Positions 1 to 64,000 of a stretch of DNA of 64,000 nt are shown here, piece by piece. Within the stretch, counting starts at the first letter, position 1, and each line of letters opens with the position of its first letter. Both the position numbers and the translations under genes were made by a program. The DNA comes from an uncultured Clostridia bacterium (GTDB lineage: Bacteria; Bacillota; Clostridia; Christensenellales; Borkfalkiaceae): positions 1,449 through 65,448 of the forward strand of contig CANQFA010000008.1 in NCBI GenBank assembly GCA_947597925.1, written 5' to 3'. The notes below the pieces were generated by a model. That model saw only the letters and a list, made by a program, of their open reading frames with translations. It did not search any database and was not told where the DNA came from.

Positions 1-162
1 TTGCTTCTTACCCGTGAGTTCGGCGGGTACCTTGTAGGTCTTGACGTAAACCTTATTCTTGCCCGTAAAAGGGTCTTTGCCGCTACAACGCAGTTCAAAG
101 GAAAGTTCCCCGAAACGGTTGTACTTTTCACGAACGTGCATGAGGTCTTTTTTTATCTTCAT
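1..162 (-). CDS. Phage-type tyrosine integrase, N-terminal arm-binding region (partial, runs off the left edge)
   Basis: Not in the ORF track because it is truncated. My reverse-strand translation from the ATG at 162-160 gives MKIKKDLMHVREKYNRFGELSFELRCSGKDPFTGKNKVYVKTYKVPAELTGKKQ. AGGAG (rc of 171-175) lies 8 nt upstream. The KDPFTGK.K...T.K pattern is typical of the N-terminal arm-type DNA-binding domain of Firmicute phage/ICE integrases. Confidence 0.45.
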   Translation of the reverse strand, partial: MKIKKDLMHVREKYNRFGELSFELRCSGKDPFTGKNKVYVKTYKVPAELTGKKQ

Positions 163-315
163 GAATGATACTCCTGTGACATGATGATTTTTTTGTATAG
201 GATAGAGGGTCAGGGGAGCCGAGTGTTTCGGCTTCCCCGACCATATCCGAATGTTGCCCCATAGATGTTTCCTCGTTCGTGTATTCCTCATTTGTGCTAT
301 GTTGGGGCGGGGTGC

Positions 316-675
316 TTACTTCTTCCACTTCAAGCGTCGGAATACCTCTGCTTGCGTTCGGCACGGGTGGCATTTCTTCTTTTCTCCGCACGGGTTATCT
401 ACTTGTTCGCAACAGGTGAGATGACCGATGAAATCCGTGCCGAGCGTGTCGTCATATCCTTTCAGGGTGAGATAGATTGCCTCTTTGCTCACGTCCTCTA
501 TGGGGTATGTAATGGGCGGGAACGAGTGAAATGTGGATTCCTTATACGCGTCTACGATTGCCTCGTTCAGGTGAACGCCTCGTATGGAATCCCCCAACAC
601 CACGCCCATTTGAATCTCACCGAAGTCGTTCCCAAGCAGTAAAGAGAACATGGCAAACATGATTTGCTGTGGCAT
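316..675 (-). CDS. Hypothetical protein with a Cys-rich SEC-C-like C-terminal tail, possibly 5'-truncated
   Basis: 119-aa ORF ending CCEQVDNPCGEKKKCHPC, which resembles a SEC-C metal-binding motif. The same frame stays open upstream to 846 with no ATG (see finding). AT-rich island context. Confidence 0.35.
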   Translation of the reverse strand: MPQQIMFAMFSLLLGNDFGEIQMGVVLGDSIRGVHLNEAIVDAYKESTFHSFPPITYPIEDVSKEAIYLTLKGYDDTLGTDFIGHLTCCEQVDNPCGEKKKCHPCRTQAEVFRRLKWKK

Positions 676-745
676 GGGGCATAAATTGAAACTCTTCCCG
701 CTAACGCGGATTGCGCTGTCGGGGTAGTAACGGGGTTCGGGGCAA

Positions 746-2542
746 TTGAAATGCTTACAGAAGATTTTAATATCTTCTTTGAGCTTTTCCCGTGCGGCGG
801 CTTCGCGTTCGCATTTCTTCCTGTTGTTTATGATATGGAAGCGCAGTCAAGTCAGGGATTTGATCGATTCGCTTTATAACGGCTATCCTACGGGATATAT
901 CATCACATGGAAGAACCCCGATGTTCGTACGAAAGACGGCGGAATCGCCAACGGCAAAAAGGTGCTTATTGATGGGCAACAACGCATTACTGCTCTTATG
1001 GCAGCAATTGCGGGGTTGGAGGTCCTCGATCAGGATTTCAATAAAGATCGTATACGTATAGCCTTCAATCCCGTTGCGGAAGATGAGAGCAAACGCTTTG
1101 CCGTACAAGACGCGTCACACTTGAAGGATAAACGCTGGATCCCCGATATTTCTGTCGTCTTTTCCGTTGACTTTAAGCAACGCATGTTCGAAAATGAATA
1201 TTTGAAGAACAATCCGTCCGTCGATCCCGAGGAGTTATCCGAGATCATTATGAAGCTGAAAGCGATTGCGAACAGACAAATCGGCGTTATCGAACTCAAT
1301 CATAATTTGGACATCGATGAAGTAACCGAAATTTTTATACGAATCAACTCCAAAGGAACGGAATTGAGTCAATCCGATTTTGTCATGTCGAAAATGGCGG
1401 CAGATACCGCTCATGGTGGCGGATTGATGAGAAAAGCGGTCGATTATTTCTGTCATCTTGCGGTAAAACCGGAATTTTATCCTCAAATAGTACATGATGC
1501 GGAATTTCAGGCCTCACCTTACGCCGGCAAGATCAAGTGGCTCGCAAACGATTACGACGACATCTATGACCCTGATTATGGCGATATGCTTCGGGTTTCG
1601 TTCATGCACCAATTCCGCCGCGGTAAACTGGCAGATCTTGTCAGTTTACTTTCTGGTCGTGATTTCAAAACGAAGGAGTTCCGCGACGACATCGTGGAAG
1701 ATTCTTATGCGAAGCTCAGCACAGGCATCATGAATTTTATAAACCAATATAATTTTGCGCAATTTGTAATGGCAATTAAAGGCGCAGGATTTGTATCAAG
1801 CAAACTTCTCAATTCCAAAATGACGCTGGATTTTGCATACACATTATATTTAATTCTTTTACAAGACAAATCGATCCCCAATGCACAGATCAAGCGTTAT
1901 GTTCAAAAGTGGTTCGTTTTGGCAACTTTGACATCGCGTTATATCGGTTCTCCCGAAACAACCATGGATCGGGATATGCGTAGTATCGAAGAAAAGGGAT
2001 TTTTGAACTTCATGTCAGAAACGGAGGCCGCAAATCTATCGGATACGTTTTGGAACATCACGCTTCCGCAATACCTTGAAACTTCTTCGGTGAATAGCCC
2101 TGCTTTTAATGTGTTTTTGGCGGCGCAAATCAACATGAATTGCAATTCTATGTTGATGAATGGGACAAAGATTTCCGATTTAATAAGTATTTCCGGTGAC
2201 GTTCATCACATCTTTCCCCGTGCTTATCTGAAAAGTAACGGTGTAGAGTCCAAAACCAAATACAATCAGGTCGCTAATTATATTTATCTTGATACGCAAG
2301 TAAATAAGGCAATCAGTGATGACGCTCCTTGCGTATACTTCTCGAAAGCTATTCATCAATGCGAGACGGGGGAAATCGTTTTGGGAAATATTTCCGATAT
2401 CAACGTCTTTAAGAAAAATCTCGAAGAAAATTGCATTCCGGACGGAATAGAAAAAATGGCAGTTGAAAGCTACGACGATTTCCTTGTAAAAAGGCGTGGT
2501 CTTATGGCAAAACTGATTGAGCAATATTATAACAAACTCTGA
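746..2542 (+). CDS. DUF262 (ParB/Srx-like, DGQQR motif) plus C-terminal DUF1524/His-Me-finger-like nuclease domain; GmrSD/BrxU/SspE-family type IV restriction-like protein
   Basis: LIDGQQRITAL motif near the N-terminus. The C-terminus has GDVHHIFPRAYL...YNQVANYIYLDTQVN (H-H...N...N). The first 28 codons (MKCLQKILISSLSFSRAAAS...) look non-native, and the FQR part of the usual FQR..VW motif is missing. An alternative ATG is at 830. Confidence 0.75.
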   Translation: MKCLQKILISSLSFSRAAASRSHFFLLFMIWKRSQVRDLIDSLYNGYPTGYIITWKNPDVRTKDGGIANGKKVLIDGQQRITALMAAIAGLEVLDQDFNKDRIRIAFNPVAEDESKRFAVQDASHLKDKRWIPDISVVFSVDFKQRMFENEYLKNNPSVDPEELSEIIMKLKAIANRQIGVIELNHNLDIDEVTEIFIRINSKGTELSQSDFVMSKMAADTAHGGGLMRKAVDYFCHLAVKPEFYPQIVHDAEFQASPYAGKIKWLANDYDDIYDPDYGDMLRVSFMHQFRRGKLADLVSLLSGRDFKTKEFRDDIVEDSYAKLSTGIMNFINQYNFAQFVMAIKGAGFVSSKLLNSKMTLDFAYTLYLILLQDKSIPNAQIKRYVQKWFVLATLTSRYIGSPETTMDRDMRSIEEKGFLNFMSETEAANLSDTFWNITLPQYLETSSVNSPAFNVFLAAQINMNCNSMLMNGTKISDLISISGDVHHIFPRAYLKSNGVESKTKYNQVANYIYLDTQVNKAISDDAPCVYFSKAIHQCETGEIVLGNISDINVFKKNLEENCIPDGIEKMAVESYDDFLVKRRGLMAKLIEQYYNKL

Positions 2543-2633
2543 TAAAACTTATTAGAGGACGCGCGTGCTTTCATAAAAATATTTAGGCGGCTAATGCTTT
2601 CAGGCAACAGCAGGGCAGTCATTTGGTGAGTCA

Positions 2634-2678
2634 AAGCCAAAAAAATAAGACGAGGCTTGTCCTCGTCTTATTTTTTTG
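2634..2678. terminator. Bidirectional rho-independent terminator
   Basis: Hairpin taagacgagg-cttgt-cctcgtctta (2646-2670), flanked by an A-run upstream and a T-run downstream. It sits between the convergent DUF262 gene and trxA. Confidence 0.7.
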
Positions 2679-2713
2679 CGCGGCATTGTCATACGCGGGG
2701 AGCCGCTTTCCGA

Positions 2714-3025
2714 TCAGAGATTTTCTTCGAGGAAGTGCTCCATCTGCTCCTCGGAGAGGTAGCCGACGCTGTGCGCCTTCACCTGTCCGTCCGCGAAGAC
2801 ATAGACATCCGGGATGGAGAAGATGCCGAGGGAGGCCGCGAGATCGCCGTTTTCATCCACGTTGATCTTCACAAATCTGGCTCTCTCCGCAAATTTTTCC
2901 CCAAGTTTTTCCAGCACGGGGCCGAGCATGCGGCAGGGGCCGCACCAAGGCGCCCAGAAGTCGCACACCACCGTCTCCCCGCTCGATACGAGTTCATCCA
3001 ATGCTCTTCCCGTCAATTCTTCCAT
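2714..3025 (-). CDS. trxA: Thioredoxin
   Basis: 103 aa with the WAPWCGPCRM active site. Confidence 0.95.
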   Translation of the reverse strand: MEELTGRALDELVSSGETVVCDFWAPWCGPCRMLGPVLEKLGEKFAERARFVKINVDENGDLAASLGIFSIPDVYVFADGQVKAHSVGYLSEEQMEHFLEENL

Positions 3026-3029
3026 GAGT

Positions 3030-4289
3030 TCACCTCCGCAGACACTCTTTGATATACTGTGCGATCTCGCCGAATTTTACGCGCTCGGACGTAGACGCGA
3101 ACATGTTGCGCACCTCTGCGGCGCCCTCGCGGAGTTCTTCCTCGCCGATGGTGACGACGACGGGGAAGTTGAGCTTGCCCGCATACTTGAACTGCGCCTT
3201 GACGGAGCGGTCCATGAGGTCGGTCTCCACGAGGAGCCCTTCCCCGCGCAATTCTTCGGCGAGTGAGAGTGCATAGGCGCGCGACGGGGCATCCATGCCC
3301 GCGATATAGGCGTCGGGAAGCTGCTCCGCCGTGGGAACATCTACTGCACTCATCACCATGAGAAGGCGCTCCAACCCCGCCGCAAATCCTACCGCGGGAG
3401 TGGGCTTCGCCCCGAGCTGCTCCAAGAGGCCATCGTACCTGCCGCCGCCGAGCACGGTGCTCTGTGCGCCCAGCGCGGAGGAGGTGAACTCAAAGACGGT
3501 GCGGCTGTAATAGTCGAGTCCGCGGACGATGCGGGGGTTGACGGTGTAGGCGACCTTCCCGTCGAGCAGCTTTTTCACGGCCTCGAAGTGGGCGCGGCAA
3601 TCGTCGCACAGGCTGTCCAAAATGCTCGGTGCGCCCGCGGAAATTTCCTTGCAGACCTCCTCCTTGCAATCGAGCAGGCGCATGGGATTTTTTTCGAAGC
3701 GGACCTTGCAATCTGCGCACAGTTTGTCGAGATGGGGTCGGAAATATGCCCTCAATGCCTCCGCGTACTTTGCGCGGCAAGCAGGGCATCCGATGCTGTT
3801 CAGTTCGAGATGCACCGCTTCTCCCACGCCGAGCGAGTTCAAGAACCTGTTCGCGAGCAAGATGACCTCTGCGTCCGCTTCGGGTTGGGCGGAGCCGTAT
3901 AGTTCGGCGCCGAACTGGTGAAATTCGCGCAGCCTGCCCGCCTGCGGCCGCTCATAGCGGAAGGCGGAGATGAGGTAATACGCCTTAAAGGGCATCACGC
4001 CCCCCTGCAATCCGTTGGAGAGAAAGGCGCGCGCGACCCCCGCCGTGCCCTCGGGGCGGAGGGTGATGGAGCGGTCCCCCTTGTCGAGGAAGGTATACAT
4101 CTCCTTCGTCACGATGTCGCTCGTGTCCCCCACGCCGCGCGAAAAGAGCTCGGTGTGCTCAAATACGGGGGTGCGGATCTCCTTGAATCCGTACAGTTTT
4201 GCCGTCTCGCGGGCAATGCCCTCCACCGTCTGCCAGAGATAGGCCTCCGACGGGAGCATGTCCTTACAGCCCTTGGGTATCTGGATCAT
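3030..4289 (-). CDS. hisS: Histidine--tRNA ligase
   Basis: 419 aa. Class II HisRS signatures (MIQIPKGCKDMLP..., RYERPQAGRLREFHQFG, GGGRYDGL). Confidence 0.95.
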   Translation of the reverse strand: MIQIPKGCKDMLPSEAYLWQTVEGIARETAKLYGFKEIRTPVFEHTELFSRGVGDTSDIVTKEMYTFLDKGDRSITLRPEGTAGVARAFLSNGLQGGVMPFKAYYLISAFRYERPQAGRLREFHQFGAELYGSAQPEADAEVILLANRFLNSLGVGEAVHLELNSIGCPACRAKYAEALRAYFRPHLDKLCADCKVRFEKNPMRLLDCKEEVCKEISAGAPSILDSLCDDCRAHFEAVKKLLDGKVAYTVNPRIVRGLDYYSRTVFEFTSSALGAQSTVLGGGRYDGLLEQLGAKPTPAVGFAAGLERLLMVMSAVDVPTAEQLPDAYIAGMDAPSRAYALSLAEELRGEGLLVETDLMDRSVKAQFKYAGKLNFPVVVTIGEEELREGAAEVRNMFASTSERVKFGEIAQYIKECLRR

Positions 4290-4332
4290 TGGTTGCTCCT
4301 TATTTCAGTCCGTAATTTCGGACATGGGTGTC

Positions 4333-5154
4333 TCATTCTATGCCGAGACGCTCGAGTGCCTCGGCGGCGTCGGCGTCCCCGTCGTCTGCGGCGCGCTCAT
4401 ACCGGAGGATCGCCTGTTCGAGGTCTTTTTCGGTGCCGATGCCCTCTTCGTAGCATCTGCCCAGTGCGGTCTTCGCCCACAGGCAGTCGCGCTCGGCGGA
4501 GGCGCGGTAGAGCGAAAAGGCCTTCTCGGCGCTCTTCTCCGTCCCGTTGCCCGCTTCGGCGCACACGCCGAGGTAGTACAGGGCAAGCGCATCGCCCTGC
4601 GCGGCGGCCATATGGAGCCAGCGGACGGCCTCTTCGTAGTTCTGCTTGATATAACCTGTCGTCTCGTCGGACATCCCATAGCCGTGGAAATAGAGCATGC
4701 CGAGGTCATATTGTGCCAAAAGGGAGCCCCTTTCGGCGGCCTCCGCAAGCAGGGCGCGCCCCTTTTCGAGGTGTGCACGCATGCCCAGCCCCTGCGAATA
4801 GATGCAGCTGAGCGCATAGAGGGCATCGGCATGTCCGCCCTTCGAGGCCTTTTCGTACCACAGGCGGGCCTCGTTCCATTCGTCCTGCGCGATGCCGCGG
4901 TTATCCCGCTCGAAGATATTTAAGGGCGCGCGGAGATTGGGGCTTCCCGAAGGGATCTGATCGCGGATATAGGCGATCTTCCTCTCTGCCTCCCTCTCGT
5001 AAAAGGCCCCCATGAGGTACTGCGCCTCCGTCTCCCCTCCGTTTGCGCGGGAGAGCAGGGCGGCGAGCGCCCCTTCGTCTTCGGGAAGGTCGAGCTCTAC
5101 GCTCGCCTCCATGCAGAAGGGAACTTTTTCGAGGTTCAGAGTGATGGGCAGCAT
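4333..5154 (-). CDS. Sel1-like repeat (SLR/TPR) protein
   Basis: Repeated A.Y.LG.CY..G.G...D...A..WY..AA motifs. AAGGAG SD upstream of 5154. Confidence 0.8.
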   Translation of the reverse strand: MLPITLNLEKVPFCMEASVELDLPEDEGALAALLSRANGGETEAQYLMGAFYEREAERKIAYIRDQIPSGSPNLRAPLNIFERDNRGIAQDEWNEARLWYEKASKGGHADALYALSCIYSQGLGMRAHLEKGRALLAEAAERGSLLAQYDLGMLYFHGYGMSDETTGYIKQNYEEAVRWLHMAAAQGDALALYYLGVCAEAGNGTEKSAEKAFSLYRASAERDCLWAKTALGRCYEEGIGTEKDLEQAILRYERAADDGDADAAEALERLGIE

Positions 5155-5289
5155 GTTTTTTCTCCTTATGATGCGGACATGGTATGGGCATGTGCGATCA
5201 AACGCGGGATCCCTCGACTTCGCTCGGGATGACAGAAGCAGCCCGCTCGGGATGACATGAGAAGCTTCGCTCGTAATGACGTGAGAAGG

Positions 5290-5707
5290 CTCAATTTGCG
5301 CCGCGCGCTTCTTGCCCGATGAAACGATGAAGAGACAAAGGCAAGTTAAAGCGCTGACGCCAATTTCTATCGCGGATTTCTATGCCCTCAATTGAGATCC
5401 CTCGCTTCGCTCGGGATGACGTGAGAAGGCTCGGGATGACAAAAAAGGCGTCTGATAAATAGAAATCCGCGAAACTTCAATCTTCTCTGAAAAACCAAAA
5501 ACCACGCTTTTTGGTTTTTCCCTCAATTTGCGCCGCGCGCTTCTTGTCTGATGAAACGGCGAAGAGCCAAAGGCAAGTTGAAGCGCTTAAGACAGTTTCT
5601 ATCGCGGATTTCTATGCCCTCAATTGAGCTCCCTCGCTTCGCTCGGGATGACGTGAGAAGGCTCGGGATGACAAAAAAGGCTTCTAATAGATAGAAATCC
5701 GCGAAAC
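5290..5707. repeat. Two copies of a 186-bp structured intergenic repeat (5290-5475 and 5522-5707, period 232 bp), with a degenerate partial copy at about 5205-5289
   Basis: Direct reading shows the copies differ at only a handful of positions. Each contains the palindrome ctcaattgag and a 14-bp long-range inverted repeat (tcgcggatttctat / atagaaatccgcga). Each also has REP-like hairpins (atccc-N11-gggat, gctcgggatgac units). The 46-bp spacer holds an A/T-only hairpin (aaaccaaaaa-ccacgc-tttttggttt). Confidence 0.8.
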
Positions 5708-5709
5708 CC

Positions 5710-7017
5710 TCACAGCACGTATTTCTTCAGATCTCTGTCCTTCGTGATGCTCTTCAGGTGCTCCTCGACATAGGCGCGGTTGACCTCGACCGTGGTCATG
5801 GGGTAGTCGCCGCCCGCATTGTACGAGATATCTTCGAGGAGGGACTCCATCACGGTGTGCAGCCGCCGCGCGCCGATATCTTCGCTCGTCAGGTTGATCT
5901 CCTCGGCGATCTCGGCGATGGCGTCGATGGCGTCGGGCGAAAAGCGAAGGTCGATATTGTCCACGGCGAGCAGGACCGCATATTGCTGAGTGAGGGAATG
6001 CTCGGTATTCGTGAGGATATCGACAAAGTCCTGCTTCGTGAGCGAATGGAGCTCCACGGAGACGGGGAATCTTCCCTGCAGTTCGGGAATGAGGTCCTCC
6101 ACGCGCGACACGTGAAAGGCGCCCGCCGCGATAAAGAGCATGTAGTCCGTCTTCACGGGGCCGTACTTGGTCATGACCGTACTGCCCTCGACGATGGGAA
6201 GGATGTCGCGCTGGACCCCCTCGCGGGAGACATCGGCGCCCGAAGTGTTGCCCTTGCCCGCGATCTTGTCGATCTCATCGATGAAGATGATGCCGTCGTT
6301 TTCGGCGCGGCGGAGGGCCTCGTCGGTGACGGCGTCGTCATCGATGAGCTTTTCCGCTTCCTCGGCAGTGTAGAGCTTCCTGAGCTCCTTTACCGTGAGG
6401 GTGCGCTTCTTGTGCTTGGCGGGGAACATTCCCCCGAGGATGGAGCCGAGATCGATCGCGGCGCCGCCCGGGAGGAGCTCCATGCTCTTGGGCTCGTCTA
6501 AGACATCTGCCTCCAGAGAGAGATTGTCAAACTCCCCTTTTTGCAGCGATGTGAGGAGGTTCTCCTCGAAGAGTTTGCGATCGAGCTCGCCGCGGTCATT
6601 TTTCTTGACCTCGACGAGGAGCTTCAGAATGCGCTGCTCGGCGGCCGCCTTTGCCTTGGCGGAGACCTCCGCCGTCTTTTCATCCTTGACGAGGCGGATG
6701 GCGCACTCCACGAGATCGCGCACCATGCCCTCGACATCCTTGCCGACATAGCCGACTTCGGTATATTTCGTCGCCTCGACCTTGACGAAGGGCGCCTTTA
6801 CGAGCTTTGCGAGCCGCCGTGCGATCTCCGTCTTGCCGACACCCGTGGGCCCCTTCATGATGATGTTTTTGGGCGTGATCTCGTCGCGCAGTTCCTGTGA
6901 GAGCTGTGCGCGGCGATAGCGGTTCCGCAGGGCAATGGCGACCGCCTTTTTGGCCTCGTCCTGCCCGATGATGTGCTTATTGAGTTCGGTTACGATCTGT
7001 TTGGGTGAAAGATCCAT
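5710..7017 (-). CDS. hslU: ATP-dependent protease ATPase subunit HslU (ClpY)
   Basis: MDLSPKQIVTELNKHIIGQDEAKKAVAIALRNRYRR, Walker [16 protein letters not shown]. Start moved to the ATG at 7017 (GAAGGAG SD 8 nt upstream). The track start at 7044 would include the SD. Confidence 0.95.
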   Translation of the reverse strand: MDLSPKQIVTELNKHIIGQDEAKKAVAIALRNRYRRAQLSQELRDEITPKNIIMKGPTGVGKTEIARRLAKLVKAPFVKVEATKYTEVGYVGKDVEGMVRDLVECAIRLVKDEKTAEVSAKAKAAAEQRILKLLVEVKKNDRGELDRKLFEENLLTSLQKGEFDNLSLEADVLDEPKSMELLPGGAAIDLGSILGGMFPAKHKKRTLTVKELRKLYTAEEAEKLIDDDAVTDEALRRAENDGIIFIDEIDKIAGKGNTSGADVSREGVQRDILPIVEGSTVMTKYGPVKTDYMLFIAAGAFHVSRVEDLIPELQGRFPVSVELHSLTKQDFVDILTNTEHSLTQQYAVLLAVDNIDLRFSPDAIDAIAEIAEEINLTSEDIGARRLHTVMESLLEDISYNAGGDYPMTTVEVNRAYVEEHLKSITKDRDLKKYVL

Positions 7018-7103
7018 GATGATAACTCCTTCTATGTTTCCCAAGGCCTACCCTTTTTTGGGGGAACTTGGGCAAGGCCTACCCCCTCCGGGGGCTTTTT
7101 CGC

Positions 7104-7237
7104 GTCATTTCGACGAGGCACTATAATGGTGTCATTCTGAGCCTGTCGAAGAATCGCCTTAGCCTTACCAACACGTCATTTCGACGAGGCGCTATTGTGG
7201 TGTCATTCTGAGCCTGTCGAAGAATCGCCTTAGCCTT
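7104..7237. repeat. Tandem 63-bp REP-like repeat (7104-7166 and 7175-7237, period 71 bp) inside the hslV-hslU spacer
   Basis: The unit is gtcatttcgacgaggcRctatWRtggtgtcattctgagcctgtcgaagaatcgccttagcctt and contains the hairpin attct-N11-agaat. Four additional CCCCC-N3-6-GGGGGTAGG hairpins lie at about 7046-7095 and 7305-7370. Confidence 0.8.
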
Positions 7238-7377
7238 CTGTTCCCCTTTTTTCATAAGACTGCGGCGGCCCTTCGACTTCGCTCAGGGTGACATATTTAT
7301 CGTGCCCCCGGTTGGGGGTAGGGCTTTTATCGCCACATCCGTCACTCACTTCCCCCCGTCGGGGGTAGTGCTTTTTC

Positions 7378-7911
7378 TCACACGGTTTCGCAGAGAATGT
7401 GGTCGTTTGTGAAGACGCAGATCTCCGAGGCGATCTTCAGGGACTTCCGCGCGATCTCCTCGGCGGAAAAGTCGGTATTTTGCGCGAGCGCACGGGCAGC
7501 GGCGAGGGCATAATTTCCCCCGCTCCCGATGGCACAGATGCCCTCGTCGGGTTCTATGACCTCCCCCGTCCCCGAGAGAATGAGGAGAGTGTCCTTGTCC
7601 GCGGTGATCATCATGGCATCGAGCTTGCGGCCTATCTTGTCGCTTCGCCAGAGGTCCGCGAGCTCCACCGCCGAGCGCATGAGGTTGCCCGCAAACTTAT
7701 TGAGCATTCCCTCGAAGCGCTCCGAGAGGGAAAAGGCGTCGGTGACGCTCCCCGCAAAGCCGAGGATCACCTTTCCCCCGTAGATGCGGCGCACCTTGAC
7801 TGCCGTATTTTTGAAGATGACGCTCTCGCCCAAGGTGACCTGTCCGTCCCCCGCGATCGCGGTCACGCCGTTTCGCTTGACGGCGCAAATGGTCGTACCT
7901 CTGAATTCCAT
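7378..7911 (-). CDS. hslV: ATP-dependent protease subunit HslV (ClpQ)
   Basis: [15 protein letters not shown]... with an N-terminal Thr nucleophile context. AAGGAG SD. Confidence 0.95.
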
Positions 7912-7982
7912 GTCGTTCTCCTTCGCCCGAAAAGGGCATGCTTCTTACTTGTATTTACCCGAAATCCCGCCCTTTGAAACGT

Positions 7983-9536
7983 CTATTTTTTGAAGCTCCT
8001 TAGGGCTTCTTGAGCTTTCTTATACCCCTGCTCGGCGGCCTTCGTATACCACTCTACCGCCTTCTTATAGTCCTGCGGAACACCTCGGCCAAATCTATAA
8101 CAAACTCCAAGGTTATATTGTGCTTCTGCATTTCCCTGCTCGGCGGCCTTCGTATACCACTCTACCGCTTTCTCATAGTCCTGTGGAACGCCCCGACCAA
8201 GGTCGTAACAATAGCCGAGATTACATTGTGCATCTGCATCTCCCTGCTCGGCGGCCTTCGTATACCACTCTACCGCTTTCTTATAGTCCTGCGGAACACC
8301 TTGGCCATTGCAGTAACAAACCCCGAGTGCTTCTTGCGCATCCGCAAATCCCTGTTTTGCAGCCTCTTCGAAAAGTTCTACCGCCTTCTCGAAATCTTTT
8401 GCTTTATAGTACCTCGTCCCCTCCTCGCAAAGCTTCTTGGGTGACTTGGACTGTACGGGCTTGGTCGGCTGCGTTTGTTTGGCGGGCTGTACGTGCTTGA
8501 TTGTCTCGGCAGGCTCAGTAGGGTTTGCGGGCTGCTCGGGTACGGGCTGCGGAGCGGGGTTGAGATGAAACTTGTGCCTTATGATCCGATCGAGGACATC
8601 TTCCTTTGTGCGGGCATATTGCAGCTCCGCGAAGAAACTCTCAAGTAATGGCTTTGCGCCCGATTTCGTCTTTCCGTTGTCGCTCGAAGGGCGATACTCC
8701 ACGCGGTGGATCTCCTTGCGGTGCTCGAGAAAGTAAGCGATCTCCTTCGAAAGGCCCTCACAGTCGAGGTCACGCGAGTTCCCGGTCGAGACAAATACCA
8801 CGCTTTGACAGGTCTTCATGGCGGTCTCGAGTATCCGCTGATAATTTTCCGCAGCGCCCCTGCCGTGGCGAATGTTGCGCTCCGCCACAAAGCAGCGCAA
8901 TTTTCCCTCCGCCTCTAAGTAGTCGACAAGTTCATGGACCTCCGCCATGTCCTTGCTCGAGTAGGCAATGAAGACCTCGCAAGTGAGATGGGCAGCGTAG
9001 ACGCCGTCATCGAGCTTTTTCGCCTCTTCCTCGACGCGGTTGAGGTAGGCTTCATATTCCCAGCCAATGAAGATGCCCGCCAGATGGACCCGCTCGAGAA
9101 AATTTTTCATGGAGCCCACGTTGCGCTTTTCGAGAGAGGCGATCATAAATTCGCAGACGGTCACAAGGAGGGTCTTGTCCTGTCCTGAGACGTCGGCCTT
9201 GTCGAGAAAGCGATTGACCGCGCCCTTGTCGCTGTCACAGGCCGCCTCGTAAAAATTCGCCATGAAGTCATTGGGGAAGTACTTCTTCACTTCCCACGCC
9301 GCCGCAGTCACCCGCTCGCTGCTGACATTTTCTGCGTGCGCCGCATTGTAGAGATTGCTGCGGGCATGGCGAAGCTTTTCCTGTTCCTTTGCGTCAAGAG
9401 CTTTGAGAAGAGTTTCCTGCGCATCGAGCGTATCTTGAACAAAATGCCCGCCGCAGTGGGTACAAGTATAGCCGTCGCGAGTCTTCACGAGTTTATCCCC
9501 GCCGCAGTTCGGGCAGAGCAAGAGTTTCAGGTCCAT
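7983..9536 (-). CDS. Zn-ribbon / helical linker / TIR domain / Pro-rich linker / Sel1-repeat protein
   Basis: N-terminus CPNCGG...CTHCGG. The TIR_2-like core is VFIAYSSKDMAEVHELVDYLEAEGKLRCFVAERNIRHGRG...VVFVSTGNS...LSKEIAYF (about 8711-8978). Three near-identical 36-aa Sel1 repeats sit at the C-terminus. AAGGAG SD. GC is lower than in neighbouring genes (31/60 at 8581-8640). Confidence 0.8.
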   Translation of the reverse strand: MDLKLLLCPNCGGDKLVKTRDGYTCTHCGGHFVQDTLDAQETLLKALDAKEQEKLRHARSNLYNAAHAENVSSERVTAAAWEVKKYFPNDFMANFYEAACDSDKGAVNRFLDKADVSGQDKTLLVTVCEFMIASLEKRNVGSMKNFLERVHLAGIFIGWEYEAYLNRVEEEAKKLDDGVYAAHLTCEVFIAYSSKDMAEVHELVDYLEAEGKLRCFVAERNIRHGRGAAENYQRILETAMKTCQSVVFVSTGNSRDLDCEGLSKEIAYFLEHRKEIHRVEYRPSSDNGKTKSGAKPLLESFFAELQYARTKEDVLDRIIRHKFHLNPAPQPVPEQPANPTEPAETIKHVQPAKQTQPTKPVQSKSPKKLCEEGTRYYKAKDFEKAVELFEEAAKQGFADAQEALGVCYCNGQGVPQDYKKAVEWYTKAAEQGDADAQCNLGYCYDLGRGVPQDYEKAVEWYTKAAEQGNAEAQYNLGVCYRFGRGVPQDYKKAVEWYTKAAEQGYKKAQEALRSFKK

Positions 9537-9571
9537 AGTACTTCTCCTTTACTTTTTTCTTTTCGAAAACT

Positions 9572-10861
9572 TCAGAGTTCGAGGGAGGCCCTATAGGACT
9601 CGATCTCGGTGAGGGCGCGCTCGGCGAGGAGGCGCCTTCTCTCCCTTTTGTCGCGCACGTCCTCGAAGCCGCCCGCGAGGATGCCGTAGTTCGCGTTCAT
9701 GGGCTGAAAGTCCCTGTTCGGCGCGGCGATATAGCGGGAGAGCGCGCCCAGCACGGTGGTCGCGGGAGGCACCACGGTCTCCTTTCCGAGCGCCCTCCTC
9801 AAGACATGGTACCCGCAGATGAGGCCTGAAGCCGCGCTCTCGACATAGCCCTCCACGCCCGTCATCTGCCCCGCGAAGAAGAGGTCGCGGCCGTCGCGCG
9901 AGGAAAAGTCGGCATTGAGACAGCGGGGAGAGTCGAGGAAGGTATTTCGGTGCATGACGCCGTAGCGCTCAAATTCGGCATGCCTGAGGGCGGGAATGAG
10001 GGAAAAGACGCGCTTTTGCTCGGAAAATTTCAGGTTGGTCTGGCAGCCGACGAGGCCGTAGCTCGTCCCCTCCGCATTTTCGCGGCGGAGCTGCAGCACG
10101 GCATACGGGCGGCGCCCCTGCCACTCGAGGCCGACGGGTTTGAAGGGGCCGAAGCGCAGGGTATCCGTACCCCGTGCCGCCATGACCTCGACGGGCATGC
10201 ATCCCTCGAAGACGTCCCCCTTCTCAAATTCGCGGAGCAGGGTACGCTCGGCGGAGGAGAGGGCGGCGACAAAGGCGAGATATTCCTCCTTCGTCATGGG
10301 GCAGTTGAGATAGTCGCCCGTCCCCTTTCCGTAGCGGTCGGAGGAAAAGGCCATCCCCATGTCCACGCTCGCGGCCGAAACGATAGGCGCCGAGGCATCG
10401 TAGAAGTGCAGGACGCCGAAGCGGCGGCGAATGTCCTCGGCAAGCGGATCGGAGGTGAGCGGGCCCGTCGCGACGATGCCGCTCGCGGGAAGTTTTTCCG
10501 CCTCCTCCTCGCAAATGCGGATATGGGGGTGGGTTTTTATGGCATCTGTCACAAATGCGGAAAATTTTTCCCTGTCCACGGCGAGGGCGCCGCCCGCGGG
10601 GACGCGCGCATATTCCGCCGCCTTCATCGTGAGAGAGCCGAGGCGCCGCATCTCCTCCTTCAGGAGACCGCAGGCATTGCCGTAGACATCGTCACTCTTC
10701 AGGGAATTGGAGCAGACGAGTTCGCAGAAGGCGGGGCTGCTGTGGGCGGGGGTAAATTTTTTTGGCTTCATCTCAAGAAGCACGACCGAAAGGTCGTGCT
10801 CCGCAAGAAAGTATGCTGCCTCACAGCCCGCAAGACCCGCCCCTATTACGACGACGCTCAC
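9572..10861 (-). CDS. trmFO: Methylenetetrahydrofolate--tRNA-(uracil-5-)-methyltransferase TrmFO (Gid)
   Basis: VVVIGAGLAGCEAAYFLA FAD-binding N-terminus and overall TrmFO-like sequence. Start set at the GTG at 10861, which overlaps the topA stop (GTGA). The track ATG at 10903 is an alternative. Confidence 0.9.
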   Translation of the reverse strand: MSVVVIGAGLAGCEAAYFLAEHDLSVVLLEMKPKKFTPAHSSPAFCELVCSNSLKSDDVYGNACGLLKEEMRRLGSLTMKAAEYARVPAGGALAVDREKFSAFVTDAIKTHPHIRICEEEAEKLPASGIVATGPLTSDPLAEDIRRRFGVLHFYDASAPIVSAASVDMGMAFSSDRYGKGTGDYLNCPMTKEEYLAFVAALSSAERTLLREFEKGDVFEGCMPVEVMAARGTDTLRFGPFKPVGLEWQGRRPYAVLQLRRENAEGTSYGLVGCQTNLKFSEQKRVFSLIPALRHAEFERYGVMHRNTFLDSPRCLNADFSSRDGRDLFFAGQMTGVEGYVESAASGLICGYHVLRRALGKETVVPPATTVLGALSRYIAAPNRDFQPMNANYGILAGGFEDVRDKRERRRLLAERALTEIESYRASLEL

Positions 10862-13065
10862 GACGCGCCGCCCTTTCCCGCACGGGGAGCCTTGTAGGCA
10901 CATTCTTTATTCGCACATTTCACGACGCCGCGGGGAGACTTGACGAGCGCGCCGCCGCACTTGGGGCATTTTTCGCCCGTGGGGACATCCCAGCTCATGA
11001 ACTTGCAGGCGGGGTATCCGCTGCACCCGTAGTAGGTCTTGCCCGTGCGGGTGCGGAGCTTCCGCGCGGGTTTCCCGCATTCGGGGCAGACCCCCTCGAG
11101 GATCTCCTCGGCGGGTTCCCCATAGGGAAGGGTGGACTTGCAAGTGGGATAGTCGGGGCAGGCGAGGAATTTTCCGTACCTTCCCGACTTGATGACCATC
11201 ATGCGGCCGCACTTGGGGCAAGGCGTGTCCGAGGTCTCCGCCTCGCCCTCACTCACGATATTGGAGCAGGCGGGATAGTTGGAGCAGGCGAGATACTTGC
11301 CGTATTTCCCCGTCTTGCGGACCATGGGATGCCCGCACTTTTCGCAGAGGATGTCCGTCATCTCGTCGCCGTCGGTGGAAGCGAAGTGCAGCTTCTCCTC
11401 AAAGGGAGGATAGAAGTCGGCGATGATGGCGTGCCAATCCTTTCCGCCCTCCTCGATCTCGTCGAGTTTGTCCTCCATGTCCGCCGTAAAGCCGACGTCC
11501 ATGATGTCGGTGAAGTACTTGACGAGCATGTCGGTGATGCGGTAGGCGATCTCCGTGGGCTTCATGTACTTCCCCTCTTTCTCCACATATTTACGCTTGG
11601 TAAGCACGGAGATGATGGAGGCGTACGTAGAGGGACGCCCGATGCCCTTGTCCTCCATGGCCTTGACGAGGGAGGCATCGGTATAGCGGACGGGCGGCTT
11701 GGTAAATTTCTGTTCGCCCGTGACGGAGAGCGCATTGAGCTCCTGCCCCTCGTCGAGGGCGGGCAGCAGGCCCTTATTCTCCTCCTCGTCCTCCTTGCGG
11801 AAGTCGGCATAGATGACAGTGAATCCCGCGAAGCGGAGGGCGCGGCCGCTCGACTTCAGGCCGTATTCGCCGCAGTCGATCTCGATCTGCATGGAGTCGT
11901 ACTGCGCCTCACTCATCTGCGAGGCGATGAAACGCTCATAGATGAGCTTGTAGACATTGTAGTGCTTGCGGTCGAGGAGCTTTTTGACGGACTCGGGCGT
12001 GCGCGCAAGGTCTATGGGACGGATGGCCTCGTGTGCATCCTGCGCGCCCTTCTTGGAGGCATAGAAATTGGGCTTGGCGGGGAGATATTCCTCGCCGTAT
12101 TTTTCCTTGATATAGTCCCGTGCCGCCGCCTGTGCATCGGCCGAGACGCGGGTGGAGTCGGTACGGATATAGGTCACGAACGCGACATGCCCCTCTCCTT
12201 CGAGGTCCATGCCCTCATAGAGGTGCTGTGCCATGAGCATGGTCTCGGGCGCGGTCATGCCGAGCTTATTGGAGGCATCCTGCTGTAGCGTGGAGGTCGT
12301 GAAGGGCGCAGGCGCATGCGACTTCGTGATGGACTTCTTGACCGAGGACACGAAATATTTCCCCGACTTCAGTGCGGCGAGCACTTCGTCCGCCGCCGCC
12401 TTATTCGTCACCTTGAACTTCTTTCCCTTCTTCTTTTCGAGGAGGGCGCGGAAGGAGGCAAACTCCTCTCCCGTGTCCCTCAGCTCCGCCGCGATGGTCC
12501 AGTATTCCTCGGGCACGAAGGCGGCGATCTCCCGCTCGCGCTCGACGACGAGGCGGAGGGCGACCGACTGCACGCGGCCCGCGGAGAGCCCGTTTTGGAT
12601 CTTGTTATTGAGCAGGGGCGAGAGCTTGTAGCCGACGAGGCGGTCCAAAACGCGCCGTGCCTGCTGGGCATCTACAAGATTATAGTTGAGCTTGCGGGGA
12701 TGGGCAAGCGCATGCAGGACGGCCTTCTGGGAGATCTCGTTGAACTCGATGCGGTGCTCGCCGTCCTCGGGAAGTCCCAATACGGTCTGCAGGTGCCACG
12801 AGATGGCCTCTCCCTCGCGGTCGGGGTCGGTCGCGAGATAGATCTTGCCCGCCTTTTTCGACTCCTCGAGAAGGCGGCGGATGGTCTCCTCCTTGCCCGG
12901 AGAAGTCTCGTAGCGGGGTTCGTAATTCCGCTCCACCGACACGCCCAGCTTCTTCTGGGGCAGGTCGCGGATATGACCGCCCGAAGCATCGACGCGGTAC
13001 TTTCCCTTGAGGTATCTTGCGATCGTCTTCGCCTTGCTCGGCGACTCCACAATGATGAGATCCAT
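10858..13065 (-). CDS. topA: DNA topoisomerase I with C-terminal Zn-ribbon repeats
   Basis: MDLIIVESPSKAKTIARYL (Toprim) and repeated CxxC...CxxC C-terminal fingers. Start at 13065 with an AAGGAAA SD. Confidence 0.95.
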   Translation of the reverse strand: MDLIIVESPSKAKTIARYLKGKYRVDASGGHIRDLPQKKLGVSVERNYEPRYETSPGKEETIRRLLEESKKAGKIYLATDPDREGEAISWHLQTVLGLPEDGEHRIEFNEISQKAVLHALAHPRKLNYNLVDAQQARRVLDRLVGYKLSPLLNNKIQNGLSAGRVQSVALRLVVEREREIAAFVPEEYWTIAAELRDTGEEFASFRALLEKKKGKKFKVTNKAAADEVLAALKSGKYFVSSVKKSITKSHAPAPFTTSTLQQDASNKLGMTAPETMLMAQHLYEGMDLEGEGHVAFVTYIRTDSTRVSADAQAAARDYIKEKYGEEYLPAKPNFYASKKGAQDAHEAIRPIDLARTPESVKKLLDRKHYNVYKLIYERFIASQMSEAQYDSMQIEIDCGEYGLKSSGRALRFAGFTVIYADFRKEDEEENKGLLPALDEGQELNALSVTGEQKFTKPPVRYTDASLVKAMEDKGIGRPSTYASIISVLTKRKYVEKEGKYMKPTEIAYRITDMLVKYFTDIMDVGFTADMEDKLDEIEEGGKDWHAIIADFYPPFEEKLHFASTDGDEMTDILCEKCGHPMVRKTGKYGKYLACSNYPACSNIVSEGEAETSDTPCPKCGRMMVIKSGRYGKFLACPDYPTCKSTLPYGEPAEEILEGVCPECGKPARKLRTRTGKTYYGCSGYPACKFMSWDVPTGEKCPKCGGALVKSPRGVVKCANKECAYKAPRAGKGGAS

Positions 13066-13124
13066 AGTCTGTTTCCTTATTGCCAAGTGTGTATTTTGCA
13101 GGCCTTCCAATCTGAAGAAAAGGC

Positions 13125-14198
13125 CTAAACTGCGTTGAATTTGTTTCCGCCCGCGCGCGCCGCAAGCCCCTTGATCTCGAGCGATGCAAGGACTGCGGAG
13201 ACCTCAAACACGGACATGGATGCCTTCTCCGCGATGACCGCGGTGTGCGATTCTCCGTATGTCTTCAGCACATCGAGCACGCGCGCCTCCTGCGGGGAGA
13301 GGGAGATCTGCGTCCGCTCACGGCGCTCGAGCCCGAATGCGGAGAGGATATCTTCCGCCTCCGTCACGAGGCATGCGCCCTTCTTGATGAGCTCATTGCA
13401 CCCCTCCCCGTGCACCATGGCGGGCGGATAGGGCAGGGCAAAGACCTCTCTCCCGCAGTCGAGCGCGAGGTCTGCGGTGATGAGCGCGCCGCTCCGCTTT
13501 GCCGCCGAGAGGACGAGCACGCCCTCCGAAAGCCCCGCAAGGATGCGGTTGCGCGCGTGAAATGCGTATTTTCGGATGGGCTCATCGAAGAGGGACTCCG
13601 AGAGCACGAGGCCGCTTGCGGCGATCTTTGTCTTCCATGCGGTATGGGCGGGCGGATAACATCCCTCCAGTCCGCACGGGAGCACGGAGATGAGTTTGCC
13701 TCCCGCGAGGGCGCCCGATGCGGCGGAGAGATCCCCTCCCTCGGCAAGTCCCGTCACGATCGTGAAGTACTCCGAGAGTTCCTCGGCGAGGGCGCGGCCC
13801 ATCTTCTCCGCCCACGGCGGCGTGATGCGCGACCCCACGATGCAGAACTTGCGCGTCCCCAGCAGTTCCCGCTTTCCCATGCCGAAGAGGACAAGGGGCG
13901 GGGAATTGGCATATTTGAGAGATTCGGGATAGTCCTCGTCTGCGATGGTGAGGGCGAAATATCCCCTCCTTTTCAGGCGGGAAAAGAGCTCTTCCGCCTC
14001 CCTTTGCCGCTTGGCGGGGTCACTCGCGCAAAATTCCCGTCCTACGAGGGCAAAGAGCTTTTCCGCGGGCGCGCGAAGAAGAGAGGCGGCCTCCCCATTG
14101 CGAAGCAGCAGGGTCCGCTCGCGGTACTCCGTCCGCGTGCAGGCGCACAGCCATATGAGCGCCCGTTCTTCTTCGGTGTATTCCCTCATCGCTGTCAC
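13125..14198 (-). CDS. dprA: DNA-processing protein DprA (Smf)
   Basis: IVGSR...GLAEGGD...HARNRILAGLS...SGALITADLALDCGREVFALP motifs. Confidence 0.9.
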   Translation of the reverse strand: MTAMREYTEEERALIWLCACTRTEYRERTLLLRNGEAASLLRAPAEKLFALVGREFCASDPAKRQREAEELFSRLKRRGYFALTIADEDYPESLKYANSPPLVLFGMGKRELLGTRKFCIVGSRITPPWAEKMGRALAEELSEYFTIVTGLAEGGDLSAASGALAGGKLISVLPCGLEGCYPPAHTAWKTKIAASGLVLSESLFDEPIRKYAFHARNRILAGLSEGVLVLSAAKRSGALITADLALDCGREVFALPYPPAMVHGEGCNELIKKGACLVTEAEDILSAFGLERRERTQISLSPQEARVLDVLKTYGESHTAVIAEKASMSVFEVSAVLASLEIKGLAARAGGNKFNAV

Positions 14199-15718
14199 CC
14201 GATGGCGTCGTAGATGCGGTAGGAGACGGCCTCGAATACGTGCTTGGGGAGGATCTCCTCCGAGCCGTCGAGATCGGCGATGGTCCGCGCGACCTTGATG
14301 ATGCGCGACCGTGCCCTTGCCGAGAGGTGCATGCGCTCAAAGGCATTGCGGAGGATGTCGTCCCCCTCCTTGGTGAGCGTGCAGTATTCCGCGAGTTCGG
14401 CCTCCCCCATCTCGGCATTGGAGTGGATGCCCGCGTTCTCGAAGCGGACATGCTGGATGCGCCGCACGCGGTTGACCCGCTCTTTCACCGCCGAGGAGGG
14501 TTCCTCCTTGATGTCCGACGTGAGGTCGTCGTAAGCGATGTCGTCCACCTCCACCTGCAGGTCGATGCGGTCGAGCAGGGGGCCCGAGACCTTCCTCCTG
14601 TATCTGCGGATCTCGGCGGGCGTGCAGGAGCAGGTCCGCTCGGAGGAGCCGTAGTTGCCGCAGGGGCAGGGATTCATGCTCGCGCAGAGCATGAATCTTG
14701 CGGGGAAGGTAAAGGTCCCGCCCGCGCGGGAGACGGTGATCTTGCCGTCCTCGAGGGGCTGGCGGAGCGCCTCGAGGGTGGAGCGCTTGTATTCGGGCAG
14801 CTCATCCAAAAAGAGGACGCCGCCGTGCGCGAGAGAGATCTCGCCGGGATGGACGATGCGGTTTCCGCCGCCGCACATGGAGACCGTCGTCGCCGTGTGG
14901 TGCGGGGTGCGGAAGGGACGCTCGAAGACGATGCCCTCTTCGCCGAGGACGCCTGCCACCGAGTGGATCTTGGTGATCTCGAGGGCCTCCTCGAAGGAGA
15001 GGTCGGGCATGATGGTGGGAATGCACCGCGCGAGCATGGTCTTGCCTGTGCCGGGAGGCCCAATCATGAGCAGGTTGTGTCCGCCCGCGACGGCGATCTC
15101 GAGGGCGCGCCGCGCCATGGGCTGGCCCTTCACATATTTGAGGTCGGTGGATGTGCGCGACTTGATCTGCGGGACATAGGAAAGCGTCTCGATGGGCTCG
15201 ATGGGCACATCGCCGATGAGGTGGCGCACCACGTCGCCCAGCGTCTTCGCGGGGTAGATCTCCGCACCGCCCAGAAAGCGCGCCTCCTTCTCATTTCCCG
15301 CGGGGATGATGAAGCGGTTGAAGCCATGCCCCTTGGCGGAGATGAGGATGGGCAGAAGGCCCGCGATGGGACGGAGGTCGCCGTTCAGGGCGAGTTCGCC
15401 GAGAAAGACGGTGTCGCCCATCTCCACGCCGACGAGCTGTTCGCTCGCCTTCAGCAGGCTGACTGCGACGGCGAGGTCAAAGGAGGCGCCCTCCTTCTTG
15501 ATGTCCGCAGGCGCGAAGTTGATGGTGATGCGGTTCATGGGGAACAGCAGGCCGCTGTTCTTGAGTGCGGAGCGCACGCGCTCCTTGCTCTCCTTGACCG
15601 CGGTATCGGGAAGGCCCACCATGTCGTAGGACGGGACGCCCTTATTGACATCCGTCTCCACTTCGACGGGGACCCCCTCGAGCCCGTTCAGAGCATAACA
15701 AACGATCTTAGCTATCAT
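14195..15718 (-). CDS. comM: YifB/ComM family Mg-chelatase-like AAA+ ATPase
   Basis: 507 aa. Lon-like N-terminal domain, Walker A GPPGTGKTMLA. 4-bp overlap with dprA. Confidence 0.9.
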   Translation of the reverse strand: MIAKIVCYALNGLEGVPVEVETDVNKGVPSYDMVGLPDTAVKESKERVRSALKNSGLLFPMNRITINFAPADIKKEGASFDLAVAVSLLKASEQLVGVEMGDTVFLGELALNGDLRPIAGLLPILISAKGHGFNRFIIPAGNEKEARFLGGAEIYPAKTLGDVVRHLIGDVPIEPIETLSYVPQIKSRTSTDLKYVKGQPMARRALEIAVAGGHNLLMIGPPGTGKTMLARCIPTIMPDLSFEEALEITKIHSVAGVLGEEGIVFERPFRTPHHTATTVSMCGGGNRIVHPGEISLAHGGVLFLDELPEYKRSTLEALRQPLEDGKITVSRAGGTFTFPARFMLCASMNPCPCGNYGSSERTCSCTPAEIRRYRRKVSGPLLDRIDLQVEVDDIAYDDLTSDIKEEPSSAVKERVNRVRRIQHVRFENAGIHSNAEMGEAELAEYCTLTKEGDDILRNAFERMHLSARARSRIIKVARTIADLDGSEEILPKHVFEAVSYRIYDAIG

Positions 15719-15746
15719 GACGATTCCTCCTCATGGGTAATTTCCG

Positions 15747-17807
15747 TCATCCGAGGAAGGGCACCACCGCTTGGAAGAAGGCTGCGGGCAGAGGAATGGA
15801 GAAGGTAAAGACAGCGAGCGCCGCAAAGCCGAGCACGGTGAGCACGATCCCGACGATATTGAGCACCTTCACGGCCGTCCCCGCCTTGCCCTCGTACGTC
15901 CCGCCGAAGAGGTCGGCGGCGAGGAGGAACCAGAAGAGATCGGCGAGCAGGAAGAAGACATCTCCGCTCTTTACCGCGAATGCCGTGATGATGGAGAGGA
16001 CAAATCCCGCAAGCAGGATGATGCTGCGGAGGAGCCCCTCCTTTTCTTCCTCCGACTTCTCCTTCTTCATGATGAGGAAGAAGAGACGGAAGACGGAGAG
16101 GGCGATCCCTGCGGCCCCCGCGAGGAGGGCGACGGGATGGAAGGCGATCGCGGTCATGCCGAAGACCTCTCCCGTGCCGCGGAAGACGACGCGGAAGACG
16201 GAGCGGGCACTTCCCGCCGCGAAGGCATTTTGCCCCGCAAAGCCGTTTACAAAGGTCTGCCACGCGAGGGAGAAGATATTTGCGGTCACTTCCCCCGCCA
16301 CGGGACTGTCGTATACTTTCAGATAGACGAAGTAGGCGGGCAGCATGCCGAGCACCATGAGCAGGAAGGCCCCCGCCACGAGCCCTGCGGCGAAGAAGAC
16401 GGGCGCTGCGGTATTTTTGAAGCGGTACTCGGAGAGGAATCTGCCCGCGCGAAGGCCGGGCGATTCGGGCTCTTCCTCCCCCGAAGCGCTCTCGGTGCCC
16501 GTCTCGGCCTCCTCGATGATCTCCGCAAGGAGGCGGCTTTTTTCCCTGTTCTGGCGCACCATGCCCGCGATGAAGAGTCCCACGACCCCCAGCATGGGGA
16601 TGACAAAGGCGCCCTGCACGCAGATCGCCGCACCACCCGCGAGGCCCGCGAAGAGGAGGGGCAGGACGGAGACGACAGACGCGCGGCGGAGCCCCTTTGC
16701 CTCGTAAAAACCATAGGTGAGCCAAAGGGAGAGCGCGAAGAAGAAGATGCCCACCATGAGCGGGGTCGCCATGTGGCCGTATCCCAAGGTGAGGCAGGAG
16801 GCGGCGTAGAGCACCGCAAAGACGAGGCCCGCCTTTTCACTCTTCGTGAGGCGGACGAGAAGGCGGGAGAGGAGCACGAGGGTGAGGACGGCGGCGAGCA
16901 TGGAGAAGAAGCGCGCGCCGAAGGGGCTCATGCCGAAGATGAGGGTGCCGAGGGCGACGATGTCCGTCCCGAATACCCCATAGACCCCCTCTGCCGTGTA
17001 GGTGTCGATGGGCACGCCGTTTCTGTCGGCCGCATACACGCTGCCCCGACCCATCTCGGCGATCGTCATGAGGGTATAGGCCTCATCCCGCGTATAGCGG
17101 AAGAAGGTAGACTGTGCGTCGGAGGGCATGTACTGCGCGTCGAGCAGAGCCGCCGCCCGCGCCTTTGCCTCCTCCGCCGATTCGGTGGCATAGGGCGTGG
17201 CGGATTCGATGGTCGCGGGGATGACGCGGTACTTCCCCGTCCCCTCTTCGTCCTCGTCGAGCACTTCACCCACGAAGACGACTTCGTTGAGGAGGACATT
17301 TGCGCCGTCCTTGCCGTCGAGGAAGAGCTTGGCGATGTGATAGGTATCCACCTTCCACGTCACACTCGAGAAGTCAAAGGGCGCGACATAGTTAAAGAAA
17401 GGATCGACGACGTCCTGCGCGGTGCCCGCCTGCGAGGTGAAATTTTCCACCGTGACCTTATTGCCCACGTCGTAGTAATAGGTCCCGCTCGAACTGCGCT
17501 GCAGCTTGAGGGTGACGCCCGTCCCCGCTTCGGCGTAGATGGCGGCGATATTGATGTAGACCGCGCACACACGCATGGGAAGAGCCTTGTCCCCCTCCAT
17601 GGGGTTGGTGAGGCGGAAGGCGACGCCGGGGGTCTCGTCCCCTTCGTCATCCGTCCTCTCGGCGCGGAGCTCATATGCCTTGCCCACGGGCGTCACGCTG
17701 CCGAGCGTGCCGAAGCCCACCGCGGCAAAGGCGAGGACGACGATGAGGAAGGCGAGGAAGAAGCCGTGCAATCGATTTTGAGGTCGTGTGTTCTTCATGA
17801 AGTTCAT
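15747..17807 (-). CDS. Large polytopic membrane protein with an N-terminal extracytoplasmic domain; possibly GT-C/PMT-like glycosyltransferase
   Basis: 686 aa. One N-terminal TM segment, an extracytoplasmic domain of roughly 230 aa, then at least 10 hydrophobic segments. An RDEAY motif precedes the TM bundle (reminiscent of the GT-C DE motif). The function is a guess. Confidence 0.6.
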   Translation of the reverse strand: MNFMKNTRPQNRLHGFFLAFLIVVLAFAAVGFGTLGSVTPVGKAYELRAERTDDEGDETPGVAFRLTNPMEGDKALPMRVCAVYINIAAIYAEAGTGVTLKLQRSSSGTYYYDVGNKVTVENFTSQAGTAQDVVDPFFNYVAPFDFSSVTWKVDTYHIAKLFLDGKDGANVLLNEVVFVGEVLDEDEEGTGKYRVIPATIESATPYATESAEEAKARAAALLDAQYMPSDAQSTFFRYTRDEAYTLMTIAEMGRGSVYAADRNGVPIDTYTAEGVYGVFGTDIVALGTLIFGMSPFGARFFSMLAAVLTLVLLSRLLVRLTKSEKAGLVFAVLYAASCLTLGYGHMATPLMVGIFFFALSLWLTYGFYEAKGLRRASVVSVLPLLFAGLAGGAAICVQGAFVIPMLGVVGLFIAGMVRQNREKSRLLAEIIEEAETGTESASGEEEPESPGLRAGRFLSEYRFKNTAAPVFFAAGLVAGAFLLMVLGMLPAYFVYLKVYDSPVAGEVTANIFSLAWQTFVNGFAGQNAFAAGSARSVFRVVFRGTGEVFGMTAIAFHPVALLAGAAGIALSVFRLFFLIMKKEKSEEEKEGLLRSIILLAGFVLSIITAFAVKSGDVFFLLADLFWFLLAADLFGGTYEGKAGTAVKVLNIVGIVLTVLGFAALAVFTFSIPLPAAFFQAVVPFLG

Positions 17808-17930
17808 TCCCTATTATATTGATATCACCATTCTAACCGATTATCTCGGAAATGTAAACAAATTTTTTGCCGTTTTCGGGAAAAAATTCTCGTTTGTCCG
17901 ATTTTTTCCGAAAATGACCGAAAGAGGCAG

Positions 17931-17966
17931 AAAAAAAGGCCTGCCCGAGGAAGTCTCCCGAGCAGG
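17931..17966 (-). terminator. rplS terminator
   Basis: Imperfect GC hairpin cctgctcggga...tcctcgggcagg followed by a T-run on the minus strand. Confidence 0.55.
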
Positions 17967-17983
17967 TCTCTTTTTGTGGTTCG

Positions 17984-18325
17984 TTACTTCTTTTCCTTGA
18001 TCTTTGCCGCTTTGCCCGTAAGTCCGCGCAGATAGTAGAGCTTGGCTCTGCGGACCTTACCCGCTCTCACGACCGTGACATACGCGATCTTGGGAGAATG
18101 GATGGGGAAGCAGCGCTCGACACCGACGCCGAACGAAAGGCGGCGGACGGTGAAGCTCTCGCGGATCCCACCGTGCTTTTTCGCGATGACTACGCCCTCG
18201 AAGTTCTGGATCCTCTCCTTGCCTCCTTCGATGATGCGGTAGCCCACTTTCACGGTGTCGCCGACATTGAAAGAGGGGATCTCTTTCTTCATGTTTTCGG
18301 CTTCGATCGTCTCGATGAGTCCCAT
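17984..18325 (-). CDS. rplS: 50S ribosomal protein L19
   Basis: 113 aa, ...[35 protein letters not shown]... Confidence 0.95.
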
Positions 18326-18405
18326 AACGACTTTACCTCCATTTTACGCGACGTTCATGCTCAAACCATATGCGGCGGCAGAGGACCGTCCGAAGTCAAT
18401 TTAAG

Positions 18406-18434
18406 ATTATAAAGCATTCCGCGGCAAAAAGCAA
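18406..18434 (-). promoter_or_regulatory. Putative sigma-A promoter of rplS (TTGCTT-17-TATAAT), giving a 5' UTR of about 70 nt
   Basis: Read on the minus strand, the -35 is the rc of 18429-18434 and the -10 is the rc of 18406-18411. The UTR could hold an L19 autoregulatory leader; this was not verified. Confidence 0.4.
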
Positions 18435-18513
18435 GCGTTTTCTGCCCCTTTCGGAAAATTTTTCGCAGAAGGCCGAAAAATGGCATATTTCCTCGGCGCT
18501 CCCTCGAGGGGAA

Positions 18514-18546
18514 AGCAAGAAAACCTCCCCGAAGGGATCCCTCGGG
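18514..18546 (-). terminator. Terminator after the esterase gene
   Basis: Hairpin cctccccgaagggatccctcggggagg, followed on the minus strand by TTTTCTT. Confidence 0.6.
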
Positions 18547-18566
18547 GAGGCGCTTTCTGTCAGAGC

Positions 18567-20864
18567 TTAGCCCTGTACGCGGGAGGAGTTGTCGACGGGG
18601 ACATAGGAGAGGGTCGCGGTCGTCTCGATCACGATCTTATCCATGTTGATGCCCGAACCGTTGGCTGTGTCCGTCGAGAAGACGAGCGTATTTGCGCCGG
18701 CGTTCAGGTGCACCGTCACGGTACCCGTGCCGAGGTGCCTGTAGCACTGAGCATCCTGGAAGGAAGCATTGTCCGTCCCGGGAAGGGTGCCCGTAAAGGT
18801 CTTGGCCTCGCCGTTTACGGTGAACTTGAAGTACTCGCCCTTGCTCAGGTCGACTGCAGACATCTTCATGCCCGTGGAAGTATCCCAATCCATCTGGGAC
18901 ATATCCATGACGGCGGAAGCCGCATGCAGGGTGATGGTCACGTCGCATGCCACGCTCGCGGTGATCGTGAAGGTCGCAGAGGCGCCGCTGTGGAAGTAGC
19001 CGATGTTGGTGTAGGTCGCGCCGCCGCCGTATGCGGGACCGCTCTCCACCGTGATGGGGCTCTGAGGATTGCCGTCGACGAGGACTGCATTCTCGAACTC
19101 AAAGGTCTTGGTCTCGACAGGGGTCCCGGAAGGAGTCTCTGCGGGCTTGTAGGGATCGGGAAGTTCGGGATCGGTGCCCGTGGTGGTGTGGTTCTCACCC
19201 TTCTTCTGAGAGGCGATCCATTCCCACATATTGGACTCTTTCACGCAGTTCGTCGGCTTGAGCTCGGCGACATTGGTGAGCTTGCTGTTGGGGAATTCCT
19301 TCGTGACCTGATCGTTGAAGGCATAGATCCAGGACCAGTGTCCCATGTAGGAAGCTGTGGGATCGTCGGGACCCTTGACGTTTGCGGTGAGGGTCATGTG
19401 CGTATTCGCGGCCTCCGCCTGAAGGAGACGCCAGAAGGTGGGGAATTCGCAGCTGTCGGGCTGGACGGTGGTGTCATCTGCGGAGAGAAGGAACCAGATG
19501 TTGTAGTTCTTCACCGCGTTTATCATGTCGTCGGAGATACGGCTGTCCATGTAGGCTTCGCAGATGGGATAGTATGCCGCGAAGTAGTCGCCGTGCTCAA
19601 ACATCATGTTCATGGTCATGTAGCCGCCGTTGGAGCATCCGCCGAGGTAGATGCGGTCGGTGTCGACGTCTGCATTGCTCTCCACATAGGAGGTGATGGC
19701 CTTCCAGAGAGCCGCGGTGTAGCAGGACTCCTGCTTGCCCGTGCCGTTGCCGTTGTTATAGTTGCCGCTGCCGTCGTCCATCCACATGGTGGGCGTCTGC
19801 ACTGCGAGCACATAGGCGCCTGCGAGGCCGTCCTTTGCAAAGTAGTGCTGGACATTGATGTCGTTCTCGGTGGTGAGACCGGACACTTCGTTGCCGAGGA
19901 GGGCGATATCGATATCGGTGCCGCCTTCGCCCGCGCCGTGCAGCCAGATGACGAGGGGATTCTTGCCCTTATCGGTGGCGGCGCCTTCGGGAGCCCAGCT
20001 CGCCCGCGTGAGGGTATAGTCGCCCTCGGTCACGGTGTCCTTCTTCCAGGATGCGGTCTGAGGGATGATGCGGTCTGCATCGGACACATCGATCTTGAGC
20101 TTCTCGCCCGCGGTATAGGTGGTGTTGCCGGCCTTGAAGCTCTTGCCCTCTTTGACCTGCAGATAGACATCGGGAGCAGCGACCCAGCTGTTCTTGCCCG
20201 ACTGGAAGTCGTAGTTGAAGGGGCTCGCTTCGCCGTTCTTCGCCGAGAACTCCACGGTGAGGAAGTTGGTGGCACTGTCGAGCTCGTTGCCCATTTCGTC
20301 GCTCGCATAGACCTTGGTCACCGTGCGCTCACTCTCGGTGGGGTTATAGGTGATGTTCGGATAGGTCGACCAATCTGCCACCATCAGCTCGAGGGCGACA
20401 TAGAAGGTGTCGTTTGCATAGCCCGAGACGGGGCCGTCGAATTCGAAGACGACCTTGTTGTAGGCGGGACCCCATTCGTAGCCCCACACCACGGGATGCG
20501 CCTTCTTCACGGCGAGCACGTCCGTCGTGACGGGTTCATCGGGCTTGTCGGGGTTATCCGGATTGTCGGGATTGTCCGGATTGTCCGGATTGTCCGGATT
20601 ATCCGGCTTGTCGGGGTCGTCGGGCTGCTTCTCTGCTTCGTAGTCGCAGATCTTGCACTTGCCGTCCTCCATCTCGTGGTTGGCGGGGGAGCCCTTCTCC
20701 TCCTCGTGTTCGCAGGTCGCGGGATGCCAATGCTGGGTAGCATCATACTCCCACTTCGTCTCGTCGAAGGTGTGGACGTGGTCCTTCGTGCATGCCGCAA
20801 AGGCAAACGATGCACTGAGGAGCGCGAAGCCCGCAACGACGGAACAGATCAGTTGCTTTTTCAT
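18567..20864 (-). CDS. Secreted lipoprotein: (PDN)n linker, alpha/beta-hydrolase (esterase) domain and a C-terminal carbohydrate-binding-module-like domain
   Basis: Lipobox LLSASFAFAAC. PDDPDKPDNPDNPDNPDNPDNPDNPDKPDEP linker. VIWLHGAGEGG and GGCSNGG (GxSxG) motifs. The C-terminal beta-rich segment FEFENAVLVDG...INMDKIVIE looks like CBM6/35. Confidence 0.7.
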   Translation of the reverse strand: MKKQLICSVVAGFALLSASFAFAACTKDHVHTFDETKWEYDATQHWHPATCEHEEEKGSPANHEMEDGKCKICDYEAEKQPDDPDKPDNPDNPDNPDNPDNPDNPDKPDEPVTTDVLAVKKAHPVVWGYEWGPAYNKVVFEFDGPVSGYANDTFYVALELMVADWSTYPNITYNPTESERTVTKVYASDEMGNELDSATNFLTVEFSAKNGEASPFNYDFQSGKNSWVAAPDVYLQVKEGKSFKAGNTTYTAGEKLKIDVSDADRIIPQTASWKKDTVTEGDYTLTRASWAPEGAATDKGKNPLVIWLHGAGEGGTDIDIALLGNEVSGLTTENDINVQHYFAKDGLAGAYVLAVQTPTMWMDDGSGNYNNGNGTGKQESCYTAALWKAITSYVESNADVDTDRIYLGGCSNGGYMTMNMMFEHGDYFAAYYPICEAYMDSRISDDMINAVKNYNIWFLLSADDTTVQPDSCEFPTFWRLLQAEAANTHMTLTANVKGPDDPTASYMGHWSWIYAFNDQVTKEFPNSKLTNVAELKPTNCVKESNMWEWIASQKKGENHTTTGTDPELPDPYKPAETPSGTPVETKTFEFENAVLVDGNPQSPITVESGPAYGGGATYTNIGYFHSGASATFTITASVACDVTITLHAASAVMDMSQMDWDTSTGMKMSAVDLSKGEYFKFTVNGEAKTFTGTLPGTDNASFQDAQCYRHLGTGTVTVHLNAGANTLVFSTDTANGSGINMDKIVIETTATLSYVPVDNSSRVQG

Positions 20865-20987
20865 CTCTTTCCTCCTATATAGGTTTGTGGCTAAAGCATA
20901 TCACCTTCTGTCGGAGGATGCAAGATGCCTTGCAAAAATGGCCTTCTTTTGGGCACATTTTACATCTTTTGAGCGAGATTTCCGTCT

Positions 20988-22202
20988 CTATTCCGCTCTG
21001 CTGTGCGAAATGCGCTCGACGATGCCCTGCACGCAGGCATAGGAGTCGCGGCGGATGCGCGTGCGGGAGAGGAGGACGTCTCCCTCATAGACGAGGAGGC
21101 GGCTCTCGCTCGCGATGCCCTCGTGCGGGGCGCGCAGGACGCGGTCCTCCGTCCCCTCTATCACCTGTTCGGGGGGCGGCGCCATGCGGAGGAGGACCTC
21201 CGTCTCCACCTCGTACCGCCTGCCGTCGGGGAGACCGTAGAGGGAGACAGTCACCCTTCCTCCCCCCGCCTCGGCGTAGAGATAGACGGGCACGGGGTAG
21301 GGATTGGAGATCTTCAGGTCGCTCGAGGAGGACACCATGGCATCCTGCGAGGGCGGGACATAGCCCACCGAGAGGGAATGGGCATGGCTCTCCTCTATGA
21401 TAAGCCCCGCCCTGAGCGCCGCACCGAAGAGGGTACTGCTCACCTGACAGACGCCGCCGCCCACGCCCGTCTCATATCTCCCCTGCACGATGACGGGCGC
21501 CTCGCAAAAGCCGCGCTCCCGCGTGCGCTCCCCCACCCGCTCATTGAAAGAGAGCACCTCGCAGCTCCCCAGCACGGCACCCGAGAGATACTCGGCGGCA
21601 AGGGAGATATTTTTGCTCCGCCCCTCCTTGCTCTCGTCGTACTGCGTCGAGAAGGCGGCAAGGAGGCGGGTGCGCGCGCGGAGGTCCTCCTCGGTGACGG
21701 CGGGAGAGGTCCTGCGGAGGGGGAGCTCCACCTCGGTCTCCCCCGTCCTCAGCGCCTCTGTGACCCGCTCTATGAGGACATGGTAGTCACATGCGGTGCC
21801 ATACGCGCCCGAAGTATAGGAAAATTTGCCGTTCTCGAAGGAAAGTTCGGCATTCTTCGGCTCTTTGACGTAATTGCGGCATACCATGTCCAAGGAGTCC
21901 TCCATCGTGACCCACATTCTCCGCACCGTCGAGGTGTACCTTCCCCCCACCCGCGCGTCCCTCAGAATGCGGGAGATGTCGTCCGCATAGTCGATGGGAC
22001 AGGGGTAGACCGCCTCCCCCGCACGAAGGAGGAGGGGAAGGCGGGGAAGACGGGAACGGAGGAGCTCCTCCGCCGCATGATAGGGCATGCCGCCCACCTC
22101 CACGCCGTCCACGGTGACCCCCTTTCTCACCTTGCCGTCGTGGCATCCCAAAAAGAAAAAACTCCCCGCGAGGAGGAGCACTGCCGTTTTCGCCTGTCTC
22201 AT
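20988..22202 (-). CDS. VanW family protein
   Basis: GGGVCQVSSTLFGAALRAGLIIEESHAHS VanW core. Start set at the ATG at 22202 (MRQAKTAVLLLAGSFFF signal-like), which overlaps the upstream stop (ATGA). Confidence 0.8.
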   Translation of the reverse strand: MRQAKTAVLLLAGSFFFLGCHDGKVRKGVTVDGVEVGGMPYHAAEELLRSRLPRLPLLLRAGEAVYPCPIDYADDISRILRDARVGGRYTSTVRRMWVTMEDSLDMVCRNYVKEPKNAELSFENGKFSYTSGAYGTACDYHVLIERVTEALRTGETEVELPLRRTSPAVTEEDLRARTRLLAAFSTQYDESKEGRSKNISLAAEYLSGAVLGSCEVLSFNERVGERTRERGFCEAPVIVQGRYETGVGGGVCQVSSTLFGAALRAGLIIEESHAHSLSVGYVPPSQDAMVSSSSDLKISNPYPVPVYLYAEAGGGRVTVSLYGLPDGRRYEVETEVLLRMAPPPEQVIEGTEDRVLRAPHEGIASESRLLVYEGDVLLSRTRIRRDSYACVQGIVERISHSRAE

Positions 22203-23107
22203 ACGCTCCCTTTTGTCGAGAGGAGCCTTTCGCACGTCCCTTCGTCGGGCTCGAAGTCGGGCTTTCCGATGAAATTGCGCCCGTTCTCCGCGTGGAAGTC
22301 CGACCCGCCCGTGATCATGAGCCCGTGCGACGCCGCATAGTCCGCAAGCCACTCCGTCTCGCTTGCAGTATGGGTAGGATAGTGACATTCTATGCCGTCG
22401 AGCCCGCGCGGAAGGAGCCGCTCGAGGAGGAGGGGCATGCGCGAGAAGGAGAGACGGAAAAATTCCTCCTTCCCCTCTTCGTCCGCGGCGCGGAAGAGGC
22501 GGGTCTCCTCGTCGCTCCAGAGGAAGATGCGCCCGGGATGGGCGAGCACGGCCACGCCGCCTGTCGCATGGATGACCTCTATGGCGTCCTCGGGCGTGGG
22601 ACGGCAGAGTTCGGAAAAGACGGGCCCGCCGCGCTGGAAAACTTCGCGAGAGAGCTCATCGAGCCGCCGCCCCAGTCTCTTCGCACACGCCTTGATGACA
22701 TAGAGGTCGTGCAGTGGGGTATCCTTTCGGACATGGTACGCCTCGACGTCGTCCATCGTGAGGTCGATGCCGAAGTAGTCATTTGCCTTGCGGAGGAGGT
22801 CCGAGACGCGCACTTTGCCCGCCTCCACGCGTTTTTTATGGAAGGCGCGGTAGGCATCGTTTATCTCGCATCCGTAGCCGAGCACGTGGACCTTGACTTC
22901 CCCCCGGAAGGAGGAGATCTCCCATCCGTGCACGAAGCGAAGGCCGAGCGCGCGGGCGGCCTCTTCCCCCTCCCCGCAGCCGAGGAGATTGTCGTGATCG
23001 GTGATCGCAAAGAGCTCCACGCCCTCCCTCTTTACGAGCGAGGCGAGCTCCGCGGGCGAATATTTGCCGTCCGAAAAGACGGAATGCAGATGCAGGTCGG
23101 CCCTCAT
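22199..23107 (-). CDS. PHP-domain metal-dependent phosphoesterase
   Basis: MRADLHLHSVFSDGKYSP...ITDHDN motifs. Start at 23107 overlaps the recF stop (ATGA). Confidence 0.8.
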   Translation of the reverse strand: MRADLHLHSVFSDGKYSPAELASLVKREGVELFAITDHDNLLGCGEGEEAARALGLRFVHGWEISSFRGEVKVHVLGYGCEINDAYRAFHKKRVEAGKVRVSDLLRKANDYFGIDLTMDDVEAYHVRKDTPLHDLYVIKACAKRLGRRLDELSREVFQRGGPVFSELCRPTPEDAIEVIHATGGVAVLAHPGRIFLWSDEETRLFRAADEEGKEEFFRLSFSRMPLLLERLLPRGLDGIECHYPTHTASETEWLADYAASHGLMITGGSDFHAENGRNFIGKPDFEPDEGTCERLLSTKGSV

Positions 23108-24201
23108 ACCCCCGTTCCCCGCACGATCTTTCCGCCCTGAATGCGGATCTTCTTCCCCTCCGCGCCGCTGAGCACCCGCTCGGCATGCGTACAGGTGAGG
23201 ATGCACTGCACCCCCGCTACATGCCCGAGGAGCTTCTTCCTGCGCGGTAGGTCGAGTTCGCTCAGGACATCGTCCAAGACGAGGACGGGCGGCTCTCCCG
23301 AGAGCTTGCGGAAGATCTCCACCTCGGCGAGCTTCATGGAGAGCGCCGCCGTGCGTGCCTGCCCCTGCGAGGCATAGCCGCGCGCATCCGTCCCGTCGAT
23401 GGTGATGCGAATATCGTCCCTGTGCGGCCCCACCGAAGTGAACCCGAGGCGGATATCCCGCTCACGGCTTCCTTTCAGTTCCTTGAGAAGCCTCTCCGCG
23501 ACCTCCCCTTCCTCCCCGCGGTATTCCCTGTCGGGGGAGAGGAGGAGATGCTCGGCGCCGTCGGTGAGCTCGGCGTGGATGTCCGCCGCGAGCACGGAGA
23601 GACTGCTCAAAAATTCCCTCCTCCGCACGGCAATGCGCGCCGCATACTGCGCGAGCTGTTCGTCCCACACGGGGAGGGTCTCGGCGATGAGGGAGACGTC
23701 GTGCTCCTTCAGGAGGTTATTTCTCTGATCGAGGATGCGGCGATAGCGGACGAGGGCGGTACAGTAGTCGCGGGAGGTCTGCGAGATGGAGAGGTTGAGA
23801 AATCTCCTCCGCTCCTCGGGGCCGTCCTGAATGAGCCGAAGTTCGCCCGGGGAAAAGAAGACGCTGCGCATATTGCCCAAAAAGTCGACGGAGCGGGAGA
23901 GCTTGTTGCCGTTGACATAGAGCTCCCGCTTCGTCTCGAAGATGACGGCGGCGAGGGAGACCTTTCCGTAGCGCCCCTCCGTCTCGGCGGAGATGCGGGC
24001 AAATTCGGCGCCGCTGCGGATGAGCTGGCGGTCGTGGCGGATGCGGAGCGGGGCGCCCGTGCAGAGGTAAAAGACGGCCTCCGCGCAGTTGGTCTTGCCC
24101 TGTGCGTTTTTGCCCGTGAGGATATTGAGCCCCTCCGAAAACTCGAAGGTCTCGTGCTCGTAGTTTCTGAAATTTTCAAGTGTCAACTTTTTTACGACCA
24201 C
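23104..24201 (-). CDS. recF: DNA replication and repair protein RecF
   Basis: (V)VVKKLTLENFRNYEHETFEFSEGLNILTGKNAQGKTN Walker A, plus LDDVLSELD. GTG start. Confidence 0.93.
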   Translation of the reverse strand: MVVKKLTLENFRNYEHETFEFSEGLNILTGKNAQGKTNCAEAVFYLCTGAPLRIRHDRQLIRSGAEFARISAETEGRYGKVSLAAVIFETKRELYVNGNKLSRSVDFLGNMRSVFFSPGELRLIQDGPEERRRFLNLSISQTSRDYCTALVRYRRILDQRNNLLKEHDVSLIAETLPVWDEQLAQYAARIAVRRREFLSSLSVLAADIHAELTDGAEHLLLSPDREYRGEEGEVAERLLKELKGSRERDIRLGFTSVGPHRDDIRITIDGTDARGYASQGQARTAALSMKLAEVEIFRKLSGEPPVLVLDDVLSELDLPRRKKLLGHVAGVQCILTCTHAERVLSGAEGKKIRIQGGKIVRGTGV

Positions 24202-24319
24202 GGCGCAAAATCACTTTCCTTTCCGACGAAAAAGTATTATAATAGAGTAGGCGGGAGCTTCCCTCCCGTCTCTATTATAGCAAATTCCGAAAAAAAGCGA
24301 AAGCGTTTGAGAGGGGAAA

Positions 24320-25663
24320 ATGACCGAAAAAGCGCAATTTGAAGTACTGTGGGAAAAAATTCTCGAGCGGCTCGAAAAGCTTGTATCTCAGCTCACCTAC
24401 GCGACCTTTTTCAAAGACCGTCTCGAAGCGATCGACATCATCAATAAGAAGATCGTCCTGCGCGCCGCCTCCGACAACGTGGCGGATATCGTCACGCGCA
24501 ATGCAGATAAGCTCAGGAAGGCCATTGCCACCGCCGATGTGGGGCTCACGGGCTTTCTCGTCTATGTGGAAAACAGCGCGGCCTATCCCCTCGAGGAGAC
24601 GCCCGACGCCACGACGGATGCCGTCCCGCTCGACAAGCGCTTTACCTTCGATTCCTTCGTGGTGGGAAATTCCAACCGCTTCGTCTATGAGGCGGCGAAG
24701 TCCGTCGCAAAGGCGCCCGGGGACAACTTTAACCCCCTCTATATCTACGGCGGGACGGGGCTCGGCAAGACCCACCTCCTGCAGGCCATCGCAAATGCCA
24801 TCCACGAGAGCTACCCCGACCTTCGCGTGCTCTACACGACGAGTGAGAAGTTTCTGAATGAATATGTGGACAGCATGTACGCGAGAAAAGGCGAGGGACG
24901 GGAGGCAGATGCCCGCTTCCGCGGACGGTACCGCAATGTCGACGTGCTGCTCATCGACGATATCCAGTTCTGGGCGGGCAAGTTCGGCGTGCAAGAGGCC
25001 TTTTTCCATACCTTCAATGAGCTCTTCGCGCAGAACAAGCAGATCGTCATCACCTCGGACTGCCCCGCAAAGGAGCTCACCACCCTCGAGGAGCGGCTCA
25101 GGACCCGCTTCGAGGGCGGCCTCATCGCCGATATCCAGCCGCCCGACGACGAGACGAAGATCGCCATCCTGAAGCAAAAGGCGCTCGAGAAGCGCTGCCT
25201 CGTGCCCGACGACGTGCTCGCCTTCCTCATCAAAAATTCGGACAACAACGTGCGCACCCTCGAGGGCAGGCTCAATAACGTCATCTTCGCCAGCAAACTG
25301 CACGAGGAGCCCATCTCGCTCGAGCTTGCCGCGACGGCCCTGCAGGAGTCCATCAACGATTCCGAACCCGAAGAGGTCACGCCCGATGCCATCATCCGCG
25401 CCACCTGCGCCCACTACGACATCAAGCGGGAGGACCTGCTCAGCAAAAATAAGAAGCAGGAACTCGTGCGCGCGCGGCAGATCTGCGCCTACCTCATGTG
25501 GGATATGCTCTCCCTTCCCCTCGTCAACATCGGAAAGGAGATGGGTGGCATGCACTACTCCACCATCATCTATGCGCGCGACAAGATAAAGGAGATGCTC
25601 CCCCTGAACGGCAGGATAGCGAAGGACGTGAGCGACATCCGCAGCATCGTCTTAAAGCAGTAA
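24320..25663 (+). CDS. dnaA: Chromosomal replication initiator protein DnaA
   Basis: 447 aa. NPLYIYGGTGLGKTHLLQAI AAA+ motif. The C-terminal DNA-binding domain is ...ARQICAYLMWDML..SLPLVNIGKEMGGMHYSTIIYA. Confidence 0.96.
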   Translation: MTEKAQFEVLWEKILERLEKLVSQLTYATFFKDRLEAIDIINKKIVLRAASDNVADIVTRNADKLRKAIATADVGLTGFLVYVENSAAYPLEETPDATTDAVPLDKRFTFDSFVVGNSNRFVYEAAKSVAKAPGDNFNPLYIYGGTGLGKTHLLQAIANAIHESYPDLRVLYTTSEKFLNEYVDSMYARKGEGREADARFRGRYRNVDVLLIDDIQFWAGKFGVQEAFFHTFNELFAQNKQIVITSDCPAKELTTLEERLRTRFEGGLIADIQPPDDETKIAILKQKALEKRCLVPDDVLAFLIKNSDNNVRTLEGRLNNVIFASKLHEEPISLELAATALQESINDSEPEEVTPDAIIRATCAHYDIKREDLLSKNKKQELVRARQICAYLMWDMLSLPLVNIGKEMGGMHYSTIIYARDKIKEMLPLNGRIAKDVSDIRSIVLKQ

Positions 25664-25686
25664 ATCTTACCCCATATTATCATTTC

Positions 25687-25718
25687 ATGCGCCCGCCCCT
25701 TTCGGTCGGGCGCATTTC
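25687..25718 (+). terminator. Putative dnaA terminator
   Basis: Hairpin atgcgcccg-N11-cgggcgcat followed by a short TTT tail. Confidence 0.45.
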
Positions 25719-25728
25719 GGAGAACTGA

Positions 25729-27585
25729 ATGCAGACTTTTTCGGAAGGAAGATGTGACGCCGTGGTGATCGGCGCGGGACACGCGGGTGCGGAAGCGGCG
25801 CTCGCACTCGCCCGCACGGGACTCGACGTCATCATGCTCACCCTCAACCTCGACAGCATCGGCTTTATGCCCTGTAACCCCTCCGTCGGCGGTACGGCAA
25901 AGGGGCATCTCGTGCGTGAGATCGATGCCTTGGGCGGGGAGATGGGAATCCTTGCCGACCGCTGTGCCCTCCAGTACCGCATGCTCAACGAGGGAAAGGG
26001 CGCCGCCGTGCAGTCCCTCCGCGCGCAAGTGGACAAGAACCGCTATCATACCGAGATGAAGCGGGTGCTCGAGCACACCCCTCACCTTCGCATCCTGCAG
26101 GGCGAGGCCGCGAAGATCGTGACCGAAGGGGGACATGTGACAGGCGTCCTCACCGCATACGGCGGGAAGATAGATTGCCGCGCCGCCGTGGTCTGTACGG
26201 GAGTCTATCTCGGCGCATGCACCATTACGGGCACCCATGTCCGCGAGGCGGGTCCAAACGGCTTTGCGCGGGCGACCCTCCTCACCCAAGATCTCATGGC
26301 GCTCGGCCACCGCGTGCGCAGATTCAAGACAGGCACCCCCGCCCGCCTCGACGGCCGCACGGTGGACTTCTCCGTCCTCACGCCGCAGCCCGGGGAGGAG
26401 ACCTATCCCTTCTCCTTCCTCTCGGAAGATGCCCCCGCCGCGCAGACGCCCTGCTATCTCGCCTACACGAACGCCGAGACCCACCGCATCATTCTCGAAA
26501 ATCTCGACCGTGCCCCCCTCTATAACGGCCGGATCTCCTCGGTGGGACCCCGCTATTGCCCCTCCATCGAGACCAAAGTGGTGCGCTTTTCGGACAAGGA
26601 GCGCCATCAGCTCTTTTTGGAGCCCGAGGGCGCCGACACGACGGAGATCTATGTACAGGGGCTCTCCACCTCCCTCCCCCACGACCTGCAGAAGGAAGTC
26701 TATCGCTCGGTAAAGGGGCTCGAAAGATGCGAGATCGTGCGCTATGCCTATGCGATCGAGTATGACTGCATCGACAGCCTCGAGCTCACGCCTACTCTCG
26801 AGAGCAAAAAGGTCGGGGGACTCTATTTCGCGGGACAGATCAATGGCACGAGCGGCTACGAGGAGGCCGCGGCACAGGGCCTTCTTGCGGGGCTCAATGC
26901 CTCCCTCGCCCTCCGCGGTAAGCCGCCCCTCGTCCTTAGGCGGGACCAAGCGTATATCGGCGTGCTCATCGACGACCTCGTGACAAAGGGCACCGAGGAG
27001 CCCTACCGCATGATGACCTCGCGCGCGGAATTTCGCCTCATCCTGCGGCAGGACAATGCCGACGAGCGGCTCACGGAAATCGGGCGCGAAGCGGGGCTCG
27101 TGACCGATGCACGCTATGCGCGCTTTTTGGAGCGAATGGCGCAAAAGAAGCATACCATGTCCGAACTCGAGCGCCGCGCCCCGCAAAAGGAGGCCAATGA
27201 ACTCGTGCAAAAACTCGGGCAGCCGCCCCTCGGCGCAGGCGTCACTTACAGCGATCTCCTCCGCCGCGGCGTGCGCATAGAGGACCTTGCCGCCTTTTCC
27301 ATCCTCACGGACATCCCGCGCGATATCCTGAAGAGCTGTGAGACGGAGATCCGCTATGCGGGCTACCTGAAGCGGATGGAGGAAGAGATCGCCCGCGCGA
27401 AGAAGATGGAGGAGGCCCCCCTGCCGCCCGACCTCGACTACGGCTCGATCGCGGGACTGAGGCTGGAGGCGCGCGAAAAGCTCAATGCCGTCCGCCCCGC
27501 AAACCTCGGACAGGCAGAGCGCATCTCGGGCGTCTCGCCCGCGGACATCGCCGTCCTCATGATCTACCTGAGCATGAAAAAGTGA
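25729..27585 (+). CDS. mnmG: tRNA uridine 5-carboxymethylaminomethyl modification enzyme MnmG (GidA)
   Basis: 618 aa, VVIGAGHAGAEAALALAR FAD motif, GidA-like throughout. Confidence 0.95.
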   Translation: MQTFSEGRCDAVVIGAGHAGAEAALALARTGLDVIMLTLNLDSIGFMPCNPSVGGTAKGHLVREIDALGGEMGILADRCALQYRMLNEGKGAAVQSLRAQVDKNRYHTEMKRVLEHTPHLRILQGEAAKIVTEGGHVTGVLTAYGGKIDCRAAVVCTGVYLGACTITGTHVREAGPNGFARATLLTQDLMALGHRVRRFKTGTPARLDGRTVDFSVLTPQPGEETYPFSFLSEDAPAAQTPCYLAYTNAETHRIILENLDRAPLYNGRISSVGPRYCPSIETKVVRFSDKERHQLFLEPEGADTTEIYVQGLSTSLPHDLQKEVYRSVKGLERCEIVRYAYAIEYDCIDSLELTPTLESKKVGGLYFAGQINGTSGYEEAAAQGLLAGLNASLALRGKPPLVLRRDQAYIGVLIDDLVTKGTEEPYRMMTSRAEFRLILRQDNADERLTEIGREAGLVTDARYARFLERMAQKKHTMSELERRAPQKEANELVQKLGQPPLGAGVTYSDLLRRGVRIEDLAAFSILTDIPRDILKSCETEIRYAGYLKRMEEEIARAKKMEEAPLPPDLDYGSIAGLRLEAREKLNAVRPANLGQAERISGVSPADIAVLMIYLSMKK

Positions 27586-27599
27586 CATCAAAGGACAAA

Positions 27600-27634
27600 G
27601 TGCCGCCCGCGGGGATCCGCGGGCGGCACTTTTG
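27600..27634. terminator. Bidirectional terminator between mnmG and the hydrolase gene
   Basis: 13-bp GC stem gtgccgcccgcgg-ggat-ccgcgggcggcac followed by TTTTG. Confidence 0.75.
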
Positions 27635-27645
27635 TAGCGCTCTCC

Positions 27646-28620
27646 TCAATCGTCCGAGAAGACTTCGAAATCCTTTTTGAGGGGGTACATCGCGGGCATG
27701 GTGCCCTCTGAATCTATCTTATCGAGGCGCACCGCATGGACCGCGGGGTTCGAGTAGGTCGTATAGTAATAGACCCCCTCCCCGAGGTCGCAGCAGGAGG
27801 AGTACACCGTCTCCTCATAGACGCCCGCCTTCAGCCGCATGCAGCCGCGCGGGACCGCCACGCTCCCGAGGATATGGAAAAATCCGCACACCTCGTCCAT
27901 CTCCCCCTCCCCCGTCACGAGGGTGTCGCGCACAAAGGCGGCGCGGACGAATCTTCCGGCCGAGGAGAAGTCGCCGGGAAGCCCTATGGTGCCCATGCCG
28001 CGGCTGTAGTTCTGCATGCCCAACCCCTCGCCGAAGCGGGGCGCGGGTTCGTCGGGTGTCAGGCTCATGTAGTCCGAGAGGCGGGAAAGCTGCATGGGGA
28101 AGGGCGGGTTATTGGTGAGGACATGCGCGGGGTCATCATAGATCTTCAGCCCGTCCTCCATCGGCTCGACGACGATGCTCTCCCTTCCGTCCGAAACCAT
28201 CCAGTGGAGGGGCGTGAGGGGAAATCTTTCGCCGAAGGGGATGGCGACGGCGTTTATCTCACCGAGGAGGGCGCGCGCCTCCGCGAGCGTCGCGCAGTTT
28301 GCGAGGATGTAGGGAATGAGCTCAAAGGGTGAGACATTCTTCTTCCCCGCCTCCTCCGCGCGGTAGACCGCAGTCTTCGGGAAATTGAGCCCCGCCATGC
28401 CCAGTCCGCATTCATTGATCGCATCGAAGAAGAGCGGGTAGCCCTCCGCCAAGACCGCCATGCCGATCATGGCGTGGTGATGCGCGAGCGTCCCCTCTCT
28501 CCGAAAGGCAAAGGGGTAATTGCGGGGGACGATGACGACGCCCTCGCCGAAACTTCCCTCGAGGTCGAGGTTGCGCCCGAAGAGGCGCCTTCTTCCGCTA
28601 TAAGCGACTGCAGTGCACAT
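27646..28620 (-). CDS. Choloylglycine hydrolase family (bile-salt hydrolase / penicillin V acylase-like) Ntn hydrolase
   Basis: True start MCTAVAY (Cys2 nucleophile) at 28620, with an AAGGAGG SD. The 61-aa N-terminal extension in the track is rejected. Confidence 0.85.
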   Translation of the reverse strand: MCTAVAYSGRRRLFGRNLDLEGSFGEGVVIVPRNYPFAFRREGTLAHHHAMIGMAVLAEGYPLFFDAINECGLGMAGLNFPKTAVYRAEEAGKKNVSPFELIPYILANCATLAEARALLGEINAVAIPFGERFPLTPLHWMVSDGRESIVVEPMEDGLKIYDDPAHVLTNNPPFPMQLSRLSDYMSLTPDEPAPRFGEGLGMQNYSRGMGTIGLPGDFSSAGRFVRAAFVRDTLVTGEGEMDEVCGFFHILGSVAVPRGCMRLKAGVYEETVYSSCCDLGEGVYYYTTYSNPAVHAVRLDKIDSEGTMPAMYPLKKDFEVFSDD

Positions 28621-28747
28621 AGGTTTCCTCCTTATATGGGATATTATAGCAGACCGCGGCGGAGATTTCAAGCCGAAGAGAAAAATTTTTCGGAAAATTG
28701 TCCCCGCCCCCTTGCATCGGTCAAAAAGTATGATATAATGGGATATC

Positions 28748-29443
28748 ATGGAAAACTCATTCCGCGGAAAATATTTCTCGATACTCGGCGATTCCGTGAG
28801 CACGCTGGAGGGATATCAGCCCTCGGGCTATGGCGTGTATTATCGGGATGGGGTGCGGTTTTCGGCGGGCGTCTTCTTTTATGGCGACACCTGGTGGGGA
28901 CAGACGATCGACCGCCTCGGGGGAAAGCTCCTCGCAAACGACTCGTGGTCGGGGAGCCTCGTCTGCCGCCATCCCGACTGCATGATCCCCTCCTATGGTG
29001 CAAGCGACGAGCGGTGCGCCGCACTCGGAAGAGGCGGGATCCTCCCCGATGTCATCCTCGTCTTCATGGGCATCAATGACTGGGGCTGGGGCATGCGGGT
29101 GCGGGCGGAGCGCGAGGCCGACCTACAGGACCTCTCCGTCTTCGAGACGGCCTATGCCGCCATGCTTGCCAAGCTCAAAGCCAACTATCCGAAGGCCGAT
29201 ATCCGCTGCATGGTCATGGGCGAACACGCCTTTGAGCGGGAGGGACGCCTCCCGCAGGGGATGTACCCCCTCGAAGAGTACCGCGAAGTCATCCGCACCT
29301 GTGCAAAAAAGGCGGGCGCCGCCGTGATAGAGCTCCTCGGGATGGCGTACTGTGAAGAGGACACCCTCGACGGGCTTCACCCCAATGCACGCGGCATGCG
29401 CGCCATCGCCGACACCGTGTGCGCGCAGATGGAGAAAGCATGA
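28748..29443 (+). CDS. SGNH/GDSL hydrolase
   Basis: ILGDSVS (block I), FMGINDWG, and DGLHPNARG (block V). Confidence 0.8.
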   Translation: MENSFRGKYFSILGDSVSTLEGYQPSGYGVYYRDGVRFSAGVFFYGDTWWGQTIDRLGGKLLANDSWSGSLVCRHPDCMIPSYGASDERCAALGRGGILPDVILVFMGINDWGWGMRVRAEREADLQDLSVFETAYAAMLAKLKANYPKADIRCMVMGEHAFEREGRLPQGMYPLEEYREVIRTCAKKAGAAVIELLGMAYCEEDTLDGLHPNARGMRAIADTVCAQMEKA

Positions 29444-30213
29444 GGTACTACGTCGTCGCCGATGTCCATTCCTTCTACACCGAGCTCGTCGCCGCACTCA
29501 CCGAAAAGGGCTATTTTGAGGACATGGGGCCGAAAAAACTCGTCATCTGCGGAGATCTCTTCGACCGCGGCGGCGAGGCGCAGGCGATGCAGAACTTCGT
29601 GCGAGAGCTCCTCGGGCGGGAGGAAGTCCTCCTCATCCGCGGCAATCACGAGGACCTACTGGAGGAGTTCGCCGAAAATCTCGAGATCTGGATGGACTCG
29701 GAGAGCTTCCTCTACTCCCACCACATGAAAAACGGCACGGTGGAGACCATGCTTCAGCTCACGGGACTCAAGCTCGAGGAGGCCTTTCTTTGGCCGCGGC
29801 GGGCAAGGCTACTCCTGCGCGCCACCCCCTTCTTTCGGGAAATTTTGCCCGCAATGCGCGACTACTATGAGACGGAGCACTATGTCTTCGTGCACGGCTG
29901 GATCCCCGCGCGGGAGATCGGCGATCCCCCCTCCCGCTACGAGCCCCTCGGCGATTTCCGCACGGCATCTCCCGCGGAATGGGAAAGGGCGCGCTGGTAC
30001 AACGGCATGCTCGCGGCGCACAGCGGGGTCATCCTCCCGAATAAGACCATCGTCTGCGGACATGTTCCGACGGCGTACGGGCATACCATGTACGAAGGAA
30101 AGCCCAAAGACAGCGATTTTTCGGTCTACTCCGCCCGCGGCATCCTCGCGCTGGACGGCTGCACCGCCTACACGGATACCGTGAACTGCGTCATCCTCGA
30201 AGACGAACCTTAA
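29440..30213 (+). CDS. Metallophosphoesterase (PPP-family phosphatase-like)
   Basis: MRYYVVADVHS, ICGDLFDRG and IRGNHED motifs. The ATGA overlap with the upstream gene sets the start at 29440. Confidence 0.8.
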   Translation: MRYYVVADVHSFYTELVAALTEKGYFEDMGPKKLVICGDLFDRGGEAQAMQNFVRELLGREEVLLIRGNHEDLLEEFAENLEIWMDSESFLYSHHMKNGTVETMLQLTGLKLEEAFLWPRRARLLLRATPFFREILPAMRDYYETEHYVFVHGWIPAREIGDPPSRYEPLGDFRTASPAEWERARWYNGMLAAHSGVILPNKTIVCGHVPTAYGHTMYEGKPKDSDFSVYSARGILALDGCTAYTDTVNCVILEDEP

Positions 30214-30231
30214 AATCAGTCCATATGTCAA

Positions 30232-30258
30232 GACGGGGTCCCGGATCGGGACCCCGTC
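30232..30258. terminator. Bidirectional terminator hairpin
   Basis: gacggggtcccg-gat-cgggaccccgtc, between convergent genes. Confidence 0.65.
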
Positions 30259-30273
30259 TCAATATTTAAGAAA

Positions 30274-32352
30274 TTATCTCACGCTGTAGAAGAGCTCATT
30301 GTAGGTGGGATAGGGCCAATAGTCGGACGCCGTCTCCGTCTCCATGGCGTCGCCGAGGGCACGGAGCGCCTCCATATCGGGGACGATGACATGGGCGATG
30401 GCGTGCGAGGCGAGCACTTCGCCCGTGGGCACTTCGCCGAGGTCCTTTTCGAGCTTTTCGGCGACCTTGCGGAAGGCTTCATTCTTCTCGGAGAGCGACT
30501 CCGCCACCGCCATGTCCGCGGAGCAGGCGATCTTTTCGCTGATGGACTGCTTTGCGGCGATCGTCGAGCACAGGTCGGCGATGTACGAATTGACGGCGGG
30601 CCAGATGTCCTTTTTCGCCATATCTATCATCGTCTTCGCCTCGATGGTGACCGTCTTGGTATAGTTCTCGAGGGCGATATTGGCGCGCGCGAGCACCTCC
30701 TTTTCGGTGTATACCCCTTGCCGCACGAAGACGTCGATATTTTCCCGCTTGAAAAATTCGGGCACGGCGTCTGCCGTCGTCTTGTTGTTGAGGAGTCCCC
30801 TCCTCTCCGCCTCGGGCTCCCAGTCGGGGCCATAGCCATTGTAGTTGAAGATGATGCGGTAATGCTCCTTGAGAAGCTTTTCGGTATACCGCTTGCACGC
30901 CTTCTCGAAATCTTTCGCCCCCTCGAGCGCCTCGACCGCCTCTGCAAAGGCCTGCGCGGCGATGGTATTGAGAACGATATTGGGGTCGGCGACAGACGCC
31001 TGCGAGCCGAGCATGCGGAATTCGAACTTATTGCCCGTGAAGGCGAAGGGCGACGTGCGGTTTCTGTCCGTCGTGTCGATGGGGAAGATGGGGCTCTCGG
31101 GCACGCCGATGGAACCGGGGACGGCCTTTCTCGGCACATATTCCCTGCCCATGACGATGGAGTCGACGAGGGCGCCGAGCTGGTCGCCGAGATAGACGGA
31201 GATGATGGCGGGCGGCGCTTCATTGGCGCCGAGGCGGTGGTCATTGCCCGCCGAGGCGACGGATGCGCGCAGGATGCCCTGATAGTTGTCCACCGCCGCA
31301 ATGACGCAAGCGAGGATGAGCATGAAGCGAGGATTGTTCTCGGGCGTCTCGCCGGGGTCGAGGAGGTTGAGCCCCGCATCGGTGGAGAGCGACCAATTGT
31401 TGTGCTTGCCCGAGCCATTGATCCCCTCGAAGGGCTTCTCGTGGAGGAGACAGACGAGTCCGTGCTTTTTGGCGACCTTCTTCATTAGCTCCATGGTGAG
31501 CTGATTGGAGTCGACGGCGACATTGGTCGTCGTGAAGACGGGCGCGAGCTCGTGCTGGGCGGGGGCGACTTCGTTGTGCTTGGTCTTGGCGAAGATGCCG
31601 TAGCTCCAGAGCGTCTCGTCGAGGTCGCGCATGTATTCGGAGATGCGGGTCTTGAGCGAGCCGAAATAGTGGTCCTCGAGCTCCTGCCCGCGCACCGCAT
31701 GGGCGCCGAAGAGCGTCCTCCCCGTGAGGATGAGGTCCTTTCTCGCGTCAAAGAGCTTTTCATCGATGAGAAAATATTCCTGCTCGGGCCCCACCGTGGT
31801 GGAGACCTTTCTGCACTCGATACCGAAGAGTTTGAGCAGGCGCTTTGCCTGCGTATCGAGCGCGGTCATGGACTTCAGGAGGGGCGCCTTCTTGTCGAGC
31901 GTCTCACCCGTATAGGAGACGAAGACGGTAGGGATATAGAGGGTGCCCTCCTTGACAAAGGCGGGAGAGGTGGGATCCCATGCGGTATATCCGCGCGCCG
32001 CGCTCGTCGCACGCGCTCCGCCCGTGGGGAAAGAAGAGGCGTCGGGCTCGCCCACGATGAGCGATTTGCCCGTGAGCTGCATGATGACTCTGTCGCCGTC
32101 GGGCTCGATGAAGCTGTCGTGCTTTTCCGCCGTGAGGTTGGTGAGGGGTTGGAACCAATGGGTGTAGTGGGTGGCGCCTTTGGAGACCGCCCAATCCTTC
32201 ATGGCATTGGCGACGGCACTCGCGATGGAGATGTCGAGGGGCTGTCCCTCGTCGATGGTCCTTCTCAGGGACTTGTAGACCTCCTTGGGGAGGAGGTTCT
32301 TCATGACCTCGTCGTGAAAGACGTTGCTCCCGAAGAGCTCTGTGACGTTCAT
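30274..32352 (-). CDS. glnN: Glutamine synthetase type III
   Basis: 692 aa from [29 protein letters not shown] (typical GSIII N-terminus). AAGGAG SD. The track start at 32469 is rejected. Confidence 0.9.
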
Positions 32353-32425
32353 ATGCTGCACTCCTTCAAGATTAGATTCGTCGTGAGACACGCGGCGGAG
32401 GATCCTTTCCGTCCGTTCCTGCATT

Positions 32426-32454
32426 ATTATAGAGTTTTTTGCGGAGAAAGTCAA
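32426..32454 (-). promoter_or_regulatory. Near-consensus sigma-A promoter of glnN (TTGACT-17-TATAAT), with a perfect 6-2-6 palindrome GTCAAA-NN-TTTGAC (32450-32463) over the -35
   Basis: Read on the minus strand: ...ggcgGTCAAACATTTGACTttctccgcaaaaaactcTATAATaatg... Confidence 0.55.
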
Positions 32455-32621
32455 ATGTTTGACCGCCAAAGCAGCCGCCCCGAGACAACAAAAAAGCTGA
32501 TAGCAGGCATAAGCACAGGTTATTTTATCGCGGGAAATATAAGTGCAGCTTATGGGAAAATTCGCAAACTCCCCTATTTTGCGCCAAAAACTGCAATTTT
32601 TCAGATTTTCCTATAAGAAAA

Positions 32622-32882
32622 AGCAGACCCTTTGCGATCTGCTCTATTTTACAGTTTTCTTCCGCGAGGGACGAAGAGACGGACCCGCCGCGGGAGCACC
32701 TCTATCTCGATATCTCCCCGCGTCCCCTCCTCGCCGTCAAAGTCCCACACGAGGTTTTTTTGCGTGCTGATGCGGACATGCCTCCCCCGCATGACGTCGA
32801 CCCACCTTCTCCGCCGCCCGATCCCGAAGAGCATGAGGCGGACGAGGGAGAGATAGGAGAGAAATTTTCCGAGGGCGCCCTT
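32622..32882. repeat. Left copy (261 bp) of the duplicated 3' end plus terminator of the dagK-family gene
   Basis: Aligns with 34341-34619. I count 6 mismatches plus one 18-bp indel. Confidence 0.9.
32649..32882 (-). pseudogene. Orphan 3' fragment (last 77 codons) of the DAG-kinase-family lipid kinase gene
   Basis: Encodes KGALGKFLSYLSLVRLMLFGIGRRRRWVDVMRGRHVRISTQKNLVWDFDGEEGTRGDIEIEVLPRRVRLFVPRGRKL, almost identical to the C-terminus of 34386-35282. It retains the native hairpin (32623-32642) and T-tract. Confidence 0.85.
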
Positions 32883-32913
32883 CTGCTTGACAAAATTTAA
32901 GGAAGGTATTAAA

Positions 32914-33291
32914 ATGAGCATAGTTGGCTTTTTGCTCAAGCCGAAAAAAGAAATGGCGAAAAAGGGAACAAGATATGTAAAGGTCGGTAAATACTATCTG
33001 ACTTCCCATGCGCAGAATCGGATCGTTCAAAAGGAAAGGACTATGGATAAGGTCGATGTTTTGGACAATCTGTTTACGAAGCCCAATGCCATTACACAAG
33101 TGAAATACAATAAAAGCGGCAAACCCTCATATGATCGTGTGGGTAAGAGAATTACGACAAGTATCAATCCAACAAACAACTATGTTGCGACTTGTCGACC
33201 TGTAAGCAAAAAAGAAATTAAACAATTCGTTTTGACTGATATCGGAAAAGGAGGAAAAAGGAAATATGTTAAACAAGAGTCCAGAAAGTAA
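32914..33291 (+). CDS. Small basic protein (125 aa) with a DUF4258/RelE-superfamily-like signature; putative toxin
   Basis: AAGGAAGG SD 7 nt before the ATG at 32914. KYYLTSHAQNRIVQKERTMDKVDVLDNLFTKPNAITQ...YDRVGKRITTSINPTNNYVATCRPV matches the DUF4258 pattern x-H-A-x-x-R-x(3)-R-x-[IM]-x(3)-V-x(2)-[VL]...V-[IV]-T-x-Y/R. K/R-rich. Overlaps the next ORF by 26 nt. Confidence 0.6.
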   Translation: MSIVGFLLKPKKEMAKKGTRYVKVGKYYLTSHAQNRIVQKERTMDKVDVLDNLFTKPNAITQVKYNKSGKPSYDRVGKRITTSINPTNNYVATCRPVSKKEIKQFVLTDIGKGGKRKYVKQESRK

Positions 33292-33541
33292 ATTCACGCC
33301 GAGAGCGAAAGAGGAAGCTAAAAAACTTTTAGCCGAAATGAATATAACGGAGTTGAACGACGACAACCTTTATGAGGTCGAAGTTGAGCTTGACACAAGG
33401 GTAAGCGGATTGGTTACGATGGACGAAAGCGAACACCGGCCGATCGATCATGAGCTTTTGGAAATTTACGATACACTGACGGATATTATTCTGGAGCACG
33501 AAGAAGAGATCGATTTTCTAAATAAGCTGTTTTTGGAATAA
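33266..33541 (+). CDS. Small acidic protein, paralogue 1 (91 aa); candidate antitoxin or immunity protein
   Basis: AAAGGAGG SD. Shares F-x(2)-A-x(n)-[ND]-x-[DE]-x-L-Y-[DE] and the C-terminal [DE]-I-D-F-L-N-K-L-F-L with the next two ORFs. Confidence 0.6.
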   Translation: MLNKSPESKFTPRAKEEAKKLLAEMNITELNDDNLYEVEVELDTRVSGLVTMDESEHRPIDHELLEIYDTLTDIILEHEEEIDFLNKLFLE

Positions 33542-33580
33542 AAAGGAGCGGAACGTCATTGAAAAATTTCGGAGGGAATT

Positions 33581-33901
33581 ATGGAAACGACAAAGGTCAA
33601 ATTTTCGCAGTCGGCGGTTGATTTTATTGCGAAGTATATGATTGAAGAGTTTGGAATAACGGGCGAAATCAACGAAGATATGCTGTATGACATATATGAC
33701 ATATATGTTGCGGCAGACGACTACGATTCCTTTTTCGCGACCCGCGAGATTGACCCGCAATTCGTTTTTGACGAAGAAAAATCCAAAGCGGCAGGTGAAT
33801 TTACAGCGGAATACGACAGTGTGGTTTTAAGGGATAAGACGTTTGACTTGGATGACCTCAACCGCCGTTTGGGATTGCGGAAAACAGGCCCAAACGCATA
33901 G
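33581..33901 (+). CDS. Small acidic protein, paralogue 2 (106 aa)
   Basis: GGAGGG SD. FSQSAVDFIAKYM...INEDMLYDIYDI...DLDDLNRRLGLRKTG. Confidence 0.65.
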   Translation: METTKVKFSQSAVDFIAKYMIEEFGITGEINEDMLYDIYDIYVAADDYDSFFATREIDPQFVFDEEKSKAAGEFTAEYDSVVLRDKTFDLDDLNRRLGLRKTGPNA

Positions 33902-33957
33902 TTCCACCATTGACTTGCCAATTCGGCTTGACCGATATCGGAAAAGGAGGCAGCGAA

Positions 33958-34278
33958 ATGAAAAAAAGAAATAAAAAGACGGAACAAGAAACAACGCTCT
34001 TTCCCGTCAGTGAAGAAGCAATTGAATTTATCCGCACATACATCCTTCCCATGAAACATATCGACTATATTGACGAGGATGTATTTTATGATATTTTTGA
34101 TATTGCTGAAAGCTGGGAACTCGATATGATCGACGAAAACGGATTTGACAAGACAGATGATCCGTTTACAGAACGGAATACAATGGGAATGAATTTCGTC
34201 TCTGAAATATCGGGGCAAGATGGCGAGCCGGATCTTGATGACCTCAACCGCCGTTTGGGATTACGGAAAACAAATTAA
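33958..34278 (+). CDS. Small acidic protein, paralogue 3 (106 aa)
   Basis: AAAGGAGG SD before the ATG at 33958 (the track TTG start at 33910 is rejected). FPVSEEAIEFIRTYI...IDEDVFYDIFDI...DLDDLNRRLGLRKTN. Confidence 0.65.
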   Translation: MKKRNKKTEQETTLFPVSEEAIEFIRTYILPMKHIDYIDEDVFYDIFDIAESWELDMIDENGFDKTDDPFTERNTMGMNFVSEISGQDGEPDLDDLNRRLGLRKTN

Positions 34279-34292
34279 CTTCTTTGACTCGA

Positions 34293-34327
34293 CCAAAAGT
34301 ATTTTCAGAAATACTTTTGGTTTTTTA
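34293..34327 (+). terminator. Strong rho-independent terminator closing the cassette
   Basis: ccaaaagtattt-tcag-aaatacttttgg followed by TTTTTTA. Confidence 0.8.
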
Positions 34328-34340
34328 TGATCCCTTTTGG

Positions 34341-34619
34341 AGCAGACCCTTTGCGATCTGCTCTATTTTACAGTTTTCTTCCGCTTTACAGTTTTCTTCC
34401 GCGAGGGACGAAGAGACGGACCCGCCGCGGAAGCACCTCTATCTCGATATCTCCCCGCGTCCCCTCCTCGCCGTCAAAGTCCCACACGAGGTTTTTTTGT
34501 GTGCTGATGCGGACATGCCTCCCTCGCATGACATCGACCCGCCTTCTCCGCCGCCCGATCCCGAAGAGCATGAGGCGGACGAGGGAGAGATAGGATAGAA
34601 ATTTTCCGAGGGCGCCCTT
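34341..34619. repeat. Right copy (279 bp) of the duplicated dagK 3' end. It includes an internal 18-bp tandem duplication (34367-34384 / 34385-34402) spanning the stop codon
   Basis: Direct alignment with 32622-32882. Confidence 0.9.
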
Positions 34620-35282
34620 TCCCCGCTTGAGGACGGCGAGCTCGAGGGTGCCGTCCTGCATGCTGGCGCTGCGGTTGACGGGGAAGCCCGCCACCGACCG
34701 TCCGTTCATGACGAAGACGAGCATGCCGTCCCCCTCGCTCACCCGCTGTCCGCACTCCACGCGCACGGGAAAGCTCTCGAAGGGGAAGCACTTCCCGAGC
34801 CCGCGGAAGAGATAGGCAAACCACCCGAAGGCGCGCTTTTCGCTCTGCGGCGTCTCGTAGGTGATGCGGGTGGGCGTCCCCGCCGCGGCGATATACATGG
34901 CATAGCGGGTGCCGTTGATGCGCATGCAGTCGAGTTCGGCGCTCCTTCCCTTCAGGATGACGTCGATCGCACGGAGGGGATCGCGCGGGATGCCGAGCGA
35001 GCGCGCCACGTCGTTTGCCGTCCCCGCGGGGAGATAGCCGAGCTGGACGCGGGAATCGCCCAATCCCTCGAGCACCCGCTGAAAGGTCCCGTCACCGCCC
35101 GAAAAGACGATGACATCGTAACCCGCGGCGCCCCGCTTTACCCACTCCGTCAGGTCCTCGGCGCTCTCCGTCGCGTGGACATCTACCTCATAGACACGCT
35201 CGAGCTTCTTGGTGATGCGCGCCGCCTTACGCGCGGTCTTGCCCCGCCCGCTCGCGGGATTGTAGAGGAAAAGGCACTTCAT
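34386..35282 (-). CDS. Diacylglycerol kinase family lipid kinase (YegS/DagK-like)
   Basis: MKCLFLYNPASGRGK...VIVFSGGDGTFQRVLEGL...GYLPAGTANDVARSLG motifs. Confidence 0.88.
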   Translation of the reverse strand: MKCLFLYNPASGRGKTARKAARITKKLERVYEVDVHATESAEDLTEWVKRGAAGYDVIVFSGGDGTFQRVLEGLGDSRVQLGYLPAGTANDVARSLGIPRDPLRAIDVILKGRSAELDCMRINGTRYAMYIAAAGTPTRITYETPQSEKRAFGWFAYLFRGLGKCFPFESFPVRVECGQRVSEGDGMLVFVMNGRSVAGFPVNRSASMQDGTLELAVLKRGKGALGKFLSYLSLVRLMLFGIGRRRRRVDVMRGRHVRISTQKNLVWDFDGEEGTRGDIEIEVLPRRVRLFVPRGRKL

Positions 35283-35318
35283 CTGCTTTAGTATTTCCCG
35301 TTCGGTAAGATTTCACGC

Positions 35319-35993
35319 TCAGGCGAAATATTCCCCCGCGTTGAGGACGGAAAAGGCGAGGGCCACCTCGAGATAGCGGACATCTTTGGGAAAGAGGAGG
35401 TCCTCGCTCAGCTCCCGCGCCCGTCTCGCCTCTTGGAGGAGCTCGGCATTCCAGAGCCCGAAGGCGCCCTCCCCGTTGTCTTCCGCAAGCCCCGTGAGCG
35501 TCTTCGCGACCCCGAGAAGGCGCGCCCGCGCCTCCTCTTGCCCGAAGTCGAGCCGCTCGAGCCCATTTGCCGTATCATAGAGAAGGCGGGCACAGCTGTC
35601 GAGGGTGCGGGCATTTGCCTCGATGCGCGCTCTCTCCTTTCCGTCCCGAAGGGGAAAGGGCTCCGTCCTCCTCTCGATGACGCGCACAAATACCCCTCTT
35701 TCGGACATGGTATGGGCAACGAAGGTCGCATCGGCCTCTTCGAAGTAACACGCGAGCACGACGGCCCCCTCCTCTTCCCAGAGATATCCCGCCCCGCCCG
35801 CGGCATAACTTTCGCCCGAGACGGCGCCCGCGGTCGTGCTCTCGCAGTCGCGCACGAGAAAATAGTAGCAGAGGCCCGCGTCGACTTTCGCCCCCGCAGA
35901 GCCGAAGACGCCCGCGAAGAAGGTGATGAGAAGGATGAAGAGAAAGCATGCGGCGGAGAGGACGGATCCGCCGCGCGGAAGGCGGAATTTCAT
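35319..35993 (-). CDS. Membrane-anchored hypothetical protein (possible SPOR-like domain)
   Basis: MKFRLPRGGSVLSAACFLFILLITFFAGVF TM anchor. The start is uncertain (poor SD spacing). Confidence 0.5.
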   Translation of the reverse strand: MKFRLPRGGSVLSAACFLFILLITFFAGVFGSAGAKVDAGLCYYFLVRDCESTTAGAVSGESYAAGGAGYLWEEEGAVVLACYFEEADATFVAHTMSERGVFVRVIERRTEPFPLRDGKERARIEANARTLDSCARLLYDTANGLERLDFGQEEARARLLGVAKTLTGLAEDNGEGAFGLWNAELLQEARRARELSEDLLFPKDVRYLEVALAFSVLNAGEYFA

Positions 35994-36104
35994 ACTCCAT
36001 CTTATGCATCGGCGGTGCCCCGATATGAGGCCGCGCTTGACAAGCCAGCCCGTTTGCGCTATAATGAATGCACGGCCCGAAGAGGCCGCGCCAAAGGAGG
36101 CTCC

Positions 36105-38597
36105 ATGAAAGATCTCACAGTCCCCGACCGCATCCTCGTCCGCGGCGGAAACGTGCACAACTTAAAGCACATCGACGTCGATATCCCCCTCCATGAGATC
36201 GTGGGGATCGCGGGCGTCTCGGGCTCGGGGAAGTCCTCCCTTGCGCTGGGCATTCTCTATGCGGAGGGCTCGCGGCGCTATCTCGAGTCCCTCTCCACCT
36301 ATACGCGGCGGAGGATGACGCAGGCGGAGCGGGCGCAAGTCGATGAGGTCCTCTATGTCCCCGCGGCGTTGGCGCTCAGGCAGCGGCCGGGCGTCCCCGG
36401 CATCCGCAGCACCTTCGGCACGGGCACCGAACTTCTGAACAGCCTTCGGCTCATGTATTCCCGTCTCGCCTCTCACCGCTGTCCGAACGGGCACTATCTC
36501 GCCCCCTCCCTCCGCGTGGCGGCGGGCGACGACCTCCTCTGCCCCGTCTGCGACACGCGCTTCTTCGCCCCCGGCGCCGAGGAGCTCGCCTTCAACAGTC
36601 AGGGGGCATGTCAGCGGTGCGACGGCACGGGCATCGTCCGCATCGTCGACGAGTCCACCCTCGTACCCGATGACTCCCTCACCATAGACGAGGGCGCGGT
36701 CGCGCCCTGGCAGACCCTGATGTGGTCGCTCATGAAGGACATCGCCCGCGCCATGGGCGTGCGCACCGACGTCCCCTTCCGCGACCTCACCGATAAGGAA
36801 AAGGACATTGTATTTCACGGGCCCGCGGTCAAGAAGAAGATCATCTATCAAAATAAGACGAGCGGCGCGGCGGGCGACATGGACTTTACCTATTTCAATG
36901 CCACCTACACCGTGGAAAATGCCCTCTCCAAGGTCAAGGATGAAAAGGGCATGAAGCGGGTGGAAAAATTTCTCCGCCGCGACATCTGCCCCGACTGCGG
37001 CGGGACCCGCCTCTCGGAGGCGGCACGCGCGCCCAAACTGCGCGGCATCTCCCTCGCCGAGGCCTGCACCATGACGCTCGCCGAACTCTCGGAGTGGGTC
37101 GAAGGAGTTCCCGCCTCCCTTCCCGAGGAGATGCGGCCCATGGCGGAGAGCATCTGCGCCTCCTTCCGTGACGGCGCGCGGCGGCTCATCGATTTGGGAC
37201 TCTCCTACCTCACCCTCGACCGCGCGGCCTCCACCCTCTCCACAGGGGAGAGACAGCGCATGCAGCTCGCGCGGGCAGTCCGCAACCGCACCACGGGGGT
37301 GCTCTATGTCCTCGATGAGCCCTCCATTGGCCTCCACCCCTCCAATCTCGAAGGACTCAAGGGGGTCATGGACGACCTCATCGCCGACGGAAACACCGTC
37401 GTCCTCGTCGACCACGACACCAATGTCCTCCTGCACTGCGACCATCTTATCGAGCTCGGTCCCGAGGCGGGCGCGGGCGGAGGGCACATCATCGCGCAGG
37501 GCACCCTCGAGGAGGTGGAAAGATGTCCCACCTCACGGATCGGCGGCTTCCTCTCGGGAAGGGAGATGATAGGGCACCCCTCTTACCTCTCGCCCGAGGA
37601 ACTCTTCGCAGACGGCAGCATCCTCCTCTCGACGGAGAAGATCCACACGGTAAGTCCCCTCACCGTCCGCTTCCCGAAGGGGCGGCTCACCGTCGTCACG
37701 GGGGTCTCCGGCTCGGGCAAGACGACGATGGTCCTCGAGAGCCTCGTGCCCGCGCTCGAAGCCTCCATTAAGGGCATGCCCCTCCCGTCGCACGTCAAGA
37801 GCATCTCTGCGGAGGGAATTGCGCGGGTCAAACTCATCGACTCCGCGCCCATCGGCGTGAATGTGCGCTCCACGGTGGCGACGTATGCCGACGTCCACGA
37901 CGAGCTGCGCAAGGTCTTCGCGAAGACTCCCGACGCGCGGAAATACGGGTACAAGGAGGGCGACTTCTCCTATAATACGGGCAAGCTCCGCTGTCCCACC
38001 TGCGACGGCACGGGGACGGTCAGTCTCGACGTGCAATTTCTGCCCGACGTGGAGATCCCCTGCCCCGACTGCGGCGGCGCGCGCTATGCGAAGGAGGCAA
38101 GCCTCGTCAGGCGTCCTTCCGGCGGGAAAGAATTTTCCCTCCCCGAACTCATGGCCATGAGCATCGACGAGGCTCTCGACGCGTGTGCCGACCTCCCCCT
38201 CGTCGCGCGGCGGCTCACCGTGCTCAAAGAGCTGGGGCTGGGCTACCTCACCCTCGGCGAGGAGACACCCGGGCTCTCGGGCGGCGAGGCACAGCGGCTC
38301 AAGCTCGCGAGCGAGATGGGCAAGGGGCAGGGCGACGCCGTCTTTGTCTTCGATGAACCCACCATCGGGCTCCATCCCCTCGACGTCGAGGTCCTCCTGC
38401 GGGTCTTCTCCCGCCTCATCGAGAGAGGCGCCACCGTCATCGTCATAGAGCATGACCTCGACGTCATAAAAAATGCCGACTATGTCGTCGATATGGGCCC
38501 GGGCGGAGGCGTCCTCGGCGGGAAGATCGTCGCGGCGGGCACCCCGCAGGAGATCGTAAAAAATGAGGAAAGCATCACGGGGCGGTACTTAAAATAG
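36105..38597 (+). CDS. UvrA-like ABC ATPase, short (class II) paralogue of 830 aa
   Basis: AAAGGAGG SD and ATG at 36105. GVSGSGKSSLA and GVSGSGKTTM Walker A motifs, LSGGEAQR signature, Zn modules CPxC...CxxCxGxG. About 110 aa shorter than canonical UvrA. The 224-aa N-terminal extension in the track is rejected. Confidence 0.85.
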   Translation: MKDLTVPDRILVRGGNVHNLKHIDVDIPLHEIVGIAGVSGSGKSSLALGILYAEGSRRYLESLSTYTRRRMTQAERAQVDEVLYVPAALALRQRPGVPGIRSTFGTGTELLNSLRLMYSRLASHRCPNGHYLAPSLRVAAGDDLLCPVCDTRFFAPGAEELAFNSQGACQRCDGTGIVRIVDESTLVPDDSLTIDEGAVAPWQTLMWSLMKDIARAMGVRTDVPFRDLTDKEKDIVFHGPAVKKKIIYQNKTSGAAGDMDFTYFNATYTVENALSKVKDEKGMKRVEKFLRRDICPDCGGTRLSEAARAPKLRGISLAEACTMTLAELSEWVEGVPASLPEEMRPMAESICASFRDGARRLIDLGLSYLTLDRAASTLSTGERQRMQLARAVRNRTTGVLYVLDEPSIGLHPSNLEGLKGVMDDLIADGNTVVLVDHDTNVLLHCDHLIELGPEAGAGGGHIIAQGTLEEVERCPTSRIGGFLSGREMIGHPSYLSPEELFADGSILLSTEKIHTVSPLTVRFPKGRLTVVTGVSGSGKTTMVLESLVPALEASIKGMPLPSHVKSISAEGIARVKLIDSAPIGVNVRSTVATYADVHDELRKVFAKTPDARKYGYKEGDFSYNTGKLRCPTCDGTGTVSLDVQFLPDVEIPCPDCGGARYAKEASLVRRPSGGKEFSLPELMAMSIDEALDACADLPLVARRLTVLKELGLGYLTLGEETPGLSGGEAQRLKLASEMGKGQGDAVFVFDEPTIGLHPLDVEVLLRVFSRLIERGATVIVIEHDLDVIKNADYVVDMGPGGGVLGGKIVAAGTPQEIVKNEESITGRYLK

Positions 38598-38644
38598 AGA
38601 TATGGGGTACGAAAACGGGACGGAAATTTCCGCCCCGTCATTTT

Positions 38645-39829
38645 TTATATCCGTCTTCTGAGCAGGTCTCCCGCCTGAAGCGGCACCTCGGAAGAAAAGG
38701 TGTACTCCCCCTGCACAAGCTTGGCGTCCCCGCAGGGGCCGTCTCTTCCCGCGAGGCCCTGTACCTCCACCTTGGTCCCCAAGGGGAGGGTAGGGGAAAG
38801 CACCTCGAGCACATCTCCCTCGTGGAAGCGGGAGCGCATCTCGACCCGCGCCCTGCCGTCCTCATATCCCCTGACGACGGCGATGAACTCGCAGCTCCCC
38901 GCCTTCTGCGACTCCCGAGAGGACATCGTGTCCTCCCCTTCGCCGAAGGCATAGGCGGTCGTATATTCCCTGTGCGTGATCGTCTCGAGTTCGGCCGCGA
39001 GTTCTTCCGACCACCCCATGTCCAAGATACGGCGATAGCAATTGACCACCGTCGCGAGATAGTATTCGCTCTTCATGCGCCCCTCGATCTTAAAGGAGGA
39101 GACGCCCGCCGAGGTCATTTCGCCGAGATGGCGCGACATATTGAGGTCGCGGCTGTTGAGGAGGTACACGCCGCGCCCGTCCTCTTCGGCGGAAAGCCAC
39201 TCCTCTGTCCCCTCGGGGCGCACCTCGTAGCGCGCGCGGCAGGGCTGGGAGCAGGCACCGCGGTTGGCGCTTCGCCCCGTCAGAGCCTCCGAGAGATAGC
39301 ATCTGCCGCTGTAAGAGATGCACATGGCGCCGTGGACAAAGGCCTCGAGCTCGACCTCGGGCAGGGCGGCATGGATCTCCTCGATCTCTCTCAGGCTCAC
39401 CTCGCGCGCGAGCACCACGCGGGAGGCACCGAGCTCCCTCCACATGGCGACCGCCTCGCGGTTCATGGTGTTTGCCTGCGTGGAGATGTGCGCGGGAAGG
39501 GAGGGTGCGGTGCGGCGCAGGAGGCGGAAGACGCCGAGGTCGGACACGAGCACGCCGTCGGCGCCCAGCCGCGCAAGGAGGCGGAAATAGTCCTCGAGCG
39601 CGGCAAAGTCTTCGTTGCGCGCGAAGATATTTGCCGCGACATAGACCTTCCTCCCGCGGGCATGGGCATAGGCAATGCCCTCCGCAAGCTCCTCGTCGGT
39701 GAAGTTCGCGGCATAGCTTCGCAGGGAAAAGGACTTGCCGCCGAGGTACACCGCATCGGCGCCGAAGCGAAGGGCGAGTCTGAGTTTTTCGGGATTGCCC
39801 GCAGGGGCGAGCAGTTCGGGCTTTTTCAT
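38645..39829 (-). CDS. Peptidase U32 family protein (TrhP/YrrO-like)
   Basis: MKKPELLAPAGNPEKLRLALRFGADAVYLGG... typical U32 N-terminus. Confidence 0.85.
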   Translation of the reverse strand: MKKPELLAPAGNPEKLRLALRFGADAVYLGGKSFSLRSYAANFTDEELAEGIAYAHARGRKVYVAANIFARNEDFAALEDYFRLLARLGADGVLVSDLGVFRLLRRTAPSLPAHISTQANTMNREAVAMWRELGASRVVLAREVSLREIEEIHAALPEVELEAFVHGAMCISYSGRCYLSEALTGRSANRGACSQPCRARYEVRPEGTEEWLSAEEDGRGVYLLNSRDLNMSRHLGEMTSAGVSSFKIEGRMKSEYYLATVVNCYRRILDMGWSEELAAELETITHREYTTAYAFGEGEDTMSSRESQKAGSCEFIAVVRGYEDGRARVEMRSRFHEGDVLEVLSPTLPLGTKVEVQGLAGRDGPCGDAKLVQGEYTFSSEVPLQAGDLLRRRI

Positions 39830-40401
39830 CGCAGCTTCTTGCTCACGGCGAGGCCTTCGCCGTATTCATAGTACTCCGTTTCAAAATCGGGATCGCCCTC
39901 GAGGAGGGCAAGGTATTCGCGGAGATGCTCCGCGAGCATGCGGCGCTTTTTGGGCGGCTCGCCGCGCACCCAGCCGTAGAGGAGGACGTCGTCCGAGAAG
40001 AGGAGGCCTCCCCTCCTTAAGAGCCGCTTGCAGTCCTCGAAATATCTGCGGTACTGCACCTTTGGCCCGTCGAGAAAGATGAGGTCGTACTCCCCCGTAA
40101 GGCGGGGCAGGATCTCGCCCGCATCCCCCTCCGAAACTTCGCCCAAAACTCCGAATTTTGCAAAGAGATCGCGGGCATGGGCGGCACGGACGCTGTCTTT
40201 TTCAATGGCGGTGACGCTTGCCCCCGTCTCCAGAAAGAGGGAGACCGCCGTGAGCCCTTCGCCCGCGCCGATCTCCAGATACCGCTTTGCGCCGATCTCT
40301 TTCGCCCGCTCGATGAGGAGCTCCAGCGTCTCGTCTGCGCAGGTGGGGTCGCGCCCCCTTTTCGCCTCCTCACGGAGGCGGGAGAGCTCTATTCGTCCCA
40401 T
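39826..40401 (-). CDS. Class I SAM-dependent O-methyltransferase (YrrM/TrmR-like)
   Basis: LEIGAGEGLTAVSL SAM motif and DLIFLDGPK. 4-bp overlap with the U32 gene, mirroring the yrrM-yrrN-yrrO arrangement in Bacillus. Confidence 0.75.
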   Translation of the reverse strand: MGRIELSRLREEAKRGRDPTCADETLELLIERAKEIGAKRYLEIGAGEGLTAVSLFLETGASVTAIEKDSVRAAHARDLFAKFGVLGEVSEGDAGEILPRLTGEYDLIFLDGPKVQYRRYFEDCKRLLRRGGLLFSDDVLLYGWVRGEPPKKRRMLAEHLREYLALLEGDPDFETEYYEYGEGLAVSKKLR

Positions 40402-41081
40402 GTCACTTGGCTCTCCGCGGCGCGTGCCTCGTAGTGCCTTCCGAGGATGCGGCTCACCGCGGGGAAGTCGGAACGGACCGCCGCCTGCGGCAGGGGCTCG
40501 TCATTTCCCGTCCTGTAGAGGCGATGGAAGATGGCGGCAAGCACCTCGAGCTGATCGCGGTAGATCTCGGCGTGGGCGCATTCCCTGCGGAATTCCTCAA
40601 ACTCCACGCGCGCGGTCTCCGTCTCTCCCCTGTCGAGGAGGATGAGGATATACGAATACGCCGTCATGTACTTCCATCCCTTGCCGCCGTTGTGGCGGAG
40701 GATGTCGATGTAGTGCTCCGCGGCGGGCAGGTCGTCGAGCGCCATATTCAGGACGATCTCCCACGAATATACCACGGTGCGCACGAGGAAGAAGAAGGGC
40801 CCGCGCATCTTCTTTTCGAGGAAGGTGCGCACCTCCTCGTACCGCTTCTCCCTGTAGGGCTTATCACATCCGATGTTGATGTCGTCAAGCAGGATGAGGC
40901 GGATGAAGATGAGGGTCAGAAAGAGGGCAACGAGGAGCAGAAGGACCCCGCAAAAGACATTGACCGCCTCCTCGGGCATGGTGAGAAGCCAGATGCCGAA
41001 CCCGAGAAAGACCGCCACCGAGAAGGGCGTGCCGAGATAGGCGATGAGATTGCGCTTGTATTCTTTGCGTTCGCGATTCAT
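40389..41081 (-). CDS. Hypothetical membrane protein (2 TM segments plus a cytoplasmic helical domain)
   Basis: 230-aa ORF with hydrophobic N-terminal segments. No family recognised. Confidence 0.55.
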   Translation of the reverse strand: MNRERKEYKRNLIAYLGTPFSVAVFLGFGIWLLTMPEEAVNVFCGVLLLLVALFLTLIFIRLILLDDINIGCDKPYREKRYEEVRTFLEKKMRGPFFFLVRTVVYSWEIVLNMALDDLPAAEHYIDILRHNGGKGWKYMTAYSYILILLDRGETETARVEFEEFRRECAHAEIYRDQLEVLAAIFHRLYRTGNDEPLPQAAVRSDFPAVSRILGRHYEARAAESQVTWDE

Positions 41082-41099
41082 GGAAACCTCCTTCCGAAG

Positions 41100-43019
41100 T
41101 CAGACCTCCGAGACGATCGGGACGATCATGGGCGACTGCTTGGTCTTTTTGAAGAGATAATTTTTGACGGCGCGGCGGATGGCATCTGTCAGATCCTCGC
41201 GGCTGCCCTTTTCGGAGGCGGCCTTTTCCACGATCTCCACGAGCTCGCGCATCGCCGTGTGCTGCTGTTCTTCGTCGGAAAAGACAAATCCCCTGCTCTC
41301 GATCACGGGCTCTCCGAGGAGGATGCCGCGGGAGAGAGTGACAGACACGATGAAGAGCCCCTCGCCCGACATGCGGATGCGGTCCTTCAGCACTTCGCTC
41401 GTCCCCATGTCCTCGAATCCGCTCCCGTCTATGAGCCGCGCGCCTGCGGGGAAGCTCTCGCCCTGTCTGAGCCCGTCGCCCGTCACCTCGACACAGGTGC
41501 CGATATCGGGGATAAAGGTCTCGTGCGGCTTCATGCCCATCTCCTGCGCAAGCAGGACATGGCGGCGAAGATGGCGGTATTCCCCATGCACGGGGATGAA
41601 AAATTTCGGGCGGAGGAGGGCGTGCATGATCTTGTGCTCCTCCTGGCAGGCGTGGCCCGAGACGTGGATCTTTTCGAGGCTCTCGTACACCACCTCGGCG
41701 CCCCGCTTCATGAGGTTATTGATGACCCTGTAGATCATGCGCTCGTTGCCCGGGATGGGGCTCGCGGAGATGATGATGGTGTCATTGGGACCGATGGTAA
41801 CTTTGTTGAATTCTCCCGCTGCCATGCGGGTGAGCGCGGACATGGGTTCCCCCTGTGAGCCCGTGGAGACGATGACGATCTCGCGGTCGAAATAATTTTT
41901 CGTCTTCTCGACGTCGATGAGCACGCCCTCGGGAATGGTGATCTCCCCGATCTTTGCCGCCGCATCGACGACGGAGAGCATGCTCCGCCCCGAGAGGGCG
42001 ACCTTTCTGCGGTGCTGTACGGCGATATCGATGATCTGCTGGAGGCGGTGCACATTGGAGGCGAAGGTGGCGATGATGATCCGCCTGTCCGCATGCTCGG
42101 CGAAGAGGTGTGAGAGCGTCGTGCCGACCACCTTTTCACTCATGGTGAAGCCGGGACGCTCGATGTTGGTGGATTCGCCGAGGTAGAGGAGGACCCCCCG
42201 CTTGCCGTACTCGGCGATCTCGGCGAGGTCGATGGGACTGCCCGCGACGGGCGTCAGGTCTATCTTGAAGTCTCCGCTGTGGAAGATGATGCCGTAGGGC
42301 GTCTCCACGGCGAGCGCCGTCGCCCCCGCGATGGAGTGATTGACATTGACGATGTCCACGGTAAAGACTCCCGCCTTGATGCGGTCCTTGGGGCGGACGG
42401 TCATGAGGCGGACATTATTTAAGCGGTGCTCGCGCAGCTTATTGTCCACGAGGGCGAGCGTGAGGCGGGTGCCGTAGACGGGGGTGGCGGGGTCGAGCTC
42501 CTTCATGAGATAGGGCACGCCGCCGATGTGGTCCTCGTGCCCGTGCGTCAGGAAGACGCCGCGGATCTTCTTCTTGTTCTCGACGAGATAGGTGATGTCG
42601 GGGAAGACGAGATCAATGCCCGGCATCTCCTCGGTCGGAAAGATGATGCCCGCATCGATGACGATGATGTCGTTTTCATACTCGATGGCGGTCATATTCT
42701 TCCCGATCTCCCCCACCCCGCCGAAGAAGAGCACCTTGACGGGACGGGCCCGCTTCCCGCGCTTCCCCTCCTCGGGTTTTGCGGGCTTTTGGGGCTTTGC
42801 CTGTTTCACGGGCTTTGCGGGCTTTTGGAGCTTTGCCGATTTCACGGGGCTTGAGTCCTTTGCGGATCTTATGGTCTTTGCGCTCTTGCCCCCCTCGGGT
42901 GTCTTGGGGGCAGCCTTTTGGGCACGCGTGCCCTTCTTTTCGCGGCGGTATGCCTCGAGCCCATTCAGGATGGCGAGCTCGACGGCGCTTTCGTTGGTCT
43001 TTTTCGGTTTCTTATTCAA
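41100..43019 (-). CDS. rnj: Ribonuclease J with an N-terminal Lys/Pro-rich extension of about 95 aa
   Basis: FFGGVGEIGKNM, LTHGHEDHIGG metallo-beta-lactamase motif, beta-CASP-like core. Confidence 0.9.
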   Translation of the reverse strand: MNKKPKKTNESAVELAILNGLEAYRREKKGTRAQKAAPKTPEGGKSAKTIRSAKDSSPVKSAKLQKPAKPVKQAKPQKPAKPEEGKRGKRARPVKVLFFGGVGEIGKNMTAIEYENDIIVIDAGIIFPTEEMPGIDLVFPDITYLVENKKKIRGVFLTHGHEDHIGGVPYLMKELDPATPVYGTRLTLALVDNKLREHRLNNVRLMTVRPKDRIKAGVFTVDIVNVNHSIAGATALAVETPYGIIFHSGDFKIDLTPVAGSPIDLAEIAEYGKRGVLLYLGESTNIERPGFTMSEKVVGTTLSHLFAEHADRRIIIATFASNVHRLQQIIDIAVQHRRKVALSGRSMLSVVDAAAKIGEITIPEGVLIDVEKTKNYFDREIVIVSTGSQGEPMSALTRMAAGEFNKVTIGPNDTIIISASPIPGNERMIYRVINNLMKRGAEVVYESLEKIHVSGHACQEEHKIMHALLRPKFFIPVHGEYRHLRRHVLLAQEMGMKPHETFIPDIGTCVEVTGDGLRQGESFPAGARLIDGSGFEDMGTSEVLKDRIRMSGEGLFIVSVTLSRGILLGEPVIESRGFVFSDEEQQHTAMRELVEIVEKAASEKGSREDLTDAIRRAVKNYLFKKTKQSPMIVPIVSEV

Positions 43020-43109
43020 ATGATACTCCTTGTCTTGTCACAAATTTCGGCCCTTTAAGAAAACGGGAGAGCCGTAACCCGACTCTCCGCGTCTTTTCGG
43101 AATGTAGCG

Positions 43110-46100
43110 TCAGAAATCCAGATCGGACTTCTCGACGATCGCAGTCTTGATGAGTCCTTCGGCGAGGAGCTCGTCTTCGCTGCGATAAGCGAACTGTGCC
43201 GCATAGTCCACCTGCTCGATCTCCTCCTTGACGGCGCCGAGACGCTCCATGAGGAGCTCCACGAGACGAAGAGTGCGCTTGAGGGCGACATGGCTCTTGA
43301 CCTTCATCATGAGCGGGGTGCGCTCGTACATCTTGGTGTCGCCCGCGTACTTCTGGTGATACACGGTGTCGGGGAATTCGTCGGGATTGAGGGCGAGATA
43401 GACGCACAGGGTCTTGCCGCGCACGCCGATCTTGGCGATCGTCTCGTTGTTATAGGCGAAGCGGTCATTGGACCAGTTGACCTGCGAGGTGATGTTCGTG
43501 TAGGACAGGAAGGCGTTCTTGAGGGCGCTGTAGGTCTCCTTTACGCTCTCCTCACTCTCGATGATCTTGGCGGTGAAGCTTCTCTTATAGCGGGTCGTGA
43601 GTTCGGCCTCTGCGACGGGCTCGCCGACTTCGGGTTCTTCGGCGACGGCCTCGGCGGGAGCGATCTCCTCGACGACTTCGGCGGGTGCCTCCTCAGCGGC
43701 CTCCTCGACGGGAGCGGGCTCTTCGGCAGGCGCTTCCTCCTCGACGGGAGCGGGCTCTTCGGCCGCGGTGAGTTCCTCTTCTACAGGGGCGGGTGCGGGC
43801 TCTTCGGCGGGTGCGGGCTCCTCGGTCTCAAGCTCGGCAAGGCGCTGTTCGAGGGCGTGCAGTCTCTCCTCGAGCGCGGCCTGCTCGGCGGCCTGCTCGG
43901 CAGCCTTCTCTTCGGCGATGCGGGCAGCCTCGGCCTCTTCTTCGGCCTTCTTTGCAGCTTCCTCTTCGGCGGCGATGCGGGCTGCCTCTTCTTCGGCGGC
44001 CTTCTGTGCGGCCTCCTCTTCCTCGGCCTTCTTCTGCTCTTCGGCGATCTCGGCGAGCTTCTGCTCTACGAGACGATTGACTCTCTCCTCTTCGGCGATA
44101 CGGGCAGCTTCGGCCTCTTCCTCTGCCTTGCGGGCGGCCTCCTCTTCGGCGGCCTTCTGCGCGGCTTCTTCTTCGGCGGCAATGCGAGCTGCCTCTTCCT
44201 CGGCCGCTTTCTGTGCGGCTTCCTCTTCGGCGGCCTTTCTCTGCTCTTCGGCGATCTCTGCGAGCTTCTGCTCTACGAGACGATTGACTCTCTCTTCTTC
44301 GGCGATGCGGGCGGCTTCGGCCTCCTCTTCTGCCTTACGGGCGGCCTCTTCCTCGGCGGCGATACGGGCAGCTTCGGCCTCCTCCTCTGCCTTCTTCTGC
44401 TCTTCGGCGGCCTTGCGTCTCTCCTCTACGAGGTCGGCGACTCTGACCGCAAAGGCTTCCTTGGCGATTTCGTCCTCTTCGGCCTTCTTCGCAGCCTCCT
44501 CTTCGGCGGCGATGCGGGCGGCTTCGGCTTCCTCTTCGGCGATGCGGGCGGCTTCGGCCTCCTCTTCTGCCTTACGGGCGGCTTCTTCCTCCTCGGCGAT
44601 GCGCGCGGCCTCGGCTTCTTCTGCCTTGCGGGCAGCCTCTTCTTCGGCGGCCTTCGCGGCAGCTTCCTTTTCGGCGGCCTTCTTCGCCTCTTCGGCGGCG
44701 AGGCGCTTCTCTTCCACGATCTCGGCTACCTTCTCCGCGAGGGTCTGATAGTCGATCTCTTCCTTCTCTTCGACGGGACGTGCCGCCATCTCTTCGGCGA
44801 GCTTCACGGCCTCGGCCTCTTCGTCGGCCTTGCGCTTCTCGTCCACGATCTCGGCGACGCGCTGAGCGAGGCCCTCGTAGTCGAAGGTATCCTCTTCCTC
44901 GACGGGCTCCTCGGCTGCGGTCTCCTCGACTTCCGCCTCGGCGCATGCGGCGCACTTTGCGGTGAGGAACTCCACCACCTTCTCGGCGATGGCATCCACG
45001 CCCTCTTCATCGACGCTCAGGTCGAAGCGACGCTCCATGGCTGCTGCCACGGAATCGGTGATCTCGGGCACAACTTCGCGGACATCGTCGGCGACATGGA
45101 GCATCTCGACGACCGTGTCGGCAACTTCCGCCGCCGTGAGCTCTTCGTTTGCCTTCGGCAATTTCTCGAGAATGATCTCGGCAGCTTCCTGCGCGATCTC
45201 TCTGTAATCGGTGATCTCGTTGATGGCCTTTGCGAGCTTGTCGTAGTCGATGGGATCGACGGGAACGGGCTCCTCGGCAACTTCCTCTGCGGTCTCTTCC
45301 ACGACTTCCTCGGCAGCTTCCTCGGCGACGGGCTCCTCTGCAACTTCCTCGGTGGCCTCCTCGGCGGGCTCGGTCTCGACCTCCTCCACCGTGAGTTCGT
45401 CGAGCTTGGCGCTGATGGCGTCGATCTTCTCGTCGAGGGTCCCGTTGAGCTCTTCCTTGAAGGACTCGAGGCGCTCCTCGTACTGCTTGCCCTGCGCCTC
45501 GAGGCTGTCGGTGACCGCCGCCTCGTGTGCGGAGAGCTTCTCGTCGATGATCTGCTCGATCTCGTGGGTATCCACGGGCTCGCTTGCATTGGCCTTGATG
45601 AGGGTGGACTGCTCGTCGAGGATGTCGAGAACTTCCTGACGGAAGTCGGCGAACTCCTTCCTGAGGTCGTCCTTGCTCTCGCCCTTGGCATCGTAGTGAA
45701 GGTCTTCGAGATCCTCAATGGCCTCCACGATCTCCTCGGTGCGCTGTTCGAAGCGCTTGGAGAGACGGCCTTCGAGGCCGGCAAAGCCCTCGCCGCTCTT
45801 CAGGTCGCGGCGGACGACGGCGAGCCCTTCCACGAGCTGCGTCCTGACAAAGTGCGCAAGCTGGTTGGTACGGTCCTTGACCACGCCGGTGAGGGCCTCT
45901 TTCAGTCCCTTGTTTTCCGCCTTGAGCGACTCAACCTCTTTCTTGAGCGCCTCGAAGTTGGCGCCGAACTGCTTCGAGAGACACTTCACTTCGAAGATGG
46001 CCTCGCTGAGCGCCTCTTTCAGGTCGCCGTTTGCCGCCTCCTGCTTCTTCAGCTCCGCGCTCACGGACGTCTTGAGTTCCGCGATGTTTTTGTTGACATC

Positions 46101-46142
46101 AATGCGGATGCCGCTAAGGATCTGTAGATCTTTCTCGTTCAT
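43110..46142 (-). CDS. 1010-aa acidic E/A/K-rich coiled-coil repeat protein with a conserved globular C-terminal domain of unknown function
   Basis: Long ORF. Internal 69-aa (207-bp) tandem repeats (RVNRLVEQKLAEIAEEQ[RK]KA...AEAARIAEEE). The C-terminal domain is RSFTAKIIESEESVKETYSALKNAFLSY...GKTLCVYLALNPDEF... Confidence 0.8.
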   Translation of the reverse strand: MNEKDLQILSGIRIDVNKNIAELKTSVSAELKKQEAANGDLKEALSEAIFEVKCLSKQFGANFEALKKEVESLKAENKGLKEALTGVVKDRTNQLAHFVRTQLVEGLAVVRRDLKSGEGFAGLEGRLSKRFEQRTEEIVEAIEDLEDLHYDAKGESKDDLRKEFADFRQEVLDILDEQSTLIKANASEPVDTHEIEQIIDEKLSAHEAAVTDSLEAQGKQYEERLESFKEELNGTLDEKIDAISAKLDELTVEEVETEPAEEATEEVAEEPVAEEAAEEVVEETAEEVAEEPVPVDPIDYDKLAKAINEITDYREIAQEAAEIILEKLPKANEELTAAEVADTVVEMLHVADDVREVVPEITDSVAAAMERRFDLSVDEEGVDAIAEKVVEFLTAKCAACAEAEVEETAAEEPVEEEDTFDYEGLAQRVAEIVDEKRKADEEAEAVKLAEEMAARPVEEKEEIDYQTLAEKVAEIVEEKRLAAEEAKKAAEKEAAAKAAEEEAARKAEEAEAARIAEEEEAARKAEEEAEAARIAEEEAEAARIAAEEEAAKKAEEDEIAKEAFAVRVADLVEERRKAAEEQKKAEEEAEAARIAAEEEAARKAEEEAEAARIAEEERVNRLVEQKLAEIAEEQRKAAEEEAAQKAAEEEAARIAAEEEAAQKAAEEEAARKAEEEAEAARIAEEERVNRLVEQKLAEIAEEQKKAEEEEAAQKAAEEEAARIAAEEEAAKKAEEEAEAARIAEEKAAEQAAEQAALEERLHALEQRLAELETEEPAPAEEPAPAPVEEELTAAEEPAPVEEEAPAEEPAPVEEAAEEAPAEVVEEIAPAEAVAEEPEVGEPVAEAELTTRYKRSFTAKIIESEESVKETYSALKNAFLSYTNITSQVNWSNDRFAYNNETIAKIGVRGKTLCVYLALNPDEFPDTVYHQKYAGDTKMYERTPLMMKVKSHVALKRTLRLVELLMERLGAVKEEIEQVDYAAQFAYRSEDELLAEGLIKTAIVEKSDLDF

Positions 46143-46349
46143 TTTACACCTCTCAGCTTAACGCTTTTTTACTTACCTCCTATTCTACACTAAAACGCCG
46201 AAAAAGTAAATAGCTTTGGCGAAAATTTTTTTGTGAAATTGCAATTTTTTTTGTGAAGAACGAAAAAATCCGGACTTTGCCCCGTAGCGTGTCCGAACCC
46301 CACCCGAATATTGCTCATGATACCGAGAGCTCTCGCATGCGCCCCCCGC

Positions 46350-47180
46350 TCAGAGGTCCTTGCGCGGGCCCCTCCCGCGGCACCGCCCGAGGTTGAGGAT
46401 GACGCCCGCCGTGAAACAGACCATCATCCAATAGAGAAAGAGGAGCGCGGCGACGACGAGGGAGAGCGCGCCGTAGAGTTCCTTCCTGCCGAGCCGCGGA
46501 AGAAAGGAGAAGAGGAGGGCCGCGGCGAGCCAGCTGAGCGAAGTAAAGAGACTGCCCGCCGCCGCCTCGCGTACCCGCATGCGGAAGGGACAGACGTAGA
46601 GATTGAGGAGCCATGCCGCCGCCGTGCCCGCGAGAAAGAGGAGGAAGGAGCCGAGGAGGCCGCGCACGGGGTTCGGGAGGCCGCCGAGCGCCGAGAAGCC
46701 CGCACAGAGCATCGCGCCCACGCCCGCGAAGAAAAAGAGGAGAAGGAGGGTAAAGAGGAGCGCGGAGAGGCGCACCCGCCATCCCTTCCCACGGCGGACC
46801 CCGTAGATCATCTCCCCGCTCCGCCTCAGGTGATAGAAAAACCCCGAGCCCGACCAGAGCGAAGTGAGCACGAAGAAGACGCCCGCACCGCCCGCTGCCC
46901 GCTCGGCATTTTCCCTGAGAGGGTCGACGAGGGCGCGGATGCGCGCGAAGATGCCCTGCATGGGGAGCTCGGCGACTTCCGCCCGCCCGAAGAAGAGGAT
47001 GAGGAGAAAGAGACAGGGCACGACGGACAGCACGAGGAAAAAGGTGAGCGTCCCCGCGTGGGTGGTGCAGTGATGGGCGGAGAGCGCCGAGAGGGCCTCC
47101 CTCCCCTTCTCGGACGCGCGCACGAAAAAGCCTCTTGTCATGTATTCAGTTTGTGCGTCCGCGGAAAAGTCTTTCATCAT
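46350..47180 (-). CDS. YihY/BrkB family membrane protein
   Basis: HAGTLTFFLVLSVVPCLFLL and SLWSGSGFFYHL motifs. The start is uncertain (47180 or 47141). It lies directly after the ABC-operon terminator. Confidence 0.75.
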   Translation of the reverse strand: MMKDFSADAQTEYMTRGFFVRASEKGREALSALSAHHCTTHAGTLTFFLVLSVVPCLFLLILFFGRAEVAELPMQGIFARIRALVDPLRENAERAAGGAGVFFVLTSLWSGSGFFYHLRRSGEMIYGVRRGKGWRVRLSALLFTLLLLFFFAGVGAMLCAGFSALGGLPNPVRGLLGSFLLFLAGTAAAWLLNLYVCPFRMRVREAAAGSLFTSLSWLAAALLFSFLPRLGRKELYGALSLVVAALLFLYWMMVCFTAGVILNLGRCRGRGPRKDL

Positions 47181-47210
47181 GAGAAAAGATGCGGGCACCG
47201 TGTCCGCATC
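47181..47210 (-). terminator. Terminator of the ABC exporter operon
   Basis: Minus strand: gatgcggacacggtgcccgcatc followed by TTTTCTC. Confidence 0.6.
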
Positions 47211-47235
47211 TTCCCTTTTTGTTTTGCAGTTTCGC

Positions 47236-49212
47236 TCACTCGAGCTCAAAGGCGCCCGTGTAGAGCTGGTAGTACTTGCCCTTCATGGCAATGAGCTGGT
47301 CATGGGTGCCGCGTTCGATGATGCGCCCCTGCTCGAGCACCATGATGACATTGGAATTTTTGACCGTCGAGAGCCTGTGGGCGATGACAAAGACCGTCCT
47401 GCCCTCCATGAGCTTATCCATGCCCCGCTGGACAATGGCCTCGGTGCGGGTATCGATGGAGGAAGTCGCCTCGTCGAGGATCATGACGGGCGGGTCGGCG
47501 ACGGCCGCACGGGCGATGGAGAGGAGCTGGCGCTGCCCCTGCGAGAGGTTGGCGCCGTTCTGGTGCAGCATGGTATTATACCCCTCGGGGAGGCGGGTGA
47601 TGAAGTCATCGGCGCCCGCGAGCTTTGCCGCCGCGATGCACTCCTCGTCGGTGGCCTCGAGCCGCCCGTAGCGGATATTTTCCATGACCGTGCCCGTGAA
47701 GAGGTTGGTGTCCTGCAGCACCATGCCGATGGCGCGGCGAAGCTCCCCCTTCTTGATCTTATTGACGTTGATGCCGTCGTAGCGGATCTTGCCGTCGGCG
47801 ATGTCGTAGAAGCGCGTGAGAAGGTTGGTGATGGTCGTCTTGCCCGCGCCCGTCGCCCCCACAAAGGCGACTTTCTGTCCCGGCCGCGCATAGAGGCTGA
47901 TGTCGTGGAGGACGATTTTTTCGGGCACATAGCCGAAGTCCACGTCGAACATGCGGATGTCCCCCTCCAACCTCTGATAGGTCACCGTGCCGTCCGCCGC
48001 ATGCGGATGCCGCCATGCCCAGACGCCCGTGTGTTCGCTGCACTCGGTGAGAGAGCCGTCCTCGTTTTCGCGCACGTTGACGAGGGTGACATATCCCTCG
48101 TCCTCCTCGGGCTTCTCGTCGATGAGGGAGAAGATGCGCGCTGCGCCCGCGAGACCCATGACCACGGAATTGACCTGGTTAGAGACCTGATTGATGTTGT
48201 TGGAGAACTGCCGCGTCATCTGGAGGAAGGAGACGATGAGGGCGACATCGAAGACGAGGAGAGCGGGATCGAAGTAGATGCCGATGCTCCAGTTCGACAC
48301 GCCGTTCAAGATGAAGATGCTCCCCACGATCGCCACGACGACATAGAGGATGTGCCCGATGTTCCCGAGGATGGGCATGAGCATGTTGGCATAGGCATTT
48401 GCCTTGGTGGACTGATCGCAGAGGAAGTCATTGACCTCGTCGAAGTCGTGCTTTGCCGCCTCCTCATGGCAGAAGACCTTCACGACCTTCTGGCCGTTCA
48501 TATATTCCTCGATAAAGCCCTCCGTCTTGCCGACCGCGCGCTGCACGCTGAGGAAATATTTCCCCGCGCCGCCGCCCACGACCTTGGTGACGAAGAGGAT
48601 GAGGAGGATGCCGCCGAGCACGATGAAGGTCAGCCACACGCTGTAGAAGATCATGATGAAGAAGAGGGTGACGACCATGATGCCCGAAGTCAGGAGCTGG
48701 GGCAGGGACTGGGAGATAAGCTGGCGCAGGGTGTCGATATCATTGGTGTAGTAGCTCATGATGTCGCCGTGTCCGTGCGTGTCGAAGTAGCGGAGCGGGA
48801 GGTCCTGCATGCCGTTGAACATGTACTCGCGCATCTTCTTGAGGTAGCCCTGTGTCATGATGGCGACGAGCTGCTTGTCGACGGCGCCCGAGACGAGGGA
48901 GAAGACATAGAGCCCGATGAGGGTGAGCATATACCCCGTGATCTCGCCCCCGTAGACCGCCCAGAGGGAGACGCCGGGATTTTCCGCGCCGTACACGAGC
49001 GCCTTTTCCACCACGGAAAAGACGCGCTGCATGAAGACGGACGGGATGGCGGAAATGACGGCATTCACCACGATGAGCAGGAGGGTGAAGGTGAGCATTT
49101 TGGGGTAGAACTTGAAGAGGGACTTCAGGATGCGGAGGAAGGTCCCCTTGGGTGCCTTCATCTTTGCGCCTGCGCCCTTTGCGCCGCGTGCGGACATTCT
49201 CATATTAGCCAT
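47236..49212 (-). CDS. ABC exporter, fused permease/ATPase subunit (heterodimer partner B)
   Basis: Six-TM domain, then GATGAGKTT, LSQGQRQLL and ILDEATS motifs. 8-bp overlap with the upstream partner. Confidence 0.9.
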   Translation of the reverse strand: MANMRMSARGAKGAGAKMKAPKGTFLRILKSLFKFYPKMLTFTLLLIVVNAVISAIPSVFMQRVFSVVEKALVYGAENPGVSLWAVYGGEITGYMLTLIGLYVFSLVSGAVDKQLVAIMTQGYLKKMREYMFNGMQDLPLRYFDTHGHGDIMSYYTNDIDTLRQLISQSLPQLLTSGIMVVTLFFIMIFYSVWLTFIVLGGILLILFVTKVVGGGAGKYFLSVQRAVGKTEGFIEEYMNGQKVVKVFCHEEAAKHDFDEVNDFLCDQSTKANAYANMLMPILGNIGHILYVVVAIVGSIFILNGVSNWSIGIYFDPALLVFDVALIVSFLQMTRQFSNNINQVSNQVNSVVMGLAGAARIFSLIDEKPEEDEGYVTLVNVRENEDGSLTECSEHTGVWAWRHPHAADGTVTYQRLEGDIRMFDVDFGYVPEKIVLHDISLYARPGQKVAFVGATGAGKTTITNLLTRFYDIADGKIRYDGINVNKIKKGELRRAIGMVLQDTNLFTGTVMENIRYGRLEATDEECIAAAKLAGADDFITRLPEGYNTMLHQNGANLSQGQRQLLSIARAAVADPPVMILDEATSSIDTRTEAIVQRGMDKLMEGRTVFVIAHRLSTVKNSNVIMVLEQGRIIERGTHDQLIAMKGKYYQLYTGAFELE

Positions 49213-50998
49213 TTTCCCCTCCTTCTCCGTTCATCTCGGAAAGTGAAGAGATCGCCTTGCCGCCCTTATTCTGCGTGCGGTAGACCTCGGTATAGATGGG
49301 GTCGGTGTCGAGGAGCTCCTCGTGCGTTCCGACCGCCTCGATGCGCCCGTTGTCCATGATGATGATGCGGTCGGCATCTTCCACCGAGGAGGTGCGCTGG
49401 GCGATGATGATCTTCGTCGTCGTAGGGATATATTCGCGGAAGGCCTTTCGGATGAGGGCGTCCGTGTGCGTATCGACCGCCGACGTCGAATCGTCGAGGA
49501 TGAGGATCTTGGGCTTCTTGAGGAGGGCGCGGGCGATGCACAGGCGCTGCTTCTGCCCGCCCGAGACATTGGTCCCGCCCTGCTCGATGTGGGTATCGTA
49601 CCCGTCGGGGAAGGCGCTGATGAATTCGTCCGCCTGCGCGAGCTTACATGCCTCCACGAGCTCCTCGTCGGTCGCTTCGGGGTCCCCCCAGCGGAGATTC
49701 TCCTTGATGGAGCCCGAGAAGAGCACATTCTTCTGCAGCACGACGGCGACTTGATTGCGAAGGGCCTCGAGGTCATATTCGCGCACATCCCTGCCGCCTA
49801 CCTTCACGCACCCCTCCGTGACGTCATAGAGGCGGGAGATGAGGTTGACGAGGGAGGTCTTCGACGAGCCCGTGCCGCCGATGATGCCGATGGTCTCACC
49901 CGACCTGATATGTAAGTTTATGTACTCGAGCACGTTTTTCTCGGCATTCGCCGCGTACTTGAAGGAGACGTTTTCGAAGTCCACCGAGCCGTCCGCGACC
50001 TCCGTCACGGCGTCCTCGGGCGACTTCAGCGTGGGCTCCTCGTCGAGCACCTCGCAGATACGGCGGGCACTCTCTATGGACATGGTGACCATGGCGAAGA
50101 TCATGGAGAACATCGTGAGGGACATGAGGATCTGCATGCCGTAGACGATGAGCTGGGAGACGCTCCACACGCTCAGCCCCGTCCCCTCGAGGATGAGGTA
50201 GGACCCGAGGAAGAGCACGGTGGAGAGCACGCCGTAGAAGCAGAACTGCATGGCGGGATTGTTCCACGCGAGGATGCGCTCCGCCTTGGTGAAGTCGATC
50301 TGCACGTCGGTCGCGGCGCGGTCGAACTTTTCCTTTTCATACTCCTCGCGCACATAGGCCTTGACGACACGGATGCCCGCCACATTTTCCTGAATGGACT
50401 CATTGAGGTTGTCGTACTTGCGGAAGACGCGGTGGAAGAGGGGCATCGTCTTCCACATGATGAGAAAGAGCGCGACGGCGAGAGGCGGCACCACGACCAC
50501 GAAGATCCACGCGAGATTGCCCCCCATGAGGAAGGCCATCACGAGGGAAAAGACCATCATGAGCGGGCTTCTGATCGCCGTGCGGATGATCATCATGTAG
50601 GACATCTGCACGTTGTTGACGTCCGTCGTCATGCGGGTCACGAGGGAGGACGTGGAGAACTTGTCGATATTCTCGAAGGAGAAATCCTGCACCTTGTAGT
50701 AGATGTCCTTGCGGAGATTCTTGGCAAACCCCGAGGACGCCTTTGCGCAAAACAGGCCCGCGAGCGCGCCGCACGCGAGGGACAGGATGGCCATGGCGAC
50801 GAGGATAAGCGCATATTGCCCGATCCCGAGCGCCCCGTCCGTCCCCCAGAGGACGACACCGCCCTCGATGGACTCGCCGAGCTTGGCGATGATGAAGGGA
50901 ATGAAGCACTCCAGAATGACCTCCCCCGTCACGAAGATGGGAGAGAGGATGGAGGAGAGCTTATATTCCCGGATGGACCTTGCTAACCTTCTTAACAA
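49205..50998 (-). CDS. ABC exporter, fused permease/ATPase subunit (heterodimer partner A)
   Basis: GGTGSSKTS, VSGGQKQRL and ILDDSTSAVD motifs. TTG start with a GGAGGTGA SD. Confidence 0.9.
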   Translation of the reverse strand: MLRRLARSIREYKLSSILSPIFVTGEVILECFIPFIIAKLGESIEGGVVLWGTDGALGIGQYALILVAMAILSLACGALAGLFCAKASSGFAKNLRKDIYYKVQDFSFENIDKFSTSSLVTRMTTDVNNVQMSYMMIIRTAIRSPLMMVFSLVMAFLMGGNLAWIFVVVVPPLAVALFLIMWKTMPLFHRVFRKYDNLNESIQENVAGIRVVKAYVREEYEKEKFDRAATDVQIDFTKAERILAWNNPAMQFCFYGVLSTVLFLGSYLILEGTGLSVWSVSQLIVYGMQILMSLTMFSMIFAMVTMSIESARRICEVLDEEPTLKSPEDAVTEVADGSVDFENVSFKYAANAEKNVLEYINLHIRSGETIGIIGGTGSSKTSLVNLISRLYDVTEGCVKVGGRDVREYDLEALRNQVAVVLQKNVLFSGSIKENLRWGDPEATDEELVEACKLAQADEFISAFPDGYDTHIEQGGTNVSGGQKQRLCIARALLKKPKILILDDSTSAVDTHTDALIRKAFREYIPTTTKIIIAQRTSSVEDADRIIIMDNGRIEAVGTHEELLDTDPIYTEVYRTQNKGGKAISSLSEMNGEGGENG

Positions 50999-51081
50999 AA
51001 AATCACCTCCGACATGAACAGCGTATAAAAAAATACGGAAATCCCCGGCGGGACTTTACCGCTCTTATGAAATACCCTATT

Positions 51082-51110
51082 ATAATATCATGTCGGAGGA
51101 AAATTGTCAA
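51082..51110 (-). promoter_or_regulatory. Putative promoter of the ABC operon (TTGACA-17-TATTAT), with the palindrome GTCAAG-TG-TTTGAC (51106-51119) over the -35
   Basis: Read on the minus strand: gcccGTCAAGTGTTTGACAattttcctccgacatgaTATTATaat. Confidence 0.4.
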
Positions 51111-51160
51111 ACACTTGACGGGCGAAATCGGCGTTTTCACAAAAAAATCACGCAGGGGGA

Positions 51161-51886
51161 TCACCCGCCGAGGTCGCGCCGAAACTGCGCGATGATGCGC
51201 GATTCGATGCGCGAGATCTGCACCTGGCTGACCCCCACCGCCTTGGCGACTTCGCTCTGCGTCATGTCGCGGAAATAGCGGAGGACGACGATCTTTTTCT
51301 CCCGCTCGGGAAGGTTTTCTATGGCATTTTTCAGGACGAGGCCCTCGATGAGGTCGTCCGCATCCCCTTTTGCGGGCAGGCGCTCCGCGAGGGTCACGGA
51401 CTTCTCGTCCTTATAGTCGGTCTGCTCATAGATGGAGATAGGCATGCGGCGGGACTCGAGCGCGAGCACCACGTCGCCCTCCTCCATGGAAAAGGCCTCG
51501 GCGAGCTCCTTTACCGTGGGTTCTTCTCCGTGTGTGAGGGCATATTCCTCGATATACCCCGTGAGGTCGCGGGCGGTCTTCTTCATGGCGCGCGAGACCT
51601 TCACGCTTCCGTCGTCCCGCAGAAAGCGCTTGATCTCCCCCGCGATCATGGGGACGGCATAGGTCGAAAAGCGCACGCCGAAACTCTCGTCGAACCCCGT
51701 GATGGCCTTCAGAAATCCGAGGCAGGCGAGCTGAAAGAGGTCGTCGTACTCCACCCCCTTTCCGAGATAGCGCTTTAAGATGCTCTTGATGAGGGAGACA
51801 TTTGCGGTGACGAGCTCCTCCTTTGCCTGCACATCCCCCTCCTTGGCGCGGCGGATGAGGGCGAGCGTGGTGCTTTCATCCGGCAT
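51161..51886 (-). CDS. sigF: Sporulation sigma factor SigF
   Basis: Sigma-70 regions 2-4. It sits directly after spoIIAB, which it overlaps. Confidence 0.88.
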   Translation of the reverse strand: MPDESTTLALIRRAKEGDVQAKEELVTANVSLIKSILKRYLGKGVEYDDLFQLACLGFLKAITGFDESFGVRFSTYAVPMIAGEIKRFLRDDGSVKVSRAMKKTARDLTGYIEEYALTHGEEPTVKELAEAFSMEEGDVVLALESRRMPISIYEQTDYKDEKSVTLAERLPAKGDADDLIEGLVLKNAIENLPEREKKIVVLRYFRDMTQSEVAKAVGVSQVQISRIESRIIAQFRRDLGG

Positions 51887-52313
51887 TGCGCGCCTGCCCC
51901 GCAGCGAAGCGTTTTTTCATCTTTACCGTCGTCCCCTTTTCCTCCTCGGAGACCACGGAAAAGTCGCTCATAAAGGTCTGCATGATGGTAAATCCCATGC
52001 CCGAGCGCTCCTCTTCGGGCAGGGTGGTGTAGAAGGGCTCGAGGGCCCGCCGAAGGTCGGCGATCCCCCTCCCCTCGTCCGAGATCTCCACGGAGAGCTC
52101 TTCCCCGTCCGCGGTGCAGTGCACCGTGACCCAGCCCTCCCTGCCGCGGTAGGCGTGGACAATGCAGTTCGTGACCGCCTCGGAGACCGCCGTCTTGACA
52201 TCGGAGAGCTCCGAGAGGGTGGGCTCGAGGGGCAGGACAAATGCCGCCACGGCATTGCGCGCGAAGACCTCGTTTTCGGAGCGTGCGGGAAATTTCAGGA
52301 TCATTTCATTCAT
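51876..52313 (-). CDS. spoIIAB: Anti-sigma F factor (serine kinase) SpoIIAB
   Basis: 145 aa, HATPase_c motifs (EAVTNCIVHAY, DEGRGI, GMGFT). Confidence 0.9.
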   Translation of the reverse strand: MNEMILKFPARSENEVFARNAVAAFVLPLEPTLSELSDVKTAVSEAVTNCIVHAYRGREGWVTVHCTADGEELSVEISDEGRGIADLRRALEPFYTTLPEEERSGMGFTIMQTFMSDFSVVSEEEKGTTVKMKKRFAAGQARNAG

Positions 52314-52318
52314 AATCG

Positions 52319-52633
52319 TTACTCCTCGATTTTGGGCATGAGAGAATACAGCCCGCTGATGGAAAGGACCTTGTCCGCGGACGGCTCGGGGCTCTCGAGA
52401 TACATGGCCATGCCGTACCGCTTGAGGCGCTTGTACCGCCCGAGCAGAAAGCCGATGCCCGCCGAGTCCATGAAGCGGAGCCCCGCGAGATTGAAGACGG
52501 CGCGGGAAAGCCCCGCATGCTCGTCGATGAGGCGGTCCGCGCTCTCCCGCACGCCCGCCACGGAGTGCTCATCGAGTTCGCCCGAGAGGAAGATATAGAG
52601 GTCCTCGCCCCGTTTTCCCCATTGCAGTTTCAT
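52319..52633 (-). CDS. spoIIAA: Anti-sigma F factor antagonist SpoIIAA (STAS)
   Basis: 104 aa STAS domain with a FMDSAGIGFLLG phospho-Ser context. Confidence 0.88.
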   Translation of the reverse strand: MKLQWGKRGEDLYIFLSGELDEHSVAGVRESADRLIDEHAGLSRAVFNLAGLRFMDSAGIGFLLGRYKRLKRYGMAMYLESPEPSADKVLSISGLYSLMPKIEE

Positions 52634-52782
52634 ACCGTTCCCCCTTTGTTTTCGCGATTATACCACATCTTCCCGTGGAGAATTTTGGCGATTTTTGCGA
52701 CATGGGGTCGGAATTTGCCCCTTTTCTCAAAGCAAAAAGGGTACCCCGCGATCGGGATACCCTTTCTCTTTTTATGAAGTTC

Positions 52783-53091
52783 TTACGATGTTACTTCGCG
52801 GGCGAGCACGGCCTTTTTGCCGTCGTAGCTCACGCGCTGCATGAGCGCGGCATTTGCCTTGGCGTCGGCGGTGAAGGCGAGCGGGATGCGGAAGGTCTCC
52901 GTCACATACTCGCTGAGATATTCCCCGTGTCCCGAGGACTGGCTGTAGCCGAAGCTGTGCACAATGCCGCCCTCGTCGTAGCGGATGACCCATCCGTCGG
53001 GCTCCTCCACCTCTACCTCGTCGTAGAGCTTCCAGAAGGCAATGCTCTGGTAGTCCATCTCGGTCGTGCCGCGCGGGATCGTCAGTTTCAT
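52783..53091 (-). CDS. Hypothetical small protein (102 aa)
   Basis: ORF with host-like composition and a downstream hairpin at about 52735-52770. No family recognised. Confidence 0.45.
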   Translation of the reverse strand: MKLTIPRGTTEMDYQSIAFWKLYDEVEVEEPDGWVIRYDEGGIVHSFGYSQSSGHGEYLSEYVTETFRIPLAFTADAKANAALMQRVSYDGKKAVLAREVTS

Positions 53092-53164
53092 CTTCTCTCC
53101 TCCGTTTTGTATTTCTTACCCCGAGTATACCACATCTTCTCCCCTCTTGTCAAGGGCGGGCGCC

Positions 53165-55735
53165 TCATTTCAGGCAGAGGCCCTCTTCATTCGCGTCGAG
53201 GGTGAGCACGGTGCCGGGCGCGGGGTCCTCCTTCAGGATATGCCGCGCGATGAGGGTCTCGGCATGCGTCCTGATGAAGTGCTTGAGGGGACGGGCGCCG
53301 AATTCGCTGCTGTAGCCGTTGTCCGAGAGGTAGGCCTTGGCGCGCGCGGTCACCCGAAGCTCGAGCGGCTTCATGTTCTCCGCGAGGCGGCCGAGGAAGA
53401 TCTCCACGATCTTGTCGACATCTTCCCTCCCGAGCGGGCGGAAGGTGACGATCTCGTCGAGGCGGTTCAGAAATTCGGGACGGAAGGTCCGCCTCAGGAG
53501 GGCGGCGAGGGCGTCCTTTCCCCTCTCGGAGAGTTCGCCTTCCCATTCCTCGGCGAGGATATCCGACCCCAAATTCGAGGTGAGGATGATGACGGTATTT
53601 TTGAAGTCCACCGTGTGCCCCTGCGAGTCGGTGATCCTGCCGTCGTCGAGGACCTGCAGGAGGAGGTTGTATACGTCGGGGTGCGCCTTTTCGATCTCAT
53701 CGAAGAGGACGATGGAGTAGGGATGCCGCCGCACCGCCTCGGTGAGCGTGCCGCCCTCCTCGTAGCCGACATATCCCGGAGGGGCGCCCACGAGACGGGA
53801 CACCGAGAACTTCTCCATATATTCGCTCATGTCGATGCGCACCATGCAGCGCTCATCGTCAAAGAGGCTGCGCGCGAGGGACTTGGCGAGCTCGGTCTTG
53901 CCCACACCTGTCGGCCCCAGAAAGAGGAAGGAGCCGATGGGACGGTTGGCGTCCGAGATGCCCGCACGGGCGCGGAAGATGGCCTCGGAGACCTTCCGCA
54001 CGGCCTCTTCCTGTCCCACGACGCGCTTCGAGAGCTCTTCGGGGAGGCGGAGGAGCTTTTCGCGCTCCCCTTCCTTGAGGCGGGCGACGGGGATGCCCGT
54101 CCACCGCGCCACGATCTTGTGGATCTCCTCCTCGGTGACTTCGTCCTGCAGGAGGGCATTTTGCCGCGAACTGACGCTCGCCTTTGCCTCCTCGAGCTGC
54201 CGTTCGAGGGCGGGCAATTCGCCGTAGCGCAGGCGGGATGCCTTCTCGAGTTCGCCGTGCGTCATGGCGGAATCGATCTCCGCGTGCATGGCGTCGATCT
54301 TTTCCTTGAGCTCCTTTTCGAGGCCGATGGCGTGCTTCTCGTCCTCCCACTTTGCCTTCATCTCGTCGAAGGAGGCCTTGCACTCGGCAAGCTCGGCTGA
54401 GAGGTCGCCGAGGCGGGCCGCGGACAGCTTATCCTGCTCCTTCGAGAGCGCCTTTTGCTCCACCTCGAGCTGCAGGATGCGGCGGTTCAGGGCATCCATC
54501 TCGGCGGGCATGGAGTCGATCTCCGTGCGGATCATCGCCGCCGCCTCATCCACGAGGTCAATGGCCTTGTCGGGCAGATAGCGGTCGGTGATATAGCGGT
54601 CGGAGAGGGTCGCCGCGGCGACGAGGGCATCGTCGTGGATGCGCACGCCGTGGAAGATCTCGAAGCGCTCCTTGAGTCCGCGGAGGATGGAGATGGTGTC
54701 CTCCACCGTGGGCTCGCCCACGAGCACGGTCTGGAAGCGCCGCTCGAGCGCGGCATCTTTTTCGATATACTTGCGGTATTCGTCGAGCGTGGTCGCGCCG
54801 ATGCAGTGCAGCTCTCCGCGCGCGAGGAGGGGCTTTAAGAGGTTGCCCGCGTCCATCGCGCCCTCGCTCTTTCCCGCGCCCACCACGGTGTGCAGTTCGT
54901 CGATGAAGAGGAGGATCCTGCCCTCCGAATCGGTCACTTCCTTGAGGACGGCCTTGAGGCGCTCCTCGAACTCTCCGCGGTACTTCGCGCCCGCAATAAG
55001 GGCACCCATGTCCAAGGAGAAGAGCGTCTTTCCTTTCAATCCCTCGGGAACGTCGCCGCGCGCGATGCGCTGTGCAAGCCCCTCGGCAATGGCCGTCTTG
55101 CCCACGCCGGGCTCGCCGATGAGCACGGGATTATTTTTCGTCTTGCGCGAGAGGATGCGGATGACGTTTCTTATTTCCTCATCCCGCCCGATGACGGGCT
55201 CCAACTTGTGCGCCCGCGCCCGCGCCGTGAGGTCGGTGCCGTACTTCTCGAGGGCCTCGTAGGTCTCCTCGGGGTCGTCGCTCTTCACGCTCTGGTTGCC
55301 GCGCACCGCCTTCAGCCCCTGCAAGAAGAGCTCCTTCGTGAGCCCGAAGCGGGAAAAGACCTCCTTCGTGCGGCTGTCCGCCTCGCCGAAGAGGCTCAAA
55401 AAGAGGTGCTCGACCGAGATATACTCGTCCTTCATCTTGGCGGCGAGGCCCTCGGCGGCGGTGAGCACGCGCTGAAATTCAGCCGTGGGATAGAGGTTTG
55501 CGGGGGTCACGTTTGAGACATGGGGTATGCGTTCCACCTCTTCTCTGAGGCTGCGGCGGATGCCTGCACCGTCTCTCCCCACGCGATTTACGATCCTGTA
55601 GCACAGCCCCTCCTCGTCCATGAGCGCATGGGCGAGATGGACCGTCGAGAGCTCGGCATTGGCATACTCGAGCGCCGTATTCTGTGCGTCGCGGATGGCC
55701 TGCATCGATTTCTGCGTCAATTTCTGTGCGTCCAT
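53165..55735 (-). CDS. clpB: Chaperone ClpB
   Basis: Two AAA+ modules ([18 protein letters not shown]) and a coiled-coil middle domain. Start is [10 protein letters not shown] at 55735 with a GAGGGAGG SD. Confidence 0.95.
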
Positions 55736-55855
55736 ATTTTTCCCTCCCTCGGGCGAAGTGCCCTTTCTTTGTTCCTCTCTATTATACCGCGTTTTCGTCA
55801 AAACAAAACAGCGCCGCCCCCGAGGAAAGGGAGCGGCGCGAGATGAAGAGGTCGT

Positions 55856-56776
55856 CTATTTGATGAATTTCCCGTAGACCTCGGAGGTCTGAGAGAAGTA
55901 GGCGAAGGTCCCGGGATATTTCTTGACGATGCGCTGGATCTCGGCCACCTGCTTCTTGCGGATGATGCACACGAGCAGGCTCTTGTCGCCGTGGGTGTAC
56001 ATGCCCGTGGCATGGACGAGGGTGACGCCGTGGTGGGTGCGGTCCATGATCTCGCGGGAGAGCTCCTCGGGGCTGTCGGTGATGATCTCGAACTTATACG
56101 CCGTCTGAAAGCCGTGGATGATGACATCGCTCGTCTTGCTCGTCACATACAGGGAGACGAGGGCGAGGAGGATGGGCATGAGGTTCTGCGCGAAGTGCGT
56201 GGCAAAGGGCTCGTTCCAATTATAGTAGACGAAGAAGGAGATGATGACGACGACGGCATCGAAAGCGGAGGTGAGCCAACTGACGCTCAGAAAACGCCAC
56301 TTCTTATTGATGATGGAAGCGGGGATGGCCGTCCCCCCTGCCGTGCCGCAGCTGCGGATCATGATCGCGAGGGCGGCTCCGAGCAAGATGCCGCTCGCGA
56401 CGGCGGCGAGCAGTCCGTAGGCGATGGGCTCTTCCGAACTCAGCCCGTCGAACATGGGGATATTCAAATAGGGAAAGACGATGAGGAGGCCGGACGTGAG
56501 GAGCATGGAGCTCGTGGAGGCGATGGCCTCGCGCTTTCCGAGGAGGAAGAAGGCGACGAAGAAGAGCGGGACATTGAAGAGGAGCAGGAACCAGCCCGAA
56601 CTCAGCTTGGTGCCGTATTCGAGGAGGACCGCAAGTCCGTTGATGCCGCCCGGTGCGAAGTTATTGGGCGTGACGAAGATATAGATGCCGAAGGCCCGCA
56701 CGACGCCCGAGAGCAGCACGGGCAGAAGGTAGAGCGTGAGAAATTTGGAGAAGAGCTCCCCCGATTTCGATTTCAT
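55856..56776 (-). CDS. YitT family membrane protein (DUF2179 C-terminus)
   Basis: FGIYIFVTPNNFAPGGINGLAVLLEY YitT signature. Confidence 0.8.
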   Translation of the reverse strand: MKSKSGELFSKFLTLYLLPVLLSGVVRAFGIYIFVTPNNFAPGGINGLAVLLEYGTKLSSGWFLLLFNVPLFFVAFFLLGKREAIASTSSMLLTSGLLIVFPYLNIPMFDGLSSEEPIAYGLLAAVASGILLGAALAIMIRSCGTAGGTAIPASIINKKWRFLSVSWLTSAFDAVVVIISFFVYYNWNEPFATHFAQNLMPILLALVSLYVTSKTSDVIIHGFQTAYKFEIITDSPEELSREIMDRTHHGVTLVHATGMYTHGDKSLLVCIIRKKQVAEIQRIVKKYPGTFAYFSQTSEVYGKFIK

Positions 56777-56786
56777 GACCCGCCTC

Positions 56787-58160
56787 TCACATGATGTTTT
56801 TGACCGACCTCGGGAAGAGGGTGACGTCGCGGATATTCTCCATGCCCGTGACGTACATCACAAAACGCTCGAAGCCGAGGCCGAAGCCGCCGTGCGGGAC
56901 GCTTCCGAAGACGCGGAGGTCGAGATATTGGCGATATGCCGCCATGTCCATGTGCCGCTCCTCCATGGCAGCTCGGAGCTTGCCGAGGTCGGCCTCCCTC
57001 TCGCTTCCGCCGATGATCTCGCCGATCCCGGGGACGAGAAGATCGACCGCGGCGACCGTCTTTCCGTCGGGATTTTGCTTCATGTAGAAGGACTTGATCT
57101 CCTTGGGATAGTCGGTGACGAAGACGGGACGGCGGAAGACCTCTTCGGTGAGGTACTTCTCGTGCTCGCTCTGCAGGTCGCTCCCCCACGCCACGGGGAA
57201 CTTGAAGCGCTCCTTTACCTTTTCGAGGAGGGAGATCGCCTCGGTGTAGGGGCACACCGCAAAGTCGGAATTTGCGACATGGGTGAGCTTTTCGATGAGT
57301 CCCTTCTCCACGAAGGAGTCGAAGAAGGCGAGCTCGTCGGGGCACTCTTCGAGGACGGTGCGGATGAGATATTTGAGGAGATCCTCCTCTATCTCGAGAA
57401 GGTCGGGGAGCTCGGCAAAGGCTATCTCGGGCTCCACATGCCAAAACTCGGCGAGGTGACGGGTCGTATTGGAATTTTCCGCGCGGAAGGAGGGTCCGAA
57501 GGTATAGATCTTCCCGAGCGCCGTCGCGGCGACCTCACCCTCGAGCTGACCCGAGACGGACAGCCCCGCCTTGACGCCGAAGAAGTCCTTCTTATAATAT
57601 TCCTCCTCCGACTTGTCCGCCGCATTCCACGGGCGGGTGGTCACGCGGAACATCTCCCCCGCGCCCTCGCAGTCGCTCGCCGTGATGAGGGGCGCATTGA
57701 TATAGTAGTAGCCGCGGTCGTGGAAATAGCGATGGATGGCCTGTGCCGCCACGGAGCGGACGCGGAAGACCGCCGCAAAGGTATTTGTACGGAGGCGGAG
57801 GTGCGGGATCCCGCGCAAGAAGTCGAGGGTCGTCCTCTTCTTCTGGATGGGATAGTCCGCGGGGCAGGCGCCGAGGAGGGTGACTTCCTTCGCGTTGAGT
57901 TCATTTCCCTCCCCCTTATATGCCTTGACCAGCGTGCCCTTGACCGCGACCGACGCGCCGAGCTTGGTGCACTCGGCATCGCACGCGACCTTTTCCTTGT
58001 CGATGACCACCTGAAGTCTGCGGAAGGAAGACCCGTCCGAGAGCTCCATAAAGGCGACGCTCGCCGACTCGCGGAAGGTGCGCACCCAACCGCAGATGAC
58101 CGCGTCGGTGCCTACCATGTCCGCATTGGTTAATGCAATTTTGATATCGAGATGTTTCAT
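56787..58160 (-). CDS. asnS: Asparagine--tRNA ligase
   Basis: 457 aa from MKHLDIKIAL... (GAGGAAAA SD). GFGLGFERFVMYVTG motif 3. The 149-aa N-terminal extension in the track is rejected. Confidence 0.92.
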   Translation of the reverse strand: MKHLDIKIALTNADMVGTDAVICGWVRTFRESASVAFMELSDGSSFRRLQVVIDKEKVACDAECTKLGASVAVKGTLVKAYKGEGNELNAKEVTLLGACPADYPIQKKRTTLDFLRGIPHLRLRTNTFAAVFRVRSVAAQAIHRYFHDRGYYYINAPLITASDCEGAGEMFRVTTRPWNAADKSEEEYYKKDFFGVKAGLSVSGQLEGEVAATALGKIYTFGPSFRAENSNTTRHLAEFWHVEPEIAFAELPDLLEIEEDLLKYLIRTVLEECPDELAFFDSFVEKGLIEKLTHVANSDFAVCPYTEAISLLEKVKERFKFPVAWGSDLQSEHEKYLTEEVFRRPVFVTDYPKEIKSFYMKQNPDGKTVAAVDLLVPGIGEIIGGSEREADLGKLRAAMEERHMDMAAYRQYLDLRVFGSVPHGGFGLGFERFVMYVTGMENIRDVTLFPRSVKNIM

Positions 58161-58189
58161 ATGTTTTCCTCTGTCCCCTCTTTGCGGCC

Positions 58190-59620
58190 TCAATAAGCCC
58201 TTGCGAAGAAGACGGCGTGCTTTGCCTTTTTCCCACAGCAGACGCAAGTGGGCAGGTCGCACTCCGTGTCCATGACGCGGGCGGTCGCCTGTGCGAACTC
58301 CTTGACCTTGTCCTCGCAGGCGCGCTCGCCGCACCAACCGGCGCGCACGAAATTGCCGCCGTCCACCCCCTCGAGAAGCTCCTCGAGGGAAGAGGCGCCC
58401 ACGATGCGCTCCTCCATGCGAGCCTGCGCCCGTGCATAGAGGGAGGCCGAGATCTCGGCAAGGAGGCCCTTTACCGTCTCCTCTGCCTCGGCGAGGAGGA
58501 AGCCGTCCTCCTTTTCGCAGGTATCGCGGCGGAACACGGTGAGCTTTCCGCTCTCGATGTCGCGCGGGCCGAGTTCGATGCGCAACGGCACGCCCTTCAT
58601 CTCCCATTCATTGAACTTCCAGCCCGGGGAGTTGTCGGTGTCGTCGATCTTCACGCGGAGCCCCGCCCTCGTGAGGCGCGCGGAGAGCTCCTCACATGCC
58701 GCGAGGACGCCCTCCTTTTTCTGGGCGATGGGCACGATGACGACCTGCACGGGGGCGACGGGCGGAGGGAGCACCAGACCGCGGCTGTCGCCGTGGGTCA
58801 TGATGAGCGCGCCGATGAGGCGGGTGGAGACGCCGTAGCTCATGGTATAGCCGTACTGCAGGACGCCGTCCTTTCCCGTGAACTGCACGCCGAAGGCCTT
58901 CGCAAAGTTCTGCCCCATGTAGTGGGTCGTGCCCGACTGCAGGCTCTTGCCGTCGTGCATCATGGCCTCCATGCCATAAGTCGCCACGGCGCCCGCGAAC
59001 TTTTCCTTTTCCGTCTTGCGCCCCGTGAGGACGGGCATGCACAGGACGGTCTTTGCAAATTCCTCATAGAGGCGGAGCATGGCGAGGGTCTCCTCTTCCG
59101 CTTCCTCTGCCGAGGCGAAGACGGAGTGCCCCTCCTGCCACAAAAATTCACTCGTGCGGAGGAAGGGACGGGTCGTCTTTTCCCACCGCATGACATTGCA
59201 CCATTGATTGAGGCGGAGAGGGAGGTCCCGCCAGCTCTCCACCCACTTGCCGTACATGTGCCCGATGATGGTCTCCGAAGTCGGTCGGACGACGAGGGGC
59301 TCCTCGAGCTTGGCGCCGCCCGCATGGGTGACGACGGCGACCTCGGGGGCAAATCCCTCCACGTGTTCGGCCTCCTTCGTCATGAAGGACATGGGAATGA
59401 GAAGAGGGAAGTAGGCATTTTCCACGCCAGCCGCCCGAAAGCGCGCATTGAGCTCGCGCTGAATATTCTCCCAGATTGCGTAGGCGTAGGGACGGATGAC
59501 CATGGTGCCCTTTACGGGCCCGTAGTCCACGAGTTTGGTCTTGACCACGACGTCGGTATACCACTGCGGGAAATCCGTCTCGATGTCCGCGATCTCTTTT
59601 ACAAATTGTTCTTTCGCCAT
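58190..59620 (-). CDS. proS: Proline--tRNA ligase, archaeal/eukaryote-like short type
   Basis: 476 aa, MAKEQFVKEIADIETDFPQWYTDVVVKTKLVDYGPVKG, C-terminal Zn-binding CxxC. Confidence 0.92.
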   Translation of the reverse strand: MAKEQFVKEIADIETDFPQWYTDVVVKTKLVDYGPVKGTMVIRPYAYAIWENIQRELNARFRAAGVENAYFPLLIPMSFMTKEAEHVEGFAPEVAVVTHAGGAKLEEPLVVRPTSETIIGHMYGKWVESWRDLPLRLNQWCNVMRWEKTTRPFLRTSEFLWQEGHSVFASAEEAEEETLAMLRLYEEFAKTVLCMPVLTGRKTEKEKFAGAVATYGMEAMMHDGKSLQSGTTHYMGQNFAKAFGVQFTGKDGVLQYGYTMSYGVSTRLIGALIMTHGDSRGLVLPPPVAPVQVVIVPIAQKKEGVLAACEELSARLTRAGLRVKIDDTDNSPGWKFNEWEMKGVPLRIELGPRDIESGKLTVFRRDTCEKEDGFLLAEAEETVKGLLAEISASLYARAQARMEERIVGASSLEELLEGVDGGNFVRAGWCGERACEDKVKEFAQATARVMDTECDLPTCVCCGKKAKHAVFFARAY

Positions 59621-59775
59621 ATTGAAAAACTCCGCATCCCGATCCTCGGGACCTACAATAGTATAGCACGAAATTTCCCGTTTGTCGAATGATTCTCGTG
59701 AGATATGCGGAATTTTTTGGCAAGAAAGAACGGACCGCGGCGCGGCCCGTCAAAAGGGAAATTTTATCTCGCTTT

Positions 59776-60870
59776 TCAGATGTGTTTCGCGCCCCTTCCC
59801 TTTCCGAAGAGGTCGCCCTCGAGGATGCCCGAAGAGACCCTCTCCTTGGACACGGGTGCCTCGGCTTCGTCGAGGAGGGAGAGGAGAAAGGCGCGGGCCT
59901 CCGTGAGCGATTTCGTGAAGAGGTGCACGGACAGCGACCCGGGGACGGTATTGAGTTCGTTGAAGTAGGCCTTCCCCTCCGAGACCAGAAAGTCGGCGCG
60001 CACCACGCCCCTGCCGCCGAAGGTCTCGTAGAGCAGCTCGGTGGCCGCAGAGATCTCCTCCGCAAGCGGGGCGGGAAGGTCGGCGGGGATCTTTCCCGCG
60101 TCCGCGCTCTCCCTGCCGTATTTCTCCGAAAAAGTGAGGATGCGCTCGTGCGAAAAGACCTCCTCGAGGGGGGAGAGGACCGTCCTTCCCCCGATGCGGC
60201 AGGCGGCGCAGTTGATGTCCCGCCTTTGGGGGAGATATCTCTCCACGAGGGCCGCCGTGTCGAGGCGAAAGGCCTCCCCGAGGGCGCGGGAAAACTCCTC
60301 CTCCCCCTCCGCGATCCCGATGCCGATGCTCGACCCCAGACGCGCGGGCTTCACGATGAGGGGATAGCCGAGCGCCTCTGCCCTCTTCAGGACCTCTTCC
60401 CGCTCCTCCCATGCGCGCTCGGTCACCGAAAATCCCTCCACGACGGGGATCCCGAGCCCCCTTGCGGCGACCTTCGTCAGCGTTTTGTCCATGAAGACCG
60501 CGGACATGGGTACCTCGGGCGAGGCGGATGGAATGCCGTGAAAGCGCAGAAGCGCCGCGAGCGTGCCGTCCTCTCCGAAGCCGCCGTGGCAGCAATTGAG
60601 CGCGCAGTCGATCCGCACGGGCAGGCGACGGGCACGGAGGAGCTTTCCCTTCCCGAGGCGGACGGGGATGCATTTCCCCTTCGCGCCGCGGCGAAAGTCG
60701 GCGGGCCCGCGAAATTCTCCCGTCACCATGCCTCCCTCCTCGGGAAGATAGACGGGGATCACCTGCAGGTCGGCGCCGCGGAGCAGGTTGACGGCGAGCA
60801 TCCCCGTGATGACGGAGATCTCGCGCTCATTGGAGTTGCCTCCGAAAAAGACGGCGACGGTACGGGACAT
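59776..60870 (-). CDS. ddl: D-alanine--D-alanine ligase
   Basis: VAVFFGGNSNEREISVITG N-terminus and ATP-grasp motifs. Confidence 0.92.
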   Translation of the reverse strand: MSRTVAVFFGGNSNEREISVITGMLAVNLLRGADLQVIPVYLPEEGGMVTGEFRGPADFRRGAKGKCIPVRLGKGKLLRARRLPVRIDCALNCCHGGFGEDGTLAALLRFHGIPSASPEVPMSAVFMDKTLTKVAARGLGIPVVEGFSVTERAWEEREEVLKRAEALGYPLIVKPARLGSSIGIGIAEGEEEFSRALGEAFRLDTAALVERYLPQRRDINCAACRIGGRTVLSPLEEVFSHERILTFSEKYGRESADAGKIPADLPAPLAEEISAATELLYETFGGRGVVRADFLVSEGKAYFNELNTVPGSLSVHLFTKSLTEARAFLLSLLDEAEAPVSKERVSSGILEGDLFGKGRGAKHI

Positions 60871-60929
60871 GAAAAAAGCACCTCCGAAGGAATTTTTCCT
60901 CTTTGGTGCCTTGCCTCGGTCGGTTTTCT

Positions 60930-62516
60930 TCAGAGATATTTGTCGGGCAGATCGTTCAGAAAGAGCACGGCGTCCCCCTCTCTGAGCTCCCCTTCGAGCA
61001 CCTCCTGCGCCGCCGCGAGCGTGGGCACGACGCGGAGGAGGCTGTCATCTCCCCCTGCGTCCAAATAGCCATGCCGCACGGAGAGCACGAGGGTCTCGCC
61101 CACGAGAATGACGCCGTCAAGACCTACAAAACGCGACCCCAAGTTTGCATTTGCCCCCTCTTCGAGTTCGCCGAGCTCCACGAGCCCGGGGGTGACGACG
61201 AAGCGCCGCCCCGTGCAGGCTTTGAGGAGCTCCACGGCGTTTGCCGCGCCTGCGATGTTGGAATTATAGGCATCGTCGAGGACGAGGACGCCCTCGCTGT
61301 CCATGCGGGTGAGACGGTGCGGAATGGGCTCAAGCGCGGGGATGCCCTCTGCGATTTCCGCGGGCGTCATGCCGAGGAGGAAGCAGAGCGCCGCCGCGAG
61401 GGCGATGTCCTCTGCGGCGTGTCTGCCGAGAAGGCGGGTAGTCACGCGGAAGCGTTCACCCCCCAGGACGAGGGCAAAATGCGTCCCGTCGGGGGAGATC
61501 TCCACGTTCTCCGCTCCGAAATCGCGCCCTTCGAGGAGGGCGCCCTCCCGATCGTACATCGCCGCACTCGCGCCGAGGATGACGTGCTCTGCGCGCTCCG
61601 CGAGGATGCCCTTTTCACGGACGAGCGCCTCCATGGAGCCGAATGTCTCGAGATGCTGCGGGCAGATCCCTGTCAAGATGGCGAAGGACGGGCATACCAT
61701 GTCGCAAAGCTCGGCGATATCTCCCGTCTTCCGCGCGCCCATCTCGGCGAGGAAGAGGTCACAGTCCGCGCCGCCCTCATTCACGCACTTTGCGATGCCC
61801 GCGGGGGTATTATACGAGGCGGGCGTGGCGATGACGCGGTACTTCTTTTCGAGCAACCGTGCGGCGATGTGCTTGACGCTCGTCTTGGCGAAAGAGCCCG
61901 TGATGCCCACCTTCAGGCAGGGGCTCTCCCTGAGCTTTTTCGCGGCACTGCGGACAAAGCGGGCGGTGTGCGGGAGCTCATAGCACAGCATGAGGACATT
62001 GGAGAGGACGAGCAGCAGCGGAAAGAGAAGAGGAAGGAATGCGAGCGGGACCGTCCTCAGGAGGGCGTGTGCGAGCGGATGGCCGATCGCGGTCGCGAGG
62101 GCGCTCATGCCCGCCTCTATCCCGAATGCCGCCGCCGCCATAAAGATAAAGAGCATGGCCCCCAGCCGCACCGCACGGGGCGTCGCGCGCAGGGGCACCT
62201 TGAGCGCCTTTTTGCAGGCATAGAGGAAGAGCCCGCCGAGGGCAAACATGCCGAGTACGGCGAGGAAGGTGGAGAGGCTCTCCCCTCCGAAGGAAAAGAC
62301 GAGCGGGAAGAGGGCGGCGAGCAGAGCGCAGCAGAGGAAGAGGAGAGCATATCTCCGCTTCATCTCCCCCTTCTTGCGGTAAAACCACTTCAGGAAGGGA
62401 GCCGCCGCGTACCCTTCCTGCTGCAGAATGCCCATAAGCGGCCTGCAGCACAGCGTAAACATGACCCCGAGAAGGAGGGCATAGGCCGCAGACGTCATCC
62501 AATATTCATAGCTCAT
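60930..62516 (-). CDS. murF: MurF-like Mur ligase with an N-terminal polytopic membrane extension of about 170 aa
   Basis: GITGSFAKTSVKH P-loop and the C-terminal Mur ligase domain. Located next to ddl. The first ~170 aa form several hydrophobic helices instead of the usual MurF domain 1. Confidence 0.75.
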   Translation of the reverse strand: MSYEYWMTSAAYALLLGVMFTLCCRPLMGILQQEGYAAAPFLKWFYRKKGEMKRRYALLFLCCALLAALFPLVFSFGGESLSTFLAVLGMFALGGLFLYACKKALKVPLRATPRAVRLGAMLFIFMAAAAFGIEAGMSALATAIGHPLAHALLRTVPLAFLPLLFPLLLVLSNVLMLCYELPHTARFVRSAAKKLRESPCLKVGITGSFAKTSVKHIAARLLEKKYRVIATPASYNTPAGIAKCVNEGGADCDLFLAEMGARKTGDIAELCDMVCPSFAILTGICPQHLETFGSMEALVREKGILAERAEHVILGASAAMYDREGALLEGRDFGAENVEISPDGTHFALVLGGERFRVTTRLLGRHAAEDIALAAALCFLLGMTPAEIAEGIPALEPIPHRLTRMDSEGVLVLDDAYNSNIAGAANAVELLKACTGRRFVVTPGLVELGELEEGANANLGSRFVGLDGVILVGETLVLSVRHGYLDAGGDDSLLRVVPTLAAAQEVLEGELREGDAVLFLNDLPDKYL

Positions 62517-63210
62517 GGTAAAATTCCTCCGCCGCCAGCCGAAACGCCGACGGATCGTCGAGAAAGGCGAAGTGCCCGCACCCCTCGAGAAGGCACATGC
62601 GGGAGCCCTTCACGGCCCTGTGTAAGATTTCGACCGAGGAGGTCGGGGTCTCCCTGTCCTCCCGTCCGTTCAGAAAGAGTACGGGACGGGTGATGCGGGC
62701 GGCATCTTCCCGAAGGTCCTCGTTTACGATCTTTTTGAAACTCTCCCGCATGACGGGAGGGAGCGCCCTGTAGTCCTTGCTCCCGAAGTGCCTCTCCGCA
62801 AAGTCGGGAAAAAGTTTTCGGACGGCGCGGTAGGTCTTCACGCGCACATGATAGCCCAATCCCCGCCGCGGCACCACGCCCGCGCATCCCGTGAGCACGC
62901 ACCGGTCGAAGAGGGGCTCTGCGGCGAGCAGTTTGATGGCGACGCGGCAGCCGAAGGAGTGGGCGAGAAGATGGGGAAAAGTAAGCCCGAGCTCTCCGAG
63001 CGCCTCCCTCGTCCAGTCGGCATAATCCTGCACCGAATAGGGCTCCGTGAGCGCATCCGCCCCACCCATGCCCGGGAAGTCGAGTGCGGTCACGCAAAAT
63101 TGTCTCGAAAAATAGGCGATCTCCGCGGCGAAGGTCTCCTTGGATGCAAGGTAGCCGTGCAGCATGACGAGGTCCTTGCCCTCCCCGCGTCGGATATAGG
63201 AAAGTCTCAA
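62506..63210 (-). CDS. Alpha/beta hydrolase
   Basis: LVMLHGY oxyanion region, AHSFGC nucleophile elbow, GCGHFAF His. Confidence 0.8.
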   Translation of the reverse strand: MRLSYIRRGEGKDLVMLHGYLASKETFAAEIAYFSRQFCVTALDFPGMGGADALTEPYSVQDYADWTREALGELGLTFPHLLAHSFGCRVAIKLLAAEPLFDRCVLTGCAGVVPRRGLGYHVRVKTYRAVRKLFPDFAERHFGSKDYRALPPVMRESFKKIVNEDLREDAARITRPVLFLNGREDRETPTSSVEILHRAVKGSRMCLLEGCGHFAFLDDPSAFRLAAEEFYHEL

Positions 63211-63638
63211 CCGAGCTCCTTTGTCATGACGATGGCATCCTCCCCGTCGGGATAGTAGCGGGTGCGGCAGTAGAGGCCGCGGAACCCGTGCTTTAAGTAG
63301 AGGATCTGTGCGGCGGCATTGGAGACGCGCACCTCGAGAAAGGCCTTTTCCGCGCCCTTTTCGCGGGCAAGGGAGAGGAGCTCTTCCAGGATCTCGCCCC
63401 CGCGGCCGCAGCGGCGGTACATCTCGCCGACGGCGATGAGCTGGATCTCGGCGATCTCAAAGGTGACCTCCACGCCCCCGTATCCCACGAGCCGCCCCTC
63501 TTCCTCTTCAAGAAGGCCGAAAAAGCGGTCGGAAAGCAGGCATTCGGCGAGCATCCTGCGGCTCCACGGGTAGGAGAAACACTCCGCCTCGAGCGCGGCG
63601 ATCGCGTCGAGGTCCCCCGCTGTCCACGGACGGATCAT
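63207..63638 (-). CDS. rimI: Ribosomal-protein-alanine N-acetyltransferase
   Basis: MIRPWTAGDLDAIAALEAECFSYPWS... GNAT. ATGA overlap with tsaB sets the start at 63638. Confidence 0.85.
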   Translation of the reverse strand: MIRPWTAGDLDAIAALEAECFSYPWSRRMLAECLLSDRFFGLLEEEEGRLVGYGGVEVTFEIAEIQLIAVGEMYRRCGRGGEILEELLSLAREKGAEKAFLEVRVSNAAAQILYLKHGFRGLYCRTRYYPDGEDAIVMTKELG

Positions 63639-64000
63639 CGTCCTTCCTCCGCGGCAGAGCGCCTGAGATAGAGGGCGGCGAGCATCTCCGAAGAGGCGCA
63701 TTCCCCGCTCTTTGCCTCCGCTGCGCGAAGGAGCCCCCGCGCGGCATCGGTCTTTTCGACCCCCATTCCCTCATATTCGGCGGAGAGAAGGCGGGCGCCC
63801 GCGGCCAAGGCGTACGCTGCTACCTCTTCGAAGGGATAGTACCCTGCCGTAAGTTCCACGCCGAAGCCCTCGGCATAGACATAGCCGTGCCCCGCATCGA
63901 CCACCGCGATCCGTTTTCCTTCGCCATCATATGCGATCTCCTCGAAGGAGGTGACTACGAGCGCGGGCTTTTCCGCCGCAAAACAGAGCCCCTTGACGGC
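63635..64000 (-). CDS. tsaB: tRNA t6A biosynthesis protein TsaB (partial, runs off the right edge)
   Basis: The frame is open to the window end: AVKGLCFAAEKPALVVTSFEEIAYDGEGKRIAVVDAGHGYVYAEGFG... It is followed by rimI, as in the conserved tsaE-tsaB-rimI-tsaD cluster. Confidence 0.8.
   Translation of the reverse strand, partial: AVKGLCFAAEKPALVVTSFEEIAYDGEGKRIAVVDAGHGYVYAEGFGVELTAGYYPFEEVAAYALAAGARLLSAEYEGMGVEKTDAARGLLRAAEAKSGECASSEMLAALYLRRSAAEEGR

Follow-up and report, generated by a model that had tools for sequence, protein, structure and literature searches.

The DNA analyzed here, a 64,000-nt stretch from an uncultured Clostridia bacterium (hereafter the window), carries a gene for a small basic protein followed by three tandem genes for small acidic proteins, which we term A1, A2 and A3 (Table 1). 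The locus raises the question of what these acidic proteins do, and why three of them should stand beside one basic neighbor. A first-pass annotation had suggested an immunity or antitoxin array for the upstream toxin-like gene or, alternatively, DNA-mimic anti-defense proteins. Our analysis favors the former: we consider it probable that the cassette is a toxin-antidote operon, in which a predicted RNase-type toxin of the DUF4258 family of the BECR superfamily is neutralized by the acidic family, with A1 as its cognate antidote and A2 and A3 as orphans.

The four genes occupy a low-GC island between two direct-repeat copies of the end of a lipid kinase gene and look like one operon, given that a single plus-strand terminator hairpin serves them. 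The left island junction (32882/32883) displays microhomology (GGCGCCCYT...GCTTGA) to the cassette of another locus (L019), and an exact-protein look-up for an empty kinase site retrieved island-bearing contigs only. The native promoter of the relatives is missing in the window, so the expression of the cassette is uncertain.

Table 1. Coordinates of the features of the cassette and its flanks within the window.
Feature	Position	Strand	Description
Left direct-repeat copy, 261 nt	32622-32882	.	Terminator hairpin and last ~78 lipid kinase codons; repeat D1 235 nt, 97%; repeat D2 44 nt, 100%
Truncated lipid kinase ORF from left repeat copy	32649-32939	-
Low-GC island, putative toxin and three acidic genes	32883-34340	+	36-48% GC versus 58-68% for the genome
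Putative toxin gene	32914-33291	+	Basic, 125 aa, pI 10.3; predicted divergent stand-alone DUF4258/BECR superfamily domain
A1	33266-33541	+	91 aa, pI 4.34; majority (FLN-tail) type; 26-nt overlap with toxin gene
Type II toxin remnant	33556-33580	+	Last ~8 codons (SLKNFGGNY), including the Shine-Dalgarno site of A2; aligns with toxin ends of L040 and L001
A2	33581-33901	+	106 aa, pI 4.23; rare type, 9 clusters
36-nt A2 segment encoding DDLNRRLGLRKT	33851-33886	+	Repeat D3
Type I toxin-end remnant and Shine-Dalgarno site before A3	33919-33950	+	32-nt repeat (D4) of 33223-33254, 91% identical
A3	33958-34278	+	106 aa, pI 4.31; ATG start, GGAGG 7 nt upstream
Matching 36-nt A3 segment	34237-34272	+	35/36 identical to 33851-33886
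Terminator-like hairpin, then T run	34291-34322	+	Only plus-strand one in the cassette
Right direct-repeat copy	34341-34619	.	Extra 18-nt tandem duplication; within the intact lipid kinase gene
Intact lipid kinase gene	34386-35282	-

Our alignment agrees with the first-pass annotation that the acidic proteins are tandem, co-directional paralogs with a common C-terminal motif, and their isoelectric points (4.2-4.3) bear out the strong acidity that it noted. The coordinates and lengths that it gave for the first two ORFs are correct. The third ORF begins at a TTG codon (33910) in the mechanical listing; we prefer the ATG at 33958, also the start in that annotation, because a Shine-Dalgarno site (GGAGG) lies 7 nt upstream of it and the product then matches the 106-aa orthologs. 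Each of the three genes has a strong Shine-Dalgarno site and orthologs in other genomes, with dN/dS values of 0.05-0.22 across A1, A2 and A3. Identity to A1 is 19-31% in the alignment of the three proteins, and their invariant residues are concentrated in a C-terminal D-x-L-N-x-L motif, which belongs to a C-terminal helix common to all three paralogs (D-[LIF]-x-x-L-N-x-[LR]-[LF]). The two N-terminal blocks previously ascribed to the trio fit A2 and A3 well, but A1 only loosely (FTPRAKEEAKKLL; LNDDNLYEVEVE). In A2, a 9-nt tandem duplication at 33689-33706 gives rise to a DIY-DIY repeat. A1 is all-helical in an AlphaFold2 (AF2) model, and the acidic proteins are predicted to be small helical bundles.

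Searches of the four small cassette proteins against Pfam, PHROGs, NCBIfam and PADLOC returned no meaningful match, the best PHROG match of the acidic proteins (E = 0.0024) being not significant, and the acidic-family profile has no match among PDB sequences. Likewise, no DNA-binding domain of the HTH, RHH, AbrB or Phd type was detected in the acidic proteins by Pfam, NCBIfam or PDB. The family, which comprises at least 215 clusters at 90% identity and had not been recognized by the earlier reader either, is annotated in none of the libraries searched (Pfam, NCBIfam, PHROGs and PADLOC); the family is new, whereas the type of system in which it is found is well known. Its C-terminal motif bears some resemblance to the C-terminal peptides of FtsZ and to membrane-targeting helices of the MinD type, a reading that we set aside because the motif variant follows the toxin subtype.

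By profile comparison, the upstream basic protein, for brevity called the toxin, is homologous to DUF4258 toxin domains. The profile of its family matches the extreme C-terminus of long proteins of the Phage_portal, Mu_F, minor capsid 2, VgrG, RHS and TPR kinds, the C-terminal DUF4258 domains of which score 28-33 bits against a Pfam cut-off of 25. An hhalign comparison of the toxin family with these DUF4258 domains yielded a probability of 99.6% (E = 1.2e-23, 93 columns), with the His, Arg and INP motifs lining up. The window toxin itself finds no match to PF14076 at E<=1 and falls below the gathering threshold; 3 of 67 family members match this model (best E = 0.013), and the toxin profile has no match among PDB sequences. 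Within the family, H32, Q34, Y73 and R75 are invariant, and N35, R36, R42 and the I84-N85-P86 triad are nearly so; of these, H32, R36 and R42 are matched in the polymorphic-toxin domains by His and Arg residues that are invariant there. Those domains lack the conserved N-terminal segment of the toxin (MSILGFLFKPKKEM), and the members of the clade are free-standing proteins of 105-150 aa without a delivery or trafficking domain.

A BECR-like fold, with N-terminal helices packed against a small antiparallel sheet, is suggested by the confident AF2 model of the toxin (pLDDT 92.3, pTM 0.84). Its top PDB matches in Foldseek are all BECR toxins, led by the EF-Tu-dependent tRNase CdiA-CT NC101 (probability 0.96-0.97); others are CdiA-CT O32:H37, RelE, an RNase of the colicin E5 type and colicin D, the last including a complex with its inhibitor (1tfo); with E values of ~0.06 and TM scores of 0.43-0.59, these matches are not significant alone. 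In BFVD, the structure matches have E values down to 8e-6, and a phage protein named as a DUF4258 domain protein stands at rank 13 (E = 0.08). DUF4258 has been placed among the BECR toxin families, with its activity unknown (Gerdes 2025, PMC11980606). The earlier view of the upstream gene as DUF4258-like is upheld by the hhalign alignment, with which the putative BECR-like fold is in line, and we infer that the basic protein would be toxic and act as an RNase.

An acidic member lies directly 3' of the toxin gene in 47/47 assessable loci from metagenome-assembled genomes of gut Clostridia and Bacilli, usually overlapping it; the co-occurrence with DUF4258-like genes that had been proposed as a check holds in all of these loci. 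In two loci (L035 and L039), toxin and acidic partner are fused as a single ORF, and toxin-antitoxin gene fusions are common in the BECR superfamily (Gerdes 2025, PMC11980606). The two proteins are of opposite charge (pI 10.3 versus 4.3) and co-vary closely (Mantel r 0.85, a value reached in 0/2000 permutations); no type II toxin, for instance, has an FLN-tail partner. The partner evolves faster, with a mean pairwise identity of 30% versus 49% for the toxin. The AF2 model of a fused toxin-A1 chain has confident domains, its pTM of 0.61 carrying no interface information; Foldseek searches with this model retrieved nothing attributable to the acidic half, and its top PDB matches aligned ~85 columns to toxin domains of ~88 residues. 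Small acidic ORFs are also found 3' of the RHS- and phage-borne toxin homologs, and no sequence similarity was detected between them and the acidic family of the window. Together with the toxin-end remnants considered below, the DUF4258 homology, strict synteny and co-variation favor an immunity or antitoxin array, the members of which would bind and neutralize toxin, with A1 as the presumed cognate partner of the window toxin.

The idea that the whole array is directed at the adjacent toxin appears to hold for A1 but not for A2 and A3, which pair with other toxin subtypes, neither of them present in the window: elsewhere the partners of A2 are type II toxins (L001 and L040), and those of A3 belong to a third toxin subtype (L046, L058 and L060). 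In the window, each of the two is preceded instead by the remnant of a toxin end (Table 1). The arrays of relatives consist of A1 with a pseudo-A2, A1 with A3, or A1 with an A3 fragment. The trio most likely represents one cognate and two orphan antitoxin or immunity genes left over from lost toxin genes.

A further trace of the history of the array is the near-identity of the 36-nt segments that encode the C-terminal motif in A2 and A3, which we reproduced at 35/36 nt, along with the heavy divergence of the rest of the two genes (100/234 or 43% identical upstream of the motif, over aligned codon positions). Identical residues of A2 and A3 use identical codons in 11/14 cases in the motif versus 10/26 elsewhere. 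Across genomes, A2-type and A3-type tails have a mean of 30.5/36 nt in common (range 28-33), and a CTC Leu codon in the tail is confined to the two window copies; hence, the identity of the tails within this locus goes beyond protein conservation. Selection and gene conversion, which had been offered as alternatives, both appear to apply: the C-terminal motif is the most conserved element of the acidic family, and the surplus of synonymous identity suggests that the two tails underwent gene conversion or have a recombination end in common. No RNA family was detected by Rfam in 32000-35500, so the segment is not a known RNA element. We also discarded two candidate inverted repeats (I3 and I4), in which 33605-33621 would pair with the conserved tails, as a perfect complement of 10 nt is roughly what one would expect by chance in 1 kb.

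We propose that the three acidic helical proteins constitute a single, fast-evolving, toxin-neutralizing family, with A1 translationally coupled to the toxin via the overlap of their genes. A2 and A3 would each go back to a pair with a toxin of another subtype, whose gene was deleted down to its last codons, which hold the ribosome-binding site; both antidotes would have been kept by selection. They may neutralize related toxins arriving with incoming copies of the element, with phages or from neighbors, and their benefit to the cell would then be one of anti-addiction or acquired immunity. The conserved, amphipathic C-terminal helix is predicted to dock on the catalytic face of the toxin (H32, R36, Y73 and R75), and the variable helical body would set subtype specificity. 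Unlike polymorphic toxins, the window toxin has no delivery domain, which leaves the orphan antidotes without an obvious selective value.

Synteny, co-variation and gene fusions show a partnership but not its sign, and the acidic proteins could also be read as helpers, i.e., chaperones, activators or export adaptors that keep the basic protein soluble or target its release. Their form as small helical bundles would suit such a role, as would the conserved N-terminal segment that sets the toxin apart from polymorphic-toxin domains. We nonetheless judge it unlikely, as partner arrays that outlive the toxin genes and retain toxin-end remnants are typical of antidotes, purifying selection on helpers would not persist without a client, and no secretion genes were found in the module or its surroundings. 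That selection also bears on whether A2 and A3 are merely by-products of recombination that no longer have a function and are decaying, as the loss of their cognate toxin genes from the window and the disrupted A2 (L017) and A3 fragment (L020) of relatives might suggest. Both ORFs are intact, with strong Shine-Dalgarno sites, and under purifying selection (dN/dS 0.08-0.22 with four orthologs each), and identical or near-identical A3 proteins are found on many contigs, making such decay highly improbable. The alternative raised at the outset, namely that these are DNA-mimic anti-defense proteins of a mobile element, functionally unrelated to the upstream gene, has in its favor their small size, marked acidity and location in a horizontally acquired low-GC island. 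Nevertheless, tblastn searches with the toxin, A1 and A2 against 50,697 phage and 72,556 plasmid records uncovered no relatives, there are no PHROG or structural matches, and the invariable toxin linkage, the fusions and the co-variation with toxin subtype leave very little room for a separate function of this kind, which we do not retain. An acidic RNase inhibitor may still work by mimicking nucleic acid. In this regard, barstar and the colicin D immunity protein, small acidic inhibitors of fold-related RNases, resemble the acidic family in principle only: a small acidic protein would cover the basic face to which RNA binds, but no sequence or fold match to either was detected.

Elsewhere, the pair belongs to a ~2-kb module, a low-GC island whose chromosomal site varies from locus to locus. 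Imperfect inverted repeats of ~40 bp bound the module, and a TCCCTATGGAA box and a hairpin are present in both of them. In addition to the toxin and its partner, the module codes for a highly conserved ~250-aa protein, the gene for which is divergently linked to the pair in ~36/45 loci, and a 43-aa lysine-rich basic protein. Neither has a known relative, and the ~250-aa profile has no match in PDB; a reading of its sequence as an RHH+WYL-like regulator was supported by no tool. These usual partner genes could alter the picture of the pair. One such picture is a four-gene defense or conflict module, in which the acidic protein would serve as sensor or switch, freeing the toxin on phage infection, and its paralogs would widen the range of triggers. 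The frequent linkage of the ~250-aa gene, the island's varied chromosomal sites and the faster evolution of the acidic partner are in line with this; on the other hand, the window and ~9 other loci retain the toxin and acidic genes without the ~250-aa gene, and no PADLOC model matches. We give it a small chance, noting that it extends the toxin-antitoxin reading rather than excluding it. A broader conjecture, which we regard as doubtful, is that toxin and antidote make up the half that provides addiction or payload in a mobile module of ~2 kb, previously undescribed, from gut Clostridia and Bacilli, with the orphan arrays serving as acquired immunity against same-superfamily toxins injected by phages on portal or MuF head proteins and the ~250-aa protein as a possible new recombinase or regulator.

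Returning to the toxin-antidote reading, which we prefer, one of the closest known systems is DUF4258 (PF14076) of the BECR or RelE-ParE superfamily, which occurs both among the toxins of type II toxin-antitoxin pairs and at the C-terminus of polymorphic toxins, and with which the window toxin has in common the H-A-x-x-R...R and I-N-P motifs and, putatively, a BECR-like fold. The window clade differs in lying under the Pfam threshold and in its extra conserved N-terminal segment. The gene order differs too, with the toxin first here and the antitoxin first in the order listed for DUF4258 (Gerdes 2025, PMC11980606), and the partner is a new acidic helical protein rather than an antitoxin of the MqsA, HTH or RHH type. 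As with type II antitoxins, the acidic genes are adjacent to the toxin gene, co-directional with it and usually overlapping, but they encode no recognizable DNA-binding domain. As in the CdiA-CT/CdiI and Rhs-CT/RhsI systems, the first of which supplies the best structural match of the toxin, the partner is directly downstream, co-varying and hypervariable, and the orphan modules of these systems similarly feature displaced toxin ends followed by intact immunity genes. In contrast to CdiA-CT and Rhs-CT, the toxin here (105-135 aa) is free-standing, with neither a delivery domain nor a secretion system nearby, and the hosts are Gram-positive-type gut Clostridia and Bacilli; only distant homologs of the toxin occur as fusions with RHS, VgrG, MuF or portal proteins. 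The acquired interbacterial defense (AID) clusters of gut Bacteroidales are long, recombinase-associated orphan immunity arrays against T6SS effectors (bioRxiv 10.1101/471110). In both cases, gut bacteria gather immunity genes on mobile DNA without the matching toxins. The present array differs in having three paralogs of one family beside one resident toxin and in lacking a known delivery route for foreign toxins.

Toxin-immunity ecology is far less studied in uncultured gut Firmicutes than in Bacteroidales and Proteobacteria. With these results, a widespread acidic family without a solved structure gains a testable role as a neutralizer of DUF4258-type toxins, and the compact pair of 125 and 91 aa, with its natural subtype variants, offers a convenient route to the target and specificity of DUF4258, a large BECR family. 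The three-gene array and its decayed sister versions would illustrate the gain and loss of orphan antidotes in these uncultured bacteria.

The basic protein encoded upstream of the acidic genes (125 aa, pI 10.3; hereafter the toxin) belongs to a family whose close homologues form 110 clusters, none of them annotated. H32, Q34, Y73 and R75 are invariant in the family alignment, and N35, R36, R42 and I84-N85-P86 are nearly so. The best PDB fold match of its AlphaFold2 model (pLDDT 92.3, pTM 0.84) is CdiA-CT of E. coli NC101 (probability 0.96-0.97, E about 0.06), a weak score when taken alone, and further best matches, at scores likewise weak alone, are CdiA-CT O32:H37, a colicin E5-type domain, RelE and colicin D, all of which are BECR-fold RNase toxins. 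CdiA-CT NC101 is a BECR tRNase that requires one His and one Arg residue (PMC5737660). A profile search covering 1.8 billion representatives settles, at the level of sequence, the toxin-domain identity of the protein: proteins of 330-2056 aa carry the family core (profile positions about 25-106) at their very C-terminal end, and Pfam classes them as phage portal, Mu F-like, minor capsid protein 2, VgrG, RHS or TPR proteins with a C-terminal DUF4258 above threshold. Profile-profile comparison of the toxin family with these C-terminal domains (99.6% probability, E 1e-23; the His, Arg and INP motifs line up) recovers the DUF4258 homology and bears out the toxin-like nature that the first-pass annotation had ascribed to the gene. 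The window protein itself scores below the Pfam DUF4258 threshold and thus represents a divergent clade of the superfamily, outside the membership as Pfam defines it. Among type II toxin-antitoxin systems, DUF4258 is listed as a BECR toxin family with unknown activity (PMC11980606).

The 49 toxin-family loci that we examined derive exclusively from MAGs of uncultured gut Clostridia, Christensenellaceae or Bacilli (rabbits, humans, ruminants); the co-occurrence check proposed for the pair returned an acidic family member directly 3′ of the toxin gene, usually overlapping it, at 47/47 loci whose downstream sequence was long enough to judge. A2 as a single query finds only 9 clusters of relatives; a profile built from the different types expands the acidic family to at least 215 clusters, mostly of 90-92-aa proteins of the A1 type and none with a Pfam domain or name, with the C-terminal motif as hallmark in two flavours (DLDFLNxLFF and DLxDLNxRLGL). 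Toxin and partner form one ORF at two loci, each from a single MAG in which sequencing error is possible: a 202-aa ORF in which the partner's own start is gone (locus L035, 3196-3804) and a 227-aa ORF that keeps the internal Shine-Dalgarno site (SD) and ATG (L039, 4974-5657); close relatives of these fusion loci (L038, L050) have separate genes. Type I toxins (PSYxRIGK) are accompanied by partners with FLN (14) or DLN (4) tails and type II toxins (QYDRxN) by DLN tails only (24). Toxins and partners co-vary (Mantel r 0.85 on pairwise identities; 0/2000 permutations as high), no near-identical toxins had dissimilar partners, and the partner evolves faster, with a mean identity of 30% vs 49% for the toxin. 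A concatenated toxin+A1 model has confident domains at a pTM of only 0.61 and folds A1 as a bundle of about five helices, the last of which is the motif; PDB and BFVD structure searches with it gave no match attributable to the acidic half. BFVD ranks 4, 5 and 7-10 are Lactococcus/Lactobacillus phage proteins of 177-189 aa, which cover ~190 columns of this model (E 5e-4 to 4e-2, very high RMSD) and might be two-domain relatives. Acidic ORFs also stand behind homologous C-terminal toxin domains of an RHS fragment (L069, 1401-2869; 84 aa, pI 4.8) and a phage minor-capsid-2 protein (L070, 2501-4124; 69 aa, pI 4.05), and neither ORF has a sequence relation to the A1-A3 family.

Coordinates of the features discussed (L, locus of another genome)
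Feature	Sequence	Coordinates	Strand	Remark
Toxin gene	window	32914-33291	+	125 aa
A1	window	33266-33541	+	91 aa
A2	window	33581-33901	+	106 aa
A3	window	33958-34278	+	106 aa
261-nt direct repeat, left copy	window	32622-32882		truncated duplicate
261-nt direct repeat, right copy	window	34341-34619		part of intact lipid kinase gene
Terminator-like hairpin	window	34291-34322	+	after A3; sole one on + strand of cassette
Tandem duplication in A2	window	33689-33706		perfect 9-nt GACATATAT x2, giving DIY-DIY
~250-aa gene	L001	4570-5458	-	corresponding position in about 36 further loci, e.g., L017 4031-4798, L038 598-1599
Module inverted repeats	L047	about 3720-3770 and 5694-5735		likewise in L040, L046, L056

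The three acidic ORFs are present as first described, strongly acidic (pI 4.34, 4.23 and 4.31 for A1, A2 and A3) and mutually alignable, with their invariant residues clustered in the C-terminal D-x-L-N-x-L; the N-terminal blocks also claimed for them are a good match to A2 and A3 but only a loose one to A1. The mechanical start of the third ORF is a TTG at 33910; from the ATG in the table, with GGAGG 7 nt upstream, A3 has the same length as its orthologues. Against orthologues from other genomes, A1, A2, A3 and the toxin gene are under purifying selection (dN/dS 0.05-0.22), and all four are real genes. The 9-nt duplication of A2 is absent from all orthologues. As reported earlier, the 36-nt DNA tails encoding the motif in A2 and A3 (33851-33886 and 34237-34272) are identical at 35/36 positions, and the genes are heavily diverged upstream of it (43% identity over aligned codon positions); identical residues use the same codon at 11/14 positions within the motif vs 10/26 outside. 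A2- and A3-type genes in several genomes have in common both the tail and the 3′ untranslated sequence behind it, so the tail is a common recombination end. The window copies, with a common CTC codon, are more alike than every cross-genome pair (28-33/36), which points, on sequence comparison, to local gene conversion, as had been offered for the tail identity. The A2 tail of the window ends in GPNA, not N, close to the APNA end of a solo copy in L007.

A1, the majority type, is found with type I toxins such as that of the window; its identity to the acidic proteins paired with the closest toxins (L017-L020) is 81-94%. A2 elsewhere comes after type II toxins (L001, L040) and A3 after a third toxin subtype (L046, L058, L060), and the window has no toxin gene of either subtype. 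The 39-nt spacer before A2 contains the final ~8 codons of a type II toxin gene, SD included, and the 56-nt spacer before A3 has a 32-nt copy of a type I toxin gene end. Arrays vary among sister genomes, with A1 and a disrupted A2 (L017), A1 and A3 (L019) or A1 and an A3 fragment (L020), and further arrays occur in L025, L043 and L053. By analogy, the window array fits orphan immunity or antitoxin genes accompanied by remnants of toxin genes; the proposed immunity or antitoxin array stands in this form, with only A1 matching the type of the adjacent toxin. A solitary A2-type gene flanked by htpG and a gene for an AraC-type regulator (L007, 3901-4212), with neither a toxin gene nor a toxin remnant detected nearby, is an orphan outside any array.

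The toxin gene and A1-A3 lie in a 1.46-kb island (32883-34340) of 36-48% GC within chromosome of 58-68% GC, with a type III glutamine synthetase-like gene on one side and a DAGK/YegS-type lipid kinase gene on the other. The flanking direct repeat spans the 3′ end of the kinase gene (~78 codons) and the terminator; 7 positions distinguish the two copies, and an 18-nt tandem duplication (34359-34402) is additionally present in the right one. The 261-nt duplication leaves the kinase ORF intact and may have arisen by a Campbell-type single crossover or as a very long target duplication. Given the single plus-strand terminator-like hairpin, the four genes look like one operon; an Rfam scan of the region found no RNA family. 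The left junction (32882/32883) displays microhomology (GGCGCCCYT..GCTTGA) with the L019 cassette, and the island is joined to kinase sequence 31 nt upstream of the toxin ATG, at short microhomology. Relatives carry a promoter-like TGCTATAAT ~55 nt upstream of this ATG (L017, L019, about 4930-5000), which is missing from the window (32883-32913) because the island begins too close to the ATG. A TTGACA-17-TAAAAT match at 32887-32915 overlaps the start codon; with the element missing and this match so placed, operon expression in this genome is uncertain.

At most other loci, the toxin-acidic pair makes up one half of a low-GC module of ~2 kb that also features, divergently linked to it, a highly conserved gene for a ~250-aa protein (invariant N33, Y84, R129, L132, Y135, R143 and E144) and a 43-aa lysine-rich gene. 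Neither product matched Pfam, PHROGs, NCBIfam, PADLOC or PDB, and the window, with the toxin half only, has neither gene. L015 (4146-4757, minus strand) has in place of the ~250-aa neighbour an unrelated 203-aa protein, which its HEMRH (HExxH-like) motif suggests may be a metallopeptidase. Imperfect ~40-bp inverted repeats, each with a TCCCTATGGAA box, a hairpin and a T run, bound the four-gene module in several rabbit-gut MAGs (in L056 the arms match at about 33/40 positions, counted by eye); of these elements the window retains just one degenerate box, on the right-hand side (GATCCCTTTTGGAG, 34329-34342). No target duplication, empty site or recognisable recombinase was identified for the module; it is found at different chromosomal sites in different genomes, and hence is mobile.

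We propose that the cassette is a toxin-antidote operon, whose toxin is predicted to act through an RNase-type BECR domain. A1 would be made by coupled translation and bind the toxin, with the conserved C-terminal amphipathic helix as the obvious candidate cover for the equally conserved catalytic face and the variable helical body likely setting specificity. A2 and A3 would be retained orphans that could neutralise related toxins from outside. Orphan immunity genes with toxin remnants are likewise seen in CDI/Rhs loci, and orphan immunity genes in gut AID clusters (bioRxiv 10.1101/471110). Systems of this kind are already known, and by sequence the toxin clade forms a divergent lineage within a superfamily that has been recognised but not characterised; none of the libraries searched contains the acidic family. 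Unlike classical type II antitoxins, this family has no recognisable DNA-binding domain, in which it is closer to immunity proteins; unlike polymorphic toxin-immunity systems, the window toxin has no delivery domain. The window system thus sits between two textbook categories, antitoxin and immunity protein.
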